Source: a virus (taxonomy: Duplodnaviria > Caudoviricetes). Taken from it: a DNA stretch of 64,000 bases. The translations under genes and the position numbers were made by a program. Below, piece by piece: positions 1 to 64,000 of this stretch. The stretch is from the IMG/VR virus record IMGVR_UViG_3300032086_001156, positions 1,093-65,092 of that record; one strand, given 5' to 3'. Under the pieces are notes generated by a model. It did no database searches. It worked only from the letters and a program-made list of their open reading frames with translations, and was not told the origin of the DNA. The stretch's first letter is position 1, and the number at the start of each line of letters is the position of its first letter.

Positions 1-193
1 CCTTGAACATGTCTGCACCTTTAAACTGTGGTGGTGGATAGAGAGTGTCCTCATTCTGCATGAAAAATAGACACATCATTGCAACATCTCTGAACTCTAC
101 TGCAACACCATTGAACAGTAGTATCTTATCATCGGGGTGTTTCTTACCTTGCACCCACTGAAATTTGTCCCAATTCTTTATATCGTTACTCAT
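1..193 (-). CDS. hypothetical protein, partial (runs off the window)
   Basis: Manual translation MSNDIKNWDKFQWVQGKKHPDD... is open to the window edge; its ATG overlaps the upstream stop (ATGA). Confidence 0.6.
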   Translation of the reverse strand, partial: MSNDIKNWDKFQWVQGKKHPDDKILLFNGVAVEFRDVAMMCLFFMQNEDTLYPPPQFKGADMFK

Positions 194-888
194 AGTTTTA
201 CTGGTTGGTATCCTAACCATTTGAAGTCTTGGGCAAAGTCATATGATATCATATCATACTCTTCATGTGTGAGTCGATACTTTAGACGATTTGGTGTGAC
301 GTTTTGTGCATCGTCCATGTCAAACTCATAGTGTGCAACACTCAGGAGTTTATCTACTATCTCCTCTAATTTGAAAAATGCACAATTCAACTGTTCTCCA
401 TGTTCGAAATAACAGAACTTATATTGATGAACACCATACACTGTCTGTAAGAATCTCTTTCTATTGACAGCGTAACCTTTGTCCCATCCTAGTGTCGGGT
501 GTGCTTTATGAAGTGCATATAATGATGACACTACTCTCTTATAGGGGTTTCTGACAACACAGAACTTCTGACATCCTTCCACATTTGCAAGAATCTCATT
601 ATAAAACTTTGGTTTGTTGTCCTTATACCATTCAACTGGTTTACCATAACCGAATTTGAGTATCTCTGACTTAGATGCAGCTGCATTGGTCTTCATAAAC
701 TCTTGTATACTAACCAACACTGTTTGAGTTGCACAACGTGGTGGTGATAATATCAATAGTTCATCCCATCGATATGAGTTGATTCTACGTGGGTCTTGTC
801 CCCATTCGAATGCATCAGAATTAAACTGAGGTAACTCAGCTATTCGTGCTTTCTCTTCCTTTGTATAGTTACGTCTTACGTAAAACAT
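190..888 (-). CDS. sulfotransferase family 2-like protein
   Basis: PPRCATQT and FCVVRNPYKRVVS resemble the two PAPS-binding motifs; C-terminal FAQDFKWLGY is typical of the family. Confidence 0.6.
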   Translation of the reverse strand: MFYVRRNYTKEEKARIAELPQFNSDAFEWGQDPRRINSYRWDELLILSPPRCATQTVLVSIQEFMKTNAAASKSEILKFGYGKPVEWYKDNKPKFYNEILANVEGCQKFCVVRNPYKRVVSSLYALHKAHPTLGWDKGYAVNRKRFLQTVYGVHQYKFCYFEHGEQLNCAFFKLEEIVDKLLSVAHYEFDMDDAQNVTPNRLKYRLTHEEYDMISYDFAQDFKWLGYQPVKL

Positions 889-1204
889 CTAAAAATCTCT
901 CTGCATCAATTACGACTAATGGTTTCTTACCATTCTTCTTCATGACAACAATAGGTTCATAGTCACCACTGTTCTCACATGCTTGGTTATATGCATCCCA
1001 AACATTTAATTTTTCTTGATTCTTACATTCTACACTATATGGGAAGATTTGTCTAGACTGTTTTCCTAAAATAATGTCCTCACCTTGAGAACCCATAGGT
1101 CTTGATTCTAAATCTTCGGGGTCTAGGTCGAGATGTTCTACTAGTTTATTTGCAAACCACTGTTGTAGTCTACGACCTTTTGCTTTTGCACTTGATGTTT
1201 TCAT
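869..1204 (-). CDS. PD-(D/E)xK Holliday-junction-resolvase-like protein
   Basis: SAKAKGRRLQ start, GEDI and SVECKNQE motifs; a type common in marine T4-like phages. Confidence 0.7.
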   Translation of the reverse strand: MKTSSAKAKGRRLQQWFANKLVEHLDLDPEDLESRPMGSQGEDIILGKQSRQIFPYSVECKNQEKLNVWDAYNQACENSGDYEPIVVMKKNGKKPLVVIDAERFLDVLRKT

Positions 1205-1352
1205 AATATTTTAAACTGCAATATGCATCACAGAATACCTTTACACTTCCATTTTGTATCGGGGTGTGATACTTTATCTCTTCACGTTTTAGTTGATTGT
1301 TACACACGTAACATCTAATCGTCTCGTGTGTCTCGTCTATTGTCGTCATCAT
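1170..1352 (-). CDS. small Zn-binding protein (TRASH/MYM-like)
   Basis: CYVC...FCDAYC; start trimmed from the ORF track to MMTTIDE. Confidence 0.45.
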   Translation of the reverse strand: MMTTIDETHETIRCYVCNNQLKREEIKYHTPIQNGSVKVFCDAYCSLKYYENIKCKSKRS

Positions 1353-2079
1353 GGTAACGTCTCTCGGGATACAAGAAGTACACTTGACTGTATCTCCAGT
1401 TGTTCTTATAATGTTCGTAATCGTCAATCACTGCACCATGCATTCTGTTACCAGCAAAGATGACTGCACGATTGAATTTGTGTTTCATTTTTCGAACTGT
1501 TTTGTGTACGTTAGGGTCAAAGTCAAACATGAGGTTTTCATGTTCTTTGTTGTCGGGGAAATTACCCTCATAGATGTCTGTTCCACCATTACCATCTTTG
1601 TCCATAAACACGATTAGGTTGAGAACTGAATGGTCATCAGGTGTTCTCATATCGTCATCTAAGTGTGGGAAGTGTTGTTCGGTTGGTTTAAAATCCTTGA
1701 GAGCTCTAAAACAGTTGAACTCGAACACTTGGTCGAACTGATAGTTTCCTTTCCAAAAGTGTCGTCTACAAGTGTCTAGGATACTACCGAAATAGTTTTC
1801 TGTGTTTTGTTTCAGACCATATGACCATGAGTGAATCAAACGACAATCATCATAATCAATACCATTTCTTGTGTTATCCTCATCGAGGTATTTCCATCTT
1901 GGGTAGTCTTGTTGTTGCAACCACTCATAGATTGCATCGGGGTCGTCATAGAAGTTGTCTATGGTAATGGTCTTGTTATCTCCGTCCCAGTTTACATCCC
2001 ACTCGGGTGCAAATTGAAATAGTGTATCGAAATTAATTGGTTCTTTCATTTTTTCTTTTTTCCTCAAGTTCCTCTTCAT
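1315..2079 (-). CDS. 2OG-Fe(II) oxygenase-like protein
   Basis: IDNFYDDPD start, PHLD iron motif, FNRAVIF...MHG, RYSQVYF. Confidence 0.7.
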   Translation of the reverse strand: MKRNLRKKEKMKEPINFDTLFQFAPEWDVNWDGDNKTITIDNFYDDPDAIYEWLQQQDYPRWKYLDEDNTRNGIDYDDCRLIHSWSYGLKQNTENYFGSILDTCRRHFWKGNYQFDQVFEFNCFRALKDFKPTEQHFPHLDDDMRTPDDHSVLNLIVFMDKDGNGGTDIYEGNFPDNKEHENLMFDFDPNVHKTVRKMKHKFNRAVIFAGNRMHGAVIDDYEHYKNNWRYSQVYFLYPERRYHDDDNRRDTRDD

Positions 2080-3097
2080 GTTCTTGCATCAATTGTTCAT
2101 ATGATTTGTCTGATTCATTGATTGGTCTTGGATTGTGATGTGCAAGATTAAATGAGAGAGAAATACGTTCATAGTTTTCACTGTATCCTTCCTCTGATTG
2201 ACCCTCTACACCATGATATAACCATGAAGGCCATAATAGGAAATCCATACAATTCGGATGTATATGTAACTCATGTGTAAAACCACTGGTACCCAACCTA
2301 CATGCTTTGTTAGTACTCAACTCAGGTGAGTCATATTTGAGTTCAACATTCTTGTATTCTAACTCATTCATCTTCATTGCCATTTGAGCTTGTGGGTTGA
2401 CAAATTTGATAGGCATGTCATTGTTCCCATCTGCCTTGATGTACCATGTTCCACTGATTGTAGAACCATTATGAATATGATAGTTGTGAGAGTTTCTTCC
2501 TTGATATCTATTGACCCATGCAAACAAATGAACGTGTTCATCGTCTGCAATATAATCATCCCATACATGTTCCATATATTCTCTATATGTCTGTTTGATA
2601 TTCATCTCGAAGTCTTTGTACCACTGCATCTCATACATCATTGCACGTGCTTTCTTAGAGAAGTATGTGGTGTAACACTCATCTAAACGTGGGTGTGTTT
2701 CTTTAACCACGTCAGTCAATTTTCTGATATCCCTTATGACATCATCTCTATTGCAAGTGTCAATTACACCCTTAAACATTGGTGTTTCAAATATAGGAAA
2801 CAATTCACCTTTATATGGTCTCTGATTTTCCAACACAGGAACTTCCATAGGGTTATCACCCTGTGCAGCGTGTGGTGGTTTTTTACCCAACACTGGTGGT
2901 GGAGTGTATGTGTGAATTGGTTTTTCCTCTATACGAGGTGGTGTTTGGATTGGTGCATCTTCAGGTACATCTGCTGGAATCTCATGTTCTACATCCAGTG
3001 ATTTGATGAGTGATTCTCTCTCACTTTGGAGTTCTCTATCTGAAGGTGTGACTGTTCTCAATGATGGTCTTTCATCGTTGGGTTTTCTAGATAACAT
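2033..3097 (-). CDS. putative 2OG-Fe(II) oxygenase with Pro-rich N-terminal extension
   Basis: HIH...ISGTWYI, LWPSWLYHGV and ERISLSFN motifs. Confidence 0.75.
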   Translation of the reverse strand: MLSRKPNDERPSLRTVTPSDRELQSERESLIKSLDVEHEIPADVPEDAPIQTPPRIEEKPIHTYTPPPVLGKKPPHAAQGDNPMEVPVLENQRPYKGELFPIFETPMFKGVIDTCNRDDVIRDIRKLTDVVKETHPRLDECYTTYFSKKARAMMYEMQWYKDFEMNIKQTYREYMEHVWDDYIADDEHVHLFAWVNRYQGRNSHNYHIHNGSTISGTWYIKADGNNDMPIKFVNPQAQMAMKMNELEYKNVELKYDSPELSTNKACRLGTSGFTHELHIHPNCMDFLLWPSWLYHGVEGQSEEGYSENYERISLSFNLAHHNPRPINESDKSYEQLMQEHEEELEEKRKNERTN

Positions 3098-3576
3098 TAC
3101 TTAGTGTCTTCCTCAAGTTTACGTGTTACGTCTTCATAGTATACAACGACCTCACCAAGTTCTCTGATGTATCGTCTAAGTTCTTGCATGTTTGTTGACA
3201 TGACTTTATAATCACCAATGGACGTTGCAACAAATACTACGTCTCCCTTGTTCTGTTCCTTCATGGTGTCCATGAATCTGTCTAGATAGGTATAACCTTC
3301 AGGCCAATCAGGATTCTCTCTGTCTTCTTGTAAACAATCCTTTGGTCTCTTCATAGAACCATCATCTTGTAATCTCTTGATACAAGGATTTGCAATCCGT
3401 GCTTCAGATACCACATACCATTTAGGTGGTGTTAGTTGTAGGGGTCTTGGTAATTCGGGTTGAATAATATCTATCTCTAATGGTTTAGAGACAATCTCTA
3501 CCTGTTTGGTTGGTAGTAGTGAACAACTAGTCGTTAGAACTAGTAGACTCAGAATTCCTAAATTCTTTAGTGTCAT
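3097..3576 (-). CDS. lipoprotein, putative o-spanin (Rz1-like)
   Basis: Lipobox (LTTSC), Pro-rich segment, overlaps the upstream TM/coiled-coil gene. Confidence 0.55.
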   Translation of the reverse strand: MTLKNLGILSLLVLTTSCSLLPTKQVEIVSKPLEIDIIQPELPRPLQLTPPKWYVVSEARIANPCIKRLQDDGSMKRPKDCLQEDRENPDWPEGYTYLDRFMDTMKEQNKGDVVFVATSIGDYKVMSTNMQELRRYIRELGEVVVYYEDVTRKLEEDTK

Positions 3577-3910
3577 TCTCTATCTCCTTAAATACTTCTG
3601 CAGTTCCATTATTAAATCGGGTCTCTATCATCCCTGGCTTCACTAATGCAAGTTTATCTAAGTTGTGTTTAGAGAATATCTCTAGATACCTAGCTTTATC
3701 TGCTTCGATTTCGTTATTTCGTCTTTGTAAGTTACCTAATGCTTTACCCTGTCTTTCGTATGACTCTTGTAGGGCAACCATAGTTTGTTTTTGTTCCTCT
3801 ACTGCACCTTCCAACTTGATGTTGTTTGCAGTGAGTGTTTGATTCTCGTTATACAGATACCATGAACCTAATCCTAATACCAGTATAATTGCAATGAAAA
3901 ATTGATTCAT
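3527..3910 (-). CDS. putative i-spanin (Rz-like)
   Basis: N-terminal TM helix followed by a long coiled coil; adjacent to a lipoprotein gene. Confidence 0.55.
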   Translation of the reverse strand: MNQFFIAIILVLGLGSWYLYNENQTLTANNIKLEGAVEEQKQTMVALQESYERQGKALGNLQRRNNEIEADKARYLEIFSKHNLDKLALVKPGMIETRFNNGTAEVFKEIENDTKEFRNSESTSSND

Positions 3911-4129
3911 TTATACGTCCTCTATAATATAGTTCAAACCCGATGAAGACCTATATTCTATCGTTTTGTTATTCTCATCTCTAAACTTGAGATGTTTCTC
4001 TTTTTGGATTAATATCTTCTTGGTTATATAAGTCCTATCATCGTTGTCCCCATATTCTGAGTTAAACGATACCGTCACCTTATATCGGGTTGCAAAAAGA
4101 CTGACCAAATATTTCCATAATCTATCCAT
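3911..4129 (-). CDS. hypothetical protein
   Basis: Compact ORF preceded by a late-promoter-like CTAAATA. Confidence 0.6.
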   Translation of the reverse strand: MDRLWKYLVSLFATRYKVTVSFNSEYGDNDDRTYITKKILIQKEKHLKFRDENNKTIEYRSSSGLNYIIEDV

Positions 4130-4137
4130 ATGAGTAT

Positions 4138-4653
4138 TTAGTCGTCTTTTCTAAGTTCTTTTAGTTTCTTGATAGTTCTCTCTGCAGTGGTGTGTAGGAT
4201 ACCAATCCCACCTGCGTTCTCCCATGCATCAATGTTCTCTAGTCTATCATCGACAAGAACAGAACCCTTGTATGCAAATGCAGCTTTCTGTTTACCACCC
4301 ATAGTGCAAGTAACTACTACACAAGGGTCAACATGTTTTCTAATCCACTCGTTCTTGTCATAGACAACGAGTTCTCTGTTAACCTTACCTGCTGCAGTCA
4401 ATATCTCCCATGGTACATTACAGTGTTTGACATATGCAATCAAGTCATACATGTCACTGAGAGGTTCTAGTTTTGCAAACAGTCTCTTGTTTGTTAGTTC
4501 TTCCTTTCTTAAGTCGTATTCGTTGTGTCCATGTGCATCATTAGTTAATGCATGACCAATCATCTCGGGTTTTGCAACCCCTCCGAGAAAGTCTGCTAGG
4601 ACTCCATCCATATCTAGAAAGATTCTTTTCACGTTTTTCACTTCTTTTTCCAT
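4138..4653 (-). CDS. HAD-family 5'(3')-deoxyribonucleotidase
   Basis: IFLDMDGVLADF, ILTA, LVDDR...W...GGIGILH; start moved to MEKEVK because the ORF-track start lies in a promoter. Confidence 0.85.
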   Translation of the reverse strand: MEKEVKNVKRIFLDMDGVLADFLGGVAKPEMIGHALTNDAHGHNEYDLRKEELTNKRLFAKLEPLSDMYDLIAYVKHCNVPWEILTAAGKVNRELVVYDKNEWIRKHVDPCVVVTCTMGGKQKAAFAYKGSVLVDDRLENIDAWENAGGIGILHTTAERTIKKLKELRKDD

Positions 4654-4659
4654 ACTGTT

Positions 4660-4689
4660 ATAATAACAAAAAGTACTACCTATTGTCAA
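4660..4689 (-). promoter_or_regulatory. sigma70-like early promoter
   Basis: TTGACA-N18-TATTAT; spacer is similar to the repeats at 53-57 kb. Confidence 0.7.
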
Positions 4690-5332
4690 GGGGTATTTTG
4701 ACTTTTTTACCTAGATTGTACATGAATATCCATCGTGTTTCATCTGTATCATTTTGATAAGAATGATAGGGTCTTTCTCTGTCAATTCCCATCCAATATC
4801 CACAGTTGATACCCCATTTGTCTTCTACACCCCCGATACCTCTAGTCTTATCAGGGTTCAACTCACTAAAAAACTTGGTTCCATTACCTTCCTGTGGGTG
4901 TAGGTATATGATAAGTGTATGCATTTTCGATGGAGTGTCTTGATGTACTCCATATCTACAACGAGGTGGTGTTGTTTGTAGTTCACCAACACAGGTATAA
5001 GGTGACTCATCTACGTCATAGTCTACCCATCCATTACCCTCTTTGACTATGATACTATCTTCATGGGTGTGGAAATATCGTGTAACGAAGTCTTGAGCTT
5101 TTTTTACTATAGGGAATTTTTCTGCGTGATATTGACCTAACTTTTCATCACATGGTTTTACTATTACATTTGTAAGGTCAACATCTGAATCATTAACGGT
5201 TTTACTTAAGGGAACACCTTTATAATTTTCGGGTGGTGTATCTGACTTGATGAATTCTAATAGTCCATCCAATATGTCTTGTGGAAAGAAATTTGTTAAA
5301 CGTATACCATATTCAAATCTTTCTTCTGTCAT
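4676..5332 (-). CDS. 2OG-Fe(II) oxygenase
   Basis: HQD...IIYLHP..GNGT...YHSY...RWIFMYN. Confidence 0.75.
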   Translation of the reverse strand: MTEERFEYGIRLTNFFPQDILDGLLEFIKSDTPPENYKGVPLSKTVNDSDVDLTNVIVKPCDEKLGQYHAEKFPIVKKAQDFVTRYFHTHEDSIIVKEGNGWVDYDVDESPYTCVGELQTTPPRCRYGVHQDTPSKMHTLIIYLHPQEGNGTKFFSELNPDKTRGIGGVEDKWGINCGYWMGIDRERPYHSYQNDTDETRWIFMYNLGKKVKIPLDNR

Positions 5333-5697
5333 AGTTCTATAGCAAATATCTTCTTTTCATCCAACTTGACTTTCTCTAGGTCAAATTGTATACTAACACC
5401 ACAACCACATGATGCCTCTTCTTTTGGGTTAATGAACTTGAACACTTCATTCAGTCCTTCTTTTACATAATCAAGGGTCATACCAGTTAAGTAAGGAACA
5501 CTTATCTTGTCTATGACAAACTTAACCTCACTCCACTCTATGACAATATCATCATCAGACTCAGAATCACAAGAATCAAAGACGTACTCGAAACCAGCAC
5601 AACCTCCACCTGTGATACCCAATCTAATGAATTGAAAGGATTCTCTATCCTTCTGTTCAAGAAGTCTCTGATACGCTGCATTGGTGAGCTCTATCAT
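5329..5697 (-). CDS. iscA: A-type Fe-S cluster carrier (IscA/HesB family)
   Basis: GGGCAGFEY and NP....SCGCG motifs. Confidence 0.9.
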   Translation of the reverse strand: MIELTNAAYQRLLEQKDRESFQFIRLGITGGGCAGFEYVFDSCDSESDDDIVIEWSEVKFVIDKISVPYLTGMTLDYVKEGLNEVFKFINPKEEASCGCGVSIQFDLEKVKLDEKKIFAIEL

Positions 5698-5834
5698 CTC
5701 TCCTCTATGTCATCTTCATGTAATGTATATCCACAAAATATACAAAACATAGGGTCGTATTCCAAACCTTCCATTTTGTGTTCTATCTTAAATTCTCCAT
5801 CACACTCACTGCATACGATGTCTAATTTATCCAT
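5694..5834 (-). CDS. small Zn-ribbon protein (46 aa)
   Basis: Manual translation MDKLDIVCSECDG...FCIFCG; stop overlaps the iscA ATG. Confidence 0.7.
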   Translation of the reverse strand: MDKLDIVCSECDGEFKIEHKMEGLEYDPMFCIFCGYTLHEDDIEER

Positions 5835-6078
5835 TTGTTTCTATCTCCATGTTAGGCATTAAGGTGGATACAAAATTGTCCCACGATTTAGGTTTACCGT
5901 CAATTAACATGACGGGTAGGTCATTTCTATTGTATTTTTTAAGTATGTCTTCTTTAAAATTAAAGTCTTCACCCAAACGATATACTCGGATTTCATGTTC
6001 CGATATGTCTAGTGTCTTTGACAAGTGTTCTGCCCTCATCGACATTGCACTATCATCTACGTAAAGTAATACTTGCAT
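5827..6078 (-). CDS. glutaredoxin-like protein lacking CxxC
   Basis: Grx-like size and LPVMLIDG motif; SAMS where CxxC is expected; lies downstream of nrdB. Confidence 0.5.
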   Translation of the reverse strand: MQVLLYVDDSAMSMRAEHLSKTLDISEHEIRVYRLGEDFNFKEDILKKYNRNDLPVMLIDGKPKSWDNFVSTLMPNMEIETNG

Positions 6079-6287
6079 TAGAATTTAAAAGCTAATAGTA
6101 AAAAAATACCAAATAAAAATAAGTTTGTAAATAACAATAATAATCCTAAGATGGTGTGATACCACACCCATCTAGTTCTATATGCATTATCAATTGTAAG
6201 TTCTGCGGGGTCAGCATCAGGATTTTGTTCCTTATGTTTCTTTACTATGTCCTCTTCTTTACCCCAAAATATGTCATACCATGTCAT
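6078..6287 (-). CDS. hypothetical membrane protein
   Basis: C-terminal hydrophobic helix. Confidence 0.6.
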   Translation of the reverse strand: MTWYDIFWGKEEDIVKKHKEQNPDADPAELTIDNAYRTRWVWYHTILGLLLLFTNLFLFGIFLLLAFKF

Positions 6288-6299
6288 ACTATATATTTC

Positions 6300-7400
6300 C
6301 TATAATTTACCGAAATCTGCAAAGGTGTCATCACTGACATCTTGCTTAATCCCTCCTATCACATAAGACTCAATCTCGGTCTCTTGTGGTGCATTTTGAA
6401 GGGACTTACTCCTTAACCAGTGTTCAGTCCACGGTAATGGATTATTTGTTGCTGGTACATCATATATAGGTTTAAAACCTATTCCTTTGAGTCGTCTATT
6501 TGCAATCCATTCAACATAATTACCTAGTAATGGTGCAGATAGACCAATCATACTTCCCTTCTCAAACAAATACTCTGCCCACTCTTTCTCTTGGTCGACA
6601 GCATCTTTGAACATTTGATACACTTCTTGTTCTGTATCCTTTATAACTTTTGACATAATCTTGTCATTTTCGTGTTTTTGCCAGTTCTTGATAATGTGTG
6701 TAGATACTGCAAGGTGTTGTGCTTCATCTCTTGCAATGAATGATATAATCTTTGCACTACCTTCCATGAGTTTGAGTTCACCGAATCCAAATGTACATGC
6801 AAATGACACATAGAATCTAATACCTTCTAGTATGTTTACTGATATCATTGCAAGATATAATGATTTGTATAACTCATACTCATCTACTTTGAGACCCAGT
6901 AGTTTACGTCTACCGATATCTATGAATTTGTCATATCTTTCTGTAACTGCCTCTGCACGTTTTAAAATAGCAGGTTCGTCTACGATAGTGTCAAACACTT
7001 CATTTGGATTTGCATATAGATTCTTTACCATGTGAGTGTAAGAACGTGAATGGATAGTTTCCATGAAGTCCCATGTCACCATTGCACCTTCCAACTCAGG
7101 AAGTGTTACAAATGGTAAGAATGCAATAGCAGGGCCTCTACCCTGTACTGAGTCTAGTAATGTTTGATATCTTAAGTTTGATGTAAAGATATGTTTCTGT
7201 GCTTCGTTCAATGACTGAAAGTCATTTCTGTCTTTTTGTAAAGACACTTCTTCGGGTCTCCAAAAGTAACCCAACTGTGTTTGTGTTAGTTTATCAAATA
7301 CTGGATATTTGAACTCGTCAAATCTTTGAGTGTTCAATGGTTCTCCAAAGAACATAGTGTTCTTTGTAAAGTCTACTTTGTTTCTATTAAATACTGTCAA
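6300..7400 (-). CDS. nrdB: ribonucleotide reductase class Ia beta subunit
   Basis: FWRPEEV, ETIHSRSY, EGIRFYVSF, DEAQH, APQETEIESY. Confidence 0.97.
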   Translation of the reverse strand: MTVFNRNKVDFTKNTMFFGEPLNTQRFDEFKYPVFDKLTQTQLGYFWRPEEVSLQKDRNDFQSLNEAQKHIFTSNLRYQTLLDSVQGRGPAIAFLPFVTLPELEGAMVTWDFMETIHSRSYTHMVKNLYANPNEVFDTIVDEPAILKRAEAVTERYDKFIDIGRRKLLGLKVDEYELYKSLYLAMISVNILEGIRFYVSFACTFGFGELKLMEGSAKIISFIARDEAQHLAVSTHIIKNWQKHENDKIMSKVIKDTEQEVYQMFKDAVDQEKEWAEYLFEKGSMIGLSAPLLGNYVEWIANRRLKGIGFKPIYDVPATNNPLPWTEHWLRSKSLQNAPQETEIESYVIGGIKQDVSDDTFADFGKL

Positions 7401-8391
7401 TTTCTTTCACCTCTGCTTCTGTATCATATGGTTGGGGTAATCTGTTCTTCACTGTTGTATTTGGAAATGAAATTGGATAGTTGTTTGGTATATGTGCAAA
7501 CTCGGGATGCATTTCAACTTTAGACAAAGCTATCTTTCTATCCTCTGACTTTTGACTATAATCTTCATAAAAATTATCTCTACCATCGTTCTCCACTTCG
7601 GGACACATTTGATATATGAGACCATTCTCGTTAACCCAATGACAAAATATATGATATGAATAATCACCAACTAATCTATCTCTCCAATGAAATACATTAG
7701 GGCCTTGATAGACCATCACATCACCAACTTCTAGTGATATAGGTTTTAACCCCTCAATTAGTTTTCTTTTGTTTATTGATAACCCCTGAGTGTTATGCCA
7801 TACCACATCTTCATGTCTCAAACCCATACCTGAGTTCTGCATACCATCTGTTGTATAGTGTTCCATTATATGTTCATCGTTTAATGCATTCACTCTACCA
7901 TCCACCCATATATTCCATGGTTTACCAAAATCAGTTTTAAAGTCCATTGGTGCAGTAAAACTAATCTCACACGCTGGTCTATCAGAGTGTACCTTCATGT
8001 ATCCATTACGATTATACTTACGTGAATATGCATAAGTTCTTACTAAATCAATACCCAACGTTTCCTCAAGTCTAGGAGTTGCCCAGTCTTGGAGTGCAGT
8101 TGCCCATGGTGCGTTGTCCAAAGGTGACTCTGAAGTGTTATGAGTGTCTTTGGGTGAACCCGAACCTGTATCGTATTCTACGTTTTTAGGAATGACTTCA
8201 TTGATTTTTTGACTGGTTTCCCACCTCTTCCATGTGGACTTTACCATCTCAATGATTTCTTTTGGAATGAAGTTCCTGAGAACAACATACCCACCTGACA
8301 TGAATTGTAGTCCTTCTGCAGTCACGACCATGTCGGGTCGAGGTTTACCCTCCGTTTTATAAGAAATACTATATTTCTTCATATTGCACAT
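7387..8391 (-). CDS. 2OG-Fe(II) oxygenase-like protein between nrdA and nrdB
   Basis: YAYSRKY...HSDRPACEIS...GDVMVYQG...HWR...IFCHW. Confidence 0.7.
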   Translation of the reverse strand: MCNMKKYSISYKTEGKPRPDMVVTAEGLQFMSGGYVVLRNFIPKEIIEMVKSTWKRWETSQKINEVIPKNVEYDTGSGSPKDTHNTSESPLDNAPWATALQDWATPRLEETLGIDLVRTYAYSRKYNRNGYMKVHSDRPACEISFTAPMDFKTDFGKPWNIWVDGRVNALNDEHIMEHYTTDGMQNSGMGLRHEDVVWHNTQGLSINKRKLIEGLKPISLEVGDVMVYQGPNVFHWRDRLVGDYSYHIFCHWVNENGLIYQMCPEVENDGRDNFYEDYSQKSEDRKIALSKVEMHPEFAHIPNNYPISFPNTTVKNRLPQPYDTEAEVKEIDSI

Positions 8392-10715
8392 GCCTCACAG
8401 TCTTCTTCATCACCACCTGCTGTATCAATCATAGGGGGGATATATTCATTCATTGCAGAGTTTTCATCTACAATGTCAACCTCATCAGTTTTACCATCCA
8501 TAGTGTTCTGATAATATGAGGTCTTCCATCCATATTTATATGTATTCAGTAGGTCTCTTGCCATTACTGATACTGGAACTTCATTGTTGTCATAGTTTTC
8601 GGGATTGTATGACCAGTTTCCACTGATGCCTTGGTCAAAGAATTTCTGCATGACTGCAACAACATTTATGTAACCTTCATTAGATTTCATATCCCATAGT
8701 AATGTGTAAAAGTTCTTTAACAGTGTATACTGAGGTACAATCTGTTTAAGAGGGCCTTTCTTACTCTTCTTAACACTCAAGTGGTCTCTAGGTGGTTCTA
8801 CACCATTCGTTGCGTTAGAGACGACTGAGGAACTCTCAGAGGGCATCTGTGCAGTTAATGTGGAGTGTCTAAGACCATGTTCTTTGATATCCTTTCTTAG
8901 TTTGTCCCAATCTTTTTTGTATACTGGTTTGACTAATTCATCAACCTCTTTCTTATAGTGGTCGATAGGAAGTAGTCCTTGACTGTACTTTGTTCTATCA
9001 TAGTATTCACATGCACCCTTAACTCTTGCAAGTTCATTAGATGACTTCAAGAGATTGTATTGGAATGACTCTGTCAAATCATGTACAAGTTGCCATGCTT
9101 TGGGGTCATCGTACTTGACCTTGTTCTTTGCAAGAAAATGTGCAAGACCAATGTATCCTATACCTAATGACCTACGTGCAAGTGTTGACCTCTCTGCAGC
9201 TGGTACAGGATATTCTTGATAGTCAATCAACTCTTCGAGACCTCTGACTGCAAGGTCACATAACTCTTCCATCTCTTCTTCTTTTACTGTACCTACGTTG
9301 ATTGCACTTAAAATACACAATGCAATCTCACCCTTACCATCAATGTGTTGGATTGGGTCTGTTGGTAGTGTAATCTCTTGACATAGATTACTCATGTTCA
9401 CCTTATCAGTGAATGATGAGTGTGAATTACTATGGTCAATGTTCATGATGTAAATTCTACCTGTCTCTGCACGTTCTTTCAACATACTACCAAACAAGTC
9501 TCTTGCACTTACTGTGGTTTTAGGGACAGAATAAGCTCTTTCGTACTTCTCGTATAACTCATCAAACCCATCTGTACCAAATGACTCGTACAAGCCAGGG
9601 ACATCATGAGGACTAAACAAACTGATGTTCTCATTTTTTAAAAACCTCTCATAAAATAATTTACTTAACTGAATACTGTAGTCTAATTTTCTGACTCTGT
9701 TATCTTCAGTTCCTTTATTGTTCTTCAACACTAAGATGTCTTCTATCTCTTGGTGCCATATCGGGAAGTGTACTGTTGCACTACCACCACGTACACCATT
9801 CTGTGTACAACATCTTACTGTAGATTCAAATTTCTTTAGGAAAGGTATAACACCTGTGTGTTGAACCTCTCCACCTCTGATTCGTGAACCAATACCTCTG
9901 ATTCTACCTGCGTTGATTCCAATACCAGCTCTTTGTGCAACGTATCTACCGATTGCCATATCAGAACTGAAGATTGAATCAAGTGTATCATCTGAGTCTA
10001 CTAGAACACAAGATGCAAACTGTTTCAATGGTGTTCTCACACCTGCCATGATTGGGGTTGGAATACTAATCTTGAACTTAGAGATTGCATTGTAGTATTT
10101 ACGTACAGTGTCTAACCTATCACCTAAGTCTCCTCCGTAATTCTTAAATAGAGTCATTGCAATCAACATGTACATGAACTGTGGTGTCTCAAAGATATCA
10201 TCTGAACTTCTATCTTGTAATAGGTATTTGTCTACTACTTGTCTTAGACCTGCGTATGTGAAGTTCAAGTCTCTAGAGTGTCTTATCATACCATTGAGTT
10301 TCTCTAGTTCTTCTGATGTATAATGATTGAGTATCTCTTTGTCATATACACCCCTCTCTATGTTCTTGTTTATCATCTCTGATAGTGAAGGATAGATGTC
10401 ATCGTGTGACCACTTAGTACCGAACACTCTCTTCTGAATAGAGAACAGTAATAATCTAGATGCAACTTGTTGATAGTTAGGTGAATCTAATGATATCAAA
10501 TCGGATGCAGATTTGATAAGAATGTTCTGAATGTCGTTTGTTGTGATACCATCAAAGAATTGTAAACCACTGTTCATTTCAATCAATGATTCTGATACAC
10601 CTGTAATGTTCTTGGTTGCAGCTTCAACCATTTTGTGTATCTTATCTAAATCTATGGGTTTTGACTCACCACTTCTTTTTATTACTTTTAACTGGTCATT
10701 CATTTCCCACTCCAC
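8379..10715 (-). CDS. nrdA: ribonucleotide reductase class Ia alpha subunit
   Basis: ATP cone (VIKRSG), PTPIMAG, SCVL, SNLCQEI, KTSYY, C-terminal CEAC. Confidence 0.98.
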   Translation of the reverse strand: MEWEMNDQLKVIKRSGESKPIDLDKIHKMVEAATKNITGVSESLIEMNSGLQFFDGITTNDIQNILIKSASDLISLDSPNYQQVASRLLLFSIQKRVFGTKWSHDDIYPSLSEMINKNIERGVYDKEILNHYTSEELEKLNGMIRHSRDLNFTYAGLRQVVDKYLLQDRSSDDIFETPQFMYMLIAMTLFKNYGGDLGDRLDTVRKYYNAISKFKISIPTPIMAGVRTPLKQFASCVLVDSDDTLDSIFSSDMAIGRYVAQRAGIGINAGRIRGIGSRIRGGEVQHTGVIPFLKKFESTVRCCTQNGVRGGSATVHFPIWHQEIEDILVLKNNKGTEDNRVRKLDYSIQLSKLFYERFLKNENISLFSPHDVPGLYESFGTDGFDELYEKYERAYSVPKTTVSARDLFGSMLKERAETGRIYIMNIDHSNSHSSFTDKVNMSNLCQEITLPTDPIQHIDGKGEIALCILSAINVGTVKEEEMEELCDLAVRGLEELIDYQEYPVPAAERSTLARRSLGIGYIGLAHFLAKNKVKYDDPKAWQLVHDLTESFQYNLLKSSNELARVKGACEYYDRTKYSQGLLPIDHYKKEVDELVKPVYKKDWDKLRKDIKEHGLRHSTLTAQMPSESSSVVSNATNGVEPPRDHLSVKKSKKGPLKQIVPQYTLLKNFYTLLWDMKSNEGYINVVAVMQKFFDQGISGNWSYNPENYDNNEVPVSVMARDLLNTYKYGWKTSYYQNTMDGKTDEVDIVDENSAMNEYIPPMIDTAGGDEEDCEACAI

Positions 10716-10957
10716 TTAGTGTAAAACCATACTGGTGGAATTACAAGTAAACATCCAATGACAATATTTGCTGTCATCCATAGTGGAAAATCAACTAATC
10801 CACCTAATCCGTCTGATAATGCATTTCCTAACATTGCACCGAATAATGCACCATTGACTCCACTACCACTTAATTTTTTATCTAAATCTATTCCTAATAA
10901 TGCACATGCAGCTAGCACCCCATTATCAATAATACCAAATAACATCCCCTCTAACAT
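10700..10957 (-). CDS. small membrane protein, TMEM65-like
   Basis: FGIIDNGVL...AMLGNALSDGLG resembles the TMEM65 motifs. Confidence 0.45.
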   Translation of the reverse strand: MLEGMLFGIIDNGVLAACALLGIDLDKKLSGSGVNGALFGAMLGNALSDGLGGLVDFPLWMTANIVIGCLLVIPPVWFYTKWSGK

Positions 10958-11961
10958 TTATACTCCTTCAATTTTAATTTTGCCTGTAATCCTGAGTGTG
11001 TGTTGTCCTTTATTGTTTGTATAATTTGGTCAACACTCAATCCACCTCTCACCATATCATTGATGTCTTTTAATCCTTTGACTTGTTTGGTATTCCAAAT
11101 GCACACACTCCACCCATCATCAATAACTGAGTTTATTTTCTTTAGGATTTGTGTATTGCGTGGTTCGTTGTCATATATTAGGATTGCATTCCTTTTCAAT
11201 TTATTATCTAGTTTACTAAAATCACTACCACCCACAGCAATACTGTTTGGTAGGAAAAGACTATCTATCGGGCCTTCTGTTACGAAGACTGTCTTTTTTG
11301 TATCCACATTGTCTATATTGTAGATTAACGGGGTCTCATCATCAAACCTCATGGTGAGGTATCTAAGTTTACTATCGTTTATTGCACGACCAGTGAGTCC
11401 TATGAGTTTACCATCTTTGTAGAATGGTAATACTACTCTAGGGTCTGACCCCAGTACTCTATCCTTGTATTTTGCATGTACCTCTGCAAGTTTTTGACTA
11501 CTATCGATATAGTATATTTCACTTGATTCGGGTATCATCCTTTCAGATAGATACTTGGAAGATATATCAACCTTCCATGCGTCTTCACATATTTTGTGGA
11601 CAGTAGTATTTAGAAGATTGGTTTGCGGAGTGAACCTGAATTTGTGACTTGGTAACATTTTTGTGGGTCTTTTTTTACCACGTCCTGTTTCCTTCAACCA
11701 CTCTTTGAGATACTCTTTGTGTGTCTCTGCAAAATTGTCTTTGATGAAGTTTACACTTGATTTAGATACACCACAATTGTGACATTTGTAGATATACGAC
11801 TGTTCAACCACGAAGTGATAACCTCGTGCTTTGTAGGAATTAGTCTCGGAATCACCACAGTATGGACAAGAATGGTTTAATAGTGTGTCATTCTTCCATT
11901 TACTGTTGGGTAGATAAGCGAGAACCATATTCAAGTATTTTCTCTCTAACCATTGTGTCAT
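10951..11961 (-). CDS. gp61: DNA primase (gp61)
   Basis: CPYCGDS Zn finger, TEGPIDSLF, YDNEPRN, KDINDM. Confidence 0.95.
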   Translation of the reverse strand: MTQWLERKYLNMVLAYLPNSKWKNDTLLNHSCPYCGDSETNSYKARGYHFVVEQSYIYKCHNCGVSKSSVNFIKDNFAETHKEYLKEWLKETGRGKKRPTKMLPSHKFRFTPQTNLLNTTVHKICEDAWKVDISSKYLSERMIPESSEIYYIDSSQKLAEVHAKYKDRVLGSDPRVVLPFYKDGKLIGLTGRAINDSKLRYLTMRFDDETPLIYNIDNVDTKKTVFVTEGPIDSLFLPNSIAVGGSDFSKLDNKLKRNAILIYDNEPRNTQILKKINSVIDDGWSVCIWNTKQVKGLKDINDMVRGGLSVDQIIQTIKDNTHSGLQAKLKLKEYKC

Positions 11962-11981
11962 AATATATTAAGTATAACAGA

Positions 11982-12809
11982 TTAACTGTTTTTTGTAAAG
12001 TCACTTATTCTTTCTTTTGGTACTAATAATGAGGTTTTTCTCTTGATTACGGGTCTTGGGTGTGAACCTGCTGGATTAGCAAGTAATCCTGTTGCAGTGA
12101 TGAGTAACAGTACTGCAAGTGGGTCGAATACAAATATGATTGCATAGATGACCCATCTTACTGCATTGTCTAGATAGTCTTTGGCATTTTCTTCTCCGTA
12201 TATTACTTCTGCAACATACTTGATAGGGCCAATCTCTCCTTCTTGTTCTAATTGTAGACGTTGAAGGGGTAGTTTATCTTCATTGAGTTTTACTATATCA
12301 TCGATTATACGGTCAACATCAACTGCAATTTCTTGTCTTTCGTCTTGTTGTCTTCTATCGATATAGTTTCTATCTTGTGGTCTTGCAGTGTTGATAATAT
12401 TATCTAAACTTGCAACTCTACCTTCTAGTCTTTCCAGTTGTGATTCTCTACTTTCTATTCTCTTGTCTATGATAGACATTTCGAGTGAATATGAATCACC
12501 TGTAAGTGTGGTCTCAATGTTTGCTTTTGAAAGGAACCCAAATATACCCAATGACGTAATCAACATAAGTATCACGACTGCAGTAGTCAAGTAATACTTC
12601 ATGTAATTTAATCGTTCCCACTGCAAGTGTAGATAAGCTGCAGTTACCAACTTACCAAACTCTAAAGAACCTGCCATGATTACCACTGACAACCATGCAC
12701 CACTAAACATAGTTGCAAGTCCCAATACTGAGAACCATGCAGCTATACCTGCGATACCTATTGCAGTACCCAGTGCTAACCAGTTAAGATATTTAAAATT
12801 TCCTTGCAT
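11982..12809 (-). CDS. conserved T4-like membrane protein with coiled coil
   Basis: Three N-terminal TM helices (LEFGKLV, TSLGIFGFLS), GPIKYVAE, IFVFDPLAVLLL. Confidence 0.75.
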   Translation of the reverse strand: MQGNFKYLNWLALGTAIGIAGIAAWFSVLGLATMFSGAWLSVVIMAGSLEFGKLVTAAYLHLQWERLNYMKYYLTTAVVILMLITSLGIFGFLSKANIETTLTGDSYSLEMSIIDKRIESRESQLERLEGRVASLDNIINTARPQDRNYIDRRQQDERQEIAVDVDRIIDDIVKLNEDKLPLQRLQLEQEGEIGPIKYVAEVIYGEENAKDYLDNAVRWVIYAIIFVFDPLAVLLLITATGLLANPAGSHPRPVIKRKTSLLVPKERISDFTKNS

Positions 12810-13686
12810 ATGATATAATTTCTATTTCTTTTGTGAGACTGTTTTCAAGGACAACCTCTCGTCCTCTATCCAAATCCAATTTCAAAAGTGTATCATCTAT
12901 TATACCTTCTGCAACCACTTTTTGCAAGGGGTTTCTTGTCATTAATTTAAAAATTCTGTTATCTACAGAATGTTTCTTACGTCTCACTACAGGTTTGTCT
13001 GTCGAAACAGCTGCCCCTGTAGAATTGATAGGTGCATCTTCATCAAACACCTCGGGTACCATATGTTTGTATAACCCTTCTGCGAGTGTTATGCCAGCTT
13101 TATAATCGGTTACATAGTGTAACCCTGCGAGAACCCTACCATATGCACATATATCTGCTCCCTTAAGTAACCCTTCCTTATGGTCGGGATACTGACCTCC
13201 GTAGTATAGTGCAACAACATAGGGTTGTACTGTGTGTCCTGATGGGTATGAAGGTGTCTTTGCAGTGTCTGTTACAAATCTATCATACTCATCATTTACC
13301 AACTTTGCAAATTGATATGGACGAATTCTATTGTAGTGCATCTTGTAGTGTCGGATGATAGGAACACATTGTTGTTCAATGTATTCTATTCTGTCATCTT
13401 CATACTCAAGATTATTCTCATCAAGATATTTCTTAATGAAGTGTGATGCATCTTCATCACACAATTTATATTGTTCTTTTTGTTCGTCTGTAACGTTTAG
13501 AGCTGCACGTTTAGTTTTCTTAAAATCTACTAAACATTCAGGAGAACTGTTCTTAGGTGGTTCGGGTAATTTTATCTCTTTCCAATTGTCATCAAACAAT
13601 TCAATATTTTCATATTTGGGTTGTTTAAGATTCTCGGGTTTATCGTATAAAATATCATCCCAATTTTTACTCTCAGTAAACATCAT
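12793..13686 (-). CDS. PAP2/haloperoxidase-superfamily phosphatase
   Basis: K...NRIRP, PSYPSGH and RVLAGLHY motifs. Confidence 0.85.
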   Translation of the reverse strand: MMFTESKNWDDILYDKPENLKQPKYENIELFDDNWKEIKLPEPPKNSSPECLVDFKKTKRAALNVTDEQKEQYKLCDEDASHFIKKYLDENNLEYEDDRIEYIEQQCVPIIRHYKMHYNRIRPYQFAKLVNDEYDRFVTDTAKTPSYPSGHTVQPYVVALYYGGQYPDHKEGLLKGADICAYGRVLAGLHYVTDYKAGITLAEGLYKHMVPEVFDEDAPINSTGAAVSTDKPVVRRKKHSVDNRIFKLMTRNPLQKVVAEGIIDDTLLKLDLDRGREVVLENSLTKEIEIISYARKF

Positions 13687-14290
13687 CTTGAGTTACCAAT
13701 ACTTTGTCTTCTCCGATGAATCCAACATATACACTTAGTCCGTATATGATTGAATGTTCTGCAACAACTTTTATATCTGTCTTCTCGGGATAGACCTTAA
13801 AACTATAAGAGTCTATATCTTCGTTCTGTTTCAACTGTCTTCTTAACTTGTAAGAACCCATATGTAGTTTACCTACTCCGACCCCTTCTGCGATTGTCTC
13901 GGGGGTTAATGCCTCTGTTTTCTTGAGGTGTCTATAAAAATCTTCACACAAGATATCTGCTTGTATGTTGTCTAATTCAAAGTGTTCCTTTAACAGTGCA
14001 AGTGCAACTGCATAGGAAGCTAATTGTGATTTACCGAAAGGAACTTTCTCTATTAGTTTCTTTAGGTTAAACACCAGTCTGTGTAATGGTGTTAACGAAT
14101 TCTTTTCTTCACCCGTCTTGGGGTTGTTCTCGATTTTTATCTGTGGATTGTTGGGGTCGGGTAATGTCTTGATTCGGTTTCCACGTTCATCGATGAAACC
14201 AAACCTATATGCCTGTGTCTTCTTAAAAGGTGTTACTAACATCTTCAGTATTCTGAAGACTATTAGTGAGTCTATCATTCTATTAGGCAT
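13673..14290 (-). CDS. conserved T4-like hypothetical protein
   Basis: FRILKMLVTPF..T.AY..G.IDERG and HRLVFNLKK pattern. Confidence 0.7.
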   Translation of the reverse strand: MPNRMIDSLIVFRILKMLVTPFKKTQAYRFGFIDERGNRIKTLPDPNNPQIKIENNPKTGEEKNSLTPLHRLVFNLKKLIEKVPFGKSQLASYAVALALLKEHFELDNIQADILCEDFYRHLKKTEALTPETIAEGVGVGKLHMGSYKLRRQLKQNEDIDSYSFKVYPEKTDIKVVAEHSIIYGLSVYVGFIGEDKVLVTQDDVY

Positions 14291-14662
14291 CTATAGTTCT
14301 CTAAGTTTTTCTACCAAGTTACCATCTACGGGTATCTCAGGTCTCCAGTCTTCTCTAATGTATTGCATATAGAGAAGTAATGTTTTAATTGTTGACCAAT
14401 ATTCTATGTCCTTTATCTTAAACTCTAACATTCTCATGCAAGGGTCATAACCGAATACATTGAATAAACAAATGAGATGATTTAACATGAGTCTTTCTCT
14501 TGACTCACCAAATTCATGATAACGATATAACAATCTTTTTAGATACCTGAATCTCCTCAAATCATCTTGAAAGTCGTCTAGACTTTCACACTGAGGGTCA
14601 TCATAGTGCTTCATTGCGAAAGCACTGAAATTCTTAACTGTTAGCTTGTCAAATAGACTCAT
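14291..14662 (-). CDS. conserved T4-like hypothetical protein
   Basis: AMKHYDDPQC...RFRYLKRL...RLMLNHLI..FNVFG. Confidence 0.75.
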   Translation of the reverse strand: MSLFDKLTVKNFSAFAMKHYDDPQCESLDDFQDDLRRFRYLKRLLYRYHEFGESRERLMLNHLICLFNVFGYDPCMRMLEFKIKDIEYWSTIKTLLLYMQYIREDWRPEIPVDGNLVEKLREL

Positions 14663-14698
14663 AATGTAAAATTATTTAGTATAACTCTCAGAAGAGAA

Positions 14699-15136
14699 TT
14701 ATACTAAACTACCGTAAACTTTATAAGAACCTGATTCTAGTTGTTCGTATTTGAGTTTAAGATTATAGATAACAGATTCTGACTCAATCTCATCGATTGG
14801 AGTGTCCACTGTTTTACCGATAATATTACCATATCTTGAAAATGGAATTTCTAATTCACCACTTTCTTGAAGTTCATCACCATCGATACCATCTACTCTA
14901 GGGTCATCTGATACTACTTCTTCTCTATTTAACCCCAACAATGCAAGTTTAGCTTCAATTTGTGCAATTGCAGCTTTTGGATTTAGGAACTCTGACACTG
15001 CAGTGTGTCCTAAGATTGCATTGATTGTTCTTTTTACATCACCGTCTTCTAAATCATGAGGGACTTTATTAGAGGATAATCCTGCTCCGTCAAATCCCTC
15101 GATGTTTTCTGAAATGTATTCTTTAAAATTTTTCAT
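14699..15136 (-). CDS. hypothetical protein, probable internal head protein
   Basis: N-terminus MKNFKEYISE resembles the T4 capsid-targeting sequence. Confidence 0.6.
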   Translation of the reverse strand: MKNFKEYISENIEGFDGAGLSSNKVPHDLEDGDVKRTINAILGHTAVSEFLNPKAAIAQIEAKLALLGLNREEVVSDDPRVDGIDGDELQESGELEIPFSRYGNIIGKTVDTPIDEIESESVIYNLKLKYEQLESGSYKVYGSLV

Positions 15137-15138
15137 AA

Positions 15139-15690
15139 TTAAGCAACTACTGTTATTGTTCCAGCGGCTGTTCCTATTGCACCACTACTAGTGATTGTTG
15201 AGTTACCACCACCATTTGTGTCAACGATTGTTCCACCATTTAGTGAAACTGCGTTTGCACCGATACTTAACACGTCACCTGCTGATGTAGCTGCATTAGC
15301 TGCTGCAATCGCAAGACTGAATGTAAGTTCGTTTGATGTTGAACCACTTGCATATGATAATGTGTGGTCTGCATTTGTGTCATTTGTAACCGTCAATTGT
15401 GGTGTACCTGTTACAGTCACATTCTCGTTAAAGATAACTTTAACTGATAGTGTTCCACCTTCTGATTTGTCAAATGCTGTAGTAATCCAATCGATTTCTG
15501 TAATATCTGCTTGACCAATTCCAACTGATAAGTTAGACCCAGTTGCAACTAGAATCTCTTCTAAGTTTCTAGAACCTACAGTCTTCTTAAGAACCCAACC
15601 TTCTGGCTTAGCGATAGTGTTTTTCTTGTCTGCGTCTGAAAGATATTTTGGTTTACTTTCGTCTGCGTCTGATACTCCCCATAATGCCAT
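15139..15690 (-). CDS. probable virion structural protein with Ig-like domain
   Basis: FNENVTVTGTPQL...YASGSTSNELTF beta-rich, Thr/Gly-rich domain; strong SD (GGAG). Confidence 0.6.
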   Translation of the reverse strand: MALWGVSDADESKPKYLSDADKKNTIAKPEGWVLKKTVGSRNLEEILVATGSNLSVGIGQADITEIDWITTAFDKSEGGTLSVKVIFNENVTVTGTPQLTVTNDTNADHTLSYASGSTSNELTFSLAIAAANAATSAGDVLSIGANAVSLNGGTIVDTNGGGNSTITSSGAIGTAAGTITVVA

Positions 15691-15700
15691 TTTTATTCTC

Positions 15701-16297
15701 CTAATTTGCTTTGGATACTCTCAATATAGCGTTAAATGCTTTATTGAATGATTTTGTATCCTTTTGTAATAATTGTAAGTATTTAGTACGAACAGGTGCT
15801 CTAACTTTCATTAAAGTGTCATGAACTGCAACTGCGTCACTATTCTTCACTTTAGTCTTTTTCATATCATCTGTTCTTACTTCACCGTCCTTAGTTCCGT
15901 CTTTAAACTTTCTAAGTTGCATCAACATTGATGCATCGGGTCTATTTTGAACTCCTTTTGCCTTCGATTGAAGTGCATCTAGAGCTCGTTGGTAGACTTC
16001 ATCCTCTTCTGCTTCGGCATACTTACCCTTTGCCATTGTAGATATTTTAAGGAGTCTACTTTTTAAATCTTTTTCGTTCTTTGACTGGGAAACTGCACGT
16101 GCAATCTTTTTGTTTCCAGCATCAGACATCATACCGAAGTCTGAGATTATTTCCATAATCTGTCTGACTTCTGCCATGTCTTTCTTGACATAACCAAGTT
16201 TCTTCAATTTCTCTTTGAAGATTTTAAGACGTGCATCAGTAGTAATTAACTTTTCTACTTCTTGCACTGTCATGTCTTTTTTATCTTTTTTGGACAT
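15701..16297 (-). CDS. hypothetical Lys-rich protein
   Basis: ORF in a tightly packed late block. Confidence 0.65.
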   Translation of the reverse strand: MSKKDKKDMTVQEVEKLITTDARLKIFKEKLKKLGYVKKDMAEVRQIMEIISDFGMMSDAGNKKIARAVSQSKNEKDLKSRLLKISTMAKGKYAEAEEDEVYQRALDALQSKAKGVQNRPDASMLMQLRKFKDGTKDGEVRTDDMKKTKVKNSDAVAVHDTLMKVRAPVRTKYLQLLQKDTKSFNKAFNAILRVSKAN

Positions 16298-17233
16298 TTA
16301 TTTCTCGTCAAAGTGTTTGATTGAAGAAGGGTCACCATATGATGATTTACCCCTTGCAATCGAATCAAAATCTCTTAAATTCTTTTTAGTACCTGAAAGT
16401 GTTACAATAGTATCTTTACCTTGTTTCTTCATTGATACTTTTAAACCCATTCTAGATGCTTGTTTCATCTTAGTTTCTTCGGGTTTCTGCATGTCTCTAA
16501 CTCTGTAGACAATCTCTGCTTCCATAAGAGATTCTTCATGCATTTTTTTGTATGTATCCATGACTGATTCTTTTTGCATCAACTTTTTAGTTTGAAGTGT
16601 ACCAATCATCGTAAGAACTGTATCTCTTGCATCAAGAACTTTCTTATAAGCTGCATTGTGTTTTGTATCTTTAAGTTCTTTGTCACCCATAGTTGCAATC
16701 TTCTGATAATCTTTTAACACTTTCTGCATGTCTTTAGATACCTTTTTCATTGCATTGATTTCTTTGTCACTGACTTCGTTTAGAAGAAGACTTTCTAGTA
16801 GTTCTACATCCTTTTCGAAATCAATATCTTCTTTAACTGGATTCTTCTTTCTGATGTCTAAACATGCTCTCCATAACTCTTCTCTAGTCATAGTATCACT
16901 AAGACCTGAGTTCTTAGCGTGCATTAAACCGTATTTGAACAGTTCTTTGTATATACCTTCTGCATCTAACTTTGAACCTGCGAGTTCTCTTAACTTTCGA
17001 TTCATTGTTGCATTTTGTTGTGCAGAGATTCTCTTAGAATCATTAATGAATGCAAAGTAGTAATCACCATCATAGATGGGATAACTTAGAGATAACCATT
17101 CGTTTTTTAATGCAGAATTGTTGAAGTAATGGTCATCTTTGTCGTTAGCTAGAATCCACTCTTGTTCTTTTGCATCAATACCAATCTTCTTTGCAAAGAC
17201 ATTTAGAGGCATTTTCTTTGACATTTTTGCCAT
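16298..17233 (-). CDS. hypothetical Lys/Glu-rich protein
   Basis: ORF with several L-x-E motifs; SD GAGG. Confidence 0.65.
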   Translation of the reverse strand: MAKMSKKMPLNVFAKKIGIDAKEQEWILANDKDDHYFNNSALKNEWLSLSYPIYDGDYYFAFINDSKRISAQQNATMNRKLRELAGSKLDAEGIYKELFKYGLMHAKNSGLSDTMTREELWRACLDIRKKNPVKEDIDFEKDVELLESLLLNEVSDKEINAMKKVSKDMQKVLKDYQKIATMGDKELKDTKHNAAYKKVLDARDTVLTMIGTLQTKKLMQKESVMDTYKKMHEESLMEAEIVYRVRDMQKPEETKMKQASRMGLKVSMKKQGKDTIVTLSGTKKNLRDFDSIARGKSSYGDPSSIKHFDEK

Positions 17234-17236
17234 GAT

Positions 17237-17983
17237 TTACCTCGGTAATCCTTTAGGTGCTTTTGCTTTTCTCATCTTAGACATGATTCTTCTTTCCATG
17301 TTCTCTTCGATAGGTGCATACTTAACACCATTTTCCCACATTTCTTTGTAGGCATCTAAGATGTTCTTATGTTCAGACATGTTTTCTTTTTCTCTAGTCT
17401 GTTTGTCTTTTAACTTTTCCATGTCTTGAACATGTTTAAGGTTTAGTTTTGCTTTATCTTCTGCATCACCTTGATTTAAAAGTTTTGCACCTTTTTTTCT
17501 ATCGTGATAAGTGAACTGGTAATTCTTACCATTCTTATCATCTTTAACAATGTAACCTTTTGGAGTCATCTTAATGACTTTACCCATGTACTTAGCACCG
17601 TCACCACGGTAATAATCAATCTCTGTTCCTACTTTGATTGAGTTCTTAGTCTCTGCACCCATACCATGTTTTGCAAGAACTCTGTAGTTCTCACCTAGAT
17701 TAACTGATTCGTTTGCATATTGTAATGCATTTTGGACTTCTTTTGCTTTAAGGATTTTTGAACCATAATGTCTTGCAATTTCTTTACGAGCAATAGTATC
17801 TGCACCACCTAAGTCGAGTGCAACTGATACTGCTTTCTTTAATTCAGGGTCTTTAACAGGATTTCTACGGAAATAAGTAGAGATTTCTCTACCTGTTAGT
17901 TTCTGTTTTCCATAAGGGCCGAGGGGGTTGACCTTCCCGTCTTTATCTAAGATTTTTTTTGCTTCGTGAAATAGATTAACCAT
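17237..17983 (-). CDS. hypothetical Lys-rich protein
   Basis: ORF in the late block. Confidence 0.65.
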   Translation of the reverse strand: MVNLFHEAKKILDKDGKVNPLGPYGKQKLTGREISTYFRRNPVKDPELKKAVSVALDLGGADTIARKEIARHYGSKILKAKEVQNALQYANESVNLGENYRVLAKHGMGAETKNSIKVGTEIDYYRGDGAKYMGKVIKMTPKGYIVKDDKNGKNYQFTYHDRKKGAKLLNQGDAEDKAKLNLKHVQDMEKLKDKQTREKENMSEHKNILDAYKEMWENGVKYAPIEENMERRIMSKMRKAKAPKGLPR

Positions 17984-18306
17984 TAGTCGTTCTCTTTAAG
18001 TTTCTCTTTTGACTTTAATTCTTTTTCGTACTCCTCTACCTCTGAGCAAGTGTACTTCTTACCAGCAACTACGAATTCTTTATCTCCGTTTTCTCTTGCA
18101 GCTGATAGTGCTTTAGTGAATGCATTACCTTTTTCATTCATTGCTTTACCGATAGCTTCTCTTCTTTTGATTAGATACTTATCAGTGTCGTCTTTGTCAC
18201 CATCGTTATCAACATCACCGTCTTCTCTTCCTACAGGGTCAAGTTTCTTACCCTCTATGATATTACGTGATGCTTCAATCAATGATTTTGTTAATTCATC
18301 AATCAT
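17983..18306 (-). CDS. hypothetical protein with DxDxDG motif
   Basis: LDPVGREDGDVDNDGDKDDTDKYL..RR.AI. Confidence 0.65.
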   Translation of the reverse strand: MIDELTKSLIEASRNIIEGKKLDPVGREDGDVDNDGDKDDTDKYLIKRREAIGKAMNEKGNAFTKALSAARENGDKEFVVAGKKYTCSEVEEYEKELKSKEKLKEND

Positions 18307-18883
18307 TAGTTTTCCCCTCGAAGTACTTGAACATTTTTCTCTTTCCTTCTTTCGTTAAATGTAATTGTTTTGCAAGTCTACCCAACATGTTTCTTTCTGT
18401 GAGTTTCTCTATGGTTTTTTCGGGTGTTTCGGTTTCTTCGGGTAGAGGTTTTACACCTTGGTCTTTGAACATTTTCATCAATGCATTGTTTGTTGCAAGT
18501 TTGATATTTTTATCTTTTCCTAATGCCTTTACAGTTTTCATAAATCCTTGTGGATTTTGTTTCTGCATTGCCTGAATGACCTTTACACCAGTCATGTTTA
18601 ACATTTTTGCAACACCATAACCTGCGTCTTTATCACCCTTAAGATTGAATAACTTATCAATCATTCCAGCTGCAGATGCTTCTAAAATCACATCTTCTTC
18701 TAGATTGATTTCTATGTCTTCTATTTCAGGAAGTGTATCATCTTCAAATCCAGTGTTTAATTCACTCTCTATCTCTTCATTCAAGATTTCGTCAGCAGTT
18801 TTTTCTACACTACCTTCTTTGAGAGCCATGTGTCCACGAACTTGTTCTAGTTTTTCTTTCCAGTTTTCTGATTTATAACTCAT
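18299..18883 (-). CDS. hypothetical protein, acidic N-terminal half
   Basis: ORF downstream of a CATAAATA late promoter (18892-18899). Confidence 0.65.
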   Translation of the reverse strand: MSYKSENWKEKLEQVRGHMALKEGSVEKTADEILNEEIESELNTGFEDDTLPEIEDIEINLEEDVILEASAAGMIDKLFNLKGDKDAGYGVAKMLNMTGVKVIQAMQKQNPQGFMKTVKALGKDKNIKLATNNALMKMFKDQGVKPLPEETETPEKTIEKLTERNMLGRLAKQLHLTKEGKRKMFKYFEGKTND

Positions 18884-18904
18884 AGTACTATTATTTATGT
18901 TTTT

Positions 18905-19264
18905 TTAAAACTTACCTCGTGGTATAATTGTACCGTCCTTTGGTGAACCGTCTTTATTATACTTTGATGGAGGATACCTGTCTAAGTTTTCGATTCTCAG
19001 TATCAAGTCTCCAGTTCCTTTTATTATTCTGTGATAAACACCCCTAGTAATTTCAAACTTCTCTCCGACCTCTAATTCAAATGGTAACATTTCATCGAAT
19101 TGAAACATCCATCCTACTGACTTAATCACTGTCACAAGTCTTGTTTCCTTGTCCCTGTGCCAAATCAAATCTTCGGGATTTACGTCATCTCTAAACCTAC
19201 GTATTTTGTAGATTTGCTCTGTGCCGTACTTCCGTCTATTAGTGTCTTCGAAAGGTAAAGTCAT
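18905..19264 (-). CDS. cupin-like hypothetical protein
   Basis: LIWHRDKETR...YHRIIKG..DL.LRI. Confidence 0.6.
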   Translation of the reverse strand: MTLPFEDTNRRKYGTEQIYKIRRFRDDVNPEDLIWHRDKETRLVTVIKSVGWMFQFDEMLPFELEVGEKFEITRGVYHRIIKGTGDLILRIENLDRYPPSKYNKDGSPKDGTIIPRGKF

Positions 19265-19626
19265 TACAGTTCGATTCTATCACCCTCTTCGATTTTCTTT
19301 TCAGACCATCTATCTGCCCATGATTGACAATAAAATTCTGTCTCATCAGGCATAGGGTTTGTTGCAACCAACTCACCATTTTCTACTAAATCGATTTCAT
19401 AACCGTTTAGTGGATTCCCATCAACAACATAGATACATGCATGTCTACGATTAGTATTACTACTGTAGATATGTAACAATCTGTCGTTGGTCTCATCTCT
19501 AAGATGAGCTTCAAACTCAAATGAGTGGTCTTCAACCTCCAATGTTTCGGGGTCGTACTCCACAGTTACGTGTTTTTGTGGTTTCACGTCTTCAACCACT
19601 TTCTTCTTTTTTAATGATATAGCCAT
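19264..19626 (-). CDS. hypothetical protein
   Basis: C-terminal half resembles the neighbouring 74-aa ORF (YEIDL.ENG...W). Confidence 0.6.
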   Translation of the reverse strand: MAISLKKKKVVEDVKPQKHVTVEYDPETLEVEDHSFEFEAHLRDETNDRLLHIYSSNTNRRHACIYVVDGNPLNGYEIDLVENGELVATNPMPDETEFYCQSWADRWSEKKIEEGDRIEL

Positions 19627-19850
19627 TATACTAATTCCTCTTCCTTCAAATCAATTGTGTTAATAAAGTCCTGACACCAATTTTCTGCAACGTCTTCTGC
19701 GTATGATTCACTATGGTTGTGAACCTTCCGTGTTGCAACTTGTGTGTCATTGATATATAGGTCTACTTCGAAACCTTGTTTTGTTAAGTAAACGTTTGCA
19801 CTTTTACTTTCGTGTTTATAGTTGTGAAAAAGTTGTCTCACATTATCCAT
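19626..19850 (-). CDS. hypothetical protein
   Basis: FEVDLY...HSESYAEDVAENW; SD AGGAG. Confidence 0.65.
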   Translation of the reverse strand: MDNVRQLFHNYKHESKSANVYLTKQGFEVDLYINDTQVATRKVHNHSESYAEDVAENWCQDFINTIDLKEEELV

Positions 19851-19864
19851 AATATACTCCTATC

Positions 19865-20464
19865 TTACCAAAAAAATGAACCACCACCCGATAGTCCTAA
19901 CTGTTTTGCATAACGTGGTAGTCTGCAACTCCAATAGGCAGCTGATGTTTTATCTGTTTGGGATGAACAGTTATGTCTTGCCGCAAATGACTTTCTTGCT
20001 TCAGGGTCATCTAACTTAACTGATAAGTTTGCCCCTCCGTCTTTTGCACCAAAACTAACTTTTTTTACATTACCCGAAGAAGGGTCTTTAACATAAACAT
20101 AGAACTTCTTAGCTCCACCTCTCTTAGGTTTGTTTAGTTCTTTCTCCTTCTCATCCTTTTCTTCGTAAGTTAATCCTTTTAGATTTAACTTCTCAAAGAT
20201 TGAAGGTTCTTCCTCTTCCATAGGACAATCCAATGGTACAAGTTCTCCTTCGAAAATATCAAATTGACCAATGTCTGTTTCAATAGTCATCTTGTCAACT
20301 TCTGTTAATCTGTATCTGTCTTCTGCAACCAATCTCTTTACTTCTTTGATTACTTCAAAGTACATGGTAGACCCCAATCTATATGGATTGTCTAAGAAGT
20401 TGATGTTTTTTTCTTGTAACTGTTCAATTACTAAGTCAACACCTTGTTCTCTCAATGTCTTCAT
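19865..20464 (-). CDS. conserved viral hypothetical protein
   Basis: KKFYVYVKD...VKKVSFG...RKSFAARHNC...YWSC. Confidence 0.7.
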   Translation of the reverse strand: MKTLREQGVDLVIEQLQEKNINFLDNPYRLGSTMYFEVIKEVKRLVAEDRYRLTEVDKMTIETDIGQFDIFEGELVPLDCPMEEEEPSIFEKLNLKGLTYEEKDEKEKELNKPKRGGAKKFYVYVKDPSSGNVKKVSFGAKDGGANLSVKLDDPEARKSFAARHNCSSQTDKTSAAYWSCRLPRYAKQLGLSGGGSFFW

Positions 20465-21057
20465 GCCAAGTCCTTATCGTGGTTTAAATTACCTTTTTTC
20501 TTCTTGACTATAAATGCATTCACACGTGCATGACCCCACTGTTCAGGTGTTGTCCCTGGCCTATGTCCTGTCTTCCATGCAGCGACTCCACGTTTATACA
20601 CTTTCTTAAGTGTACCTACACTTATACCACTTTTCTTTGACTTGTCTTCGAATGAATCTTCTTCTAGAGGTTTTTCACCTTTCTCTTTCTTAGAGATTGC
20701 AATTGCAGCTTGTTGAGCAGGTGATTGTGCCTCTTCGATATCTTCTCTTGCAACCAGTTTCCAACCTTGTTTCTTCATCTTGTCAGCTTCTTTACCATCG
20801 ACCTTACGGGTAAATGAACCCTTCTTCATGGTATAGACTTCTGCACCTTCATTGACTGATTCGTTGTATGGAAAACCTTTCAAAGGATTATCAAACTTTT
20901 GACCGAAGTGTAACTTTGCTTTTACATCATCATTCTTCTTCTTTGCTTCTTCTAGGTATCTCTCTACCATTTGCCCTGGCGTATCTTCTTGATATGCCTT
21001 TAGTGTTTCAGGTGTCCCGATTTCGTGGACTCCGTTATCATGTTTGTTACCACTCAT
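20461..21057 (-). CDS. conserved viral hypothetical protein
   Basis: LKKVYKRGVAAWKTGHRPG...QWGHARVNAF. Confidence 0.7.
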   Translation of the reverse strand: MSGNKHDNGVHEIGTPETLKAYQEDTPGQMVERYLEEAKKKNDDVKAKLHFGQKFDNPLKGFPYNESVNEGAEVYTMKKGSFTRKVDGKEADKMKKQGWKLVAREDIEEAQSPAQQAAIAISKKEKGEKPLEEDSFEDKSKKSGISVGTLKKVYKRGVAAWKTGHRPGTTPEQWGHARVNAFIVKKKKGNLNHDKDLA

Positions 21058-21066
21058 TTTTTTCTC

Positions 21067-21381
21067 CTATGAATCCATATCTATTGTGCCGTCATACGAA
21101 CCCTTTTTAACTTGTTCTTCATAGTTAATAAGACCTGTGTATGCATCGTTCATTTTGTCCCAAACTTTCGAGACTGTATCTACTACCATAGGATACTGTA
21201 AGTCTGCATGTAGTTTGTCTGCTTGTTCTAAGACCTTTTTGATTTTTGCAATTTGTTTGAGTTCTTTATTTCTATCAAACTCTTTACCATCATACTTACT
21301 CTTTCTTTGATATGAACCATTGAATCCTAATTTCTCATCAAGTTGATGCATATTTCTATACGTTTCTATTAGTTTTTTCAT
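21067..21381 (-). CDS. hypothetical protein
   Basis: ORF coupled (ATGA) to the upstream gene. Confidence 0.6.
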   Translation of the reverse strand: MKKLIETYRNMHQLDEKLGFNGSYQRKSKYDGKEFDRNKELKQIAKIKKVLEQADKLHADLQYPMVVDTVSKVWDKMNDAYTGLINYEEQVKKGSYDGTIDMDS

Positions 21382-22298
21382 TTCTTTTTCCCCTTTGCAT
21401 CATAATCTTTGATAGATTTTCTTGCTATTTTCATCATTGCCTTTTGATGTGCTTTCTGTTGAGACTTAGTTCTATCTCTGAGTTTATCTGCATATCTTTC
21501 ACCTAAGTCTTCACCCATAACAAGTGATGATAATTGATTGATTATAACTGATATCTGAGTAGCGTTCATTGTTGATAACACTTCCAGTTGTTTTTTAGTT
21601 AGACCTTTAATCTTTGATAGTTTCTGTTTAAGTTGATTTGCATTTATTTCATTGACTTCAGGAACACAATTAGGAACCATCTTGTCCCCTTTCTTTTTCA
21701 TACCTTTTTGAGTGTATCCGTCCCAACACTCTTCTTCTACTGGTTCTCCGTCATTGATAAACCCATAACTTGATTTAAGGTATAAGTCACTCTTTGGTCT
21801 TTTGTGTGACATTGATACACTTGCACCTATCATTCTTGCAAGTTTATTCATTAACACTACACCCTTTTCTCTACTTGATTTCATCTCTTTACCAATATGT
21901 GTTTTGATAAGTTTGGTAAGTGAATCAATAATGAAACCAGTCTGTCCTACTAGTTTTCCTTCTTCTAAATCTGTGTACTGTTCTTCACCAAACATTTTCT
22001 TATATTGTTTAGTGTACTGTGACGGTTTAGTGTCTGCAGTTGCATCGCCAGGTGCTTTCTTATATGCACTTGGGTCATTGTCATCTTTCTTAGCACCCTT
22101 TGCGAAATGAGCTGCACGTTTCTCTTTTGTCTTCTTAGACATCTTATCACCGTCTGCATCTGCAGCGTAATACCTTTTTGGTTGAGTTCCTTTCTTGTCC
22201 TCAACGTCTTTGTCTTGTACAGTCTTTATTTTTTCTCGGATTAAGTTTAACATAATACTATTTATTGTTTTTTCTTTGTGAGTTCTGACTGTTTCCAC
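21378..22298 (-). CDS. mosaic Lys-rich hypothetical protein
   Basis: Short modules (TKPSQYTKQYKKMFGE; CWDGY...MVPNCVP) separated by xEE/NE motifs. Confidence 0.65.
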   Translation of the reverse strand: METVRTHKEKTINSIMLNLIREKIKTVQDKDVEDKKGTQPKRYYAADADGDKMSKKTKEKRAAHFAKGAKKDDNDPSAYKKAPGDATADTKPSQYTKQYKKMFGEEQYTDLEEGKLVGQTGFIIDSLTKLIKTHIGKEMKSSREKGVVLMNKLARMIGASVSMSHKRPKSDLYLKSSYGFINDGEPVEEECWDGYTQKGMKKKGDKMVPNCVPEVNEINANQLKQKLSKIKGLTKKQLEVLSTMNATQISVIINQLSSLVMGEDLGERYADKLRDRTKSQQKAHQKAMMKIARKSIKDYDAKGKKK

Positions 22299-23572
22299 TC
22301 TTGTGCTTTAGAGTTTGTAGGGAACTTAGATGTCCATGTCATCATCTTACCGAACAGTTTGTTTGCCTTAGTGTCTAGTGTTGCAAGGTCATCATCATTG
22401 ACTACTTCAATGAAGTCTCTTCCAAACATCTGTTTAAATCCTTTTGCATTCTTCTCTGCATTATTCCAATCATTTACGACTATCTCGTCTCTGAGTTTTC
22501 TTGGTCTCATCTGATTTCTTTTGAGTGCATTTTTAAGTGATGTTTTTACATAGACCATTTTGTATTCATATCCTGCTTGGTCTAGTAAATCTTTATAATC
22601 TTGAATCTTAGATTTCTTTGCAGCTGTAGTGTCAAATATCATACCTAATCTTCCGTTGATATATGCACCCATTTGTTTACCTGTAATCTTCTTTGCTTTT
22701 GCTCTGATAGGTGCATAGTCATCATCAGATGCTTTTCTTAAATCCAATGACATACCTGCTTTCTTCAGACCATTCTCAAATGCTCTATCAGTGTTTACTA
22801 GTTTTAATCCTAGTGATGGTAGTGCAAGTTTATCAACTACAGTTGACTTACCTGACCCTGGCCCACCCATTAAGAACACTGCCTTAAAGATACCTTGGTC
22901 ATACACTCCTTCTGTTAACACTCCCTCTTTTAACATATCGTTAATCATATAATGAGGAAAATCTGTGACCTCTTTGATACCCATTCCCTTTCGAACTGCA
23001 TCATATAATTTCTTTGCAATTCTTTTACCTGTTGATGGAACACCATCTTTAAATGAATCAAAGTCACCTTTCTCTGCAAACATTCTCATCTTACTTGCAG
23101 ACATTCCACTGACATCATCTGAATCGGGGTCTCTTTCCCCTGCTGATACAACTGCAATATCATCAAACTTATAGAAACCGTGTCTACCTTTTACACTATT
23201 GTATTTTGTGATTATGTTTTTAAATTCTGCAATCCTATCTGACCCCACAATCATGACGATGTTTCTGTATCCTTTGTCATAAAGGAATACTAGGATTTGG
23301 AATATTTGTCTTACGTCTTCGTTTACTACGTTTACTTTTCTACCAAAGAATGCTTTCAAGAACTTGACCTTGTCTTTATGAGTCAATGGATTCTTTACTT
23401 TATCACTAGAGTGTGATGAGAAGAGGATGGGGTCTCCTCCTACTGACTTTGACACTTTGACCATTCGGTCTACAAGTTTTTCGTGTCCATTTGTAGGTGG
23501 GTTGAAACGACCAAAAGTGAACACTGCTGGATTACTTTTTGCCTCTGATAAAAATTTGGTAAACGTTTTCAT
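22262..23572 (-). CDS. cytidyltransferase-like nucleotidyltransferase fused to a P-loop kinase
   Basis: FGRFNPPTNGH, VGSDR, MSASKMR; C-terminal GGPGSGKS, FDTT, RNQMRPR. Confidence 0.85.
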   Translation of the reverse strand: MKTFTKFLSEAKSNPAVFTFGRFNPPTNGHEKLVDRMVKVSKSVGGDPILFSSHSSDKVKNPLTHKDKVKFLKAFFGRKVNVVNEDVRQIFQILVFLYDKGYRNIVMIVGSDRIAEFKNIITKYNSVKGRHGFYKFDDIAVVSAGERDPDSDDVSGMSASKMRMFAEKGDFDSFKDGVPSTGKRIAKKLYDAVRKGMGIKEVTDFPHYMINDMLKEGVLTEGVYDQGIFKAVFLMGGPGSGKSTVVDKLALPSLGLKLVNTDRAFENGLKKAGMSLDLRKASDDDYAPIRAKAKKITGKQMGAYINGRLGMIFDTTAAKKSKIQDYKDLLDQAGYEYKMVYVKTSLKNALKRNQMRPRKLRDEIVVNDWNNAEKNAKGFKQMFGRDFIEVVNDDDLATLDTKANKLFGKMMTWTSKFPTNSKAQEWKQSELTKKKQ

Positions 23573-24777
23573 TATTTGTCCCAGTTCTTTGCAACTGTAA
23601 AGTTATTTAGTGAGAATTCCATACGGTCTACTAACTTGACAGCTTTACCATCTCTATCGATTGCAACGTATCCTTCGGGGTTTACAACCTTATAACCTGT
23701 ATCAGTTTTTACAAAAGTACCGATACTCTTTACTCTATTAAGTGCAACAATTATCGATTGTTTTGCATCCATCAAACCTTTTTGGAATGCAGTAAGACCA
23801 TCAATCATTCTCTTAAGTGATTTAAGTTCTCTCAATAATTGGTCTCTGATTTCAATCTTTGCTTGTTTGGTTTTCTCTTGTTTGTATGTTTTGATTTTTG
23901 CATTCCACTTGTCTTCTACGTGTTTAAGATATCCAAGTGTAGTAGGATTGTACTTACCTGTACGAATCATTGCATTGCAGTATGTCTTATATGATGCACC
24001 TGCCATACCTTTATTCATAAATTCTTGTTGAACTTTATTGAACTTGGTCAAGTCTTTTCTTTTTATCTTGTGGAAGTTCTTACCTGTTTCTGTGAGGTGT
24101 TTGGAAAGTTCAAGTGTTTCTTTTGCAGTCATTGATGACTTACCACTTTCATCTTTATATGATGCATCATCAATCCATACATCTCTGTTTGAACCTAATG
24201 AATTCGTGGATGCACCGAATGATGCAGATAAGTCTTCTATAGTGTCACCACTGTAAGTAGTGTGAAACACAATACCATACTTTGCATCTGCAATAGTTTT
24301 TCCTAATTCAGATGCTTTATCTACTGCATATAAAATAGTGTTTGGTTGGAATGTGATACAGTCTGTACCATCAATGTTCTTATCTTTCTTGTCACTCTCT
24401 GTGAACATCAAGTCACCTTGCATGACATTAGTCCACGTTAGTTTAGATAGATGTTTGTATGATTCAATGAACTTAGTTTCTAAATCTCCACTGAGTTCAT
24501 CTGCATTTTTGATTGCTTGTTCGGATGTGTAGTATTTAGGTTCCTTGTTGAAGAGTGATTTCTTTGCAACAAAGAATTGATTTGTTTCGGGGTGTAATCC
24601 ACAAAATATAGCAGGAGCTCCATCCCACTTTACTGTCATGTTAACTCCCTTCTTGGAGTTTCCCTTCATCATGTCACGAAGACCACGAAGGAAGTTTATA
24701 GCTGCTCTTCCTCCATCAATCCCTTGATTGATAATCTCGTCTTCTAAATGCTCTAAATGTAGGTTCTTAACTGCCAT
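23572..24777 (-). CDS. conserved T4-like protein with ligase-type nucleotidyltransferase motifs
   Basis: HLEHLED, KWDG, QGDLMF, PEGYV, VKLVDR. Confidence 0.7.
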   Translation of the reverse strand: MAVKNLHLEHLEDEIINQGIDGGRAAINFLRGLRDMMKGNSKKGVNMTVKWDGAPAIFCGLHPETNQFFVAKKSLFNKEPKYYTSEQAIKNADELSGDLETKFIESYKHLSKLTWTNVMQGDLMFTESDKKDKNIDGTDCITFQPNTILYAVDKASELGKTIADAKYGIVFHTTYSGDTIEDLSASFGASTNSLGSNRDVWIDDASYKDESGKSSMTAKETLELSKHLTETGKNFHKIKRKDLTKFNKVQQEFMNKGMAGASYKTYCNAMIRTGKYNPTTLGYLKHVEDKWNAKIKTYKQEKTKQAKIEIRDQLLRELKSLKRMIDGLTAFQKGLMDAKQSIIVALNRVKSIGTFVKTDTGYKVVNPEGYVAIDRDGKAVKLVDRMEFSLNNFTVAKNWDK

Positions 24778-24807
24778 AATAGTAAACTTTACCTGTTTGT
24801 CTACTAT

Positions 24808-24984
24808 TTATGTTTTTATGAGTGGTCGAGACGACAGTTTGTCGTCTAATTCTTGAATTTGTTTTTGATATAAAGAAACCATTCCATCATCCCCGATAGC
24901 TTTAGCTTCTTTTAATTTTCGTTTTAACCCAATCTTCTTGTTGATTGTTGTTATCACCTCATTAATGTGTTTCTTCTTATCCAT
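24808..24984 (-). CDS. small hypothetical protein (58 aa)
   Basis: Manual translation MDKKKHINEV...SRPLIKT. Confidence 0.55.
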   Translation of the reverse strand: MDKKKHINEVITTINKKIGLKRKLKEAKAIGDDGMVSLYQKQIQELDDKLSSRPLIKT

Positions 24985-24985
24985 A

Positions 24986-26482
24986 TCACTGCATGTAATT
25001 CAAACAGTTTAAGTATCCATCGTATCCTTCAGTAGATTCTGTATTCTCACCATTCACCCAAACATCACACACCTCATAACTAAAAGTAAAGTTGTAAGAG
25101 TATATGGTATCACCATTTACTTTTGTAATGTTAACACTATCACCTGTACCTAGGGATGGAAGTATTAAACTCTCAAAATTATTCATTCCTCTATTCAATG
25201 AGGATAATTCCTCATGTACATCGACTACATCTTCTTTGACGTATGAGTTGACTGTGTTGTATGGGGATTTGAAGTAGGTTGTTAAATTTTCACCTGTGCA
25301 ATCTTGTAATTCAAGACGCACTAAATCATCATGCATCTTTTCATTCCTCATCCAATCTGAACAAGTCCCATAGTCACCATCATAGTCTTTTAAATTAAAA
25401 GTCCATGTATTACTATTTATAAGATTAACATCAGTATTTTGTATAACTGTATAAGAATAATTCTCTTCATTCGTTACAGCTAAGTTGTTAAGTTCGGTCA
25501 ATGTTATGGGTAAAGAATCTATCGTGTCATTAACATAGTTTATCGTGACATTCCATACTTTCTGATATCTAGATTCCCAGTCACCATCGTTTACTGGTTC
25601 TGAAGTCATTTCTAATTGAACTCCTATGTCTGTTATAGGGTTGGTTGATAGAAGTGTTGCTATACTATTAGTTTCAATGATAAACTGGAATTTAGTATAA
25701 TCACTTCCTTCATATGCATCTTTAACTTTATATATGTCTACTAACACATCAGTCAATCTTTCTGCAATTTGTTGTTTGTCTGACTCACCTGTTGCAATGT
25801 AGTCAACGTAAAAATCTTGTAGGGATAATCCTGTACCCGTGTATAACTCAGTCTCAAATACACCTACATTTCTCCTAATGTTTGTTCTGACAGTTTGACC
25901 TTCAGAAGTACATCCTTGATAAGGTGTAAGTTGTGAGTTTTCGGATGCAATTAGATTACCTAGTATGGTAGTAAAGGGTGTGATGAATTGAGCTTCGTAT
26001 GCAGTTGCACCTTTAGGTATCATATAAAGGGTATAGGATTCAGTTACGTATCCTCTATCACTATCGTATGCACCTACAGGAACATTTGCAACCTTAATTG
26101 TCTCTTCAATACAATCCAACATTGCACGTGTGTTAACTCCAAAGTTGGAATTGAAATAGTCATTAGCTTGTTGTGCATCGTATGGTAAATCATAGAAGTC
26201 TGCAAGGTCATATTGGTCGAAAGACCAATCACCATCACTTCCTGTTGTTGTGTAGGGTTCTCCTTCGTCTAATACACCATTCGAATTGAAATCAAAAATG
26301 ACGGTTGCACCATCAATGTATCCATCGATTACTTTACCCGACATTCCTCCCTGAGGAAGACTGGTATTAGTTGGGGGTGTTGGAGGAGTAACACTATTTG
26401 TATCAAGAGATAAGGAGGCTGCACCTCCACCACCACATGCAGATAAAAATAATGTTAGGTATAGTGTTGTTAGTTTTTTCAT
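24986..26482 (-). CDS. large acidic bacterial-type lipoprotein
   Basis: MKKL...LSACGGGG lipobox; GKVIDGYIDGATV..D.N.NG.LD.GEP motif; start trimmed to MKKL. Confidence 0.75.
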   Translation of the reverse strand: MKKLTTLYLTLFLSACGGGGAASLSLDTNSVTPPTPPTNTSLPQGGMSGKVIDGYIDGATVIFDFNSNGVLDEGEPYTTTGSDGDWSFDQYDLADFYDLPYDAQQANDYFNSNFGVNTRAMLDCIEETIKVANVPVGAYDSDRGYVTESYTLYMIPKGATAYEAQFITPFTTILGNLIASENSQLTPYQGCTSEGQTVRTNIRRNVGVFETELYTGTGLSLQDFYVDYIATGESDKQQIAERLTDVLVDIYKVKDAYEGSDYTKFQFIIETNSIATLLSTNPITDIGVQLEMTSEPVNDGDWESRYQKVWNVTINYVNDTIDSLPITLTELNNLAVTNEENYSYTVIQNTDVNLINSNTWTFNLKDYDGDYGTCSDWMRNEKMHDDLVRLELQDCTGENLTTYFKSPYNTVNSYVKEDVVDVHEELSSLNRGMNNFESLILPSLGTGDSVNITKVNGDTIYSYNFTFSYEVCDVWVNGENTESTEGYDGYLNCLNYMQ

Positions 26483-26531
26483 AATATAAGTATACCACAA
26501 ATTGACATCCACCGTCAACCCGTTTTTAAAA

Positions 26532-26608
26532 TGGCACCCCCGAGAGGACTTGAACCTCTAACCTACGGCTTAGAAGGCCGTTGCTCTATCCAGTTGAGCT
26601 ACAGGGGC
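26532..26608 (-). tRNA. tRNA-Arg(TCT)
   Basis: Cloverleaf GCCCCTG...; anticodon loop CTTCTAA; GGTTCAAGTCC; encoded CCA. Confidence 0.95.
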
Positions 26609-26614
26609 AAAGAA

Positions 26615-26782
26615 TTACTCTTTTACCACTCTCTTGCTTTTGTAGACTCTCTTTTTACTTTCGTCTACATTAGGTGTGGACTTGTCGTCTGCGACAAATC
26701 TACCTTTTTCATCTCTGTTTCGAACCCATTCGAATCCTAAAAAATTGAGAGATGACTCTTTGAATTTTTTCCAAAATCCCAT
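26615..26782 (-). CDS. small hypothetical protein (55 aa)
   Basis: SD AGGAG; manual translation contains RDEKGRFVADDKSTP. Confidence 0.65.
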   Translation of the reverse strand: MGFWKKFKESSLNFLGFEWVRNRDEKGRFVADDKSTPNVDESKKRVYKSKRVVKE

Positions 26783-26791
26783 TGTATTCTC

Positions 26792-28189
26792 CTACATTTT
26801 GAAATCAGAAAACTTCTGACCTCTATCAAACACTGGAGTATCATCATTGTTTTCTGAATCATATAACTCCTCCTGTGCTTCCTGTTCGACATCATAGAGT
26901 TTCATTCTACTTCTGTCTACACCAATAACGAACCTCTTAAATATAGTTGGGTCGTTATATCTGTTCTTTAATTGTTTAACTACGAGTTGGTCTAAGTCTT
27001 CCAGTTCATCGGATGTAATCAGTGCAAACATTAAGTCTGCAGTTGCTGGTAATCCAAAACTTTCTGAAGTGTCTTCGAGACCAATATCTGTTGAACCATA
27101 ACCACTACGAGTTGTTTGTGTTGCACTCATGATTGGTATATCAAACTCTACTGCAAGTCCTCTAAGTTCCTCTGCAATACTCTTAACCAATGTGTAAGAG
27201 TTTGCACCTGCTCCTGGCTTGATTCTATACGATGCACAAATATTTAGATAGTCAATATAAATTACATCGGGTTGAAAATCTTTCTTCAGATTCAATTCTT
27301 GTAATAAGTGTCTAAAGTGTCCTACGTGTGCAGATGCAGTTGGGTATTCTTTGACAATCAATTTACCATGTGTCTTCTCTTTTAGTCTATCAACTTTCTT
27401 TGTAAATATCTTCTTAGAGATGTCGGGTAGGTCTTTGATTGGGATGTTAAGAACATTTGCATCGATTCTTTCTGCAATCTTTTCTTCACTCATTTCCATA
27501 GTGAGATACAAAACATTCTTACCTGCTACAAGATTTGCACTTGCACAATGACACATAAACAATGACTTACCAACACCAGTTCCTGCCAAACAAATATTCA
27601 ATGTCTTGTTTGGTAAACCACCTTTGGTAATCTTGTTAAAGTATTCCAAATCGAATGGTAGTTTCTCTTCTTCTCTAGTGTAGAAGTCATGTCGGTCTTC
27701 TGCATCTTCCAACTGGTCGTGACCAATATGAGAATCAAAAGACACGGAAAGTGCTTCCTTAAGTAACTCGGGTATCTCACCTGTTGAACGTTTTGAGTTT
27801 TTGTCAATTACTTCGATGGAATCCATAACTGCAATATAGATTGCCCTATCCTTACACCACTGTTCGGTCTCATCGACTAACCAGTCATGAGGTGTAGGGT
27901 CTACATCATCCCGAATGTTTTTTACCAACTGTGTTGATAACTTGAGAATGTTCTCGTTTATCTTTGAATCACTCTCAAGATTGATAAGGAGTGCTTCGGG
28001 TGTTGGTGGAATATTATAATTGTCAAAATACTTTTGAATATGTTTATACACATTACGTTCATCATCTTCTGAGAAATACTCTTCTTTTACAAAAGGAATC
28101 ACCTTCCGTGTGAAAGTCTCACTCTGTATCAGATTCTTCAGTATTGTCTGTTCTAGGCGTGTTTCCATATTTAAAGTAACTCTGTGCAA
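26792..28189 (-). CDS. gp41: replicative DNA helicase (gp41)
   Basis: [31 protein letters not shown]; true start probably METRLE. Confidence 0.96.
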
Positions 28190-29174
28190 CCTGTTCGAGT
28201 TCGTTCATCACATCTTCTGTGAAATACTTCTCGGGGTTATTGTTAATAGTTTTACCGAATTCAGTTTTACCATTTGGTAATTTGACTCGTGTAGATGATT
28301 TCTCAAATACACCACTTGATAGTGCCATATCTAAGAGTCCATAGTATCTGTCTAGACCTGTTTCATAATTGAGTCTGACATCAACCATTCTATTTTCTAC
28401 AGTCAATCTTGACTTTGCATTCTTACAATGAATGATATTACCGATAACTTCTGTTCCTTCTTTTTCTTTCTTCTTAGATAGATAGATGATAGATGAAGCT
28501 GCATACTTCAATCCACTACCACCACCCATCTCTTTCTGAGGGAACATAGAACCAATAACATCATACGTGTGGTTGGTCACTATCATAGGAACTTTTGCAC
28601 GTCCTAACTTAAGTGTCAACACTCTGAATGCACCTTTGACAATCTGAGCTCTAGTCATATCTCTAGTCTCTTTACCATCTGAAGTGTCTTCGATTTCTTT
28701 GGTTGTAGATAACATACCAAGTGAATCGAGAACAAACATCATTTTAGGTCTATCGTCTTCGGGTGTCTCAAGATAGTTATCTAACATCTTGATAGATTGT
28801 GTTCTGAATTCTTGCACTGTTACAACTGGAACAATTACAATTCTGTTTGAATCGATTCCTCTTTCTTCAATCATATCTTTAGTGATTGCAGATTCGGATT
28901 CGAAATAGATTACTGCAGCGTCGGGGTTATCATCCAAGAACTGTTTAACCATTCCTAATGCGAAATAGGTTTTACCAGTTGCAGATTCACCTGCTATTGC
29001 AGTAATTTTGTTTGAGGGAAGTCCACCTTTTAGTGAACCACTTAGAAGTGCATTGAAAATATATGAACCAGTGTCGATAAAATTATCGACATCACCTGCT
29101 GCTACACCATCTGATACAACAGATGCATATTCATTTCCACTGCTCTTTATTATTTGTTTTAGAAAGTCCATCAT
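28119..29174 (-). CDS. uvsX: RecA-like recombinase
   Basis: [29 protein letters not shown]. Confidence 0.95.
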
Positions 29175-29325
29175 TCACTCCTTCATTTTTAATTGTATTA
29201 GTACATTTCACATGTTCTTCCATCATAGACTTAATCTGTGATATCTGTACTTCCATATAGAATAACCATGCAATGATTACTCCTATAGAGATTATATAAA
29301 CACAATCTAAAATACTAATTTCCAT
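29131..29325 (-). CDS. small membrane protein
   Basis: N-terminal TM helix; sigma70-like promoter upstream. Confidence 0.5.
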
Positions 29326-29372
29326 ACTATTATAATATACCTATTGGTCTTCCGTCAAGAGGTTTTTTAAAA

Positions 29373-29816
29373 TTAATCAAGAACAACTACACCCTCTTGT
29401 ATGAGTCGTTCTCTGTTTGCCAAGTGTTGTTGTTCCACTAGGTCTTTGTTCTCACCTGTATATTTAACTGCATGTCCATCAACAATCATTTGTTCGTTGA
29501 CATTCATCTCTGTTTCGTATACAGGATGTCCTTCATCAAAGTGTGCAATTATCTCACCAAGGATTCGTCCAAACTTACCCTTGTCATGAGAGATTAATGA
29601 TAACCTATCTGCACTCTCTAATAAACCTTTTAAATGTTTCTTCGAAGCTTTACCAAACTTCTTTTCTACTAAATCTCTAGTTCTACTTTCGGGTGTATCG
29701 ATGCCCAAAAATCTAACTCTTTGTTTTTTTAATACTGTAGAGAATCCTAAATCGATATCTACGTCAATGGTATCACCGTCAACCACTTTTACTACTGTTA
29801 CATTATACTGATACAT
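29373..29816 (-). CDS. thermonuclease (SNase) family nuclease
   Basis: VVDGDT, RFLGIDTPESR, GKFGRILG. Confidence 0.9.
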   Translation of the reverse strand: MYQYNVTVVKVVDGDTIDVDIDLGFSTVLKKQRVRFLGIDTPESRTRDLVEKKFGKASKKHLKGLLESADRLSLISHDKGKFGRILGEIIAHFDEGHPVYETEMNVNEQMIVDGHAVKYTGENKDLVEQQHLANRERLIQEGVVVLD

Positions 29817-30196
29817 TATCCTTTTGCTACTCCACTTTTATCAATCTTAACTTTTGGTTTTCTCTTTGCAGCTTCACTCTTCTTAACTTGAGGTATTAAT
29901 TTCCTTGCAATCTTAGCTATAGCTGCTTTCTTCTTCTCTAACTTTTGTTCTATATCTTTCTTCTGTCCGATTGAGAAAGTATTATAGTCTTTGTCTTTTA
30001 TCATCTTCTTGATGAGAATCATTCTTGCACGTTTACGTGCTTTTCTTTCTAGAGACTTAGGGTCGAAGTTTGCTTTCTTCATTGCCTTTTTTCTTTTCAA
30101 CATTATCTTTGCTTTGTTTTTACGAAAAGCTTGACGTTTCTTCATACGTGTTGCGTACGAATCAACCTCTGTAATGTACTCTAAAAAAGACTTCAT
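29816..30196 (-). CDS. highly basic protein, probable internal head protein
   Basis: MKSFLEYITE N-terminus, K/R-rich, late promoter at 30202-30209. Confidence 0.65.
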   Translation of the reverse strand: MKSFLEYITEVDSYATRMKKRQAFRKNKAKIMLKRKKAMKKANFDPKSLERKARKRARMILIKKMIKDKDYNTFSIGQKKDIEQKLEKKKAAIAKIARKLIPQVKKSEAAKRKPKVKIDKSGVAKG

Positions 30197-30204
30197 AGTC
30201 TTAT

Positions 30205-32715
30205 TTATGTAAAGAAACTATCCAGTGATGCAACGGGTTCTGTATTCCATCCCATCAAATGAATAACTACTCGTAACGGTTCAAGAAATGCTTTGTTGAA
30301 TTGCATATCATAATCTGTAAACTTGTGTAAATCAAACTCCTTCGGTAGTTCTCCTACGAATCCAATTACATTCTCATTGATTGGGTTTGGAAGTGTAAGA
30401 TAACAGAAGTGTATCTTCTCACCTTCTTTGATAGTTTCATACTTACCTTTGAGATTCTTCTCCTCTAACAAGTGATTGAATAGAAGTGAACCTCTGACAT
30501 GAATCGGTGTTGACTTACGATACACTGTATTGTCTCCAGTGTACTGTTTGAGATTTCTTACACCTCTAGGGAATGCAACCACTTCGGGTGGTAACGTTTT
30601 AAACTCGTCCCTTGCATTCTCTACGAAGTCCCACAGTTCTTGTTCTGTTCCTGTCATTGCAACCTTGAAACCTTCTTCTAGTTTTGTTCTGACCCACTGT
30701 GGAGTTGAAGACTTTGCAGTTTCGATACCCATCATTTTGAGTTTAGGTTCTGCAAGTCTGACACCTTCGTTGTCATATACATTTAGAATGTATCTTTTCT
30801 TTGCAGTCCATACACCTCTGTCTGCAATTACCTCTCTACCCATCTCCATTTTTTGTTGATAGGAATTCATGTACTCTGCAAGTTCTTCGTATCCCTCATC
30901 AATGATTGGTTTAATCTTTGTGTTTGCAACTGTATCGATAAACGATATAATTTTTTGCTTGTCTGTTTCTTCGGGAAACACTGTTTGCACTAGGTCGTCA
31001 AGGGTGATGTAAACAGAGTCTGTGTCGATTGCAATAACTCTGTCTTTGTCATCACCAAGAATCCCTTGTAAGTAATTGTTGATTTGTTTTTCTGCCCACT
31101 GAATAGATAACTGTCCACTGGTCGTAATACCTTCTGCCATCGGTACACTGAAGAATGCAAACCATCTGTTTGCTAATGCACCATAAGCTGAGTTAAGTGC
31201 AATCTTTCTGACTTGTTGATTATTGTATGCACGTTTGATAAGTGTATCAAGTTCCTTCAGTCGTCTGACATCTTTAGTCTTCTCTTTCTCCTTCTGATAC
31301 TCAATCATTTTCTTCTTCCACATCTTACGTTCATCGTAAAATGTTTCCATGAGTTCGGGAAGGAATCCTTGTTTCTCTCTACTGAACATTGCACCATTTG
31401 CTGCCATCGATAGATTCTGTTTCTTGAGATAAGACAAGTCACATTCTTTGTTTAATAGTTTCTTTACACTTGCATCACCGAATGAACCTTTTTGCATAGT
31501 CTCGGGTGATATGTTGTATTGCATAATCAAATGTGGATATAGACTGTTCAAGTCAAATGACACTACCCAATCGTGTTTACCCACGTGTGGTTCTTTTACG
31601 TATGCACCGATAATCTGTTTTGATTTATCTTCACCTTGTATCTTCTTAGGAGGCATCTGAATACCACGTTCCTTAAGGAAGTTGTAGATGATTGTCTCCC
31701 AATACTTCACCATACCAAAGGTATCATTGAAGTTACACTTTGCAGTGTAAGCTTGTGACATGATGAGTTCCATGAGACCTAGTTTGTCTTCCAGTTCTTC
31801 AACAAGAACAACGTCACGAATATTGTATTCTAGAAACTTCTCATAGTTCTTTTGATACAACATGTGAAGTGAACCATACTCTGAGTAATCTAGTTTCTGT
31901 TTACCAAGTTCTACCTTTGCAATGTGGTCAAGTTTGTATGACTCTTGATTGACGAAAGTATTCTTCTTGTACAGTTCTAGATAGTCAATGATATTAATAC
32001 CATGAAGTGTGTAGTTTACATTCTTCTGATATCCATAGGTTGTGAACTCACGTGTTTCTGATGAACCCCAAGGTGATAGTTTCTTGTGTTCGTTCTCACC
32101 TAGTATTCTATCGATACGATTACAAAGGTAAGTGATATCAAAACTATCTACGTTCCAACCTGTGACGATGTCTAGGTTTAGTTCTCTCCACACTTTGATG
32201 AACTTCATCAAGAGGTCTGCCTCTGAACCACATGGAATGTAAATTACATTATCTTGGTCGTGGTTCCACTCACCATATCCTAGAACAATAGTGTCCTTAC
32301 CAAATGGTTTGATTGATATTGCATTGACCTTCTCCATTGCAATGAGTGGGTCGGGGAATCCGTTCTCACACTCACACTCGATATCAAGTGTTGCAATTTT
32401 GATTTGACTTGGTTCGTATTTGATTTCACCTTGAAACCTATCTGATATCCAGTTGTACATCCACTTGTCGTAACCATGTACTTCGAATCCTGAGATACCA
32501 TGATATTTCTCTTTGAACTTTCTTGCACCTGACATTGAGTCTAGGTTTACGGGTTCAAGATATCTCCCGTCAATCGTTCTGTGGGATGTGGGTGTTTTAG
32601 ATAACACATAAAGATTAGGTCTATAGTTAATAGACATCTTCTTAGGTTTACCTTTTTGATATCCTCTGACAAGGAGTTTGTTCCCGAAACGGGTGACGTT
32701 AGTGTAGAAATCCAT
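30205..32715 (-). CDS. gp43: family B DNA polymerase (gp43)
   Basis: DIEC exonuclease I, FDLNSLYP, KIALNSAYG, IDTDS, KKRY. Confidence 0.98.
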   Translation of the reverse strand: MDFYTNVTRFGNKLLVRGYQKGKPKKMSINYRPNLYVLSKTPTSHRTIDGRYLEPVNLDSMSGARKFKEKYHGISGFEVHGYDKWMYNWISDRFQGEIKYEPSQIKIATLDIECECENGFPDPLIAMEKVNAISIKPFGKDTIVLGYGEWNHDQDNVIYIPCGSEADLLMKFIKVWRELNLDIVTGWNVDSFDITYLCNRIDRILGENEHKKLSPWGSSETREFTTYGYQKNVNYTLHGINIIDYLELYKKNTFVNQESYKLDHIAKVELGKQKLDYSEYGSLHMLYQKNYEKFLEYNIRDVVLVEELEDKLGLMELIMSQAYTAKCNFNDTFGMVKYWETIIYNFLKERGIQMPPKKIQGEDKSKQIIGAYVKEPHVGKHDWVVSFDLNSLYPHLIMQYNISPETMQKGSFGDASVKKLLNKECDLSYLKKQNLSMAANGAMFSREKQGFLPELMETFYDERKMWKKKMIEYQKEKEKTKDVRRLKELDTLIKRAYNNQQVRKIALNSAYGALANRWFAFFSVPMAEGITTSGQLSIQWAEKQINNYLQGILGDDKDRVIAIDTDSVYITLDDLVQTVFPEETDKQKIISFIDTVANTKIKPIIDEGYEELAEYMNSYQQKMEMGREVIADRGVWTAKKRYILNVYDNEGVRLAEPKLKMMGIETAKSSTPQWVRTKLEEGFKVAMTGTEQELWDFVENARDEFKTLPPEVVAFPRGVRNLKQYTGDNTVYRKSTPIHVRGSLLFNHLLEEKNLKGKYETIKEGEKIHFCYLTLPNPINENVIGFVGELPKEFDLHKFTDYDMQFNKAFLEPLRVVIHLMGWNTEPVASLDSFFT

Positions 32716-32721
32716 AATGTA

Positions 32722-32750
32722 ATTATACCACAGTGAGTGGTTCGAGTCTA
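32722..32750 (-). promoter_or_regulatory. sigma70-like promoter of gp43
   Basis: TAGACT-N17-TATAAT with extended -10 TG; ATG 6 nt downstream. Confidence 0.7.
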
Positions 32751-32963
32751 GTTGTTTTCAGTTCTTTCTATTAAATCTTCAATCACTTCTAGTATGTCAA
32801 CATACTCTGCAACTTTTTTAATCTCTTCTGATATTGTTTCTGATAGGTCGGCATGCTCACCAAGACCCATAGGGTTGTTAAGTAGATTCTCAACGTTGGC
32901 TTCATGTCTTCTCATGTTACCCAATGCCCATAGTTTTTGTGCTTCTAATAGTTTATCTCTCAT
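32748..32963 (-). CDS. conserved hypothetical protein
   Basis: HEANVE.LL.NP.GLGEH.D pattern. Confidence 0.65.
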   Translation of the reverse strand: MRDKLLEAQKLWALGNMRRHEANVENLLNNPMGLGEHADLSETISEEIKKVAEYVDILEVIEDLIERTENN

Positions 32964-33241
32964 GACTGTATCCGTGCTAGAGAGTTAAGATAGTTTCTCT
33001 CTAGGTTATAACGTGGTTTGAATATTGCAACCACTGTTTTCTTCTTCAATTTAAATTCGTACTTCTCTGCATATGGACACCATACACCTAGATTGACATC
33101 AAGTCTTGACTTCTCTTCATCGTATTCTTGTATCAAGACTTTAGGTTCGTATAGATGGTATACACCCCATCCTTCTTTGACGTGTGATATAAGTGTTTCA
33201 CCTGTGTCTAGTCTCAGACACTTAACATCAGTCTTAAACAT
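32960..33241 (-). CDS. hypothetical protein (Sm-like fold suspected)
   Basis: VKCLRLDTGETLI...W.PY. Confidence 0.6.
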   Translation of the reverse strand: MFKTDVKCLRLDTGETLISHVKEGWGVYHLYEPKVLIQEYDEEKSRLDVNLGVWCPYAEKYEFKLKKKTVVAIFKPRYNLERNYLNSLARIQS

Positions 33242-33689
33242 TTCTTACCATTTCTTGTAGTTCGACTGAGCGTCTTCCTACTTGTTTGAACCATCGACTG
33301 TCTTCCATTTCGACTGCAACTTTTTCCCAGTCGTTTGCAATGACACCTTTCCACATGTTATTGAACTTACCAAATCTAGTTCCACCTAGATTGAAAGTCA
33401 TATTGACAAGAACGTGTTGAATATCTTCGGGTAGACTGTAGAAGTCTTCTCCACCTTTTGACTCAAACACATGAATTGTTTCTTCTACGTGTTTTTCAAA
33501 ATCGAGTTCGTATACTTCGTCTACTCTTTCTTGTGATACAGGTGTACCAACTGGTTGTCCGAATTCGGGGTCGTCATCCTTGACGAGATGACCTACTCCA
33601 TATGTTAGATATCCTAAAGAGTCTTCATAAATTTCGAGGACTTCACCCTCATGTCTCTTTATCTGTTCCTTCAATACTTCTTTGTTCAT
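33234..33689 (-). CDS. T4-type lysozyme (GH24)
   Basis: HEG...YEDSLGYLTYGVGHL, NMTFNLG, DSRWFKQVGRR. Confidence 0.9.
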   Translation of the reverse strand: MNKEVLKEQIKRHEGEVLEIYEDSLGYLTYGVGHLVKDDDPEFGQPVGTPVSQERVDEVYELDFEKHVEETIHVFESKGGEDFYSLPEDIQHVLVNMTFNLGGTRFGKFNNMWKGVIANDWEKVAVEMEDSRWFKQVGRRSVELQEMVRNV

Positions 33690-33987
33690 TCTCTGTGTCC
33701 TTTTTAATTTGTGTTTGGATGAGTTCTACTAGGATATCACCCATGATATTATTTAGGTCTTCGTTTTGTTCAAGTGTCTCTAATTCCCACTTTTCATCGT
33801 CCCACTTTCTAATGGTTCTTTGGAAGTTTAGTTCGGGTTTACCGTCTACAAACTCAACCTTTCCATATTGATATATGATACCTTCAAACTCACCTTGCAT
33901 GATTTCTATACCAGCTTCTTTCTCGTGTGGATTCTCTACTACTCTGTAGAAACCTCCATCAAATAGTGGACTATCCGAAAAACTCAT
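33649..33987 (-). CDS. conserved T4-like hypothetical protein
   Basis: GIIYQYGKVEF...MGDILVELI. Confidence 0.65.
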   Translation of the reverse strand: MSFSDSPLFDGGFYRVVENPHEKEAGIEIMQGEFEGIIYQYGKVEFVDGKPELNFQRTIRKWDDEKWELETLEQNEDLNNIMGDILVELIQTQIKKDTENEQRSIEGTDKET

Positions 33988-35257
33988 TTAAATTTCCTCC
34001 AAATTGTGTTGGTAGTTTATCTTGTGTCCCTTGATACCCCAACCAATCTGTAAACATATTCCAATCTTTAATTTGTTTTAGACCTCTGTCATCTACACCT
34101 GATGGATTGTTTGAAAGTGTATCAACTCTATCCATGAAGTGTTCAACCACTTGCATCTGATTGAAGAAGGGTAACAGTTTTGCACCGTCTTCTCCTTCGG
34201 GACTGTTATACAGTCTTTCTCTTTCAGTGTTCTTACTAGACCACTTTGTTGACTCCTCGATAAGTGTATCAAAGGAGTTGATTCCGAATGTTAGGAATGC
34301 ATCCTTATTCTTATTGTAGATATCTCCAATAGACGGAATCAACTGTTCGTTATAAATCTGTTCTCTGTTGTAGTTTCTTGATGGTGAATCAATATCAATG
34401 TTCACCCAGTCTTGTGTTCTGTATCTAGAGAAGAACCAAGAGTTTGCTTGTGTAGATGAATCATATGATAGATTCTCTACGAATGAAAAGTATTCGGGTG
34501 ATACAAAGAATGCAGTCATCATCTCATGTGACCCTACACCTAACAAGTGTATATTCTTTTTAAGTTCAATAGGTATCTGAAACTCTGACACTGCATAACA
34601 CATCTCCATCCTGTTTACGAATCCAGTACCTGAACATGCAGATGATAATGATATCGATGCACATCTTTTTAGTTCTTCATCTGTTAAACCATTGACGATA
34701 GTTTCGATGTACTGTCTATATGAATCTACATCTTGTCCTTGCACAATCAGTGACACTTGAGTAGGTGACTCCATTGCATCAAACACTTGAATCTGTCTCT
34801 TGACATTTGCAAGTGTAGAGTTTGCTTTATCTTGTATCAGTTCTTTTGCAAATCTTCTACCTGCTGTAGAAGTCTTCATTGACCAACCTGTATTGGAACC
34901 ATCAAACTCTGTAGGGATGTCATCAAAAATCATTGCAACATCGGAATACTGAGCTTGGTGTCTGTATATCTTATCTTTGATTTCATCAGTAAGTCCTTTC
35001 TTTGTCCTTGACAATTGTAGACCACCACTGTCTGCAAAAAGATTAAACCATGAAGGCATCAAGTCATGAATACATTCTCCGTGTTTTGGTTCACAGTGTG
35101 AGTTGAACAACATGGATATATTCTGATTTTTGTACTTATCATCCATGTATGATATCTTATCGTTGAATACAGAAACGTAAGGTTGAAGTGAACTTGGTTT
35201 ATAATACAAGTCACCTGTACCCATAGTCATTCCTGATATCACATATTCAAAATTCAT
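33971..35257 (-). CDS. dpdA: TGT-fold transglycosylase, DpdA-like
   Basis: ADSGGLQ, FDDIP, VQG, IHLLGVG, SYDSST; lies downstream of folE and queCED. Confidence 0.75.
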   Translation of the reverse strand: MNFEYVISGMTMGTGDLYYKPSSLQPYVSVFNDKISYMDDKYKNQNISMLFNSHCEPKHGECIHDLMPSWFNLFADSGGLQLSRTKKGLTDEIKDKIYRHQAQYSDVAMIFDDIPTEFDGSNTGWSMKTSTAGRRFAKELIQDKANSTLANVKRQIQVFDAMESPTQVSLIVQGQDVDSYRQYIETIVNGLTDEELKRCASISLSSACSGTGFVNRMEMCYAVSEFQIPIELKKNIHLLGVGSHEMMTAFFVSPEYFSFVENLSYDSSTQANSWFFSRYRTQDWVNIDIDSPSRNYNREQIYNEQLIPSIGDIYNKNKDAFLTFGINSFDTLIEESTKWSSKNTERERLYNSPEGEDGAKLLPFFNQMQVVEHFMDRVDTLSNNPSGVDDRGLKQIKDWNMFTDWLGYQGTQDKLPTQFGGNLNEFFG

Positions 35258-35496
35258 CTAGTATAAAACTTCCATAATCCATACACACTAATAATAAACC
35301 AAAAGAATTCAATCACTAGACTTGCAAGGTTAGGTGTGTAAACTAAACTCACAGTCACAAGTATTGCAACCATCATGTTATTAAAACTGTACCAAAAACC
35401 CTTAGGGTCGATACGGTCTAACTGTAGAAGTGCATAGGTTACTATCAGTAATCCCACTCCTACGAATCCAATCATGTCGGGTAATGTTATTGACAT
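35254..35496 (-). CDS. small three-TM membrane protein (CBU_0592-like)
   Basis: GFVGV....YALLQ...YS..N...NLASLVIEFFW..IS.YG. Confidence 0.6.
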   Translation of the reverse strand: MSITLPDMIGFVGVGLLIVTYALLQLDRIDPKGFWYSFNNMMVAILVTVSLVYTPNLASLVIEFFWFIISVYGLWKFYTR

Positions 35497-36170
35497 CTTT
35501 TACCCCAAACGATTTGCATGAACTCTGTTCTTGTTTTGTCATCATCAAAGAATGCACCACCTAATCTAGATGTGATTGTTGATGACCCTGTATCTTCTAC
35601 ACCTCTACTCTTTACACAGTAGTGTTGTGCATCAACTACGACTGCAACATCTTCTGTATCAAGAATGTATGATAATGCATGATAAATTTGTTCTGTTAGT
35701 CTCTCTTGTATTTGTGGTCTCTTAGAAAAGTATTCTACGATACGATTCATCTTACTAAGACCTAAGACTTTTTGTTTTGGTATGTAAGCTACTGTTGCAA
35801 CACCATCGATTACTACGAAGTGATGTTCACAGTTTGACTGAACACTTATGTTTGTTTCCACAATCATGTTCTCATACTTCATCTTGTTGTCAACTGCAGT
35901 ACACTTAGGGAAAGCTTCGTAGTCTAATCCCCAAAAGACTTCATTAACATACATCTTTGCAACTCTTTTTGGTGTGTCCATTAGACTATCATCGGATAAG
36001 TCTAGACCAAGAGTCTCCATGATTTGTTTCATGCATCTTTCTATGTTTTCTATTTTGTCGGTACGACTTAGACCAGTATGAACTACTGGTGTTTCTACAC
36101 CTACTTTCTGTAGATGGTTGTGAATTTCTAAACCCAATGCTGGGTCTGTTTTGGTTTTATTATATGCCAT
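35487..36170 (-). CDS. folE: GTP cyclohydrolase I
   Basis: TPKRVAKMY, CEHH, GLSK, RPQIQERLT, HYCVKSRG. Confidence 0.96.
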   Translation of the reverse strand: MAYNKTKTDPALGLEIHNHLQKVGVETPVVHTGLSRTDKIENIERCMKQIMETLGLDLSDDSLMDTPKRVAKMYVNEVFWGLDYEAFPKCTAVDNKMKYENMIVETNISVQSNCEHHFVVIDGVATVAYIPKQKVLGLSKMNRIVEYFSKRPQIQERLTEQIYHALSYILDTEDVAVVVDAQHYCVKSRGVEDTGSSTITSRLGGAFFDDDKTRTEFMQIVWGKRCQ

Positions 36171-36234
36171 TTGATTACCTTCCTTACTCGGTTATGTTTT
36201 TTGATATGTTGTTACCTTTGTGTAACACATATAT

Positions 36235-36993
36235 TTATATCTTCCAATCTCCGTAACAGACTAGTGCTTTCTGAATGTCACTGTCTTCTTTACCACGATA
36301 TGTACCATTATATACTGACTCTTTAATTTCGTCAAGCCATTTTGCTTTAGTTGGGTCATTTTCCCAATAGTCATCTTCAAAAAAGATATCGTTGTTTACC
36401 AATGATACCCATTTCCTAAAACATGCTTTACACTGTCCACAGTGTTTAAGTTTACCTTCGTAACATGAATAGGATTGAAACAGTTGTCTCTCTGCAAAAT
36501 CTCTACCCTTAACCTGAATAAACTCTCTGACTAATTCTGTTTTTGTTTTGTTCTTGTATGGTGATTCGATTATAAATTTTCTTTCCTCAGTCCAGTGTTG
36601 TTCTTGCCACATGTGATTAAGTAAGTCCATCATTCTTAGATAGAACACATCATCTTTATCATATGACCTGTCTCCACTGACTGAACCCATCATGATATGT
36701 TCACCATAGTATGATGCAATCAACACTAAGTGTGCATTTCTATTTGGAACTATTGCATCATCTCTTTCGAATTGTCCTAAGTTTAATACATCATCAAGGA
36801 ATATCATTCTCTCATCTAAACCACTCATAGTCATTCTTTCTCTATGGTCGTAATTAGATTTCATACTGATGTTCAATAGGACATCGGGTTGTAAGAGATG
36901 GTCAATGATTATTGAATCTTGTCCACCACTGTAGAGAAGAACACTCTTACCTCTGACTTTCTCTCTATTGTTTGTTATCATATTTACACTCAT
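36235..36993 (-). CDS. queC: 7-cyano-7-deazaguanine synthase
   Basis: YSGGQDS, VPNRN, SYSCY...CGQCKAC. Confidence 0.88.
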   Translation of the reverse strand: MSVNMITNNREKVRGKSVLLYSGGQDSIIIDHLLQPDVLLNISMKSNYDHRERMTMSGLDERMIFLDDVLNLGQFERDDAIVPNRNAHLVLIASYYGEHIMMGSVSGDRSYDKDDVFYLRMMDLLNHMWQEQHWTEERKFIIESPYKNKTKTELVREFIQVKGRDFAERQLFQSYSCYEGKLKHCGQCKACFRKWVSLVNNDIFFEDDYWENDPTKAKWLDEIKESVYNGTYRGKEDSDIQKALVCYGDWKI

Positions 36994-37829
36994 GTTCCGA
37001 TTTGGTTACCCCATATATAACAATGAACTCTTGCAGATACATTGTATCCTCTGTCCATTGTTTGTTCTGCAATCATAGCTGCATTCTCTTGTTGTGTTTC
37101 TTCTAATGCACCTACAGGCATAATCCATATAGGATATCCAACACCAACATCACGGAAGGATTGGATTGCATTTTCAATCTCTTCCCATGATTCATCTGTT
37201 CCATTACATACAAACTTGAGTTGTCCTTGTTGTGATAACTCCCAGTATTGTTTTACGATTTCGGGTTTGACTGCATCCTTCTCTCCACTAGTGTTGAAGA
37301 TTTTAGGACTGATGGAAAAGAAAAATTCTTTACGAGGATAATGATTGATGTATGTTTCTAGTTCTTCACGGATAATTTGTGTTCCGTTTGTTTCGAATGT
37401 GATGTAGTTCTGTTTTGGAATTCTGTTGAGTATTTTTACTACGTTCTTTTGTGCAGCTCTAAGTAATGGTTCTCCACCAGTGAATGCAAGATGCCAGTTG
37501 TCCTTCAACATGTCATCTAGTTTGTCTGCAACTTCTTCGGGTGTCTCGTTGTGTTGTAGATGTGCAAACTTCTTTGACCAAGAATATGATGAGTCACAAC
37601 CGTATTTAAATACAGGTAACTCTTCTACTTGAGTAATATCTGTTAGGTCTATCTTCTCGAAAGGTAGTTCGTATGTGGATGGGTCTGTTGGGTCTTTTTG
37701 TCCGAAACCGTTGCACTCAAGATTACATCCAAAGAATCTCAACCATGCAGTTGGAACTCCAGTGTAATGTCCTTCACCTTGAATACTTTTAAAAATTTCC
37801 GAATATAGCACTGTTTGCTCCATGTTCAA
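36990..37829 (-). CDS. queE: 7-carboxy-7-deazaguanine synthase (radical SAM)
   Basis: EIFKSIQGEG, GCNLEC...CDS, TGGEPL, ETNGT, SISPK. Confidence 0.93.
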   Translation of the reverse strand: MNMEQTVLYSEIFKSIQGEGHYTGVPTAWLRFFGCNLECNGFGQKDPTDPSTYELPFEKIDLTDITQVEELPVFKYGCDSSYSWSKKFAHLQHNETPEEVADKLDDMLKDNWHLAFTGGEPLLRAAQKNVVKILNRIPKQNYITFETNGTQIIREELETYINHYPRKEFFFSISPKIFNTSGEKDAVKPEIVKQYWELSQQGQLKFVCNGTDESWEEIENAIQSFRDVGVGYPIWIMPVGALEETQQENAAMIAEQTMDRGYNVSARVHCYIWGNQIGT

Positions 37830-38223
37830 AACACTCTACCGAGTGTACTCTTACTCTATCATCATTGTACTCACGTACACAGTAATCGTAAACATATTTA
37901 GCAAACATTTCACATCCGACACTTTCCATCATCACCAATCTGATTAAACCATCATGGGATAACTTTCTAAAGGTATAGATATGAGGGTCGTCTTCTGCGA
38001 CTGCAGTTGTGTGGTCAAATGTATCCTCTAGAAAGTTTTTGAGTTTAGAGAAATCTCCAAAATCAATAACCCAGTTTCTAGAGTCTAGTGTGTCTGCTTC
38101 GAAAGTGATTTTAAATCCAAGAGAATACCCGTGAATTAAATTACAGTGACTGTCTGCTTTCCATTGTCTGAATGCACAGGATAGTCCTCTGTCGTTTCCG
38201 TAAGTTTTGATTACTCGATACAT
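37789..38223 (-). CDS. queD: 6-carboxytetrahydropterin synthase
   Basis: HCNLIHGY, DFG, FDH, FEHGANSA. Confidence 0.92.
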   Translation of the reverse strand: MYRVIKTYGNDRGLSCAFRQWKADSHCNLIHGYSLGFKITFEADTLDSRNWVIDFGDFSKLKNFLEDTFDHTTAVAEDDPHIYTFRKLSHDGLIRLVMMESVGCEMFAKYVYDYCVREYNDDRVRVHSVECFEHGANSAIFGNF

Positions 38224-38273
38224 AGATTCATTATATAATATACTAGACCTTGCTGTCTAGATGTTTTTCAATA

Positions 38274-38301
38274 AAAATTGGGGGTTGGTAAGAGAACCCC
38301 C
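38274..38301 (-). terminator. intrinsic terminator
   Basis: GGGGGTT-N8-AACCCCC followed by AATTTTT. Confidence 0.7.
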
Positions 38302-38316
38302 GAAAACTCTTTTAGA

Positions 38317-38550
38317 TTAAGATTGAACAGGTGCTTCTGCTTCTGTTAGAACTTCAGCTTCACTGTCTGCTGGTGCATCTTCTTTACCTTCATTACTCTC
38401 TACATCTGTAAAGAATTCTGAAACAAAGTTTACTGCGTCGTCCAACATACCGTGTACTGATAGATGATTAGGAGTTGCCTCTTTATCATCATGTTCAATA
38501 ACAACTGCATAACCATTTGCTGCTCTCTCAATTGTTGCTCTAAATGCCAT
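38317..38550 (-). CDS. small acidic hypothetical protein
   Basis: ATIERAANGY; followed by a terminator. Confidence 0.65.
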   Translation of the reverse strand: MAFRATIERAANGYAVVIEHDDKEATPNHLSVHGMLDDAVNFVSEFFTDVESNEGKEDAPADSEAEVLTEAEAPVQS

Positions 38551-38555
38551 TTTTT

Positions 38556-39065
38556 CTACTCCAAGTTTGAAAGGATGTTTTCAGGGTTAGTAACCTTGTA
38601 TGGGTCATCACCAGCATCTTGTGAGATACCTGGCTCTTCATACCATTGAGTGATTAGACCGTCTTCAACGACAGCTGCACATCTCCATGCACGTTTACCA
38701 AATCCTAAGTTTAATTTATCAACCAAAATACCAAGTTTGTTTGCAAAGGCACCATTACCATCTGCAATCATCTTGACCTTTGTTATATTTAGGTCGTTTG
38801 CCCATGCGTTCATAACAAATCCATCATTTACTGAAAAACAATAAATGTTGTCAACACCCTTACCTTGGAATTCTTCAAATAACTCCTCATAACGAGGAAG
38901 TTGTCTAGTTGAACACGTTGGTGTAAATGCGCCTGGCAAAGTAAAGAATACGTTTTTACCTGTCTCAAACATTTTCTGTGTATTGATAACATCAAAGTTA
39001 TCATCCACTCTCTGTGTGAGATGAGTCTTAGGTATTCTAGTTTCTCCTGCTGTAACAAAACTCAT
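38556..39065 (-). CDS. peroxiredoxin (Prx5 type)
   Basis: LPGAFTPTCS, SVNDGFVMNAW, DGNG.F, G.R.WR. Confidence 0.93.
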   Translation of the reverse strand: MSFVTAGETRIPKTHLTQRVDDNFDVINTQKMFETGKNVFFTLPGAFTPTCSTRQLPRYEELFEEFQGKGVDNIYCFSVNDGFVMNAWANDLNITKVKMIADGNGAFANKLGILVDKLNLGFGKRAWRCAAVVEDGLITQWYEEPGISQDAGDDPYKVTNPENILSNLE

Positions 39066-39137
39066 AATAAGTCTCCATAATATAGATTAATATACACATA
39101 GTATACTACCATGTGGATATTTAGTCAATAGGTTTTT

Positions 39138-39551
39138 CTATTTAATTTTAATGATTTGAGGTTTATCTTCTTCAGGAATTTCTCTATCAAGTGTAATCAC
39201 TAGTAAACCATTATTTACTTTTGCAGTCTTGATAACAATGTGTTCTGCAAGAGTGAATTTTCTAATGAAGTTTCTTTCTGAGATTCCCTTATGGATAAAG
39301 TCGACACCATCTACTCTAGGAGATGAATCACCCGTGATAGTTAAAACTCTATCTTTGAACTCAATTGTTATCTCGTCTTTAGAAAAACCAGCAACAGCAA
39401 GTTCGATAAAGAATGAATCTTCATCTACTTTGATTAAGTTATAAGGTGGGTAATTATCTGATTGAGTTGAAACTCTATCGAGGTCTTCGAAGAGTCTATC
39501 AAATCCGATGGTTAGTGGTCTGAAGCGACCGAATGCGTCTATACTTGTCAT
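39138..39551 (-). CDS. hsp20: small heat shock protein (Hsp20/IbpA-like)
   Basis: IGFDRLF, NYPPYNL, AVAGF, HKGIS.R.F, NGLL.I. Confidence 0.95.
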   Translation of the reverse strand: MTSIDAFGRFRPLTIGFDRLFEDLDRVSTQSDNYPPYNLIKVDEDSFFIELAVAGFSKDEITIEFKDRVLTITGDSSPRVDGVDFIHKGISERNFIRKFTLAEHIVIKTAKVNNGLLVITLDREIPEEDKPQIIKIK

Positions 39552-39740
39552 AATTTTCTCCTTTTTAAAAGCAAGTTAATTTATATTCCTAACCCCTACT
39601 GGGCATTAGGTGTAGAGAACCGAGCTCTTTTGAAGACTTGGGGTCACTTGATGTCGGCGTTGCCCAATCCAAGTTCCAAATCCGAGCTCTTTTGAAGTTC
39701 TCGTACTATATTATATATGGTCTTTTATAAAAAAATCAAG
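39552..39740 (-). promoter_or_regulatory. hsp20 promoter and structured 5' UTR (ROSE-like)
   Basis: Overlapping sigma70-like (TTGATT-N18-TATAAT) and sigma32-like (CTTGAT-N14-CCATAT) boxes; hairpins; TTGCT shortly upstream of the AGGAG SD. Confidence 0.6.
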
Positions 39741-39758
39741 AGGTTTTTTGAAAAAAAC

Positions 39759-39869
39759 CTAATAAATTTCTCTGATTACATTCTGTAATCTACCACATTT
39801 CATAAGTTCGTGTAGTTTGTTGGCCTGTCTCTTTATGTATGAGGCAGACAATGATGCAAATTTACGCAT
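39759..39869 (-). CDS. small protein (36 aa)
   Basis: SD AGGAG; manual translation MRKFASLSASYIKRQANKLHELMKCGRLQNVIREIY. Confidence 0.6.
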   Translation of the reverse strand: MRKFASLSASYIKRQANKLHELMKCGRLQNVIREIY

Positions 39870-39982
39870 TGTTATCTCCTATTGATGTCTGAAACTATCT
39901 GACAACTGGACTTCGATTTCTCTACTTACTCTTCGTGTCGTAATTGTTTCCGTTATGTGACAGTTGTGTGTCACAATAGTAT

Positions 39983-40198
39983 TTAGACATTCTGAATACT
40001 TTGAAGTTCACTGATTTTTCTATAAGCTTTATACTTCTGTGATTCTAACTCTCTGACTTCTCGTTTCAACAATTCAACAACGTTGTTTAGTTCTCGTATT
40101 GTTTTCTCTTGGTCAATGAGTTTTCTTCTCAGTTGTTCTTCAAATGTATTTTCGTGATTAGGATTCTGCATCTGCAAAGACAATTTTTGATTTTCCAA
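39983..40198 (-). CDS. small coiled-coil protein
   Basis: Heptad pattern; start uncertain. Confidence 0.55.
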   Translation of the reverse strand: MENQKLSLQMQNPNHENTFEEQLRRKLIDQEKTIRELNNVVELLKREVRELESQKYKAYRKISELQSIQNV

Positions 40199-40379
40199 TT
40201 TTGTTTCTTCTCACTATCTCATTCTTTACCTTCTGACGAAGTTTAGGAACTACAGGTTTGTTATATGCATCCATGAGTTCTTTATTACTTTTAGTTTTCA
40301 TGTACTCATGAACAATTGATTTCTTTTTGGTTTGACGGTCAATCTGTACCGTTGTTTTACCGAATTTCACTGGTGGCAT
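40158..40379 (-). CDS. small basic hypothetical protein
   Basis: SD GGAG and a late-promoter-like CTAAATA upstream. Confidence 0.65.
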   Translation of the reverse strand: MPPVKFGKTTVQIDRQTKKKSIVHEYMKTKSNKELMDAYNKPVVPKLRQKVKNEIVRRNKIGKSKIVFADAES

Positions 40380-40417
40380 AATTTACTCCATAATTTTTAT
40401 TATTGTATTATTTAGTG

Positions 40418-41020
40418 TTACCTTTTGTCACACCTTTTAGATGCACTATCAATAACTTCTAGATTATGATACACTACGTATGCAGTTGCCATCATTGGGA
40501 ACACAAGGTCTACGTTTCTAAGAACATCTTCTTTTTCTAAGAACCATACGGGTGATAAGAATATTGTCTTGTGTATTAGTAATCTATCTATACGTGGTAT
40601 CTTAGGAAGTAATGGATTTGCCTCATACACACAATCGTAATCCAATCCTCTTTGTGTTGTCCAAATGTCTGCAAGGTGCAATGTATAAAACATTGCCATC
40701 GTTGTTTTAGATGGTGGTTCCCTTAGATTCCATTGGAGTGAAGATACGTACTTTCTCTGATTTTCCCTTAACGAGAATTCTGTCGACTTCAGAAAATGCT
40801 CTTGATGAACACTGTCTATAAGTGTCTTCCGATAACAACACGTCCACCCCATCATAATTTCTTGTTTGTCCCTCGAGTCTAGCTCCAAGGTTGACGGCAT
40901 CTCCAATGACGGAATAGTCAAATCTAAGTTCTGACCCCATGTTTCCGACAATACAGGTTCCTGTGGAAATGCCGATGCCGACATTAATAGGAGGAAGATT
41001 GAGAGGAGATAATTCTTCAT
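40418..41020 (-). CDS. putative exported/membrane protein overlapping the cyclase gene
   Basis: Signal peptide MKNYLLSIFLLLMSASA; C-terminal LADIWTT..G.....EANPLL domain. Confidence 0.55.
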   Translation of the reverse strand: MKNYLLSIFLLLMSASAFPQEPVLSETWGQNLDLTIPSLEMPSTLELDSRDKQEIMMGWTCCYRKTLIDSVHQEHFLKSTEFSLRENQRKYVSSLQWNLREPPSKTTMAMFYTLHLADIWTTQRGLDYDCVYEANPLLPKIPRIDRLLIHKTIFLSPVWFLEKEDVLRNVDLVFPMMATAYVVYHNLEVIDSASKRCDKR

Positions 41021-42569
41021 TGAGTTTTTTGGTTGCTTCTAATATTTCTAGTGATGACTTAACTGCTAATTCAGCATGGTCGGGACAATCCAGTGGTGCA
41101 TTCCAAAAACTCATAATACAATCACCCATGTATTTGTCTATAGTACCCTTATTATTTAGGATTATCTTCGTCTGCATATCAAGAAACTTATTGACTAATT
41201 CAACTAATCCTTCGGGGTCATCATTGTTCTTGTAGTGTTCACTGATTGGAGTGAATCCACAGATGTCCATGAACATGAATGTCATCTCTTTTCTCTCTCC
41301 ACCTAACTTCAATTTCGATGGGTCTTCTGCAAGTTGGTCAACCATATCGGGTGATAAATACTTTTGGAACTGCTTCTTAATTTGTTCTTTGAGTTGATAA
41401 GTTGTATAGTATTTGTTGAAAGATGCATGTCCAAAAACTATCAAGGAGGCTACCGATGAAAAAAAGGTATCGAAAAGAACGTAACTTGAAGTCCATAACC
41501 AATATCCCCCATACCCCTGAAGACCTACTATTCCTAAAGAGACTAGAGCCGCAAGAGTTGTGGGAACATTGTAGACCACTAGAAGAGTCACTAGAAGGAC
41601 TGACACCAAAAGAACAATTTCTAAGAATTCAAGATAGTAGGATTGTTGTATTTGAACTCCTGTCAAAACGGTTTGAAGGAGAGAGGCTTGAACTTCGTGG
41701 GGATACATTACACCCACTGGGGTTGAAACTGGATTATTCAAACCCTCTGCAGTCAGACCATAGATTAGAATCTTATTCTGAATATCTGAATTAGGTAAAT
41801 CTGCAAAAGAGATTGAAGGGAAATGATTCCAATATGATATCATTACATCTGCAGTGGATGTTGTCTCAATAGGTTTCTCTCTACCCATTCTAATCCACTC
41901 TATACCTGTCTCGGGTGTAACCCTAGTTTGGTAGTTGGGTTGGTCATAAAATGCTCTGAGAGTCTCTAAAACTACACTCGGATACACTACGTCATTTGCA
42001 GTAACTAAGAGTGGTGCAGAACGTACCGTACCGTCAAAATTGGGCGTCCCTGAGACTGATGGAGTTGCAACCGTAACCCCGACCCCATATGTGTTATTCA
42101 TCAGCGTATCGACAGGATTTAAAATTCCATCGTAATTCCATGCATGAAGTGTAATATCTCCACCACCAAATACACTTGTTCTAACATATGGTGCAGAACC
42201 TGTATCCTTTTGTGTCGTGGGTGCAGCTCCTAAAATTGATAAACGATTTACTAATCCATCTGCAAATACTTCATCACCACCAAACCTGTCGGGTTCTGAA
42301 AAAATAATTGAAAAAACATGAGTGTTAGTGTGATGAGTGTCCCATAGTGTATCACCATAAACATCTCTAGGGAATGGATACTGTCCGTACTTGTCTATAG
42401 ATTTCTCATCTATATTGACTAGAACAATATCGTCTACGTGTATTTCTTCGTGTTGTTGATGTAGAAAATCAAACCATGACCACTGTATATTCTCTACGAT
42501 ATAGGGATTCCATATTTTAACACCGACTAATAATCCTATCGTTATTAAGACGGTTTTCCAACTATACAT
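40707..42569 (-). CDS. CHASE2-domain class III adenylate cyclase
   Basis: IVLVNIDEKS..KYGQYPFPR (CHASE2), three TM helices, FMDICGFT, DKYMGDCIM, DYSVIGDAVNLGARLE. Confidence 0.93.
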   Translation of the reverse strand: MYSWKTVLITIGLLVGVKIWNPYIVENIQWSWFDFLHQQHEEIHVDDIVLVNIDEKSIDKYGQYPFPRDVYGDTLWDTHHTNTHVFSIIFSEPDRFGGDEVFADGLVNRLSILGAAPTTQKDTGSAPYVRTSVFGGGDITLHAWNYDGILNPVDTLMNNTYGVGVTVATPSVSGTPNFDGTVRSAPLLVTANDVVYPSVVLETLRAFYDQPNYQTRVTPETGIEWIRMGREKPIETTSTADVMISYWNHFPSISFADLPNSDIQNKILIYGLTAEGLNNPVSTPVGVMYPHEVQASLLQTVLTGVQIQQSYYLEFLEIVLLVSVLLVTLLVVYNVPTTLAALVSLGIVGLQGYGGYWLWTSSYVLFDTFFSSVASLIVFGHASFNKYYTTYQLKEQIKKQFQKYLSPDMVDQLAEDPSKLKLGGERKEMTFMFMDICGFTPISEHYKNNDDPEGLVELVNKFLDMQTKIILNNKGTIDKYMGDCIMSFWNAPLDCPDHAELAVKSSLEILEATKKLNEELSPLNLPPINVGIGISTGTCIVGNMGSELRFDYSVIGDAVNLGARLEGQTRNYDGVDVLLSEDTYRQCSSRAFSEVDRILVKGKSEKVRIFTPMESKGTTI

Positions 42570-42817
42570 TATGAGAATTTTTTCTGAATCTTTTTAAACA
42601 TGTAGTAAATAGAGAGACCATAGAGTGCAAGAACAGTCATAGTAAAACCTATGTAAACTAGTTCTATTGGTGTAAGGAAGAGAACCTGCCATACAAAATC
42701 AGATGCAGCTTCTACATCACCCATTTCCATCGATGCAAGTTCATCATCCCACTCTCCATCTTCTCCATGTAGAGGTTGTGGACAATTCTGTATCTCTTGC
42801 ATATGTGAACCACTCAT
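42569..42817 (-). CDS. small membrane protein
   Basis: C-terminal TM helices; coupled to iscU and the cyclase gene. Confidence 0.6.
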   Translation of the reverse strand: MSGSHMQEIQNCPQPLHGEDGEWDDELASMEMGDVEAASDFVWQVLFLTPIELVYIGFTMTVLALYGLSIYYMFKKIQKKFS

Positions 42818-43263
42818 TCTATAAAGTCTTCTCTTGAGAGAGGTGGGTTATTGTGTCCTATCTTAGAACTCTTCTTGTCTTCGTAATTAATCATTGCTTT
42901 TCTTATTGCATCTTCAGCTAAGACACTACAGTGTAATTTGATTGGTGGTAAGTCTAATGCATCTGCAATATCTTTATCTTTGATAAGTTTTGCTTCTTCA
43001 ACAGTCTTACCCATCATCATATCTACGAACATAGATGAACTTGCAATTGCACTTCCACAACCATATGTTTTGAATTTTACATCGATGATTCTTTCATCGT
43101 CATCTAGTAATAGTTGAAGTTGCATAACATCACCACATGCTGGAGCTCCTGCGAGTCCTGTTGCAACTTTGGGGTCGTTTTGGTCTAGTCTACCAACTGA
43201 ATGTTTCTTGGGATTTGCTAGAACTGCTTCGAATCTTTTTACTACTTCTTCTGAATATGCCAT
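42814..43263 (-). CDS. iscU: Fe-S cluster scaffold protein
   Basis: GAPACGDVM, FKTYGCGSAIAS, LPPIKLHC. Confidence 0.95.
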   Translation of the reverse strand: MAYSEEVVKRFEAVLANPKKHSVGRLDQNDPKVATGLAGAPACGDVMQLQLLLDDDERIIDVKFKTYGCGSAIASSSMFVDMMMGKTVEEAKLIKDKDIADALDLPPIKLHCSVLAEDAIRKAMINYEDKKSSKIGHNNPPLSREDFIE

Positions 43264-43332
43264 ACATCTATTTAGACATACACATCAACATATTTTCCAA
43301 CGTACATAAGAGGATAACCGTATCTTCTATAT

Positions 43333-44049
43333 CTATTCCTGTGTAACTGATACACTACACCCTCCGACTGTAACACAAGTTTGAGATAACGTATAAGATT
43401 GTGCTGTAGTACCTTGTTGTAAAAGATTAAGTGTAGTTGGGTCACTTCCTGATAATGTAATGTTTGCTGTGTGTGTTGCCCAAGCTCCTTTCTGTCGTAG
43501 TGTGATATCATTACCATCACTATTTGTTGTTAGGTTAATTGTCTTTGCACCATCGTGTTGTTGTCTTACCCAAATGTCATTACTATCACTCATAATAAGA
43601 CTTGTGAATGTGTGACCACTGGTGCTTCCTTGATTTGTTTGATGTCCTTGTAAATGATTATAGTCTCCGTGTACGTCTAATCTTGTATAGTGTCCACCAC
43701 CTTCGACACCGTCATATGAATATGATTCAGATGTTGCACCTGCCCATGCAACACCCTGGCCCCAACGTATGATGTTGTCTTGACCATCTAAGTGCCAAAG
43801 TTCTATTTTGTTTTCTGTACCTGAATGGTTTTCTTGAATGAGTGTAAGTTCACCACTTGGTAAATTGGTATAACAGGATGTAGTGTTATAACACTGTATA
43901 GTGTTTGCATATCCTATTTGAGTAATATTAATTTCGATATCATTTCCTGTAATACTTGGAATGACTATCTCGTTATCTTCGGCTATAGTAATCATGGGGA
44001 TGATTAACATCCCCACAAATACCGTTTTCATTTTAGTTAAAATATCCAT
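43333..44049 (-). CDS. secreted curlin-like (CsgA/CsgB-like) protein
   Basis: Signal peptide and repeated N-x-I-x-I-x-Q-x-G units; located in the csgFG cluster. Confidence 0.65.
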   Translation of the reverse strand: MDILTKMKTVFVGMLIIPMITIAEDNEIVIPSITGNDIEINITQIGYANTIQCYNTTSCYTNLPSGELTLIQENHSGTENKIELWHLDGQDNIIRWGQGVAWAGATSESYSYDGVEGGGHYTRLDVHGDYNHLQGHQTNQGSTSGHTFTSLIMSDSNDIWVRQQHDGAKTINLTTNSDGNDITLRQKGAWATHTANITLSGSDPTTLNLLQQGTTAQSYTLSQTCVTVGGCSVSVTQE

Positions 44050-44177
44050 TGTAATAATAATACCAAGACGACACCTTTACCAAATGCTAACCACAACATG
44101 TGATAGTCATCTAATCTTAATCCTTTTTGAAAATTCATCAAAGATTTTTCGTGCCATTCTTTTGCCTTATTTAACAT
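44037..44177 (-). CDS. small membrane protein (46 aa)
   Basis: SD AGGAG; manual translation MLNKAKEWHEK...YHMLWLAFGKGVVLVLLLQWIF. Confidence 0.65.
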   Translation of the reverse strand: MLNKAKEWHEKSLMNFQKGLRLDDYHMLWLAFGKGVVLVLLLQWIF

Positions 44178-44191
44178 ATATTCTCCTATAT

Positions 44192-45358
44192 TTAGTTAGA
44201 CTGGTTGATTATAATTTGGATACCCTGACTACCGTCACCGAACCCGATAGTACCTTGATATCCTTCAACGTAAGTCTCAACGTAACCGTTTCCACCTTGT
44301 GCAATGATTATTTCAATCACTCCGTTTACGTTTCTATAGAGATATAAATCTCCGTCTTGAACAAAAACATTATATTGTGAATCTTTATTAAATCCTAGTG
44401 TAGCACCTTGTATTTTAAAATCACCACCAGTGCTACCTTGTGTTTGTGTGTCTCCAAGTTTAATTGTAGTCCTTTCTAATTCTTCGACTACATCTAGTAA
44501 GTCTGTTAAGAAATCAACATCTAACATGTCGATATCTAGTTCACTGAACTCATCTAATTCATTAACCGATAACCCTGCGTCACCTTCTAATTCATTAAAC
44601 TCTAAAAAATCTATATCTAATAAACCTTGGTCTTGTTCCAAGTCTGCCAATGCTTCTTCTTCGACAACTTGTTGCACTTCCTCAGGGGGATTTACAATGA
44701 ACATATTGTCGATTAATGCAGTGGTAATATTATTTATAACCACACTTCTAGTTGGAGGTGTCTCAACTGTTGCAACCATTGTTGCTTCGAAAGCTTTATT
44801 GAGTGTTATTGTCCCACCTTCGTTAGATACATCTATCTCTCCTGAAGGTGTTATACCATCTTCATCGGGTAAAAGTATAACAAGTGTTCTACCCAATTCA
44901 TCGATTGTTGTTGAAAAATTTGTGCCTCGAATCGCAATCTGTGCTGTAGGTGTAGATACATTTATATTTGATTTACGTATTCTACTTCCAGTTCCTGATG
45001 CAAATCGAGCTGTACCCTGAACCATACTGATTGACATTTTTGATAACGATGGGTCGGGGTCATAGTATGCTTCATCGATATACACTATGGAGTGTTCAGT
45101 AAGTGCAAGTTCTTCTTCGTCTAAGAACTCTATCAACATCCTACCATTTCCAGTACGTGCTTCATCGTACAGGACTACATCGTATCCTTCTTCTATTTCT
45201 TGTGGATTGTCTTCGCGTAGGAGTGTTGCAACACCCGTCAATTCTTTTACGTCACCAATGGGATTACTAAGAGCAATCCCACTGAATAACAATAAATTAA
45301 GAATCGTTAGCTGAATCTTTTTGATTGATTTGAATGATTGCATTTTCACTTGTAACAT
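44192..45358 (-). CDS. FecR-domain periplasmic protein with acidic linker
   Basis: IGDV..LTG, RTGNGR..IEFLD, GTARFASG, VSTPTAQIAIRGT.F; start uncertain. Confidence 0.85.
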   Translation of the reverse strand: MLQVKMQSFKSIKKIQLTILNLLLFSGIALSNPIGDVKELTGVATLLREDNPQEIEEGYDVVLYDEARTGNGRMLIEFLDEEELALTEHSIVYIDEAYYDPDPSLSKMSISMVQGTARFASGTGSRIRKSNINVSTPTAQIAIRGTNFSTTIDELGRTLVILLPDEDGITPSGEIDVSNEGGTITLNKAFEATMVATVETPPTRSVVINNITTALIDNMFIVNPPEEVQQVVEEEALADLEQDQGLLDIDFLEFNELEGDAGLSVNELDEFSELDIDMLDVDFLTDLLDVVEELERTTIKLGDTQTQGSTGGDFKIQGATLGFNKDSQYNVFVQDGDLYLYRNVNGVIEIIIAQGGNGYVETYVEGYQGTIGFGDGSQGIQIIINQSN

Positions 45359-46037
45359 CTAGTGTTATAATACTAGTAGGTGATACACACCCAGTTGCAC
45401 CACTCGGACATGTTCCAGTTAACTGGTTTATGTCTATGTCTGCACTGTCACCAGTCAAATCGACTGTTAATGAAGAGTCACTAGCATCATTTTGCAAAGT
45501 GTTAATGTTGTTACTGTCACCAGTAATTTCCCAATTCCATGTTAAGTTATCTGCTTCCCAATCAATATCAAATACGTTTGAACTACCTATTAATATTAAG
45601 TCTGCATTTAATGATTCTGCACTCGATACACTACCTTGGTCTAAATCAAAAGTATTACTACCACCTGTTACATCAAAGTTTATGTTCGAAGAATCTGCAC
45701 TACCTATGTCACCGATTTTCCAGTCTACTACGTTAGAGTCACCTGTAAAGTCTAACTTGTAATATGAACTGTCTGCAGTAACAGGCCCGAATAGGACGTT
45801 ATTGTTACCGTTAAAATCTAAATCAAACTCTAAAGTTGCACCAGTAATTGCCATTGCAGCAGATACACTACCTGAAGAACCATTGTCTCCACCGATTTTG
45901 TTACCAAAACCGATTTGGTCAATATAAAGTTTCAATGTATCACCAGTTTGTGTGATTTTAATTTCGTTATCATCAGTGGCTTGTGCGAAAACAAATGCTG
46001 TCGACATTAATAATATTAAACTAATTAGTTTATTCAT
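45297..46037 (-). CDS. secreted curlin-like (CsgA/CsgB-like) protein
   Basis: Signal peptide; DNEIKITQTG..L.IDQIGFGN and repeated G(D/S)SN beta-solenoid units; directly after csgG. Confidence 0.7.
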   Translation of the reverse strand: MNKLISLILLMSTAFVFAQATDDNEIKITQTGDTLKLYIDQIGFGNKIGGDNGSSGSVSAAMAITGATLEFDLDFNGNNNVLFGPVTADSSYYKLDFTGDSNVVDWKIGDIGSADSSNINFDVTGGSNTFDLDQGSVSSAESLNADLILIGSSNVFDIDWEADNLTWNWEITGDSNNINTLQNDASDSSLTVDLTGDSADIDINQLTGTCPSGATGCVSPTSIITLDVTSENAIIQINQKDSANDS

Positions 46038-47046
46038 TTTCGTTTACCTCTTTTGTAGGATGTTTATCGTTTGTTCCATCATTTTGATGGGGGTGACGAT
46101 GACCATCCTCTATTACCCAAAAACCTCTATCGTGTCCTTGGTATATTAATTCCAACACTGCAGCTTCAATAGCTGTTCGTGTCGCGTATGTCACTGATTC
46201 ATTATTTCCCACGCCGTCCTCATATTCAACAAGTTGTGTTCCCTGTTCGATGAATCGAAAGATGTCACCTGAAGAACCGTAAGATAAAACACTCTTACGT
46301 GTTTGGACGTTTAATAATACTTCACCTGTAAGAACAGATACTGCTCTCATACTTACTGTTACAACATCTTTACGATACTGTTTTGCATATCCTATGCCAA
46401 GTGTTCTTGCGCCACGACCACCTGTCAAAAGATTTGTATCATAACCAATGACACCACCTTCAATTATTATTCCTGCGAATAATAAGGGTTGTACACCCTT
46501 TGCTGTAGTGTCTGTTGCCTTTGCATAATCTTGTCTTGCAGAACGAATGATTTGTCTCTCTCTTACGAGATTGTCTATACCATTTCTTTCTACAACACGA
46601 AACCATGTTCCACCACCTGCTGTCTTGAATGCATCTATAACCATTTCAGTTGCACCCTGTGTGACTGCAGTTGAGAAGTCGGCAATACCTTCTCTTGCTT
46701 TTCTTTGACCAGTCTTGTCTAAAAAATTATATACTGCAATGACTGGTTGTTCTTTTGCTGGTGGAAGTTCTAAAAGTTCTATGTACGATGGTAGTCTTAC
46801 TACTTCAGGATTATCGACACAAATATATTTTCGTGCAATCCTTTTTTTATACTCATTATGACCTTGTTTGACTACAGTCAACAAATCGTCATTGACATCA
46901 CCATCATTATCAAAATCTTCATCCCAACCTTGTGCATACTTACCAGCTATGTCATTACAATCTTGGGGGTTATCACTCCATTGAGGAAATGATGCGCACC
47001 CCGTCATTATACTGACACCTAGTAATAGATGCAAATATCGTACCAT
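46030..47046 (-). CDS. csgG: curli secretion channel lipoprotein
   Basis: Lipobox MTGC; AVYNFLDKTGQRK, FSTAVTQG, WFRVVER.G..NL.RERQIIR, EGGVIGYDTN. Confidence 0.95.
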   Translation of the reverse strand: MVRYLHLLLGVSIMTGCASFPQWSDNPQDCNDIAGKYAQGWDEDFDNDGDVNDDLLTVVKQGHNEYKKRIARKYICVDNPEVVRLPSYIELLELPPAKEQPVIAVYNFLDKTGQRKAREGIADFSTAVTQGATEMVIDAFKTAGGGTWFRVVERNGIDNLVRERQIIRSARQDYAKATDTTAKGVQPLLFAGIIIEGGVIGYDTNLLTGGRGARTLGIGYAKQYRKDVVTVSMRAVSVLTGEVLLNVQTRKSVLSYGSSGDIFRFIEQGTQLVEYEDGVGNNESVTYATRTAIEAAVLELIYQGHDRGFWVIEDGHRHPHQNDGTNDKHPTKEVNENE

Positions 47047-47047
47047 T

Positions 47048-47527
47048 TTAACCACCATCAGGGTCTTGACCAAAGTTACCTGTTCCTACTGGAATGGTAA
47101 CTACTGTTTCTGAACCGTCCTCTGCCACTATAGTTAATTGTATAAATTCTGTACCTGATTCATCTACAATGACTTCCCATGTGATAGTGTTTCCTTCAAG
47201 TACGAATGACCCAAATCCTGCTGGGTTGTCGTTAGAAAACATAGACTCTACTAATTGTTTTGCAAACTGTGAGTAGATTCTTGATTCTAAGTTTCTGATA
47301 AATTTTGCAAGCGTTGAGTTCTCTGCTTCTCTTTCTGCAGCTTTACGTGCTGACTCCAAAGCATCCTCTATTGCTTTCTTCCGTGAATGCTCTTGGTTCT
47401 CAATTGTGAGATAATGAGCTCCAGTACCTACCCCACTGAAACTGGGGTTCTTGAATTTTTGTACTATATCTGAACTTGCACCTGTACTGAATGCAAGAAG
47501 TCCACTAATTAGAAATAGTTTTTTCAT
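47048..47527 (-). CDS. csgF: curli assembly protein
   Basis: Signal peptide then FKNPSFSG, F..NLESRIYSQ, DGSETVVTIP. Confidence 0.88.
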   Translation of the reverse strand: MKKLFLISGLLAFSTGASSDIVQKFKNPSFSGVGTGAHYLTIENQEHSRKKAIEDALESARKAAEREAENSTLAKFIRNLESRIYSQFAKQLVESMFSNDNPAGFGSFVLEGNTITWEVIVDESGTEFIQLTIVAEDGSETVVTIPVGTGNFGQDPDGG

Positions 47528-47792
47528 TGGTTTTACCTTTTCCCTTTTTCTTTTCATTTTCTTTATACTCTAATACTACATCAACTTTTGTTTTCAGTCT
47601 TATAAGGTCTTGGTCTAACATCCTTGTTTGGTCGATTACACGAATCAATGCCATATGCATTTCTTCAATTTCGGGTTCTATGTGTTCACCAATGAACCAC
47701 CACACATAATATATAAAGTAACCTAACCCAACTGCCATGACAATCGGAAAACCATACTGTGATATAAGTTCGACTATGTTTAATTCTTCCAC
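47505..47792 (-). CDS. single-TM coiled-coil protein (GFPI motif)
   Basis: ELISQYGFPI + TM + coiled coil; paralogous to the next gene. Confidence 0.7.
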   Translation of the reverse strand: MEELNIVELISQYGFPIVMAVGLGYFIYYVWWFIGEHIEPEIEEMHMALIRVIDQTRMLDQDLIRLKTKVDVVLEYKENEKKKGKGKTNEKTISN

Positions 47793-48088
47793 TAGTCTCT
47801 CCTTACATCTAGTTTCCCATCTTCTATGAAGTTCTCTGCACGTGCAACCCTTTCAATATCGGGTCTCAGTTGAAGAGCTGATGAGACTAACATGTCTATC
47901 TTTGTCATCTCGTTGGACATCGTTCTTGCACGATTCTCTAGAGATTTACAAAACATTGTTAGTGTTTTTATTTGGTCTACGATTCCTTGTAGAATCTGTT
48001 TGATGATAACGAATATGAACACTCCCATAACAATTCCACCTGCTATAGGAAATCCCAATTCACTTATCAATTCAAACATAAAGTCCAT
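47792..48088 (-). CDS. single-TM coiled-coil protein (GFPI motif)
   Basis: ELISELGFPI + TM + coiled coil; start trimmed to MDFMFEL after the late promoter. Confidence 0.7.
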   Translation of the reverse strand: MDFMFELISELGFPIAGGIVMGVFIFVIIKQILQGIVDQIKTLTMFCKSLENRARTMSNEMTKIDMLVSSALQLRPDIERVARAENFIEDGKLDVRRD

Positions 48089-48093
48089 ACTGT

Positions 48094-48101
48094 TATTTAT
48101 A
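48094..48101 (-). promoter_or_regulatory. T4-type late (gp55) promoter heading the curli cluster
   Basis: Exact TATAAATA; other exact copies at 36232, 50829 and 60127. Confidence 0.75.
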
Positions 48102-48122
48102 ATAATATCCGTTTCTTCAAAG

Positions 48123-48156
48123 TAAAAAAAAAGGGACTCATAATGAGTCCCTTTAT
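48123..48156 (-). terminator. intrinsic terminator
   Basis: AAAGGGACTCA-TTA-TGAGTCCCTTT running into a T tract. Confidence 0.85.
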
Positions 48157-48171
48157 TCAAGTGTGTTCTTC

Positions 48172-48447
48172 TTATTTTGCTGAAGAAATAGTTCTGATAA
48201 TGTCAGCTTTAGTTTTAGACTTGACAACTTTAATGTTGTTTTTGTCTGCAAACTCTACCAACTGTTGCTTAGTCATTGTTTTCAACTCTGCAACTTGTGG
48301 TACCACTTTCTTTGGTGCAACTTTCCTTTTTACAGGTGAAGGTGCAGAAACTGGTGCTACACTAGAACTGGAATCACTTTTATTTAAAGATTCGTATATT
48401 GCGTATCCTAAGACACCCAATACTACTGCTCCGATTAAATATTCCAT
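48172..48447 (-). CDS. membrane-anchored protein with Rho-N/HeH-like C-terminus
   Basis: N-terminal TM; LKTMTKQQLVEFA...KTKADII. Confidence 0.65.
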   Translation of the reverse strand: MEYLIGAVVLGVLGYAIYESLNKSDSSSSVAPVSAPSPVKRKVAPKKVVPQVAELKTMTKQQLVEFADKNNIKVVKSKTKADIIRTISSAK

Positions 48448-48472
48448 AATATACTCCTAACGTTAGTTATAT

Positions 48473-48679
48473 TTACTTATCCAATAATGGATTCTTATCT
48501 TTAGCTTTACCTACGGCAAGTGCTAAAATCTCTAAGTATTTATACACCTTTGCCCATACCTTATCATCGTGTGGGGTTGGTGTTAATGCTACGATTACTG
48601 AACATATTGAGATAACCACTGGGACTATCATCAACAAATTCCATATACCCATAACAAAATCTATTATACCTTGAAACAT
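48473..48679 (-). CDS. small membrane protein, holin-like
   Basis: TM helix then ALTPTPHDD...KVYKYLE.LAL. Confidence 0.5.
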   Translation of the reverse strand: MFQGIIDFVMGIWNLLMIVPVVISICSVIVALTPTPHDDKVWAKVYKYLEILALAVGKAKDKNPLLDK

Positions 48680-48687
48680 ATTTTCTC

Positions 48688-49104
48688 CTATTCTTTAGTG
48701 CCAATACTATATTTAGATGTAAGTTTCCACTCACTCTTTTGTTTGAACGGGATAATCTTTATCTGAGATATTGGAGTGATAGGTTCTTTAACCTTGTCCT
48801 TATCCAATATTGTTAAAAGTTTCCACTGCTCAAGAAGAGTTACAATACTGTTTCTTCTACCGATATCTGTTTCATCGATTGTACTAGGTTTTCCATCTAG
48901 TTTAAACAACTCTTTGAAGTGTACGATATAATACTTACCTCTTTTGTGTAATATATGACAGCTCTGAAAGAGTTCTTTTTCTCGCCGTGACGCTACACCT
49001 ATACGGGTAAGTGTTTCCCGTATCTTTAAAAAATCATCTTTTTCGGGGAAAGTAATCTCGACTAGATTCTGAATGTCTTCAAAACTATCCATTATTTGTA
49101 CCAC
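48688..49104 (-). CDS. regA: translational repressor RegA
   Basis: DDFLKIRETLTRIG, QSCHILHKRGKYYIVHFKELF. Confidence 0.96.
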   Translation of the reverse strand: MVQIMDSFEDIQNLVEITFPEKDDFLKIRETLTRIGVASRREKELFQSCHILHKRGKYYIVHFKELFKLDGKPSTIDETDIGRRNSIVTLLEQWKLLTILDKDKVKEPITPISQIKIIPFKQKSEWKLTSKYSIGTKE

Positions 49105-49492
49105 CTTTGTTCATTCTTTTCTTCAATTCTTTTATTTGTGAGTCAGTCAAAAGGTTTACGTATTCTTGTGCTTTTTGGTCATTACACTTATAGTATTCTT
49201 TGACTACCTCTATCTTTTTACTTATGTAGGGTTTACTCCATTTGGAGAACCTCTGTTTTCTACGTAAGGTATTTAGGAAAAAAGAGAACTGTAGACGGTT
49301 GTCTAGGTGGTGTGCAGTGTTCATCTCCTGTGCAAAATAGATTGCATCCCTGTGATACGACAGGGACTTGTTTGCAAGAAACGGTTGGTACTGTTTTTCG
49401 GATACATCATCTACTATCAAATCTTGTTTGGTAGATGATACTGCTTTTACAAAATCAAATGGATTGGTCTTCAAGGGATTCTCCTCTATCAT
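49085..49492 (-). CDS. gp62: clamp loader small subunit (gp62)
   Basis: YQPFLANKSLS, EMN, RRKQRFSKW; position between gp44 and regA. Confidence 0.92.
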   Translation of the reverse strand: MIEENPLKTNPFDFVKAVSSTKQDLIVDDVSEKQYQPFLANKSLSYHRDAIYFAQEMNTAHHLDNRLQFSFFLNTLRRKQRFSKWSKPYISKKIEVVKEYYKCNDQKAQEYVNLLTDSQIKELKKRMNKGGTNNG

Positions 49493-49757
49493 GTAGTAAT
49501 CTTTCTACATGGTAAATCAAATCATCTCCGACTCTTCCCTTGACCATAGTAATTTTTTTACCCTTTACATGTCTAACAATTCTACCGTCCATGTATTGGA
49601 TGTCGATAACACTCTTACCACCTTCGGTGTCTTCGGGTCTATCGTCATACCACATGGAGTTCAAACTGTGTGCATGAATATATTCAACTGTATTTTTTAA
49701 TTCTTCAGCTGCAAGTAATTGTCTTTGCCTTCTTACTTTATAGTCAAACTCTCCCAT
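49455..49757 (-). CDS. hypothetical protein inserted between gp44 and gp62
   Basis: ORF with SD AGGAG. Confidence 0.65.
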   Translation of the reverse strand: MGEFDYKVRRQRQLLAAEELKNTVEYIHAHSLNSMWYDDRPEDTEGGKSVIDIQYMDGRIVRHVKGKKITMVKGRVGDDLIYHVERLLHDRGESLEDQSI

Positions 49758-49759
49758 AG

Positions 49760-50704
49760 TTACTCCTTAAATTTACACTCAGTCATGAGTTCTGTCATAC
49801 ATGCAACAAAGTTAATCTCTGCATCTGCTGAGAAAGCATTCTTGTATTGATAGTCTGCAATTACTAACACTGCTGATGGTATTGATTCGGGTACTAATCG
49901 TTTCTCAAGTGCATCAAACACTTTACGGAATAACACTGAGAAGTCTTGATTTGAATTCTGTCCTACCCACTTTCTCATATCACCCCATCTCTTTTCTTTG
50001 AGACATGATACTAGTGGTGTTAATTTTTCATCTGCAAGTGTAGACAATACTCCACTGTCAATTACACCTGCGACACTATATCTTTGTAGTTCATTCAACA
50101 CTCTTCGGAAATCGGGGAAGAACTTGAATATCAATTCTGCAATTACTGGTGGTTCGAATTTAATTTGTTCGTCACCTAGTATATTCTCCACACGTTTCAT
50201 GAACTGTGATGCAAGGTTTGGTTTATCATCGTTTGTAATCTTGAAATCGATGTTGACACATCTAGAGTGTAGAGGTGCAATGATTCGGTTTTTGTAATTA
50301 CAAGTGAAGATGAATCTACAGTTGTTAGAAAATTCTTCGATAAAGTTTCGAAGAGCGGGTTGAACAGAATCTGCATTGATGTAGTCTGCTTCGTCCAGTA
50401 TTACTACCTTTGGGGAATTAGATAAAGATACTGTTGATGCAAAGTTCTTGATTTTAACTCGTAATGTTTCGATAAGTCTTCCCTCATCTGAACCATTTAT
50501 AACGATAAAATCTGCACCTAGTTCATTACATAAAGCTTTTGCAACTGTTGTCTTACCAACTCCTGCTGTTCCACTCAATAAGAGATTAGGTATCTCATTC
50601 TGTCCAACGAACTCTTGGAAACTTTTCTTGATTGGTTCGGGTAAAATACAATCTTCAATTGTCTGAGGTCTGTATTTTTCAACCCATAAAAATTCTTGTT
50701 TCAT
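49760..50704 (-). CDS. gp44: clamp loader large subunit (gp44)
   Basis: LWVEKYRP, GTAGVGKT, DEAD, SRC. Confidence 0.97.
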   Translation of the reverse strand: MKQEFLWVEKYRPQTIEDCILPEPIKKSFQEFVGQNEIPNLLLSGTAGVGKTTVAKALCNELGADFIVINGSDEGRLIETLRVKIKNFASTVSLSNSPKVVILDEADYINADSVQPALRNFIEEFSNNCRFIFTCNYKNRIIAPLHSRCVNIDFKITNDDKPNLASQFMKRVENILGDEQIKFEPPVIAELIFKFFPDFRRVLNELQRYSVAGVIDSGVLSTLADEKLTPLVSCLKEKRWGDMRKWVGQNSNQDFSVLFRKVFDALEKRLVPESIPSAVLVIADYQYKNAFSADAEINFVACMTELMTECKFKE

Positions 50705-50836
50705 AATAGATGTAAACTCCCCTCCGAATTTACTGTGTCACTCACCCTAGAGGTTTGATGAGATAGAGCGACTCCCGTGTGTATTACAGAGACTGGCATA
50801 ACACTCACACTTATTCTCTTCCTTAAACTATTTATA

Positions 50837-51502
50837 TTAAATGTCATATTTTGAATCAGGTTCTAATGCAATAAAGTATTCAAGGTCAATATCTTTGTTA
50901 CTAAAGTGTGATACACCTTTAGATGATACTGCTACATCATAGTTACCTTGTAAAACTTTTAGGTTTTCAATTTTGAAATACATTTCAAATTTCTTACCAT
51001 TGCCTTGACCCACGATTCTAGAGAATGCATTCGATGTTGTATTCTTCTTGTCTCTCACTGTAAGTGTAAGATTAGTTCCATCAGATTCTAGAATCAAATC
51101 TGTTACACCTAATACACTTGCAGCTTTCTGTAAGTCTGATAATAAGTCTGCAGTGATACTGAAATTAATTTCAGTCTCAGGCATGGTCACCATCTTGTCG
51201 GGTGTAATAACCATCCCGTCACTTGCATAGAAATAAGACATGGATGAGTCTGAATCAGACACACTCAAATTTGTCTCATTGAATTCATAGTCGGGGTCTT
51301 CCAACAAGGAAGTTGCACCCAAGAATTCTTGTAGGTTATAGATAGAAAACCCTTGTGGGAACTCTTCACTTACCGATGCTCTTGCAAGAACATTCTTCAT
51401 TGCAGAGATTGTTTTAATCTCATTACCTTCTGTTACTTTGATACCACTATTAATGGTGGCAAAGTTTTTGAGTATATCTTTGGTTTGATTAGATAACTTC
51501 AT
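50837..51502 (-). CDS. gp45: sliding clamp (gp45)
   Basis: MKLS..T..ILKNFATIN, ENLK...GNYDV, YFIALE. Confidence 0.95.
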   Translation of the reverse strand: MKLSNQTKDILKNFATINSGIKVTEGNEIKTISAMKNVLARASVSEEFPQGFSIYNLQEFLGATSLLEDPDYEFNETNLSVSDSDSSMSYFYASDGMVITPDKMVTMPETEINFSITADLLSDLQKAASVLGVTDLILESDGTNLTLTVRDKKNTTSNAFSRIVGQGNGKKFEMYFKIENLKVLQGNYDVAVSSKGVSHFSNKDIDLEYFIALEPDSKYDI

Positions 51503-51809
51503 TTTTCACTTTCTCCATATTATTTTCACGGTCATGCACATGCAACATAAACAAAGCATAGTGCATAACCTTTAAGATATCTGCTCTGTTTTTTCCGTTT
51601 TTCTTACCGTATCTTTGTGCATACTTAAGTATGTTCCCGATACAAAAACCTTCACCATGACCACTGTCAATTATAAACTCAGTAGACTGATATTTGTTTA
51701 GACTGTAGTGTTGGTCGTATGTCTTGTCAATATAATGAGAGAACTCCTTCAAGAGTTCTCCCTCATTATACTTGTATTCTATGTCTGTTATTTTCATAGG
51801 TACTGACAT
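51489..51809 (-). CDS. DUF3310-like conserved phage protein
   Basis: YKYNE, TY.QHY, GFCIGNILKYAQRYGKK; start approximate. Confidence 0.75.
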   Translation of the reverse strand: MSVPMKITDIEYKYNEGELLKEFSHYIDKTYDQHYSLNKYQSTEFIIDSGHGEGFCIGNILKYAQRYGKKNGKNRADILKVMHYALFMLHVHDRENNMEKVKNEVI

Positions 51810-51816
51810 TGTACTA

Positions 51817-53052
51817 TTAAAGCTCCTCTGAGTCAATAGGGTTTTCATAATCCCCATCATTTAAACTGACACCTTCGTCAACCTTAGTGTAGAGGTCGAG
51901 GAAACTACTTCTAGTTTCTTCATCAAACCTTGAGATACATAGTTCGATTGACTTCATTCTGTCACCAAACATTTTCCATGCATTGACAATGTGAACCAAC
52001 CTTCTTGTAGTAATGACATCATCGATTGCACCTTCATAGAAAGTCTTTCTGATAACTGATGCCCAGTCAACAAGTTTCTCAACGAACTCTTTATCAACTT
52101 CGTGACCACCGAGTTCCATTTCTTTCTCAACGATTTTTCTTTCAGTAACCAATGGTGGATATTCTTGTTGCATAGTAATTGCAAACCTTTCCAACATTGC
52201 TTCATTCATCAACTGTGTCCCGATGAATTTACCATCGTCTGACCCTTGACCTTTAGTGTTTGCAGTTGCAAGTATTGTGAAACCTTCTTTAGGTTGGACA
52301 TACTCACCAGTCTTCTTGACAAGGTATCCTTTACCTTCTAGAACAGACTGTAGACACATCAACTTGTTAGAACCCAAGTCAACTTCATCAAGAAGAAGGA
52401 CTGCTCCTTTTCTCATTGCTTTGAGGACAGGGCCTTCTCTAAACATTAAGTCCCCACCTTTGAGAGTGTGTCCACCCATCAAATCATCCTCATCAGTCTC
52501 GATGGTGACGTTGACTCTGTAACACTCTCTCTTCAGTTGAGCACAAACTTGTTCAATCATCAAAGTCTTCCCGTTACCACTAAGACCAGTGACAAAGACA
52601 GGGAAGAAGATTTTAGACTTGATGATGTTCTTGACATCTTTGAAATGTCCAAAAGGAACATAGTTGCTCATCTTCTCGGGGATAACTTTTACACTGTCTT
52701 CAATGATATTCATTGAAGCTGCTTCAGTTGCAACTGCAACTGGGGAATTGAAACCCACATTGGTCTGACTAGGTTTAGTCATTTTGACTGTGGACACTGG
52801 AATAGAAGTTCCTGTGTAACCACCAACAACTGCTTGTAAATTAAAGACACCATTGTCTTTGAAATTGTATCTTGCAGACTTGACCCAGTAAGGTACATGT
52901 CCAAGATTCTTCAAATCCTCTGCAGTGAAAGAGGTTTGGTTGGGATATGTCCCAGTAAGGGTTGCTAAGAACTCCTTCCTATCGGGGGTGAAATGAAACA
53001 TCTTCCCATTGATGTCAATCGACTCATTTCTATCGTAACTTCTTTTATCCAT
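51817..53052 (-). CDS. CobS/MoxR-like AAA+ ATPase
   Basis: GLSGNGKT, LLLDEVD, ATANTKG, ERF, TRRL; start trimmed to MDKRSY (SD AGGAG). Confidence 0.9.
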   Translation of the reverse strand: MDKRSYDRNESIDINGKMFHFTPDRKEFLATLTGTYPNQTSFTAEDLKNLGHVPYWVKSARYNFKDNGVFNLQAVVGGYTGTSIPVSTVKMTKPSQTNVGFNSPVAVATEAASMNIIEDSVKVIPEKMSNYVPFGHFKDVKNIIKSKIFFPVFVTGLSGNGKTLMIEQVCAQLKRECYRVNVTIETDEDDLMGGHTLKGGDLMFREGPVLKAMRKGAVLLLDEVDLGSNKLMCLQSVLEGKGYLVKKTGEYVQPKEGFTILATANTKGQGSDDGKFIGTQLMNEAMLERFAITMQQEYPPLVTERKIVEKEMELGGHEVDKEFVEKLVDWASVIRKTFYEGAIDDVITTRRLVHIVNAWKMFGDRMKSIELCISRFDEETRSSFLDLYTKVDEGVSLNDGDYENPIDSEEL

Positions 53053-53087
53053 AATATAGTCTCCTTTGGTTTTTCTCATCAGTTATT

Positions 53088-53117
53088 AGTATACAAAAAA
53101 GTGTGACCCATTGTCAA
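53088..53117 (-). promoter_or_regulatory. repeated sigma70-like early promoter
   Basis: TTGACAATGGGTCACACTTTTTTGTATACT. Confidence 0.8.
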
Positions 53118-53119
53118 CC

Positions 53120-53350
53120 CTATTTTACAGGTTTCATCAATCTTTCTAGTTTATCTTCTTTGAACTTTCCAGTGTTCACCCAAATCCTGAATGCAAAACA
53201 TTCGATAGCTTTGGTTGCACAGTCATTTACTTTTTTACACTTGAATTTCTCACAGGGAGATGGCCCCACGTTTTGAATTGCATCTGCAAAACTACTCGTG
53301 GGTGTTGAAGTGTAATACACTGGTGTTAAATCTATTGTGTTAATTCTCAT
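53120..53350 (-). CDS. small Cys-rich protein
   Basis: PCEKFKC....DC......CFAF. Confidence 0.6.
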   Translation of the reverse strand: MRINTIDLTPVYYTSTPTSSFADAIQNVGPSPCEKFKCKKVNDCATKAIECFAFRIWVNTGKFKEDKLERLMKPVK

Positions 53351-55689
53351 GCTATCTCCTGTATAAATTGATTCATTAAGTATCTAGAAGTCGACTTGTT
53401 CATTTGATTTCTCTTGAATGCAGTTGTCAATTTTGCTCTTGACTCACCGACTAATTCATCTGAGAGTTCATCATCCCCAGCAACTTCTAAAACTTTTGAT
53501 TGTGCAACGAACAGTTTACCATATCCGTGACATGGGATAACCGAACCTTGCTTCTTGATTTCTTTCCACTCTCTATCACTTTGTGAGTATGAGAAGTAAC
53601 CATCACTAATGCAACCTTTAAGGTTGTTGTATTCTTGTTTCTTACCTAGTATGAAGTAACCGTTGACGTTGACACTTGTCTCTGATTTCATCCACTCGAT
53701 TAGGTTACAAGTTCTCATGAAACCATTGTCACTACAATCATACTTGTAGGTTTTCTTTGAAACTTTATCAGTGATGTATCTGTCATTTCCATATCTTCCA
53801 CCTTCACCCCAGTCGAAGTGGTCATACTGGTGAGAGTAACCGTCTGTAATGAATGTTGCATTCATCAGGTCGACACCCCATGCTTTTTGTAACTTAGGAA
53901 GTGTATACCTTGCCCATACAATACTTGCATCAAGAGGTGTTCCACCTAGTCCAAGTCTTCTTGGAGTCCACCAGTCTAAGTTTTTTAGACCCAAGTCACT
54001 TCCGTATTGGTCATAGTTTTCGAAACCATCGTGGTCAATCTCAAACCAATCAACAAGTTCATTATATTTTTTCTGAGTCAACCATCCATATGCATCACCA
54101 GCTTTCTTTGCATTGAAAATTGCTCCGAAAACTTTACCTGCTTTGAGGAATTGTGATTTGGACATGTCACTTGAGAACCATTCTAGAAGTCTGATTGCAT
54201 CAGTTCTATATGCATACTCATTTGGTTCTACATTATCATCACCGTAAACATCAGAGAATGATAAAATCTTGAATGGGATGTTAACTTTTTTACAGAACAT
54301 CATTAGAATGAATGCTTGTTCTAGTAAGTCACATAGTGTATCTGCAATTGAACCACTGTGGTCAATGAAGACAACAAGACCGTGATTCTTACCTTGTGGT
54401 AAGTAAGTCATTCTCTTGAAGATGTCTTCTGAAATTTGATACTTGGAAAGTTTTGTTAGGTCAATCCTTCCAGTCTTAGAAGACATTGCTCTCTTAGAAA
54501 GATATGCAGACTTCTTCATCTCAAATTCTTTTGCCATGTGATTGACAATCTTTTTGTTCTTTGCTTCTAACTTTTTGAAAGAATGATTTGCAAAATTCCA
54601 GTAAGAGTCAGCTTCTGTTTTGTCTTCTTTGTTCTTTAGATTTTCTTTTAATGAATACTCAATAATCTCTTCCATTTCATCAACAGTGACGACTGCATTC
54701 TTTAGGAAGTACTGTAATTTTTCATCAGTCTTGACATCCATGTTTGCATAGATTCTTTCCTTAACTCTCCAATCATCGTTATCAACTTGGAAGTTTTGTT
54801 CGTTGTTGTGTGCATTTCTTTCAGTGATAGACTTCCTTGCTTGAGGTTTTGCTTTACCACCCTCAGTACCACCGTCTGCATCCTCAAATAGAGGTGTCTG
54901 TTGTTCGTTACCCATGTCTGATACATCGGGTAGGGTATCTTCTGAAGTCTCTTCAGTGGACTCTCCGTTCCCTGTAGAGGGGTTATCTGACTCACTCTCT
55001 TCTTCTACTTCATCACCGTCTCCACCAGTACTTGACCCAGTGTTTTCGTATTCTCCATCTTCATCTTCTTCGAAATCAAAATCAGTTAAGTCTGTAACAG
55101 AAACGACTTCTTCTTCATCACCCTTCTCATTTTCTGCTGACCAGTCGTATAATTCTTGTGCAATCTCTACAACCTCTTCAAAGGTTTTTGCATTGAAAGA
55201 CCTGTCATAAAAATCCTGTTCTATCTCATTAAGTGTAACACCTGAAGTGACACCTACTTTAGAGTAGAGATTGATTCTATCGATTGCAGATAGGTCTTCT
55301 AAATTCTTACCTGAAATACCAAAGAAATCTCTCTTCATCAACTCATCGTATGCTTTGAAGAATGACTTTCTTAAGCCAGGGAATTTGTTCTTAATCATCT
55401 TCTCAATTCTGATATCCTCAATCACATTGAGATAGTCCTTAAGAACTCTGTTGTCAATAAGTGTAGAGTGTAAACCCTCATATGGAGTGTGTAGTGCATG
55501 AGACACTTCGTGACCCATGAACAAGTCATACAACTCTGCAGACATATCCTCTTTGAATATTGGACAAGTAAGTACCCTGTTCTTAACATCGAATGATGCA
55601 GTAGATACTTTCTTATGTTGGATTGATAGATTCTCTGATGCCATTAGTTTTGCAAGAGAGTCTTTTTGGTTTCTTAGTAAATTTGTCAT
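53347..55689 (-). CDS. CobT-like protein: HExxH peptidase-like domain, acidic linker, vWA domain
   Basis: GHEVSHAL, D/E-rich linker, DHSGS MIDAS, GGTPL, ITDG; start trimmed to MTNLL. Confidence 0.85.
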   Translation of the reverse strand: MTNLLRNQKDSLAKLMASENLSIQHKKVSTASFDVKNRVLTCPIFKEDMSAELYDLFMGHEVSHALHTPYEGLHSTLIDNRVLKDYLNVIEDIRIEKMIKNKFPGLRKSFFKAYDELMKRDFFGISGKNLEDLSAIDRINLYSKVGVTSGVTLNEIEQDFYDRSFNAKTFEEVVEIAQELYDWSAENEKGDEEEVVSVTDLTDFDFEEDEDGEYENTGSSTGGDGDEVEEESESDNPSTGNGESTEETSEDTLPDVSDMGNEQQTPLFEDADGGTEGGKAKPQARKSITERNAHNNEQNFQVDNDDWRVKERIYANMDVKTDEKLQYFLKNAVVTVDEMEEIIEYSLKENLKNKEDKTEADSYWNFANHSFKKLEAKNKKIVNHMAKEFEMKKSAYLSKRAMSSKTGRIDLTKLSKYQISEDIFKRMTYLPQGKNHGLVVFIDHSGSIADTLCDLLEQAFILMMFCKKVNIPFKILSFSDVYGDDNVEPNEYAYRTDAIRLLEWFSSDMSKSQFLKAGKVFGAIFNAKKAGDAYGWLTQKKYNELVDWFEIDHDGFENYDQYGSDLGLKNLDWWTPRRLGLGGTPLDASIVWARYTLPKLQKAWGVDLMNATFITDGYSHQYDHFDWGEGGRYGNDRYITDKVSKKTYKYDCSDNGFMRTCNLIEWMKSETSVNVNGYFILGKKQEYNNLKGCISDGYFSYSQSDREWKEIKKQGSVIPCHGYGKLFVAQSKVLEVAGDDELSDELVGESRAKLTTAFKRNQMNKSTSRYLMNQFIQEIA

Positions 55690-55695
55690 GTTTAT

Positions 55696-55725
55696 AGTAT
55701 ACAAAAAAGTGAGACCCATTGTCAA
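55696..55725 (-). promoter_or_regulatory. repeated sigma70-like early promoter
   Basis: TTGACAATGGGTCTCACTTTTTTGTATACT, identical to the copy at 56444. Confidence 0.8.
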
Positions 55726-55904
55726 CTTTTGATTTGTATAAATTTCCTCCTTGATTTAGAGAACTGTTTCATTGGGGACTTGAAGATGATTTCTTCTTTA
55801 GTTCCAGTCTTAATGTAACCTACAAGTTCAGTCTTCTCATTTACTATGTAAGTGTGATTAGGGATATCAGTATCCCATTCTGTAATCTCTTTAAGATACT
55901 TCAT
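55722..55904 (-). CDS. small hypothetical protein
   Basis: MKYLKEITEW...PNHTY...FSKSRRKF; start trimmed. Confidence 0.65.
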   Translation of the reverse strand: MKYLKEITEWDTDIPNHTYIVNEKTELVGYIKTGTKEEIIFKSPMKQFSKSRRKFIQIKS

Positions 55905-56224
55905 TAAGCTACCTCTGACATTAACATAGTGTATGGTTCGTAACACCCACTGACACCAATTGCAGAGTTATCACAACCTCTTCCGTCCATCCATATCTCC
56001 AACTCAATGTTTGCAAATGAATTAACTGGAAGGAATATTTTGTCAAAAGTAGTATCCATATTAGTCTCATAGATATCTTTATAGTTAGTCCTACTAATAG
56101 GTTTAACTACTAAGTGGTCATTGTTAACCTCGTAAACAATTGCAGTATACTCGACACCGTGAATTTTGAACTTACAGGTGTCAAGACCAACCTCTATATA
56201 ATTATCAAATAACATTATTGACAT
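55904..56224 (-). CDS. hypothetical protein
   Basis: ORF in the early cassette. Confidence 0.6.
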   Translation of the reverse strand: MSIMLFDNYIEVGLDTCKFKIHGVEYTAIVYEVNNDHLVVKPISRTNYKDIYETNMDTTFDKIFLPVNSFANIELEIWMDGRGCDNSAIGVSGCYEPYTMLMSEVA

Positions 56225-56415
56225 GCCTCCTCGAATCTTAACTCGACTAATGCATTGACAAACCCCTTGACTCCACCATTAGGACTAGGTACTTTGGCAA
56301 TTCCAAATTCTTTTTCTATAGCGAAGATGACATCCCAAACGTCACCCTTATTGACTAACTCAAGAACATCCTCAAGGATGTTTTCTTTGATTACTTCATT
56401 CACTTCACAACTCAT
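56215..56415 (-). CDS. hypothetical protein
   Basis: SD AGGAG directly after an early promoter. Confidence 0.65.
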   Translation of the reverse strand: MSCEVNEVIKENILEDVLELVNKGDVWDVIFAIEKEFGIAKVPSPNGGVKGFVNALVELRFEEACQ

Positions 56416-56443
56416 ATTTTCTCCTTTTCTTTATTACTCTTAT

Positions 56444-56473
56444 AGTATACAAAAAAGTGAGACCCATTGTCAA
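56444..56473 (-). promoter_or_regulatory. repeated sigma70-like early promoter
   Basis: TTGACAATGGGTCTCACTTTTTTGTATACT. Confidence 0.8.
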
Positions 56474-56479
56474 GTTTTA

Positions 56480-56773
56480 GTTGTGTCTGAGACTGTTCAA
56501 TGTCTAGGGTATTGCACCCTATTCTTTACACCGTGTCCTTCTAGTCAGGCCTTACCTGAATTTTATCAAGGTGGGTAGGTAACCACCATAAGAAGAGTCG
56601 TTTACCGTGAAATCCCCGAACCGACACTGTTCTTTCATCCACTTCTCTGTTCGTTCCTAGTCCATACCTCACAGTCATATATCACGTCTTAATTGATTTT
56701 AAAACAGTATGGGGAACTTCTCTATACGCACCAACCTCTCACAACCAACTAATGTGCGTCTCGTTCTTCCGAT
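56480..56773 (-). ncRNA. candidate structured non-coding RNA (~290 nt)
   Basis: Own promoter (TTGACA-N18-TATAAT, 56780-56809), several nested stems, no SD-led ORF. Confidence 0.5.
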
Positions 56774-56805
56774 TTATTAATTATATATAAAAAGTGGGGT
56801 TATTG

Positions 56806-57243
56806 TCAAGTACCTGAGACCCAAAAAGTTTCATACACCCAATCTTCTTTTCGGTATGCTTCTCGTTCCCATGGGGTTCTAGAGTATGGAACACCGTTAT
56901 AATCTTTGGTCTTCCATTTAAAGTTTGTAGGACTGAGTTGTCCTAACAGGAATTGTTTTGCATGTATCAACTCATGTGCAAGATTTAACATAATATAGTC
57001 TAGGTCAAATGTCTCATCACCTGACCCTCTTGCAAGTTCTATATCAATATGATTTTTATTTCCACTACAGAAACCATAACACTCATTGTCTAATCTGTTG
57101 TGAATGTAGATATCCACATTGACTACCCTTCTCATTCGAGGACAATAATGATGTATTACATTCTTAATGTATTTCTCAATACGAGATTTTTGTGCAATTC
57201 TGCCGTGAAAATCAATCAATATGTTCTTCTTAAAGTCATGCAT
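56806..57243 (-). CDS. HExxH metallopeptidase-like protein
   Basis: LAHELIHAKQ...PWEREAY. Confidence 0.7.
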   Translation of the reverse strand: MHDFKKNILIDFHGRIAQKSRIEKYIKNVIHHYCPRMRRVVNVDIYIHNRLDNECYGFCSGNKNHIDIELARGSGDETFDLDYIMLNLAHELIHAKQFLLGQLSPTNFKWKTKDYNGVPYSRTPWEREAYRKEDWVYETFWVSGT

Positions 57244-57288
57244 AAGGTGTATAATAACAAAAAGTGAGACCTATAGTCAACACAAAAA

Positions 57289-57378
57289 TGGCGGAAGATG
57301 AAGGATTCGAACCTTCGATACCCGTAAAGGTATGCCAGTTTTCAAGACTGGTGCATTCAACCACTCTGCCAATCTTCC
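57289..57378 (-). tRNA. tRNA-Ser(TGA)
   Basis: GGAAGAT acceptor, anticodon loop CTTGAAA, long variable arm, GGTTCGAATCC, CCA. Confidence 0.95.
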
Positions 57379-57381
57379 ACG

Positions 57382-57457
57382 TGGTGGAGCTGAGAGGGTT
57401 CGAACCTCCGACCCCCTGCTTGCAAAGCAGGTGCTCTCCCAACTGAGCTACAGCCCC
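57382..57457 (-). tRNA. tRNA-Ala(TGC)
   Basis: GGGGCTG acceptor with G3:U70, anticodon loop TTTGCAA, CCA. Confidence 0.96.
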
Positions 57458-58140
57458 TATCTTATTCTATTAAATGACCCGTACTCAATATCATTTTGGA
57501 CTACATCCATTGGTTGGTCGGGTCTCATGTCCATAGGGTTGGACGTAAACCACATAGGTATTGTGTACCTATCTGCTTTATAAACTTTCTTTACACCATG
57601 TTCGAATTTTAATCCTTCGAAGATTACCATCTCTCCTGCTACAGGTGTGTATACAAATTCTTCTTCGATACCTTCTTGTTTTGGAAACCACAATTCACCC
57701 CCACCATAGTTATCATTTAGATAACATATTGCAGCCCATTCTGTTTGTGGAAATATTGGTGGTGCATTAGGGTCGTCTGAACTTAAATCTGAATAGGTAT
57801 CGATGTGGGTTGGTTGGTCACTCCCTAATGGGAATCTCATAATCTCTGTTTGTTCAGGATACATTACTGTAGTTGTATGTTTTGCAATCTCATTGAGTGC
57901 AAGTGTTTCTACATACCTTAGAGCATCACGAACCATGTGTGTTCTGATATTACATAAATCTATCTTACGATTATTGTAATGTTCTGCAGTGTCGTAATTA
58001 CTTAGTAGATTCGGATGAGTCTTGTGGAAGTGTATTATGTTCTTCATCTGCGTGTACGTCAACACGTTCTTCTTCTTGATGAACCTTAGCTTCCTCTGCT
58101 CTCCTTCTGATTTCTTCAACAATTTTAAGTCTGGCTTCAT
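57457..58140 (-). CDS. prolyl-4-hydroxylase-like 2OG-Fe(II) oxygenase
   Basis: HID...ICYLNDNYGGGELWF...HGVKKV...RYTIPMWF; start uncertain. Confidence 0.85.
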   Translation of the reverse strand: MKPDLKLLKKSEGEQRKLRFIKKKNVLTYTQMKNIIHFHKTHPNLLSNYDTAEHYNNRKIDLCNIRTHMVRDALRYVETLALNEIAKHTTTVMYPEQTEIMRFPLGSDQPTHIDTYSDLSSDDPNAPPIFPQTEWAAICYLNDNYGGGELWFPKQEGIEEEFVYTPVAGEMVIFEGLKFEHGVKKVYKADRYTIPMWFTSNPMDMRPDQPMDVVQNDIEYGSFNRIR

Positions 58141-58639
58141 ATTCTAATCTCTTTTTTCTTTCTTTAGGACGAGCTTTCAATGCACGTTCTAATTTCAATC
58201 TTGATGCACGTTGGAGAAATACGATTCCATTTAAGTGGTCTATCTCATGTTGTATACATCTCGATGCAAGTCCCTGTAGTTGTTCACTTTGTGTTTCACC
58301 ATTCACATCTTGATATTCTACTTCGACTATTTTTGGTCTTTTGATAGAGACAAAGATGTCGGGAAAAGATAAACATCCCTCTTTCTCTAACTCTGTTTCT
58401 TGTGACACTGCTTTCAACTCAGGATTAAAGAATACCTTTGCTCCTTCTGTTGTCATCATGACACAACACTTCACGGGTAATCCCACTTGATTTGCAGACA
58501 ATCCTATACCGTTATACTGTTCACATAACTCAATCAGTTTATCTGATATTTCTTTTGGGTCATGAGACGGATTGTCAAAATCAAATTGTGGTGGTGGGGT
58601 TCGTAAAACTTTACTAGCTTCTTCTACTAATTCATACAT
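57998..58639 (-). CDS. def: peptide deformylase
   Basis: GIGLSANQVG, EGCLS, QHEIDHL. Confidence 0.95.
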   Translation of the reverse strand: MYELVEEASKVLRTPPPQFDFDNPSHDPKEISDKLIELCEQYNGIGLSANQVGLPVKCCVMMTTEGAKVFFNPELKAVSQETELEKEGCLSFPDIFVSIKRPKIVEVEYQDVNGETQSEQLQGLASRCIQHEIDHLNGIVFLQRASRLKLERALKARPKERKKRLEYEARLKIVEEIRRRAEEAKVHQEEERVDVHADEEHNTLPQDSSESTK

Positions 58640-58645
58640 AATATA

Positions 58646-60121
58646 TTATAGGAGTGGGTATTTTCCACCTCCATTTATTTTCACTGTTTTAATATCCAAT
58701 CCGAAGAAATTCATTAATCCTCGAATTGCCATCTTCCCAAGTTTCTTGATGTAGTTGAATGCCATCTTGACTCTCTTCATGATTGCTTCCCATACTTTCA
58801 TCACCTTATTTACAATTTGGGTTGATACATTTTTGACTTTGTTTGCAAGTTTTGAAAAGATTGCAAACTCGTCTAGTTGTTGTAGTTCTTCTGTTAGGAA
58901 GATACCACTATTATTTATCTCTTCATTTATAATCTGTTTGAATGACTTAGTTTCTTCATTCAATCTTGCAAGGTCTTTCTTAGTCATCTTAGAAGTCCTC
59001 AATGCAAGATATGGTCTAGAACCACTTGTTGATTTAAATGAAACATAAAACTTGTTTCCTTTTGCAAGAACCATCCCTGCTTTTTCAGGAGTGTCAAGTG
59101 TAAGTGTATCCGACACCTTACCAGTATCTTTAAACACTACCATAGTGTTTGATGCACCTGCTGGTGCGTCCATAAACTTAATGTTACCTGTTGCAGCTTC
59201 GAAACAGAAATGTGCTTTGAATTTTAAATCAGTGAAGATTTCATCTAACTTATTATTGATATCGTTTGCTTTCAGATGACCATCTTCTAGTTCTGCAATC
59301 CTATCTAGTTCTCTCTGTGTTAGATTCTTTTTACCTTTTAAATCTTCGATACTTCCTACGGTTCCTTTCTCAGAAAGTTTAACCATCTTCTCTTCTAGAG
59401 TGTCGATGACTGATGCAATTTTAACCTTACCTGCTTTGGTCTGACCAAATGTCATCATAGATGCATTGACTGTTGCAATTGCTTCTTCTTTACCAGCAGA
59501 CATTAACTGTGAACCACCAGCTTTCTTTAATGAGATTTTATATTTGTCTTGTAGTAGGTCTGTCTTTGGTGTCTTATTTGTTGCACCATACTTAGTCCAG
59601 TGTGTAGATGTTGGAAGTGTAGAAGAACCTAACTGACTTAAGTCATTAATTTTAAATCTCTTGATGAACTCTTTACCAATTTTAACTGCAGTATCACCCC
59701 AGTCTCCCCAGTACTTTGAAATTCTATTCCACTCATCTGTCTCTACGAATGACCTTCCACTTTCTTTCTTAACTGCAACTGCAATTAGAGCTTCCCAGTC
59801 TTCACCACTTGGATTACCACTTGATGTAGAGAACCCGTTTAAGTCTTTACTGATGTCACCAATTTTATCTACACCCCAATTTGATTTGATGTGTTTTCTA
59901 ACTGCACCAATATCTTCGATGTCTTTTGCATCATCAACTGACATTATAGAATTGAGTGCATAATCGTCTTTACCTAGTGGTAACATTTTACCACCATTCT
60001 CAAGTTCTAAGTCACCAGCAAGTGCTTTCTGTTTGAAACTGTTTTTGTTTTTCCTTTTATAGACATCTGAGAAGTCTGCCTTCAAAGGGGTTTCTGTGAT
60101 GTATTGGTTAAAACTCTTCAT
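58646..60121 (-). CDS. probable packaged protein with PD-(D/E)xK-like nuclease motif
   Basis: MKSFNQYITE start after TATAAATA; GEDWE...TPKTDL...ISLKK. Confidence 0.55.
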   Translation of the reverse strand: MKSFNQYITETPLKADFSDVYKRKNKNSFKQKALAGDLELENGGKMLPLGKDDYALNSIMSVDDAKDIEDIGAVRKHIKSNWGVDKIGDISKDLNGFSTSSGNPSGEDWEALIAVAVKKESGRSFVETDEWNRISKYWGDWGDTAVKIGKEFIKRFKINDLSQLGSSTLPTSTHWTKYGATNKTPKTDLLQDKYKISLKKAGGSQLMSAGKEEAIATVNASMMTFGQTKAGKVKIASVIDTLEEKMVKLSEKGTVGSIEDLKGKKNLTQRELDRIAELEDGHLKANDINNKLDEIFTDLKFKAHFCFEAATGNIKFMDAPAGASNTMVVFKDTGKVSDTLTLDTPEKAGMVLAKGNKFYVSFKSTSGSRPYLALRTSKMTKKDLARLNEETKSFKQIINEEINNSGIFLTEELQQLDEFAIFSKLANKVKNVSTQIVNKVMKVWEAIMKRVKMAFNYIKKLGKMAIRGLMNFFGLDIKTVKINGGGKYPLL

Positions 60122-60134
60122 AGTACTATTTATA

Positions 60135-61850
60135 CTATTCTGCGATACGACTGAAGTTTTTATGTTTCTCAAATCTTAATACATTCTCAAACTTATCATA
60201 GAGTGCATCACCTTTATGTGATATGATAAATGCATTTGTTTTCTCTGTAAGTGTAGTAAGAAGTTTTAAGAATTCATCTGTACCGTTGACATCAAGTGAA
60301 CTATCGAACACTTCGTCAAGTACAAGAAGGTTAGTGTTTACACTGTTCTTCATTCTTGCAATACCTCTCCAAGTGAATAGGAGTGCAAGGTCGATTCTCA
60401 TTTTCTCCCCTTGTGAGAAGTTATCGTATTTGAATTCATCTCTATGTCTTGACTTGATAGTCTCTTCGAAACTTTCGTCTATTTCAAAACCGACATAGAA
60501 TTCCATCTGTGCAAGGTACTTGTTAATCAGTTTATTCATGATAGGAATATACTGTTTGATAATCTTTTCTTTTACACCTTGGTCTTTTAGAAGTAGACCA
60601 GCTATGTCGAAGTAGTGTCCTTGTTCGACAAGTGTTTTCTTTTTACCATTTAGGATTTCTAGTTTGTCTTCACTATCTGATATCTTTGTTTCTGTATCAG
60701 ATGATGCACTGACTTCACCTTTCAGTAATTCAATTTCTTTCTGTATCTTCGTGATGTATTTTTGATTAGATACCACTTCTGTTTGAGTGACTCCAATCTC
60801 TTTTTGGATTTGTTCTATGTCATCTTGGACTGTCCTAATCTCTTCGAGTCGTTCTCTCGTTTCTCGGATAGTCTTTTCGAGTGATACCACTGCGTCCTTG
60901 ACCTCTGAAGCTTTTGCTGATTTTTCTTCAATATGTTTCTTCTTGTGTTCTTCATCTAACCCCTGTTTACATGTTGGACAATTATCATGGTCTTCATAGA
61001 ATTTTACTTCTTGAAGTGCTTTCTTTCTTGCAGATTCTAGTTGTCTTGTAACTTCTTCTGCTTGTTTAAGTCTGTCTTTCTGAGGGTCTAGGTCACTGAT
61101 TGTTTTTCTTAAATCAGAAACCTCATCGTTCTTAGACCCAATCTTCTCCATTAAGTCTTCGATATTATCTTGAGTTTCTTTTACTGTACTCTCATATCTA
61201 GTGATTTTAGATTCTCGATTTACTCTGAGTGCTTCAAGTTGTTCGTTCAACCCGTGTATTCTTTCTTCTAGAATCTTTACCTCATAGTCTGTGTCTCTTA
61301 GTTCTACTACATGGTTTGATACTTTCTTTCTAAGGATGTCTCTCATCGTACTAAAGATTGAAATGTCAAGTAAGTCCTCAACCAGTTTACGTCTGTCCCT
61401 AGCTTTAAGTTGCATGAAAGGTGTGAAGTTTGCAGAACCTAGAATTGCAACCTGTGTAAAAGACCTGTAACTCATCTTTAAGATGTTCTTCTCTAACATC
61501 TCTTGATAGTCTCTTTGGTTTGCCTCTTGGTTGATGAGTGTCCCATTCAGATACAATTCAAATCGATTTGGTTTTGCACCCCTCACTACCTTGTACTTCT
61601 TTCTACCAACTGAGAATTCTACCTCTACAAGTAGTTCTCTCTGATTGATAGAGTTTATAAGTAAATCTTTCTTTAGATTTCTGAACCCTTTACCATAGAG
61701 TCCAAAACATAAAGCATCTAATAGGGTGGATTTACCAGCACCATTCTCACCAATAACCAATGTGGTTTGGTATGTGTCTAAATTAATTTCAGTAAACTTG
61801 TTACCTGAGGATAGTAGATTCTTATATCTTACCTGTTCAAATTTTATCAT
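60135..61850 (-). CDS. gp46: recombination endonuclease ATPase subunit (gp46, Rad50-like)
   Basis: GENGAGKS, CPTC Zn hook, FSQGE, LVLDE, ISH. Confidence 0.97.
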   Translation of the reverse strand: MIKFEQVRYKNLLSSGNKFTEINLDTYQTTLVIGENGAGKSTLLDALCFGLYGKGFRNLKKDLLINSINQRELLVEVEFSVGRKKYKVVRGAKPNRFELYLNGTLINQEANQRDYQEMLEKNILKMSYRSFTQVAILGSANFTPFMQLKARDRRKLVEDLLDISIFSTMRDILRKKVSNHVVELRDTDYEVKILEERIHGLNEQLEALRVNRESKITRYESTVKETQDNIEDLMEKIGSKNDEVSDLRKTISDLDPQKDRLKQAEEVTRQLESARKKALQEVKFYEDHDNCPTCKQGLDEEHKKKHIEEKSAKASEVKDAVVSLEKTIRETRERLEEIRTVQDDIEQIQKEIGVTQTEVVSNQKYITKIQKEIELLKGEVSASSDTETKISDSEDKLEILNGKKKTLVEQGHYFDIAGLLLKDQGVKEKIIKQYIPIMNKLINKYLAQMEFYVGFEIDESFEETIKSRHRDEFKYDNFSQGEKMRIDLALLFTWRGIARMKNSVNTNLLVLDEVFDSSLDVNGTDEFLKLLTTLTEKTNAFIISHKGDALYDKFENVLRFEKHKNFSRIAE

Positions 61851-62914
61851 AGATAGTTGTGTTCATCCAAAGCTTCATTATATAAGGTTTTCATTAAATC
61901 GTTTAGAGGTCTCTTCTTGCCTTGAATGTCCATACTATCAACATACTTGTTTAGTATTGTAAGAGTGTCCTCTACGTTCTCGATTTCATCATCATCCAGT
62001 AAATCGATATTCTTGTGGTCATCGACTACTGATAAATGTAATGGGTCTTGTTTGTGTACCTCATCTAAGAATACATCGAACCAATACGGGTTGTCTTTAT
62101 TGACAACAATAATTTTCACAAACTTTTCTTTTAGTTGTGAATAGTCTTTATCTTTGATGGTATCAAATGTTTCATTTGTGTCATCATAGAAAACTTTTTC
62201 AAACATTGTAAGTGGATTCAATACAGGTGTCAACTCTTGGGTCTCTGTATCAAACACATGGAAGTATTTGTTATCACCATAGTCTGACCAAGTGAACTGC
62301 ATTTGTGACCCTAAGTATTTGATGTTTTGCACTTCTGATTTTTGATGGAAGTGACCACTCAATACTTTCTCAAATCTTTTTAAGTGTACATGGTCAAACC
62401 CATGAGTACATGCAACGCCAGGCATCATCAATGCACCTTCAATTTCGAAGTGACCCATACACCATGTTGCAGTACAATTCTGTAAGTAATCAATTGTGTC
62501 TGCAAAATTTTCAGGGTTAATCCACGGAACTAATGAAATCTCAAACCCATCGTACTCTTTAGTAGTGGGTTCACTGATAATGTTTACGTTGTTCTCTTGA
62601 AACAATAACAACTCGGGTGCATTGACATCATTAGTGTTCTTATAATACGTGTCATGATTACCTAGAATCAAGTCCATAGTAATACCACGTTCTATCATAG
62701 GTTCAAGGAAGTGTTCTTTGTTTGCTTTTAGACTTGCAAAGTTTACATACTTACGTCTATCAAAGTAATCACCCAAGTGAATAATGTGATTGATGTTGTT
62801 TTCTTCTAGATATGGGAAGAATATTTCTTCATAGAAACGTCCTTGATAATCGGACATTGCAACCATATCTCCACGAACACCAGCATGGGTGTCATTCAAT
62901 AGAGCTATTTTCAT
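61847..62914 (-). CDS. gp47: recombination endonuclease subunit (gp47, Mre11-like)
   Basis: DTH, GDYFD, GNHD, SGHFH. Confidence 0.96.
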   Translation of the reverse strand: MKIALLNDTHAGVRGDMVAMSDYQGRFYEEIFFPYLEENNINHIIHLGDYFDRRKYVNFASLKANKEHFLEPMIERGITMDLILGNHDTYYKNTNDVNAPELLLFQENNVNIISEPTTKEYDGFEISLVPWINPENFADTIDYLQNCTATWCMGHFEIEGALMMPGVACTHGFDHVHLKRFEKVLSGHFHQKSEVQNIKYLGSQMQFTWSDYGDNKYFHVFDTETQELTPVLNPLTMFEKVFYDDTNETFDTIKDKDYSQLKEKFVKIIVVNKDNPYWFDVFLDEVHKQDPLHLSVVDDHKNIDLLDDDEIENVEDTLTILNKYVDSMDIQGKKRPLNDLMKTLYNEALDEHNYL

Positions 62915-63477
62915 TTCGTAAATTTATCTAGGTTGTTCTTTGTTTTCTTTTTGGTAGTTGTTGGTTTTTTGTCTTTTCTAGGTTTGTAATCCACTGGGTT
63001 CATGTTATCTTGCATCCATTCAATATTAGTATTGACGAATGACGGGTCATGTTGTCCATCGATTGTTGTGAATCCACTTCCATCGATACCTGCTTTTTCG
63101 ATTGACTTCTGTTTGATGTATACTTGTTTCTTCTCTTTCTGTATACGTCTTAAGAATGCATAGTAACAAATTTGTGTAATATATGCAAATGCATTATTAG
63201 ACTTTTCGGGATTGAAATTGTTGATGTACTGTAGACAGTTCTCAATTGCATCACAAATCATTTCATCTCTATAGGTATAGTTGATGAAGTTTGGTCTTGT
63301 TGATAGACGAGTTGCAATCTTGTAGATACATTCACCGATGTATTCTGACATCATTGGTTTATCTTCGTCTCTGTCTAGAGCTTCTTTGACTTGTTGATTG
63401 TACTCAATAACTGCAGCTGTGAACTCTTTGTTATTGACGTAATGTTCTGCTTGTTGTGCTTTGGTTTTAGTAGTCAT
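62911..63477 (-). CDS. gp55: late-transcription sigma factor (gp55)
   Basis: HYVNNKEF, PNFINYTYRDEMI.D.IENC, FAYITQI.YYAFLRRIQKEKKQ. Confidence 0.96.
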   Translation of the reverse strand: MTTKTKAQQAEHYVNNKEFTAAVIEYNQQVKEALDRDEDKPMMSEYIGECIYKIATRLSTRPNFINYTYRDEMICDAIENCLQYINNFNPEKSNNAFAYITQICYYAFLRRIQKEKKQVYIKQKSIEKAGIDGSGFTTIDGQHDPSFVNTNIEWMQDNMNPVDYKPRKDKKPTTTKKKTKNNLDKFTK

Positions 63478-63626
63478 GGTTCTATAATACTGTATATCTG
63501 TGCATATGTCTAGAGGTTTTTGATATTTTTTTAATTTAATTTATTTTAAATTATTTTCAAAAGTCTATTGACAGATTTCAAAACTCATGCTAAGATGATT
63601 ATGTCCCACAAGGGGAACTCTATATA

Positions 63627-63794
63627 TTATATAAAGAGATAGTTTGCAATCAAAATTAGACAAACAATTATCATCATAAATGATGTCCCCAAAAGTAAAC
63701 CGAACAGTAATATCTCATTAGGAGTGAATTCATATTCGGTCTCTTTTCCAAGACCCATCAATAATCGTAATGTTGTTTTAAAATGTTTTGTCAT
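63627..63794 (-). CDS. small membrane protein (55 aa)
   Basis: Manual translation MTKHFKTTLRLLMGLGK... with a C-terminal TM helix. Confidence 0.5.
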   Translation of the reverse strand: MTKHFKTTLRLLMGLGKETEYEFTPNEILLFGLLLGTSFMMIIVCLILIANYLFI

Positions 63795-63996
63795 TTATGT
63801 AGAAGATTCCTAACATTAATCCTAACATGAAGATTTGAATAAGTGAAGGGTATAATACAAAAAGTTTCATCACATCGAAATCTCCTTTTGAGAAGAAATC
63901 TTTTTCCCTCCACTCCTCAACTTCTTTAGGAGTAGCATCTCTACATTTATTTAGGGGTAATTCTAACTGCATTATTTGTAAGGAATCGGAGCCCAA
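63778..63996 (-). CDS. small membrane protein
   Basis: QLELPL...DATP.EV.EW plus TM helix; start uncertain. Confidence 0.55.
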   Translation of the reverse strand: MGSDSLQIMQLELPLNKCRDATPKEVEEWREKDFFSKGDFDVMKLFVLYPSLIQIFMLGLMLGIFYINDKTF

Positions 63997-64000
63997 GGCA

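What the first reader, a model, noticed from the sequence alone, without database searches (positions are those of the whole stretch)
56480..56809. Candidate ~290-nt structured ncRNA with its own early promoter
Seen: a GC-richer gap in an otherwise densely coding genome, between two early promoters. Minus-strand stems: ACGCAC/GTGCGT; GTTCC/GGAAC enclosing CCATAC/GTATGG and TGTTTTAA/TTAAGACG; GTGTC/GACAC enclosing GGTGG/CCACC and CAGG/CCTG; TAGGGT-GCAAT-ACCCTA; and a possible end-closing GAGAC/GTCTC. I see no tmRNA tRNA-like ends and no canonical RNase P GAGGAAAGUCC. Only an SD-less 45-codon ORF is present. Inference: an early-expressed phage RNA of unrecognised class (decoy, antitoxin mimic or ribozyme).
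Basis: partly seen in the sequence, partly recalled or inferred. Interest (0 to 1): 0.7.

Follow-up and report, generated by a model that had tools for sequence, protein, structure and literature searches.

The report
New structured RNA of marine phages
The gap holds a gene for a roughly 285-base, intricately folded non-coding RNA that matches no catalogued RNA family, turns up on many marine T4-like phage contigs, and is present in ocean RNA libraries; its job is unknown.

Summary
Window 56490-56774 (minus strand) encodes a ~285-nt RNA behind a 12-of-12 sigma-70 consensus promoter. Folding energy alone shows nothing (z 0.05). Comparison does: a covariance model finds one copy in each of 91 IMG/VR loci and 80 metagenome loci. 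It finds none in 8 cellular-genome loci that share an 18-mer. A two-motif pattern has no match in 185,579 species genomes.

On 58 distinct sequences, 12 helices (61 pairs, two pseudoknots) are 94.1% paired. Of these pairs, 39 show compensatory changes, beyond all 500 shuffles and all slid controls. 108 of 292 columns are invariant, 79 of them unpaired. No ORF is conserved.

Five members give no Rfam 15 match. In the window the RNA and its promoter form a ~335-bp cassette that three close relatives lack. Contigs from four RNA-library studies cover just a relative's RNA. Function is open; I favour a trans-acting RNA that binds a conserved host machine early in infection.

The parts
56780..56809 (-). 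Promoter of the RNA gene: TTGACA (56809-56804), 18-nt spacer, TATAAT (56785-56780). The -35 box overlaps the stop codon of the 145-aa gene.
   Evidence: 12 of 12 consensus match. It is one of 4 matches in the window against 0.17 expected. Equivalent promoters stand before 59 of 77 family members that have enough upstream sequence.
56490..56774 (-). The RNA itself, about 285 nt. The 5' end is inferred about 7 nt after the -10 box. The 3' end is placed at the end of pseudoknot PK1.
   Evidence: Covariance model R1 matches window 56486-56782 at 276.9 bits, E 3e-74. Ends are inferred from the promoter and from RNA-library contigs on relative L027 that span 329-601 of a model match at 310-601.
56591..56770 (-). 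P1: GGAAGAACG (56770-56762) pairs with CGACTCTTCT (56600-56591). This long-range helix closes the 5' domain.
   Evidence: Helix 1: 9 pairs, 4 with compensatory changes, 83.1% paired. The figure is lowered by a one-base misalignment of the divergent subgroup. Coordinates.
56726..56759 (-). P2 hairpin: ACGCAC (56759-56754) pairs with GTGCGT (56731-56726). Its 22-nt loop contains the conserved AGTTGGTTG.
   Evidence: Six sequence variants. Five score 6 of 6 in the 65 of 80 distinct sequences the script reached. The sixth, the window's ACGCAC/GTGCGT, and the other 15 sequences were read by eye from the same output. Helix 2.
56653..56717 (-). P3 and P4. GTTCC (56717-56713) pairs with GGAAC (56657-56653). 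It encloses CCATAC (56712-56707) paired with GTATGG (56667-56662).
   Evidence: Helices 3 and 4: 100% and 99.1% paired, with 2 of 2 and 5 of 6 pairs compensatory. One search shows P4 extending to 8 pairs in other members.
56681..56697 (-). P5 hairpin: ATCA (56697-56694) pairs with TGAT (56684-56681). It lies inside the invariant TCAATTAAGACGTG tract.
   Evidence: Helix 5: 96.2% paired, with one pair switching G-C to A-U. This is the weakest helix of the model.
56490..56677 (-). PK1, a long-range pseudoknot. TGACTGT (56677-56671), in the P4 internal loop, pairs with ACAGTCT (56496-56490) at the 3' end.
   Evidence: Helix 6: 98.4% paired, 5 of 7 pairs compensatory. RNAalifold found it independently, as did the all-against-all column scan.
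56607..56642 (-). P6 and P7. GTGGA (56642-56638) pairs with TTCAC (56611-56607). It encloses GAAC (56632-56629) paired with GTTC (56621-56618).
   Evidence: Helices 7 and 8: 97.8% and 94.1% paired, with 4 of 5 and 2 of 4 pairs compensatory. The window's P7 register was read from the sequence, because the model alignment misplaces it.
56570..56587 (-). P8 hairpin: GGTGG (56587-56583) pairs with CCACC (56574-56570). Its loop is TTACCTAC.
   Evidence: Helix 9: 100% paired, 2 of 5 pairs compensatory.
56530..56580 (-). PK2, a second pseudoknot. ACC (56580-56578) in the P8 loop pairs with GGT (56532-56530) in the invariant block.
   Evidence: Three co-varying forms occur: ACC/GGT, AGC/GCT and AGT/ACT. 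Helix 10: 99.4% paired, 3 of 3 pairs compensatory. The unbiased scan also found it.
56545..56559 (-). P9 hairpin: TCAGG (56559-56555) pairs with CCTGA (56549-56545). Its core GGTAAGGCC is nearly invariant: 7 of 9 letters invariant, the last two at least 80% conserved.
   Evidence: Helix 11: 100% paired, 4 of 5 pairs compensatory. Conservation of the core.
56522..56543 (-). Most conserved single-stranded tract, TAGAAGGACACGGTGTAAAGAA. An exact 18-mer from it retrieved 57 loci.
56505..56521 (-). P10 hairpin: TAGGG (56521-56517) pairs with CCCTA (56509-56505), with a sixth T-A pair at 56516/56510.
   Evidence: Helix 12: 95.5% paired, with the second pair switching A-U to U-A in 27 against 27 sequences. 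Its 13 nt GGGTGCAATACCC equal the T-arm of the HTVC008M tmRNA; I judge this coincidental.
56486..56820 (-). The whole cassette, promoter plus RNA, about 335 bp. It is present here and absent at the same junction in three close relatives.
   Evidence: In L001-L003 the 145-aa gene (90% identical protein) runs straight into the promoter of the 66-aa gene. L184 has the cassette in the same place, with an RNA 93.2% identical.
56541..56678 (-). It is not a gene.
   Evidence: It has 4 hits among 1.84 billion representative proteins; one is spurious and three are short calls. The longest ORFs of other members differ in strand, frame and start codon.
56444..56473 (-). Next early promoter, for the 66-aa gene at 56215-56415. 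No terminator separates it from the RNA.
   Evidence: 11 of 12 consensus match. The same 30-mer recurs at 55696-55725, and with one change at 53088-53117. No minus-strand terminator was found in 56100-57500.

Best explanation
This is a gene for a stand-alone, highly structured non-coding RNA of about 285 nt. It belongs to a family that I found only on marine T4-like (Kyanoviridae, pelagimyophage-related) phage contigs.

Shown:
- The RNA folds into ten nested helices plus two pseudoknots. P1 closes a 5' domain that holds P2, the P3-P4-P5 arm and the P6-P7 arm. A 3' domain carries hairpins P8, P9 and P10.
- PK1 ties the P4 internal loop to the 3' end. PK2 ties the P8 loop to the invariant block between P9 and P10.
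- More than a third of positions are invariant, and most of those are unpaired.
- Most copies have their own sigma-70-type promoter, and two thirds have their own terminator. The gene sits at four or more different genome positions with no constant protein neighbour.
- In the window it arrived as a promoter-plus-RNA cassette between two early genes.
- A relative's RNA is recovered as short contigs from marine RNA libraries.

Inferred:
- Host RNA polymerase transcribes it early in infection.
- It acts in trans. Its invariant unpaired core forms a binding or catalytic centre for a conserved partner.
- My preferred guess, at about 1 in 5, is a component of the host translation or RNA quality-control machinery. 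The reason is that carrier phages lack the two-piece tmRNA that their cultured relatives express from an early promoter.
For: Family and structure:
- One model match in each of 91 of 91 IMG/VR loci and 80 of 80 metagenome loci.
- On 58 distinct sequences, 61 pairs are 94.1% paired and 39 are compensatory. The covariation score is 0.406, against 0.160 +/- 0.005 in shuffles (0 of 500 reach it) and at most 0.076 for slid partners.
- PK1 and PK2 were recovered by an unbiased scan of column pairs.
- 108 of 292 columns are invariant, 79 of them unpaired.

Not coding:
- The 45-aa ORF has 4 hits in 1.84 billion proteins.
- No ORF is shared across members.

Own transcription unit:
- 59 of 77 members have a promoter match and 62 of 89 a terminator-like site.
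- The window promoter is 12 of 12.

Strand: there are 199 G-U cells against 78 A-C cells, and the promoters and terminators agree.

Mobility:
- The cassette is absent in L001-L003, while the same phage record as L002 holds a 77% identical copy 8-14 kb away, beside the capsid gene.
- Contexts of 91 loci: 62 beside the capsid gene on the opposite strand, 15 after a CHASE2-cyclase gene, 7 by Hsp20/DNA polymerase, 6 by the metallopeptidase-like gene.

RNA libraries: contigs from 4 studies cover L027 329-601, 343-599, 329-598 and 339-666. One is a 273-nt contig at depth 34.5.

Phage-only: 0 pattern matches in genome contigs.

tmRNA complement:
- RF01849 hits 3 of 3 cultured relatives, which lack this RNA.
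- It hits 0 of 12 carrier records.
- At the syntenic exonuclease-gp33 junction, G002 and G004 leave only a 20-22 nt gap.
Against: - The window's own sequence folds no better than shuffles (z 0.05).
- The window copy has no terminator, so read-through into the 66-aa gene is possible.
- The expression evidence comes from a relative about 74% identical, not from the window's variant. It comes from assembled contigs, which cannot give strand, ends or level. No DNA run was laid beside them.
- 'Early' rests on promoter type only.
- The sequences fall into a few clades, so the counts of compensatory cells overstate the number of independent events.
- The tmRNA complement could be a lineage marker. 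None of the 12 carrier records is complete (23-81%), and only 3 non-carriers were tested.
- Nothing here shows a partner, a ligand or a reaction.
Confidence: 0.85

Rival explanations
1. It is a ribozyme or a self-assembling RNA-only particle, like the phage-associated ornate RNAs ROOL and GOLLD. On this reading it does not work by binding a host protein machine.
For: - The fold is complex and doubly pseudoknotted, with 79 invariant unpaired positions.
- No protein gene is constantly linked to it.
- tRNA genes lie nearby: 3 of the 91 IMG/VR loci have a tRNA gene directly downstream. ARAGORN calls tRNA-Glu in L019 and L037; L113 is read from the sequence. The window has tRNA-Ser and tRNA-Ala about 0.5 kb upstream.
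- That ROOL and GOLLD are phage-associated and form RNA-only complexes is taken from the abstract of PMC12286853 (listing) and from recall.
Against: - Five members match no ribozyme or ornate-RNA family in Rfam.
- At 285 nt it is far smaller than ROOL or GOLLD (sizes recalled).
- No cleavage site or multimer interface can be read from sequence.
Confidence: 0.15
2. It is an anti-defence decoy or sponge. On this reading it mimics a host or defence-system RNA, or soaks up a signalling nucleotide.
For: - It is expressed from an early-type promoter.
- It behaves as a mobile accessory cassette, present or absent among close relatives.
- In 15 of 91 loci it follows a CHASE2-adenylate/guanylate cyclase gene on the same strand.
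Against: - It has no repeats and no likeness to any toxin-antitoxin, CRISPR or retron RNA in Rfam.
- The model matches none of the 8 cellular-genome loci tested, and the pattern has no match in 185,579 species genomes. No cellular RNA that it might mimic was found.
- The cyclase link holds for a minority of loci.
Confidence: 0.12
3. It is an extremely diverged tmRNA or other tRNA-like RNA, that is, a member of a known class.
For: - Its distribution complements tmRNA.
- The window's P10 hairpin shares 13 identical nt with the T-arm of the HTVC008M tmRNA.
- PK1 is a 7-bp helix near the 3' end, the length of an acceptor stem.
Against: - ARAGORN finds no tmRNA.
- No tmRNA family appears at E up to 10 in five members.
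- The family HMM finds nothing in three phage tmRNA loci; the best E is 1.3, off the tmRNA.
- The P10 loop varies in length and sequence across the family.
- Eight conserved nt separate P10 from the PK1 strand.
- There is no conserved CCA tail, no conserved G-U at the third pair, and no conserved tag frame or stop.
Confidence: 0.04
4. It is a cis-acting leader or riboswitch that controls the gene downstream.
For: - The window copy has no terminator before the next gene.
- In 5 loci the metallopeptidase-like ORF starts about 25 nt after the RNA.
Against: - 62 of 89 copies end in a terminator-like site.
- 62 of 91 face the end of the capsid gene on the opposite strand, with no gene to control.
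- Downstream genes differ among contexts.
- In the window a full promoter stands between the RNA and the next gene.
Confidence: 0.04
5. It is a decayed protein gene, or it encodes the 45-aa peptide.
For: A 45-codon ATG ORF exists. A 45-aa protein 91% identical is on record.
Against: - All three frames carry stops.
- The ORF is confined to the window type.
- Substitutions follow base-pairing, not codons.
- Indels are not multiples of three.
- Only 4 protein hits exist.
Confidence: 0.01

Closest known systems
Large 'ornate' bacterial and phage non-coding RNAs of unknown function (ROOL, GOLLD; also OLE, raiA)
   Same: - A complex multi-helix fold with pseudoknots and many invariant unpaired nucleotides.
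- Phage-borne, sometimes beside tRNA genes.
- No partner protein gene.
- Known from comparative analysis of metagenomes.
   Different: - No sequence or structure match to any of them in Rfam 15.
- Much smaller, about 285 nt.
- Restricted to marine T4-like phages.
- Carries its own consensus early promoter.
Two-piece (permuted) tmRNA of pelagimyophages (Melnitz, Mosig, HTVC008M; PMC9004378, passages read)
   Same: - A structured RNA of about 300 nt, behind an early promoter in the same phage family.
- Complementary occurrence in the genomes tested.
   Different: - No tRNA-like domain with a CCA end, no tag frame, and no model or HMM similarity.
- A different genome position.
Stable RNAs C and D (species 1 and 2) of phage T4, encoded in its tRNA cluster (recalled from general knowledge; no sequence compared)
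   Same: Small stable RNAs of unknown function in a T4-type phage, encoded near tRNA genes.
   Different: They are shorter, about 120-140 nt as recalled, and are co-transcribed with the tRNAs. I held no sequence to compare, so any relationship is untested.
Mobile early-promoter cassettes of T4-type phages (modular shuffling at early promoters; recalled, no paper read)
   Same: The RNA and its promoter form an indel between two nearly identical early promoters.
   Different: Those cassettes, as recalled, carry small protein ORFs. This one carries an RNA gene.

Membership tests
tmRNA (standard RF00023, alpha two-piece RF01849, permuted RF04321) | Match to a tmRNA covariance model, or detection by ARAGORN | tested here: not met
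   - No tmRNA family at E up to 10 in five members.
- ARAGORN finds only tRNAs.
- In carrier records, RF01849 hits 0 of 12 tested.
- RF04321 (3 records) and RF00023 (5 records) give only tRNA-sized hits below the cut-off.
tmRNA | A tRNA-like domain: acceptor stem continuous with the T-arm, G-U at the third pair, 3' CCA | tested here: not met
   - Eight conserved nt separate P10 from the PK1 3' strand.
- No G-U is fixed at the third PK1 pair.
- The tails after PK1 differ and lack a shared CCA.
tmRNA | A tag reading frame with a conserved stop | tested here: not met
   No frame or stop is conserved across subgroups.
Bacterial RNase P RNA | The conserved P4 strands (GGAAAGUCC-type and ACAGAA...GGCUUA-type, recalled) and a match to the RNase P models | tested here: not met
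   No RNase P family at E up to 10 in five members. P1 here pairs AGGAAAU-type with AUUUCUU-type strands that co-vary freely.
Group I intron | Interrupts a gene, has the P3-P7 pseudoknot core, and matches RF00028 | tested here: not met
   It stands between genes with its own promoter and terminator. No Rfam match.
ROOL / GOLLD / OLE / raiA / HEARO / IMES and other catalogued large RNAs | Match to the family's covariance model | tested here: not met
   None is listed at E up to 10 in five members.
Riboswitch or cis-regulatory leader | A constant position upstream of a regulated gene on the same strand | tested here: not met
   62 of 91 copies converge on the capsid gene from the opposite strand. 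62 of 89 end in a terminator-like site.
T4 stable RNAs C and D | Sequence or structure likeness to T4 rnaC or rnaD | not tested
   I fetched no sequence of these RNAs. I did not check whether Rfam holds them.

The most novel reading that the evidence does not exclude
This is a new class of catalytic or ribosome-targeting RNA that marine myophages deploy at the start of infection. In the lineages that carry it, it takes over the role that a phage-encoded tmRNA plays in their relatives: handling stalled or host-engaged ribosomes. It does so by a mechanism unrelated to trans-translation.
Probability: 0.15. Interest if true: 0.95.

Novelty: categorically new. Interest (0 to 1): 0.82.

Why it matters
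New RNA classes of this size and complexity are rare. Each earlier one (RNase P, tmRNA, riboswitch classes, ROOL, GOLLD) opened a line of biochemistry. This one combines several useful properties:
- It is well defined: 12 helices, two pseudoknots and 108 invariant positions.
- It is confined to phages related to those that infect the most abundant marine heterotrophs.
- It is recovered from ocean RNA libraries of four studies.

A ready covariance model and consensus make it directly testable by structure probing, cryo-EM and pull-downs. It also gives a marker for a large uncultured phage group. If the tmRNA complement is functional, it bears on how phages manage host translation.

Tried and rejected
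- **Single-sequence folding.** It gave no signal on either strand.
- **blastn against named phages.** Three different members found nothing real.
- **A 17-mer from P10.** It gave 9 IMG/VR loci that share nothing else with the element.
- **The 18-mer in cellular genomes.** It gave 8 loci, about what chance predicts by my own estimate. The model finds nothing in them.
- **The search for related loci with the 45-aa ORF.** Not possible: the query was too short.
- **Relatives of a virus record.** Cannot be drawn.
- **Homology to phage tmRNA.** I noticed shared 8-13-mers by eye. The family HMM found nothing at the tmRNA, so I treat them as chance.
- **GTCTCAG repeat.** A 7-nt direct repeat at both ends of the window cassette is not kept in L184, so I dropped it.
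- **Start-stop reading.** I considered GTG-TAA in the invariant block, behind AAGGA. I rejected it because the G that would start it co-varies with the P8 loop.
- **Likeness of the invariant block to rRNA, and of several motifs to E. coli RNase P RNA.** These were recalled, not tested, and no Rfam match supports them.
- **Literature searches.** They found no description of this RNA. The first was badly framed and useless. One motif hit is a primer in an unrelated paper.
- **Flanks in RNA libraries.** The flanks of the RNA on L027 (230-328, and 602-720 in 3 of 4 runs) had no contig cover.

Full report
**What is at the site.** On the minus strand, a 145-aa gene (56806-57243) is followed by about 390 nt and then a 66-aa gene (56215-56415). 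The 145-aa product is HExxH metallopeptidase-like, with weak SprT-like and DUF6782 hits.
- The gap carries only a 45-codon ORF, and every frame has stops.
- It is slightly GC-richer than its flanks.
- It starts with a perfect sigma-70 promoter (56809-56780, 12 of 12) and ends at the next one (56473-56444, 11 of 12).
- Rfam 15 finds only three tRNAs in the whole window at gathering scores, and nothing credible in the gap at E up to 10.
- The window's RNA is no more stable than shuffled sequence, z 0.05. The stems seen by eye are therefore no evidence on their own.

**The comparison that decides it.** Three IMG/VR contigs encode a 90% identical 145-aa protein but lack the gap. There, the gene runs directly into the promoter of the 66-aa gene. 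The promoter plus the ~290 nt is thus a ~335-bp cassette.
- The 135-kb record behind one of these contigs holds a 77% identical copy elsewhere, between small ORFs and the major capsid gene. That copy has its own TTGACA...TATACT promoter and a rho-independent terminator.
- An 18-mer from the most conserved tract retrieved 57 IMG/VR loci.
- A second, independent two-motif pattern retrieved 84 stretches, 33 of the listed loci being new. It retrieved 81 stretches in metagenome contigs and none in one genome each of 185,579 prokaryote species.
- Covariance model R1 matches once in each of 91 of 91 IMG/VR loci and 80 of 80 metagenome loci. Some metagenome and IMG/VR loci are the same contigs, so the two counts must not be added.
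- The model matches none of the 9 loci that share only a 17-mer, and none of the 8 cellular-genome loci that share only the 18-mer.
- Whole genomes of Melnitz, Mosig and HTVC008M have no copy. These are the nearest cultured phages by capsid protein, 63-64.5% identical.
- A metagenome contig (L184) has a copy 93.2% identical to the window's, in the same place.

**Structure.** RNAalifold on 27 sequences gave 35 pairs, 18 with compensatory changes, including a long-range helix. I extended this by inspection and by an all-against-all scan of columns. I tested the result on the model alignment of 91 sequences, 58 of them distinct.
- There are 61 pairs in 12 helices, and 94.1% of 3,285 cells are paired, against 77.7% in shuffles.
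- 39 pairs have changes on both sides, against 29.4 in shuffles.
- The covariation score is 0.406 against 0.160 +/- 0.005. No shuffle of 500 reaches the observed value on any of the five measures.
- Sliding the partners by 1-3 columns drops pairing to 33-46% and the score to at most 0.076.
- P2 exists in six fully complementary versions.
- PK1 pairs the P4 internal loop with the 3' end; 5 of its 7 pairs are compensatory.
- PK2 pairs three bases of the P8 loop with the invariant block, in three co-varying forms.
- P1 and P2 score lower (83% and 78%) because the model alignment keeps a one-base shift in the divergent subgroup, which I could not correct inside the tools.
- The sequences form a few clades, so cells overstate the number of independent events. 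The number of distinct pair types per position is the safer guide.
- 108 of 292 columns are invariant in 49 full-length distinct sequences, and 79 of these are unpaired.
- Four loci carry an expansion of about 95 nt in the P4 internal loop.

Six are right. GTGTC/GACAC and GAGAC/GTCTC are not kept in relatives. TGTTTTAA/TTAAGACG is mostly invariant and cannot be judged.

**Not coding.** The 45-aa ORF has 4 hits in 1.84 billion representative proteins. One is a 91% identical 45-mer, two are short ORFs at 57-58%, and one is spurious. The longest ORFs of 25 distinct members differ in strand, frame and start codon.

**Transcription unit and strand.** Of 77 members with enough upstream sequence, 59 have a -35/-10 match. 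Several of the rest show TGGTATAAT, which I read as extended -10 boxes.
- Of 89 with 130 nt downstream, 62 have a terminator-like hairpin and T-run, at a median 33 nt after the model end.
- The others, like the window, run into another early promoter, a tRNA-Glu gene or an ORF.
- G-U cells outnumber A-C cells 199 to 78, which favours the promoter strand.

**RNA libraries.** For the commonest variant (L027; the nearest L027-like copies are about 74% identical to the window's RNA), runs on record as metatranscriptomes hold a third to a half of the sampled words of a 491-nt stretch.
- Contigs of four such runs from four studies lie on 329-601 (a 273-nt contig, depth 34.5), 343-554 and 449-599, 329-538 and 509-598, and 339-666. 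The model match on L027 is 310-601.
- Two studies start at 329 and three stop at 598-601. This is only a weak hint of ends: contigs show neither strand, ends nor level, and I laid no DNA run beside them.

**Context and mobility.** Among 91 loci, 62 lie just past the end of the major capsid gene on the opposite strand. 15 follow a CHASE2-adenylate/guanylate cyclase gene, 7 lie by Hsp20 and DNA polymerase, and 6 are next to the metallopeptidase-like gene, as in the window. No protein gene is constant, so a dedicated protein partner encoded alongside is unlikely.

**Comparison with known RNAs.** Five diverse members give no real Rfam match. The closest thing in these phages is the two-piece tmRNA, described for Melnitz as lying just after an early promoter (PMC9004378, passages).
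- RF01849 finds it in Melnitz, Mosig and HTVC008M but in none of 12 records that carry the new RNA. Those records total about 1 Mb at 23-81% completeness.
- In the cultured phages the tmRNA lies between an exonuclease gene and the late-transcription coactivator gene, sometimes with a small ORF between. In G002 and G004 those two genes are 20-22 nt apart.
- The new RNA is nevertheless not a tmRNA. There is no model or HMM likeness, no continuous acceptor/T-arm, no CCA and no tag frame.
- The 13-nt identity of the window's P10 with the HTVC008M T-arm is not shared by other members.

**Mechanism.** The following is shown: a conserved, compact, doubly pseudoknotted fold, an autonomous and mobile gene, and presence in RNA libraries. 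The following is inferred: early transcription by host polymerase, action in trans, and a binding or catalytic core made of the invariant unpaired tracts. I put about 0.2 on a role at the host translation or RNA quality-control machinery, 0.15 on a ribozyme or RNA-only assembly, and 0.12 on an anti-defence decoy. The remainder is open.

**Novelty.** I found no description in five literature searches or in the two pelagimyophage papers I searched for RNA terms. Supplements and subscription papers were out of reach.

Noticed in passing
L026:2105-3946 (+), and 14 other loci upstream of the RNA: A 610-614-aa phage gene with a CHASE2 sensor domain fused to an adenylate/guanylate cyclase domain (Pfam E 4e-39 and 1e-19). 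It stands directly upstream of the RNA, on the same strand, in 15 of 91 loci.
   Followed up: partly
window 53088-53117, 55696-55725, 56444-56473 (minus strand): Nearly identical 30-nt early promoters (TTGACAATGGGTCTCACTTTTTTGTATACT, one with a single change) precede successive small genes. The RNA cassette is an indel exactly at one of them, which suggests recombination between promoter copies.
   Followed up: partly
G002:C1:98051-98858 and G004:C1:13678-14495: The exonuclease and late-transcription coactivator genes abut (20-22 nt gap). In Melnitz, Mosig and HTVC008M a two-piece tmRNA lies between the same two genes. None of 12 records carrying the new RNA has a recognisable tmRNA.
   Followed up: partly
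L122:425-814, L137:7286-7675, L143:1108-1497, L153:5653-6042: Four copies of the RNA are about 390 nt long, owing to an insertion of about 95 nt in the P4 internal loop. Rfam finds nothing in it.
   Followed up: partly
L027:602-700 and like loci (L033, L034, L046, L051): In one subgroup about 70 nt lie between the RNA and its terminator. They hold a Shine-Dalgarno-like AAGGA and a 9-codon ORF. One RNA-library contig (X7) runs through to 666, while three stop near 600.
   Followed up: no
L019:7088-7162, L037:5318-5392, L113 (downstream of 1942): A tRNA-Glu gene starts about 10-15 nt after the RNA. RNase P cleavage of the tRNA would therefore set the RNA's 3' end in these phages.
   Followed up: no
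window 57289-57457 and 26532-26608: The window holds tRNA-Ser(TGA) and tRNA-Ala(TGC) in tandem just upstream of the 145-aa gene, and a tRNA-Arg(TCT) elsewhere. The standard tmRNA model picks up the tRNA-Ala genes below its cut-off in four carrier records.
   Followed up: partly
window 57457-58639 (minus strand): Peptide deformylase (Pfam E 1e-39) and a 2OG-Fe(II) oxygenase gene lie just upstream of the tRNAs. A 792-aa peptidase-like gene (PHROG 459) lies downstream at 53347-55725.
   Followed up: no
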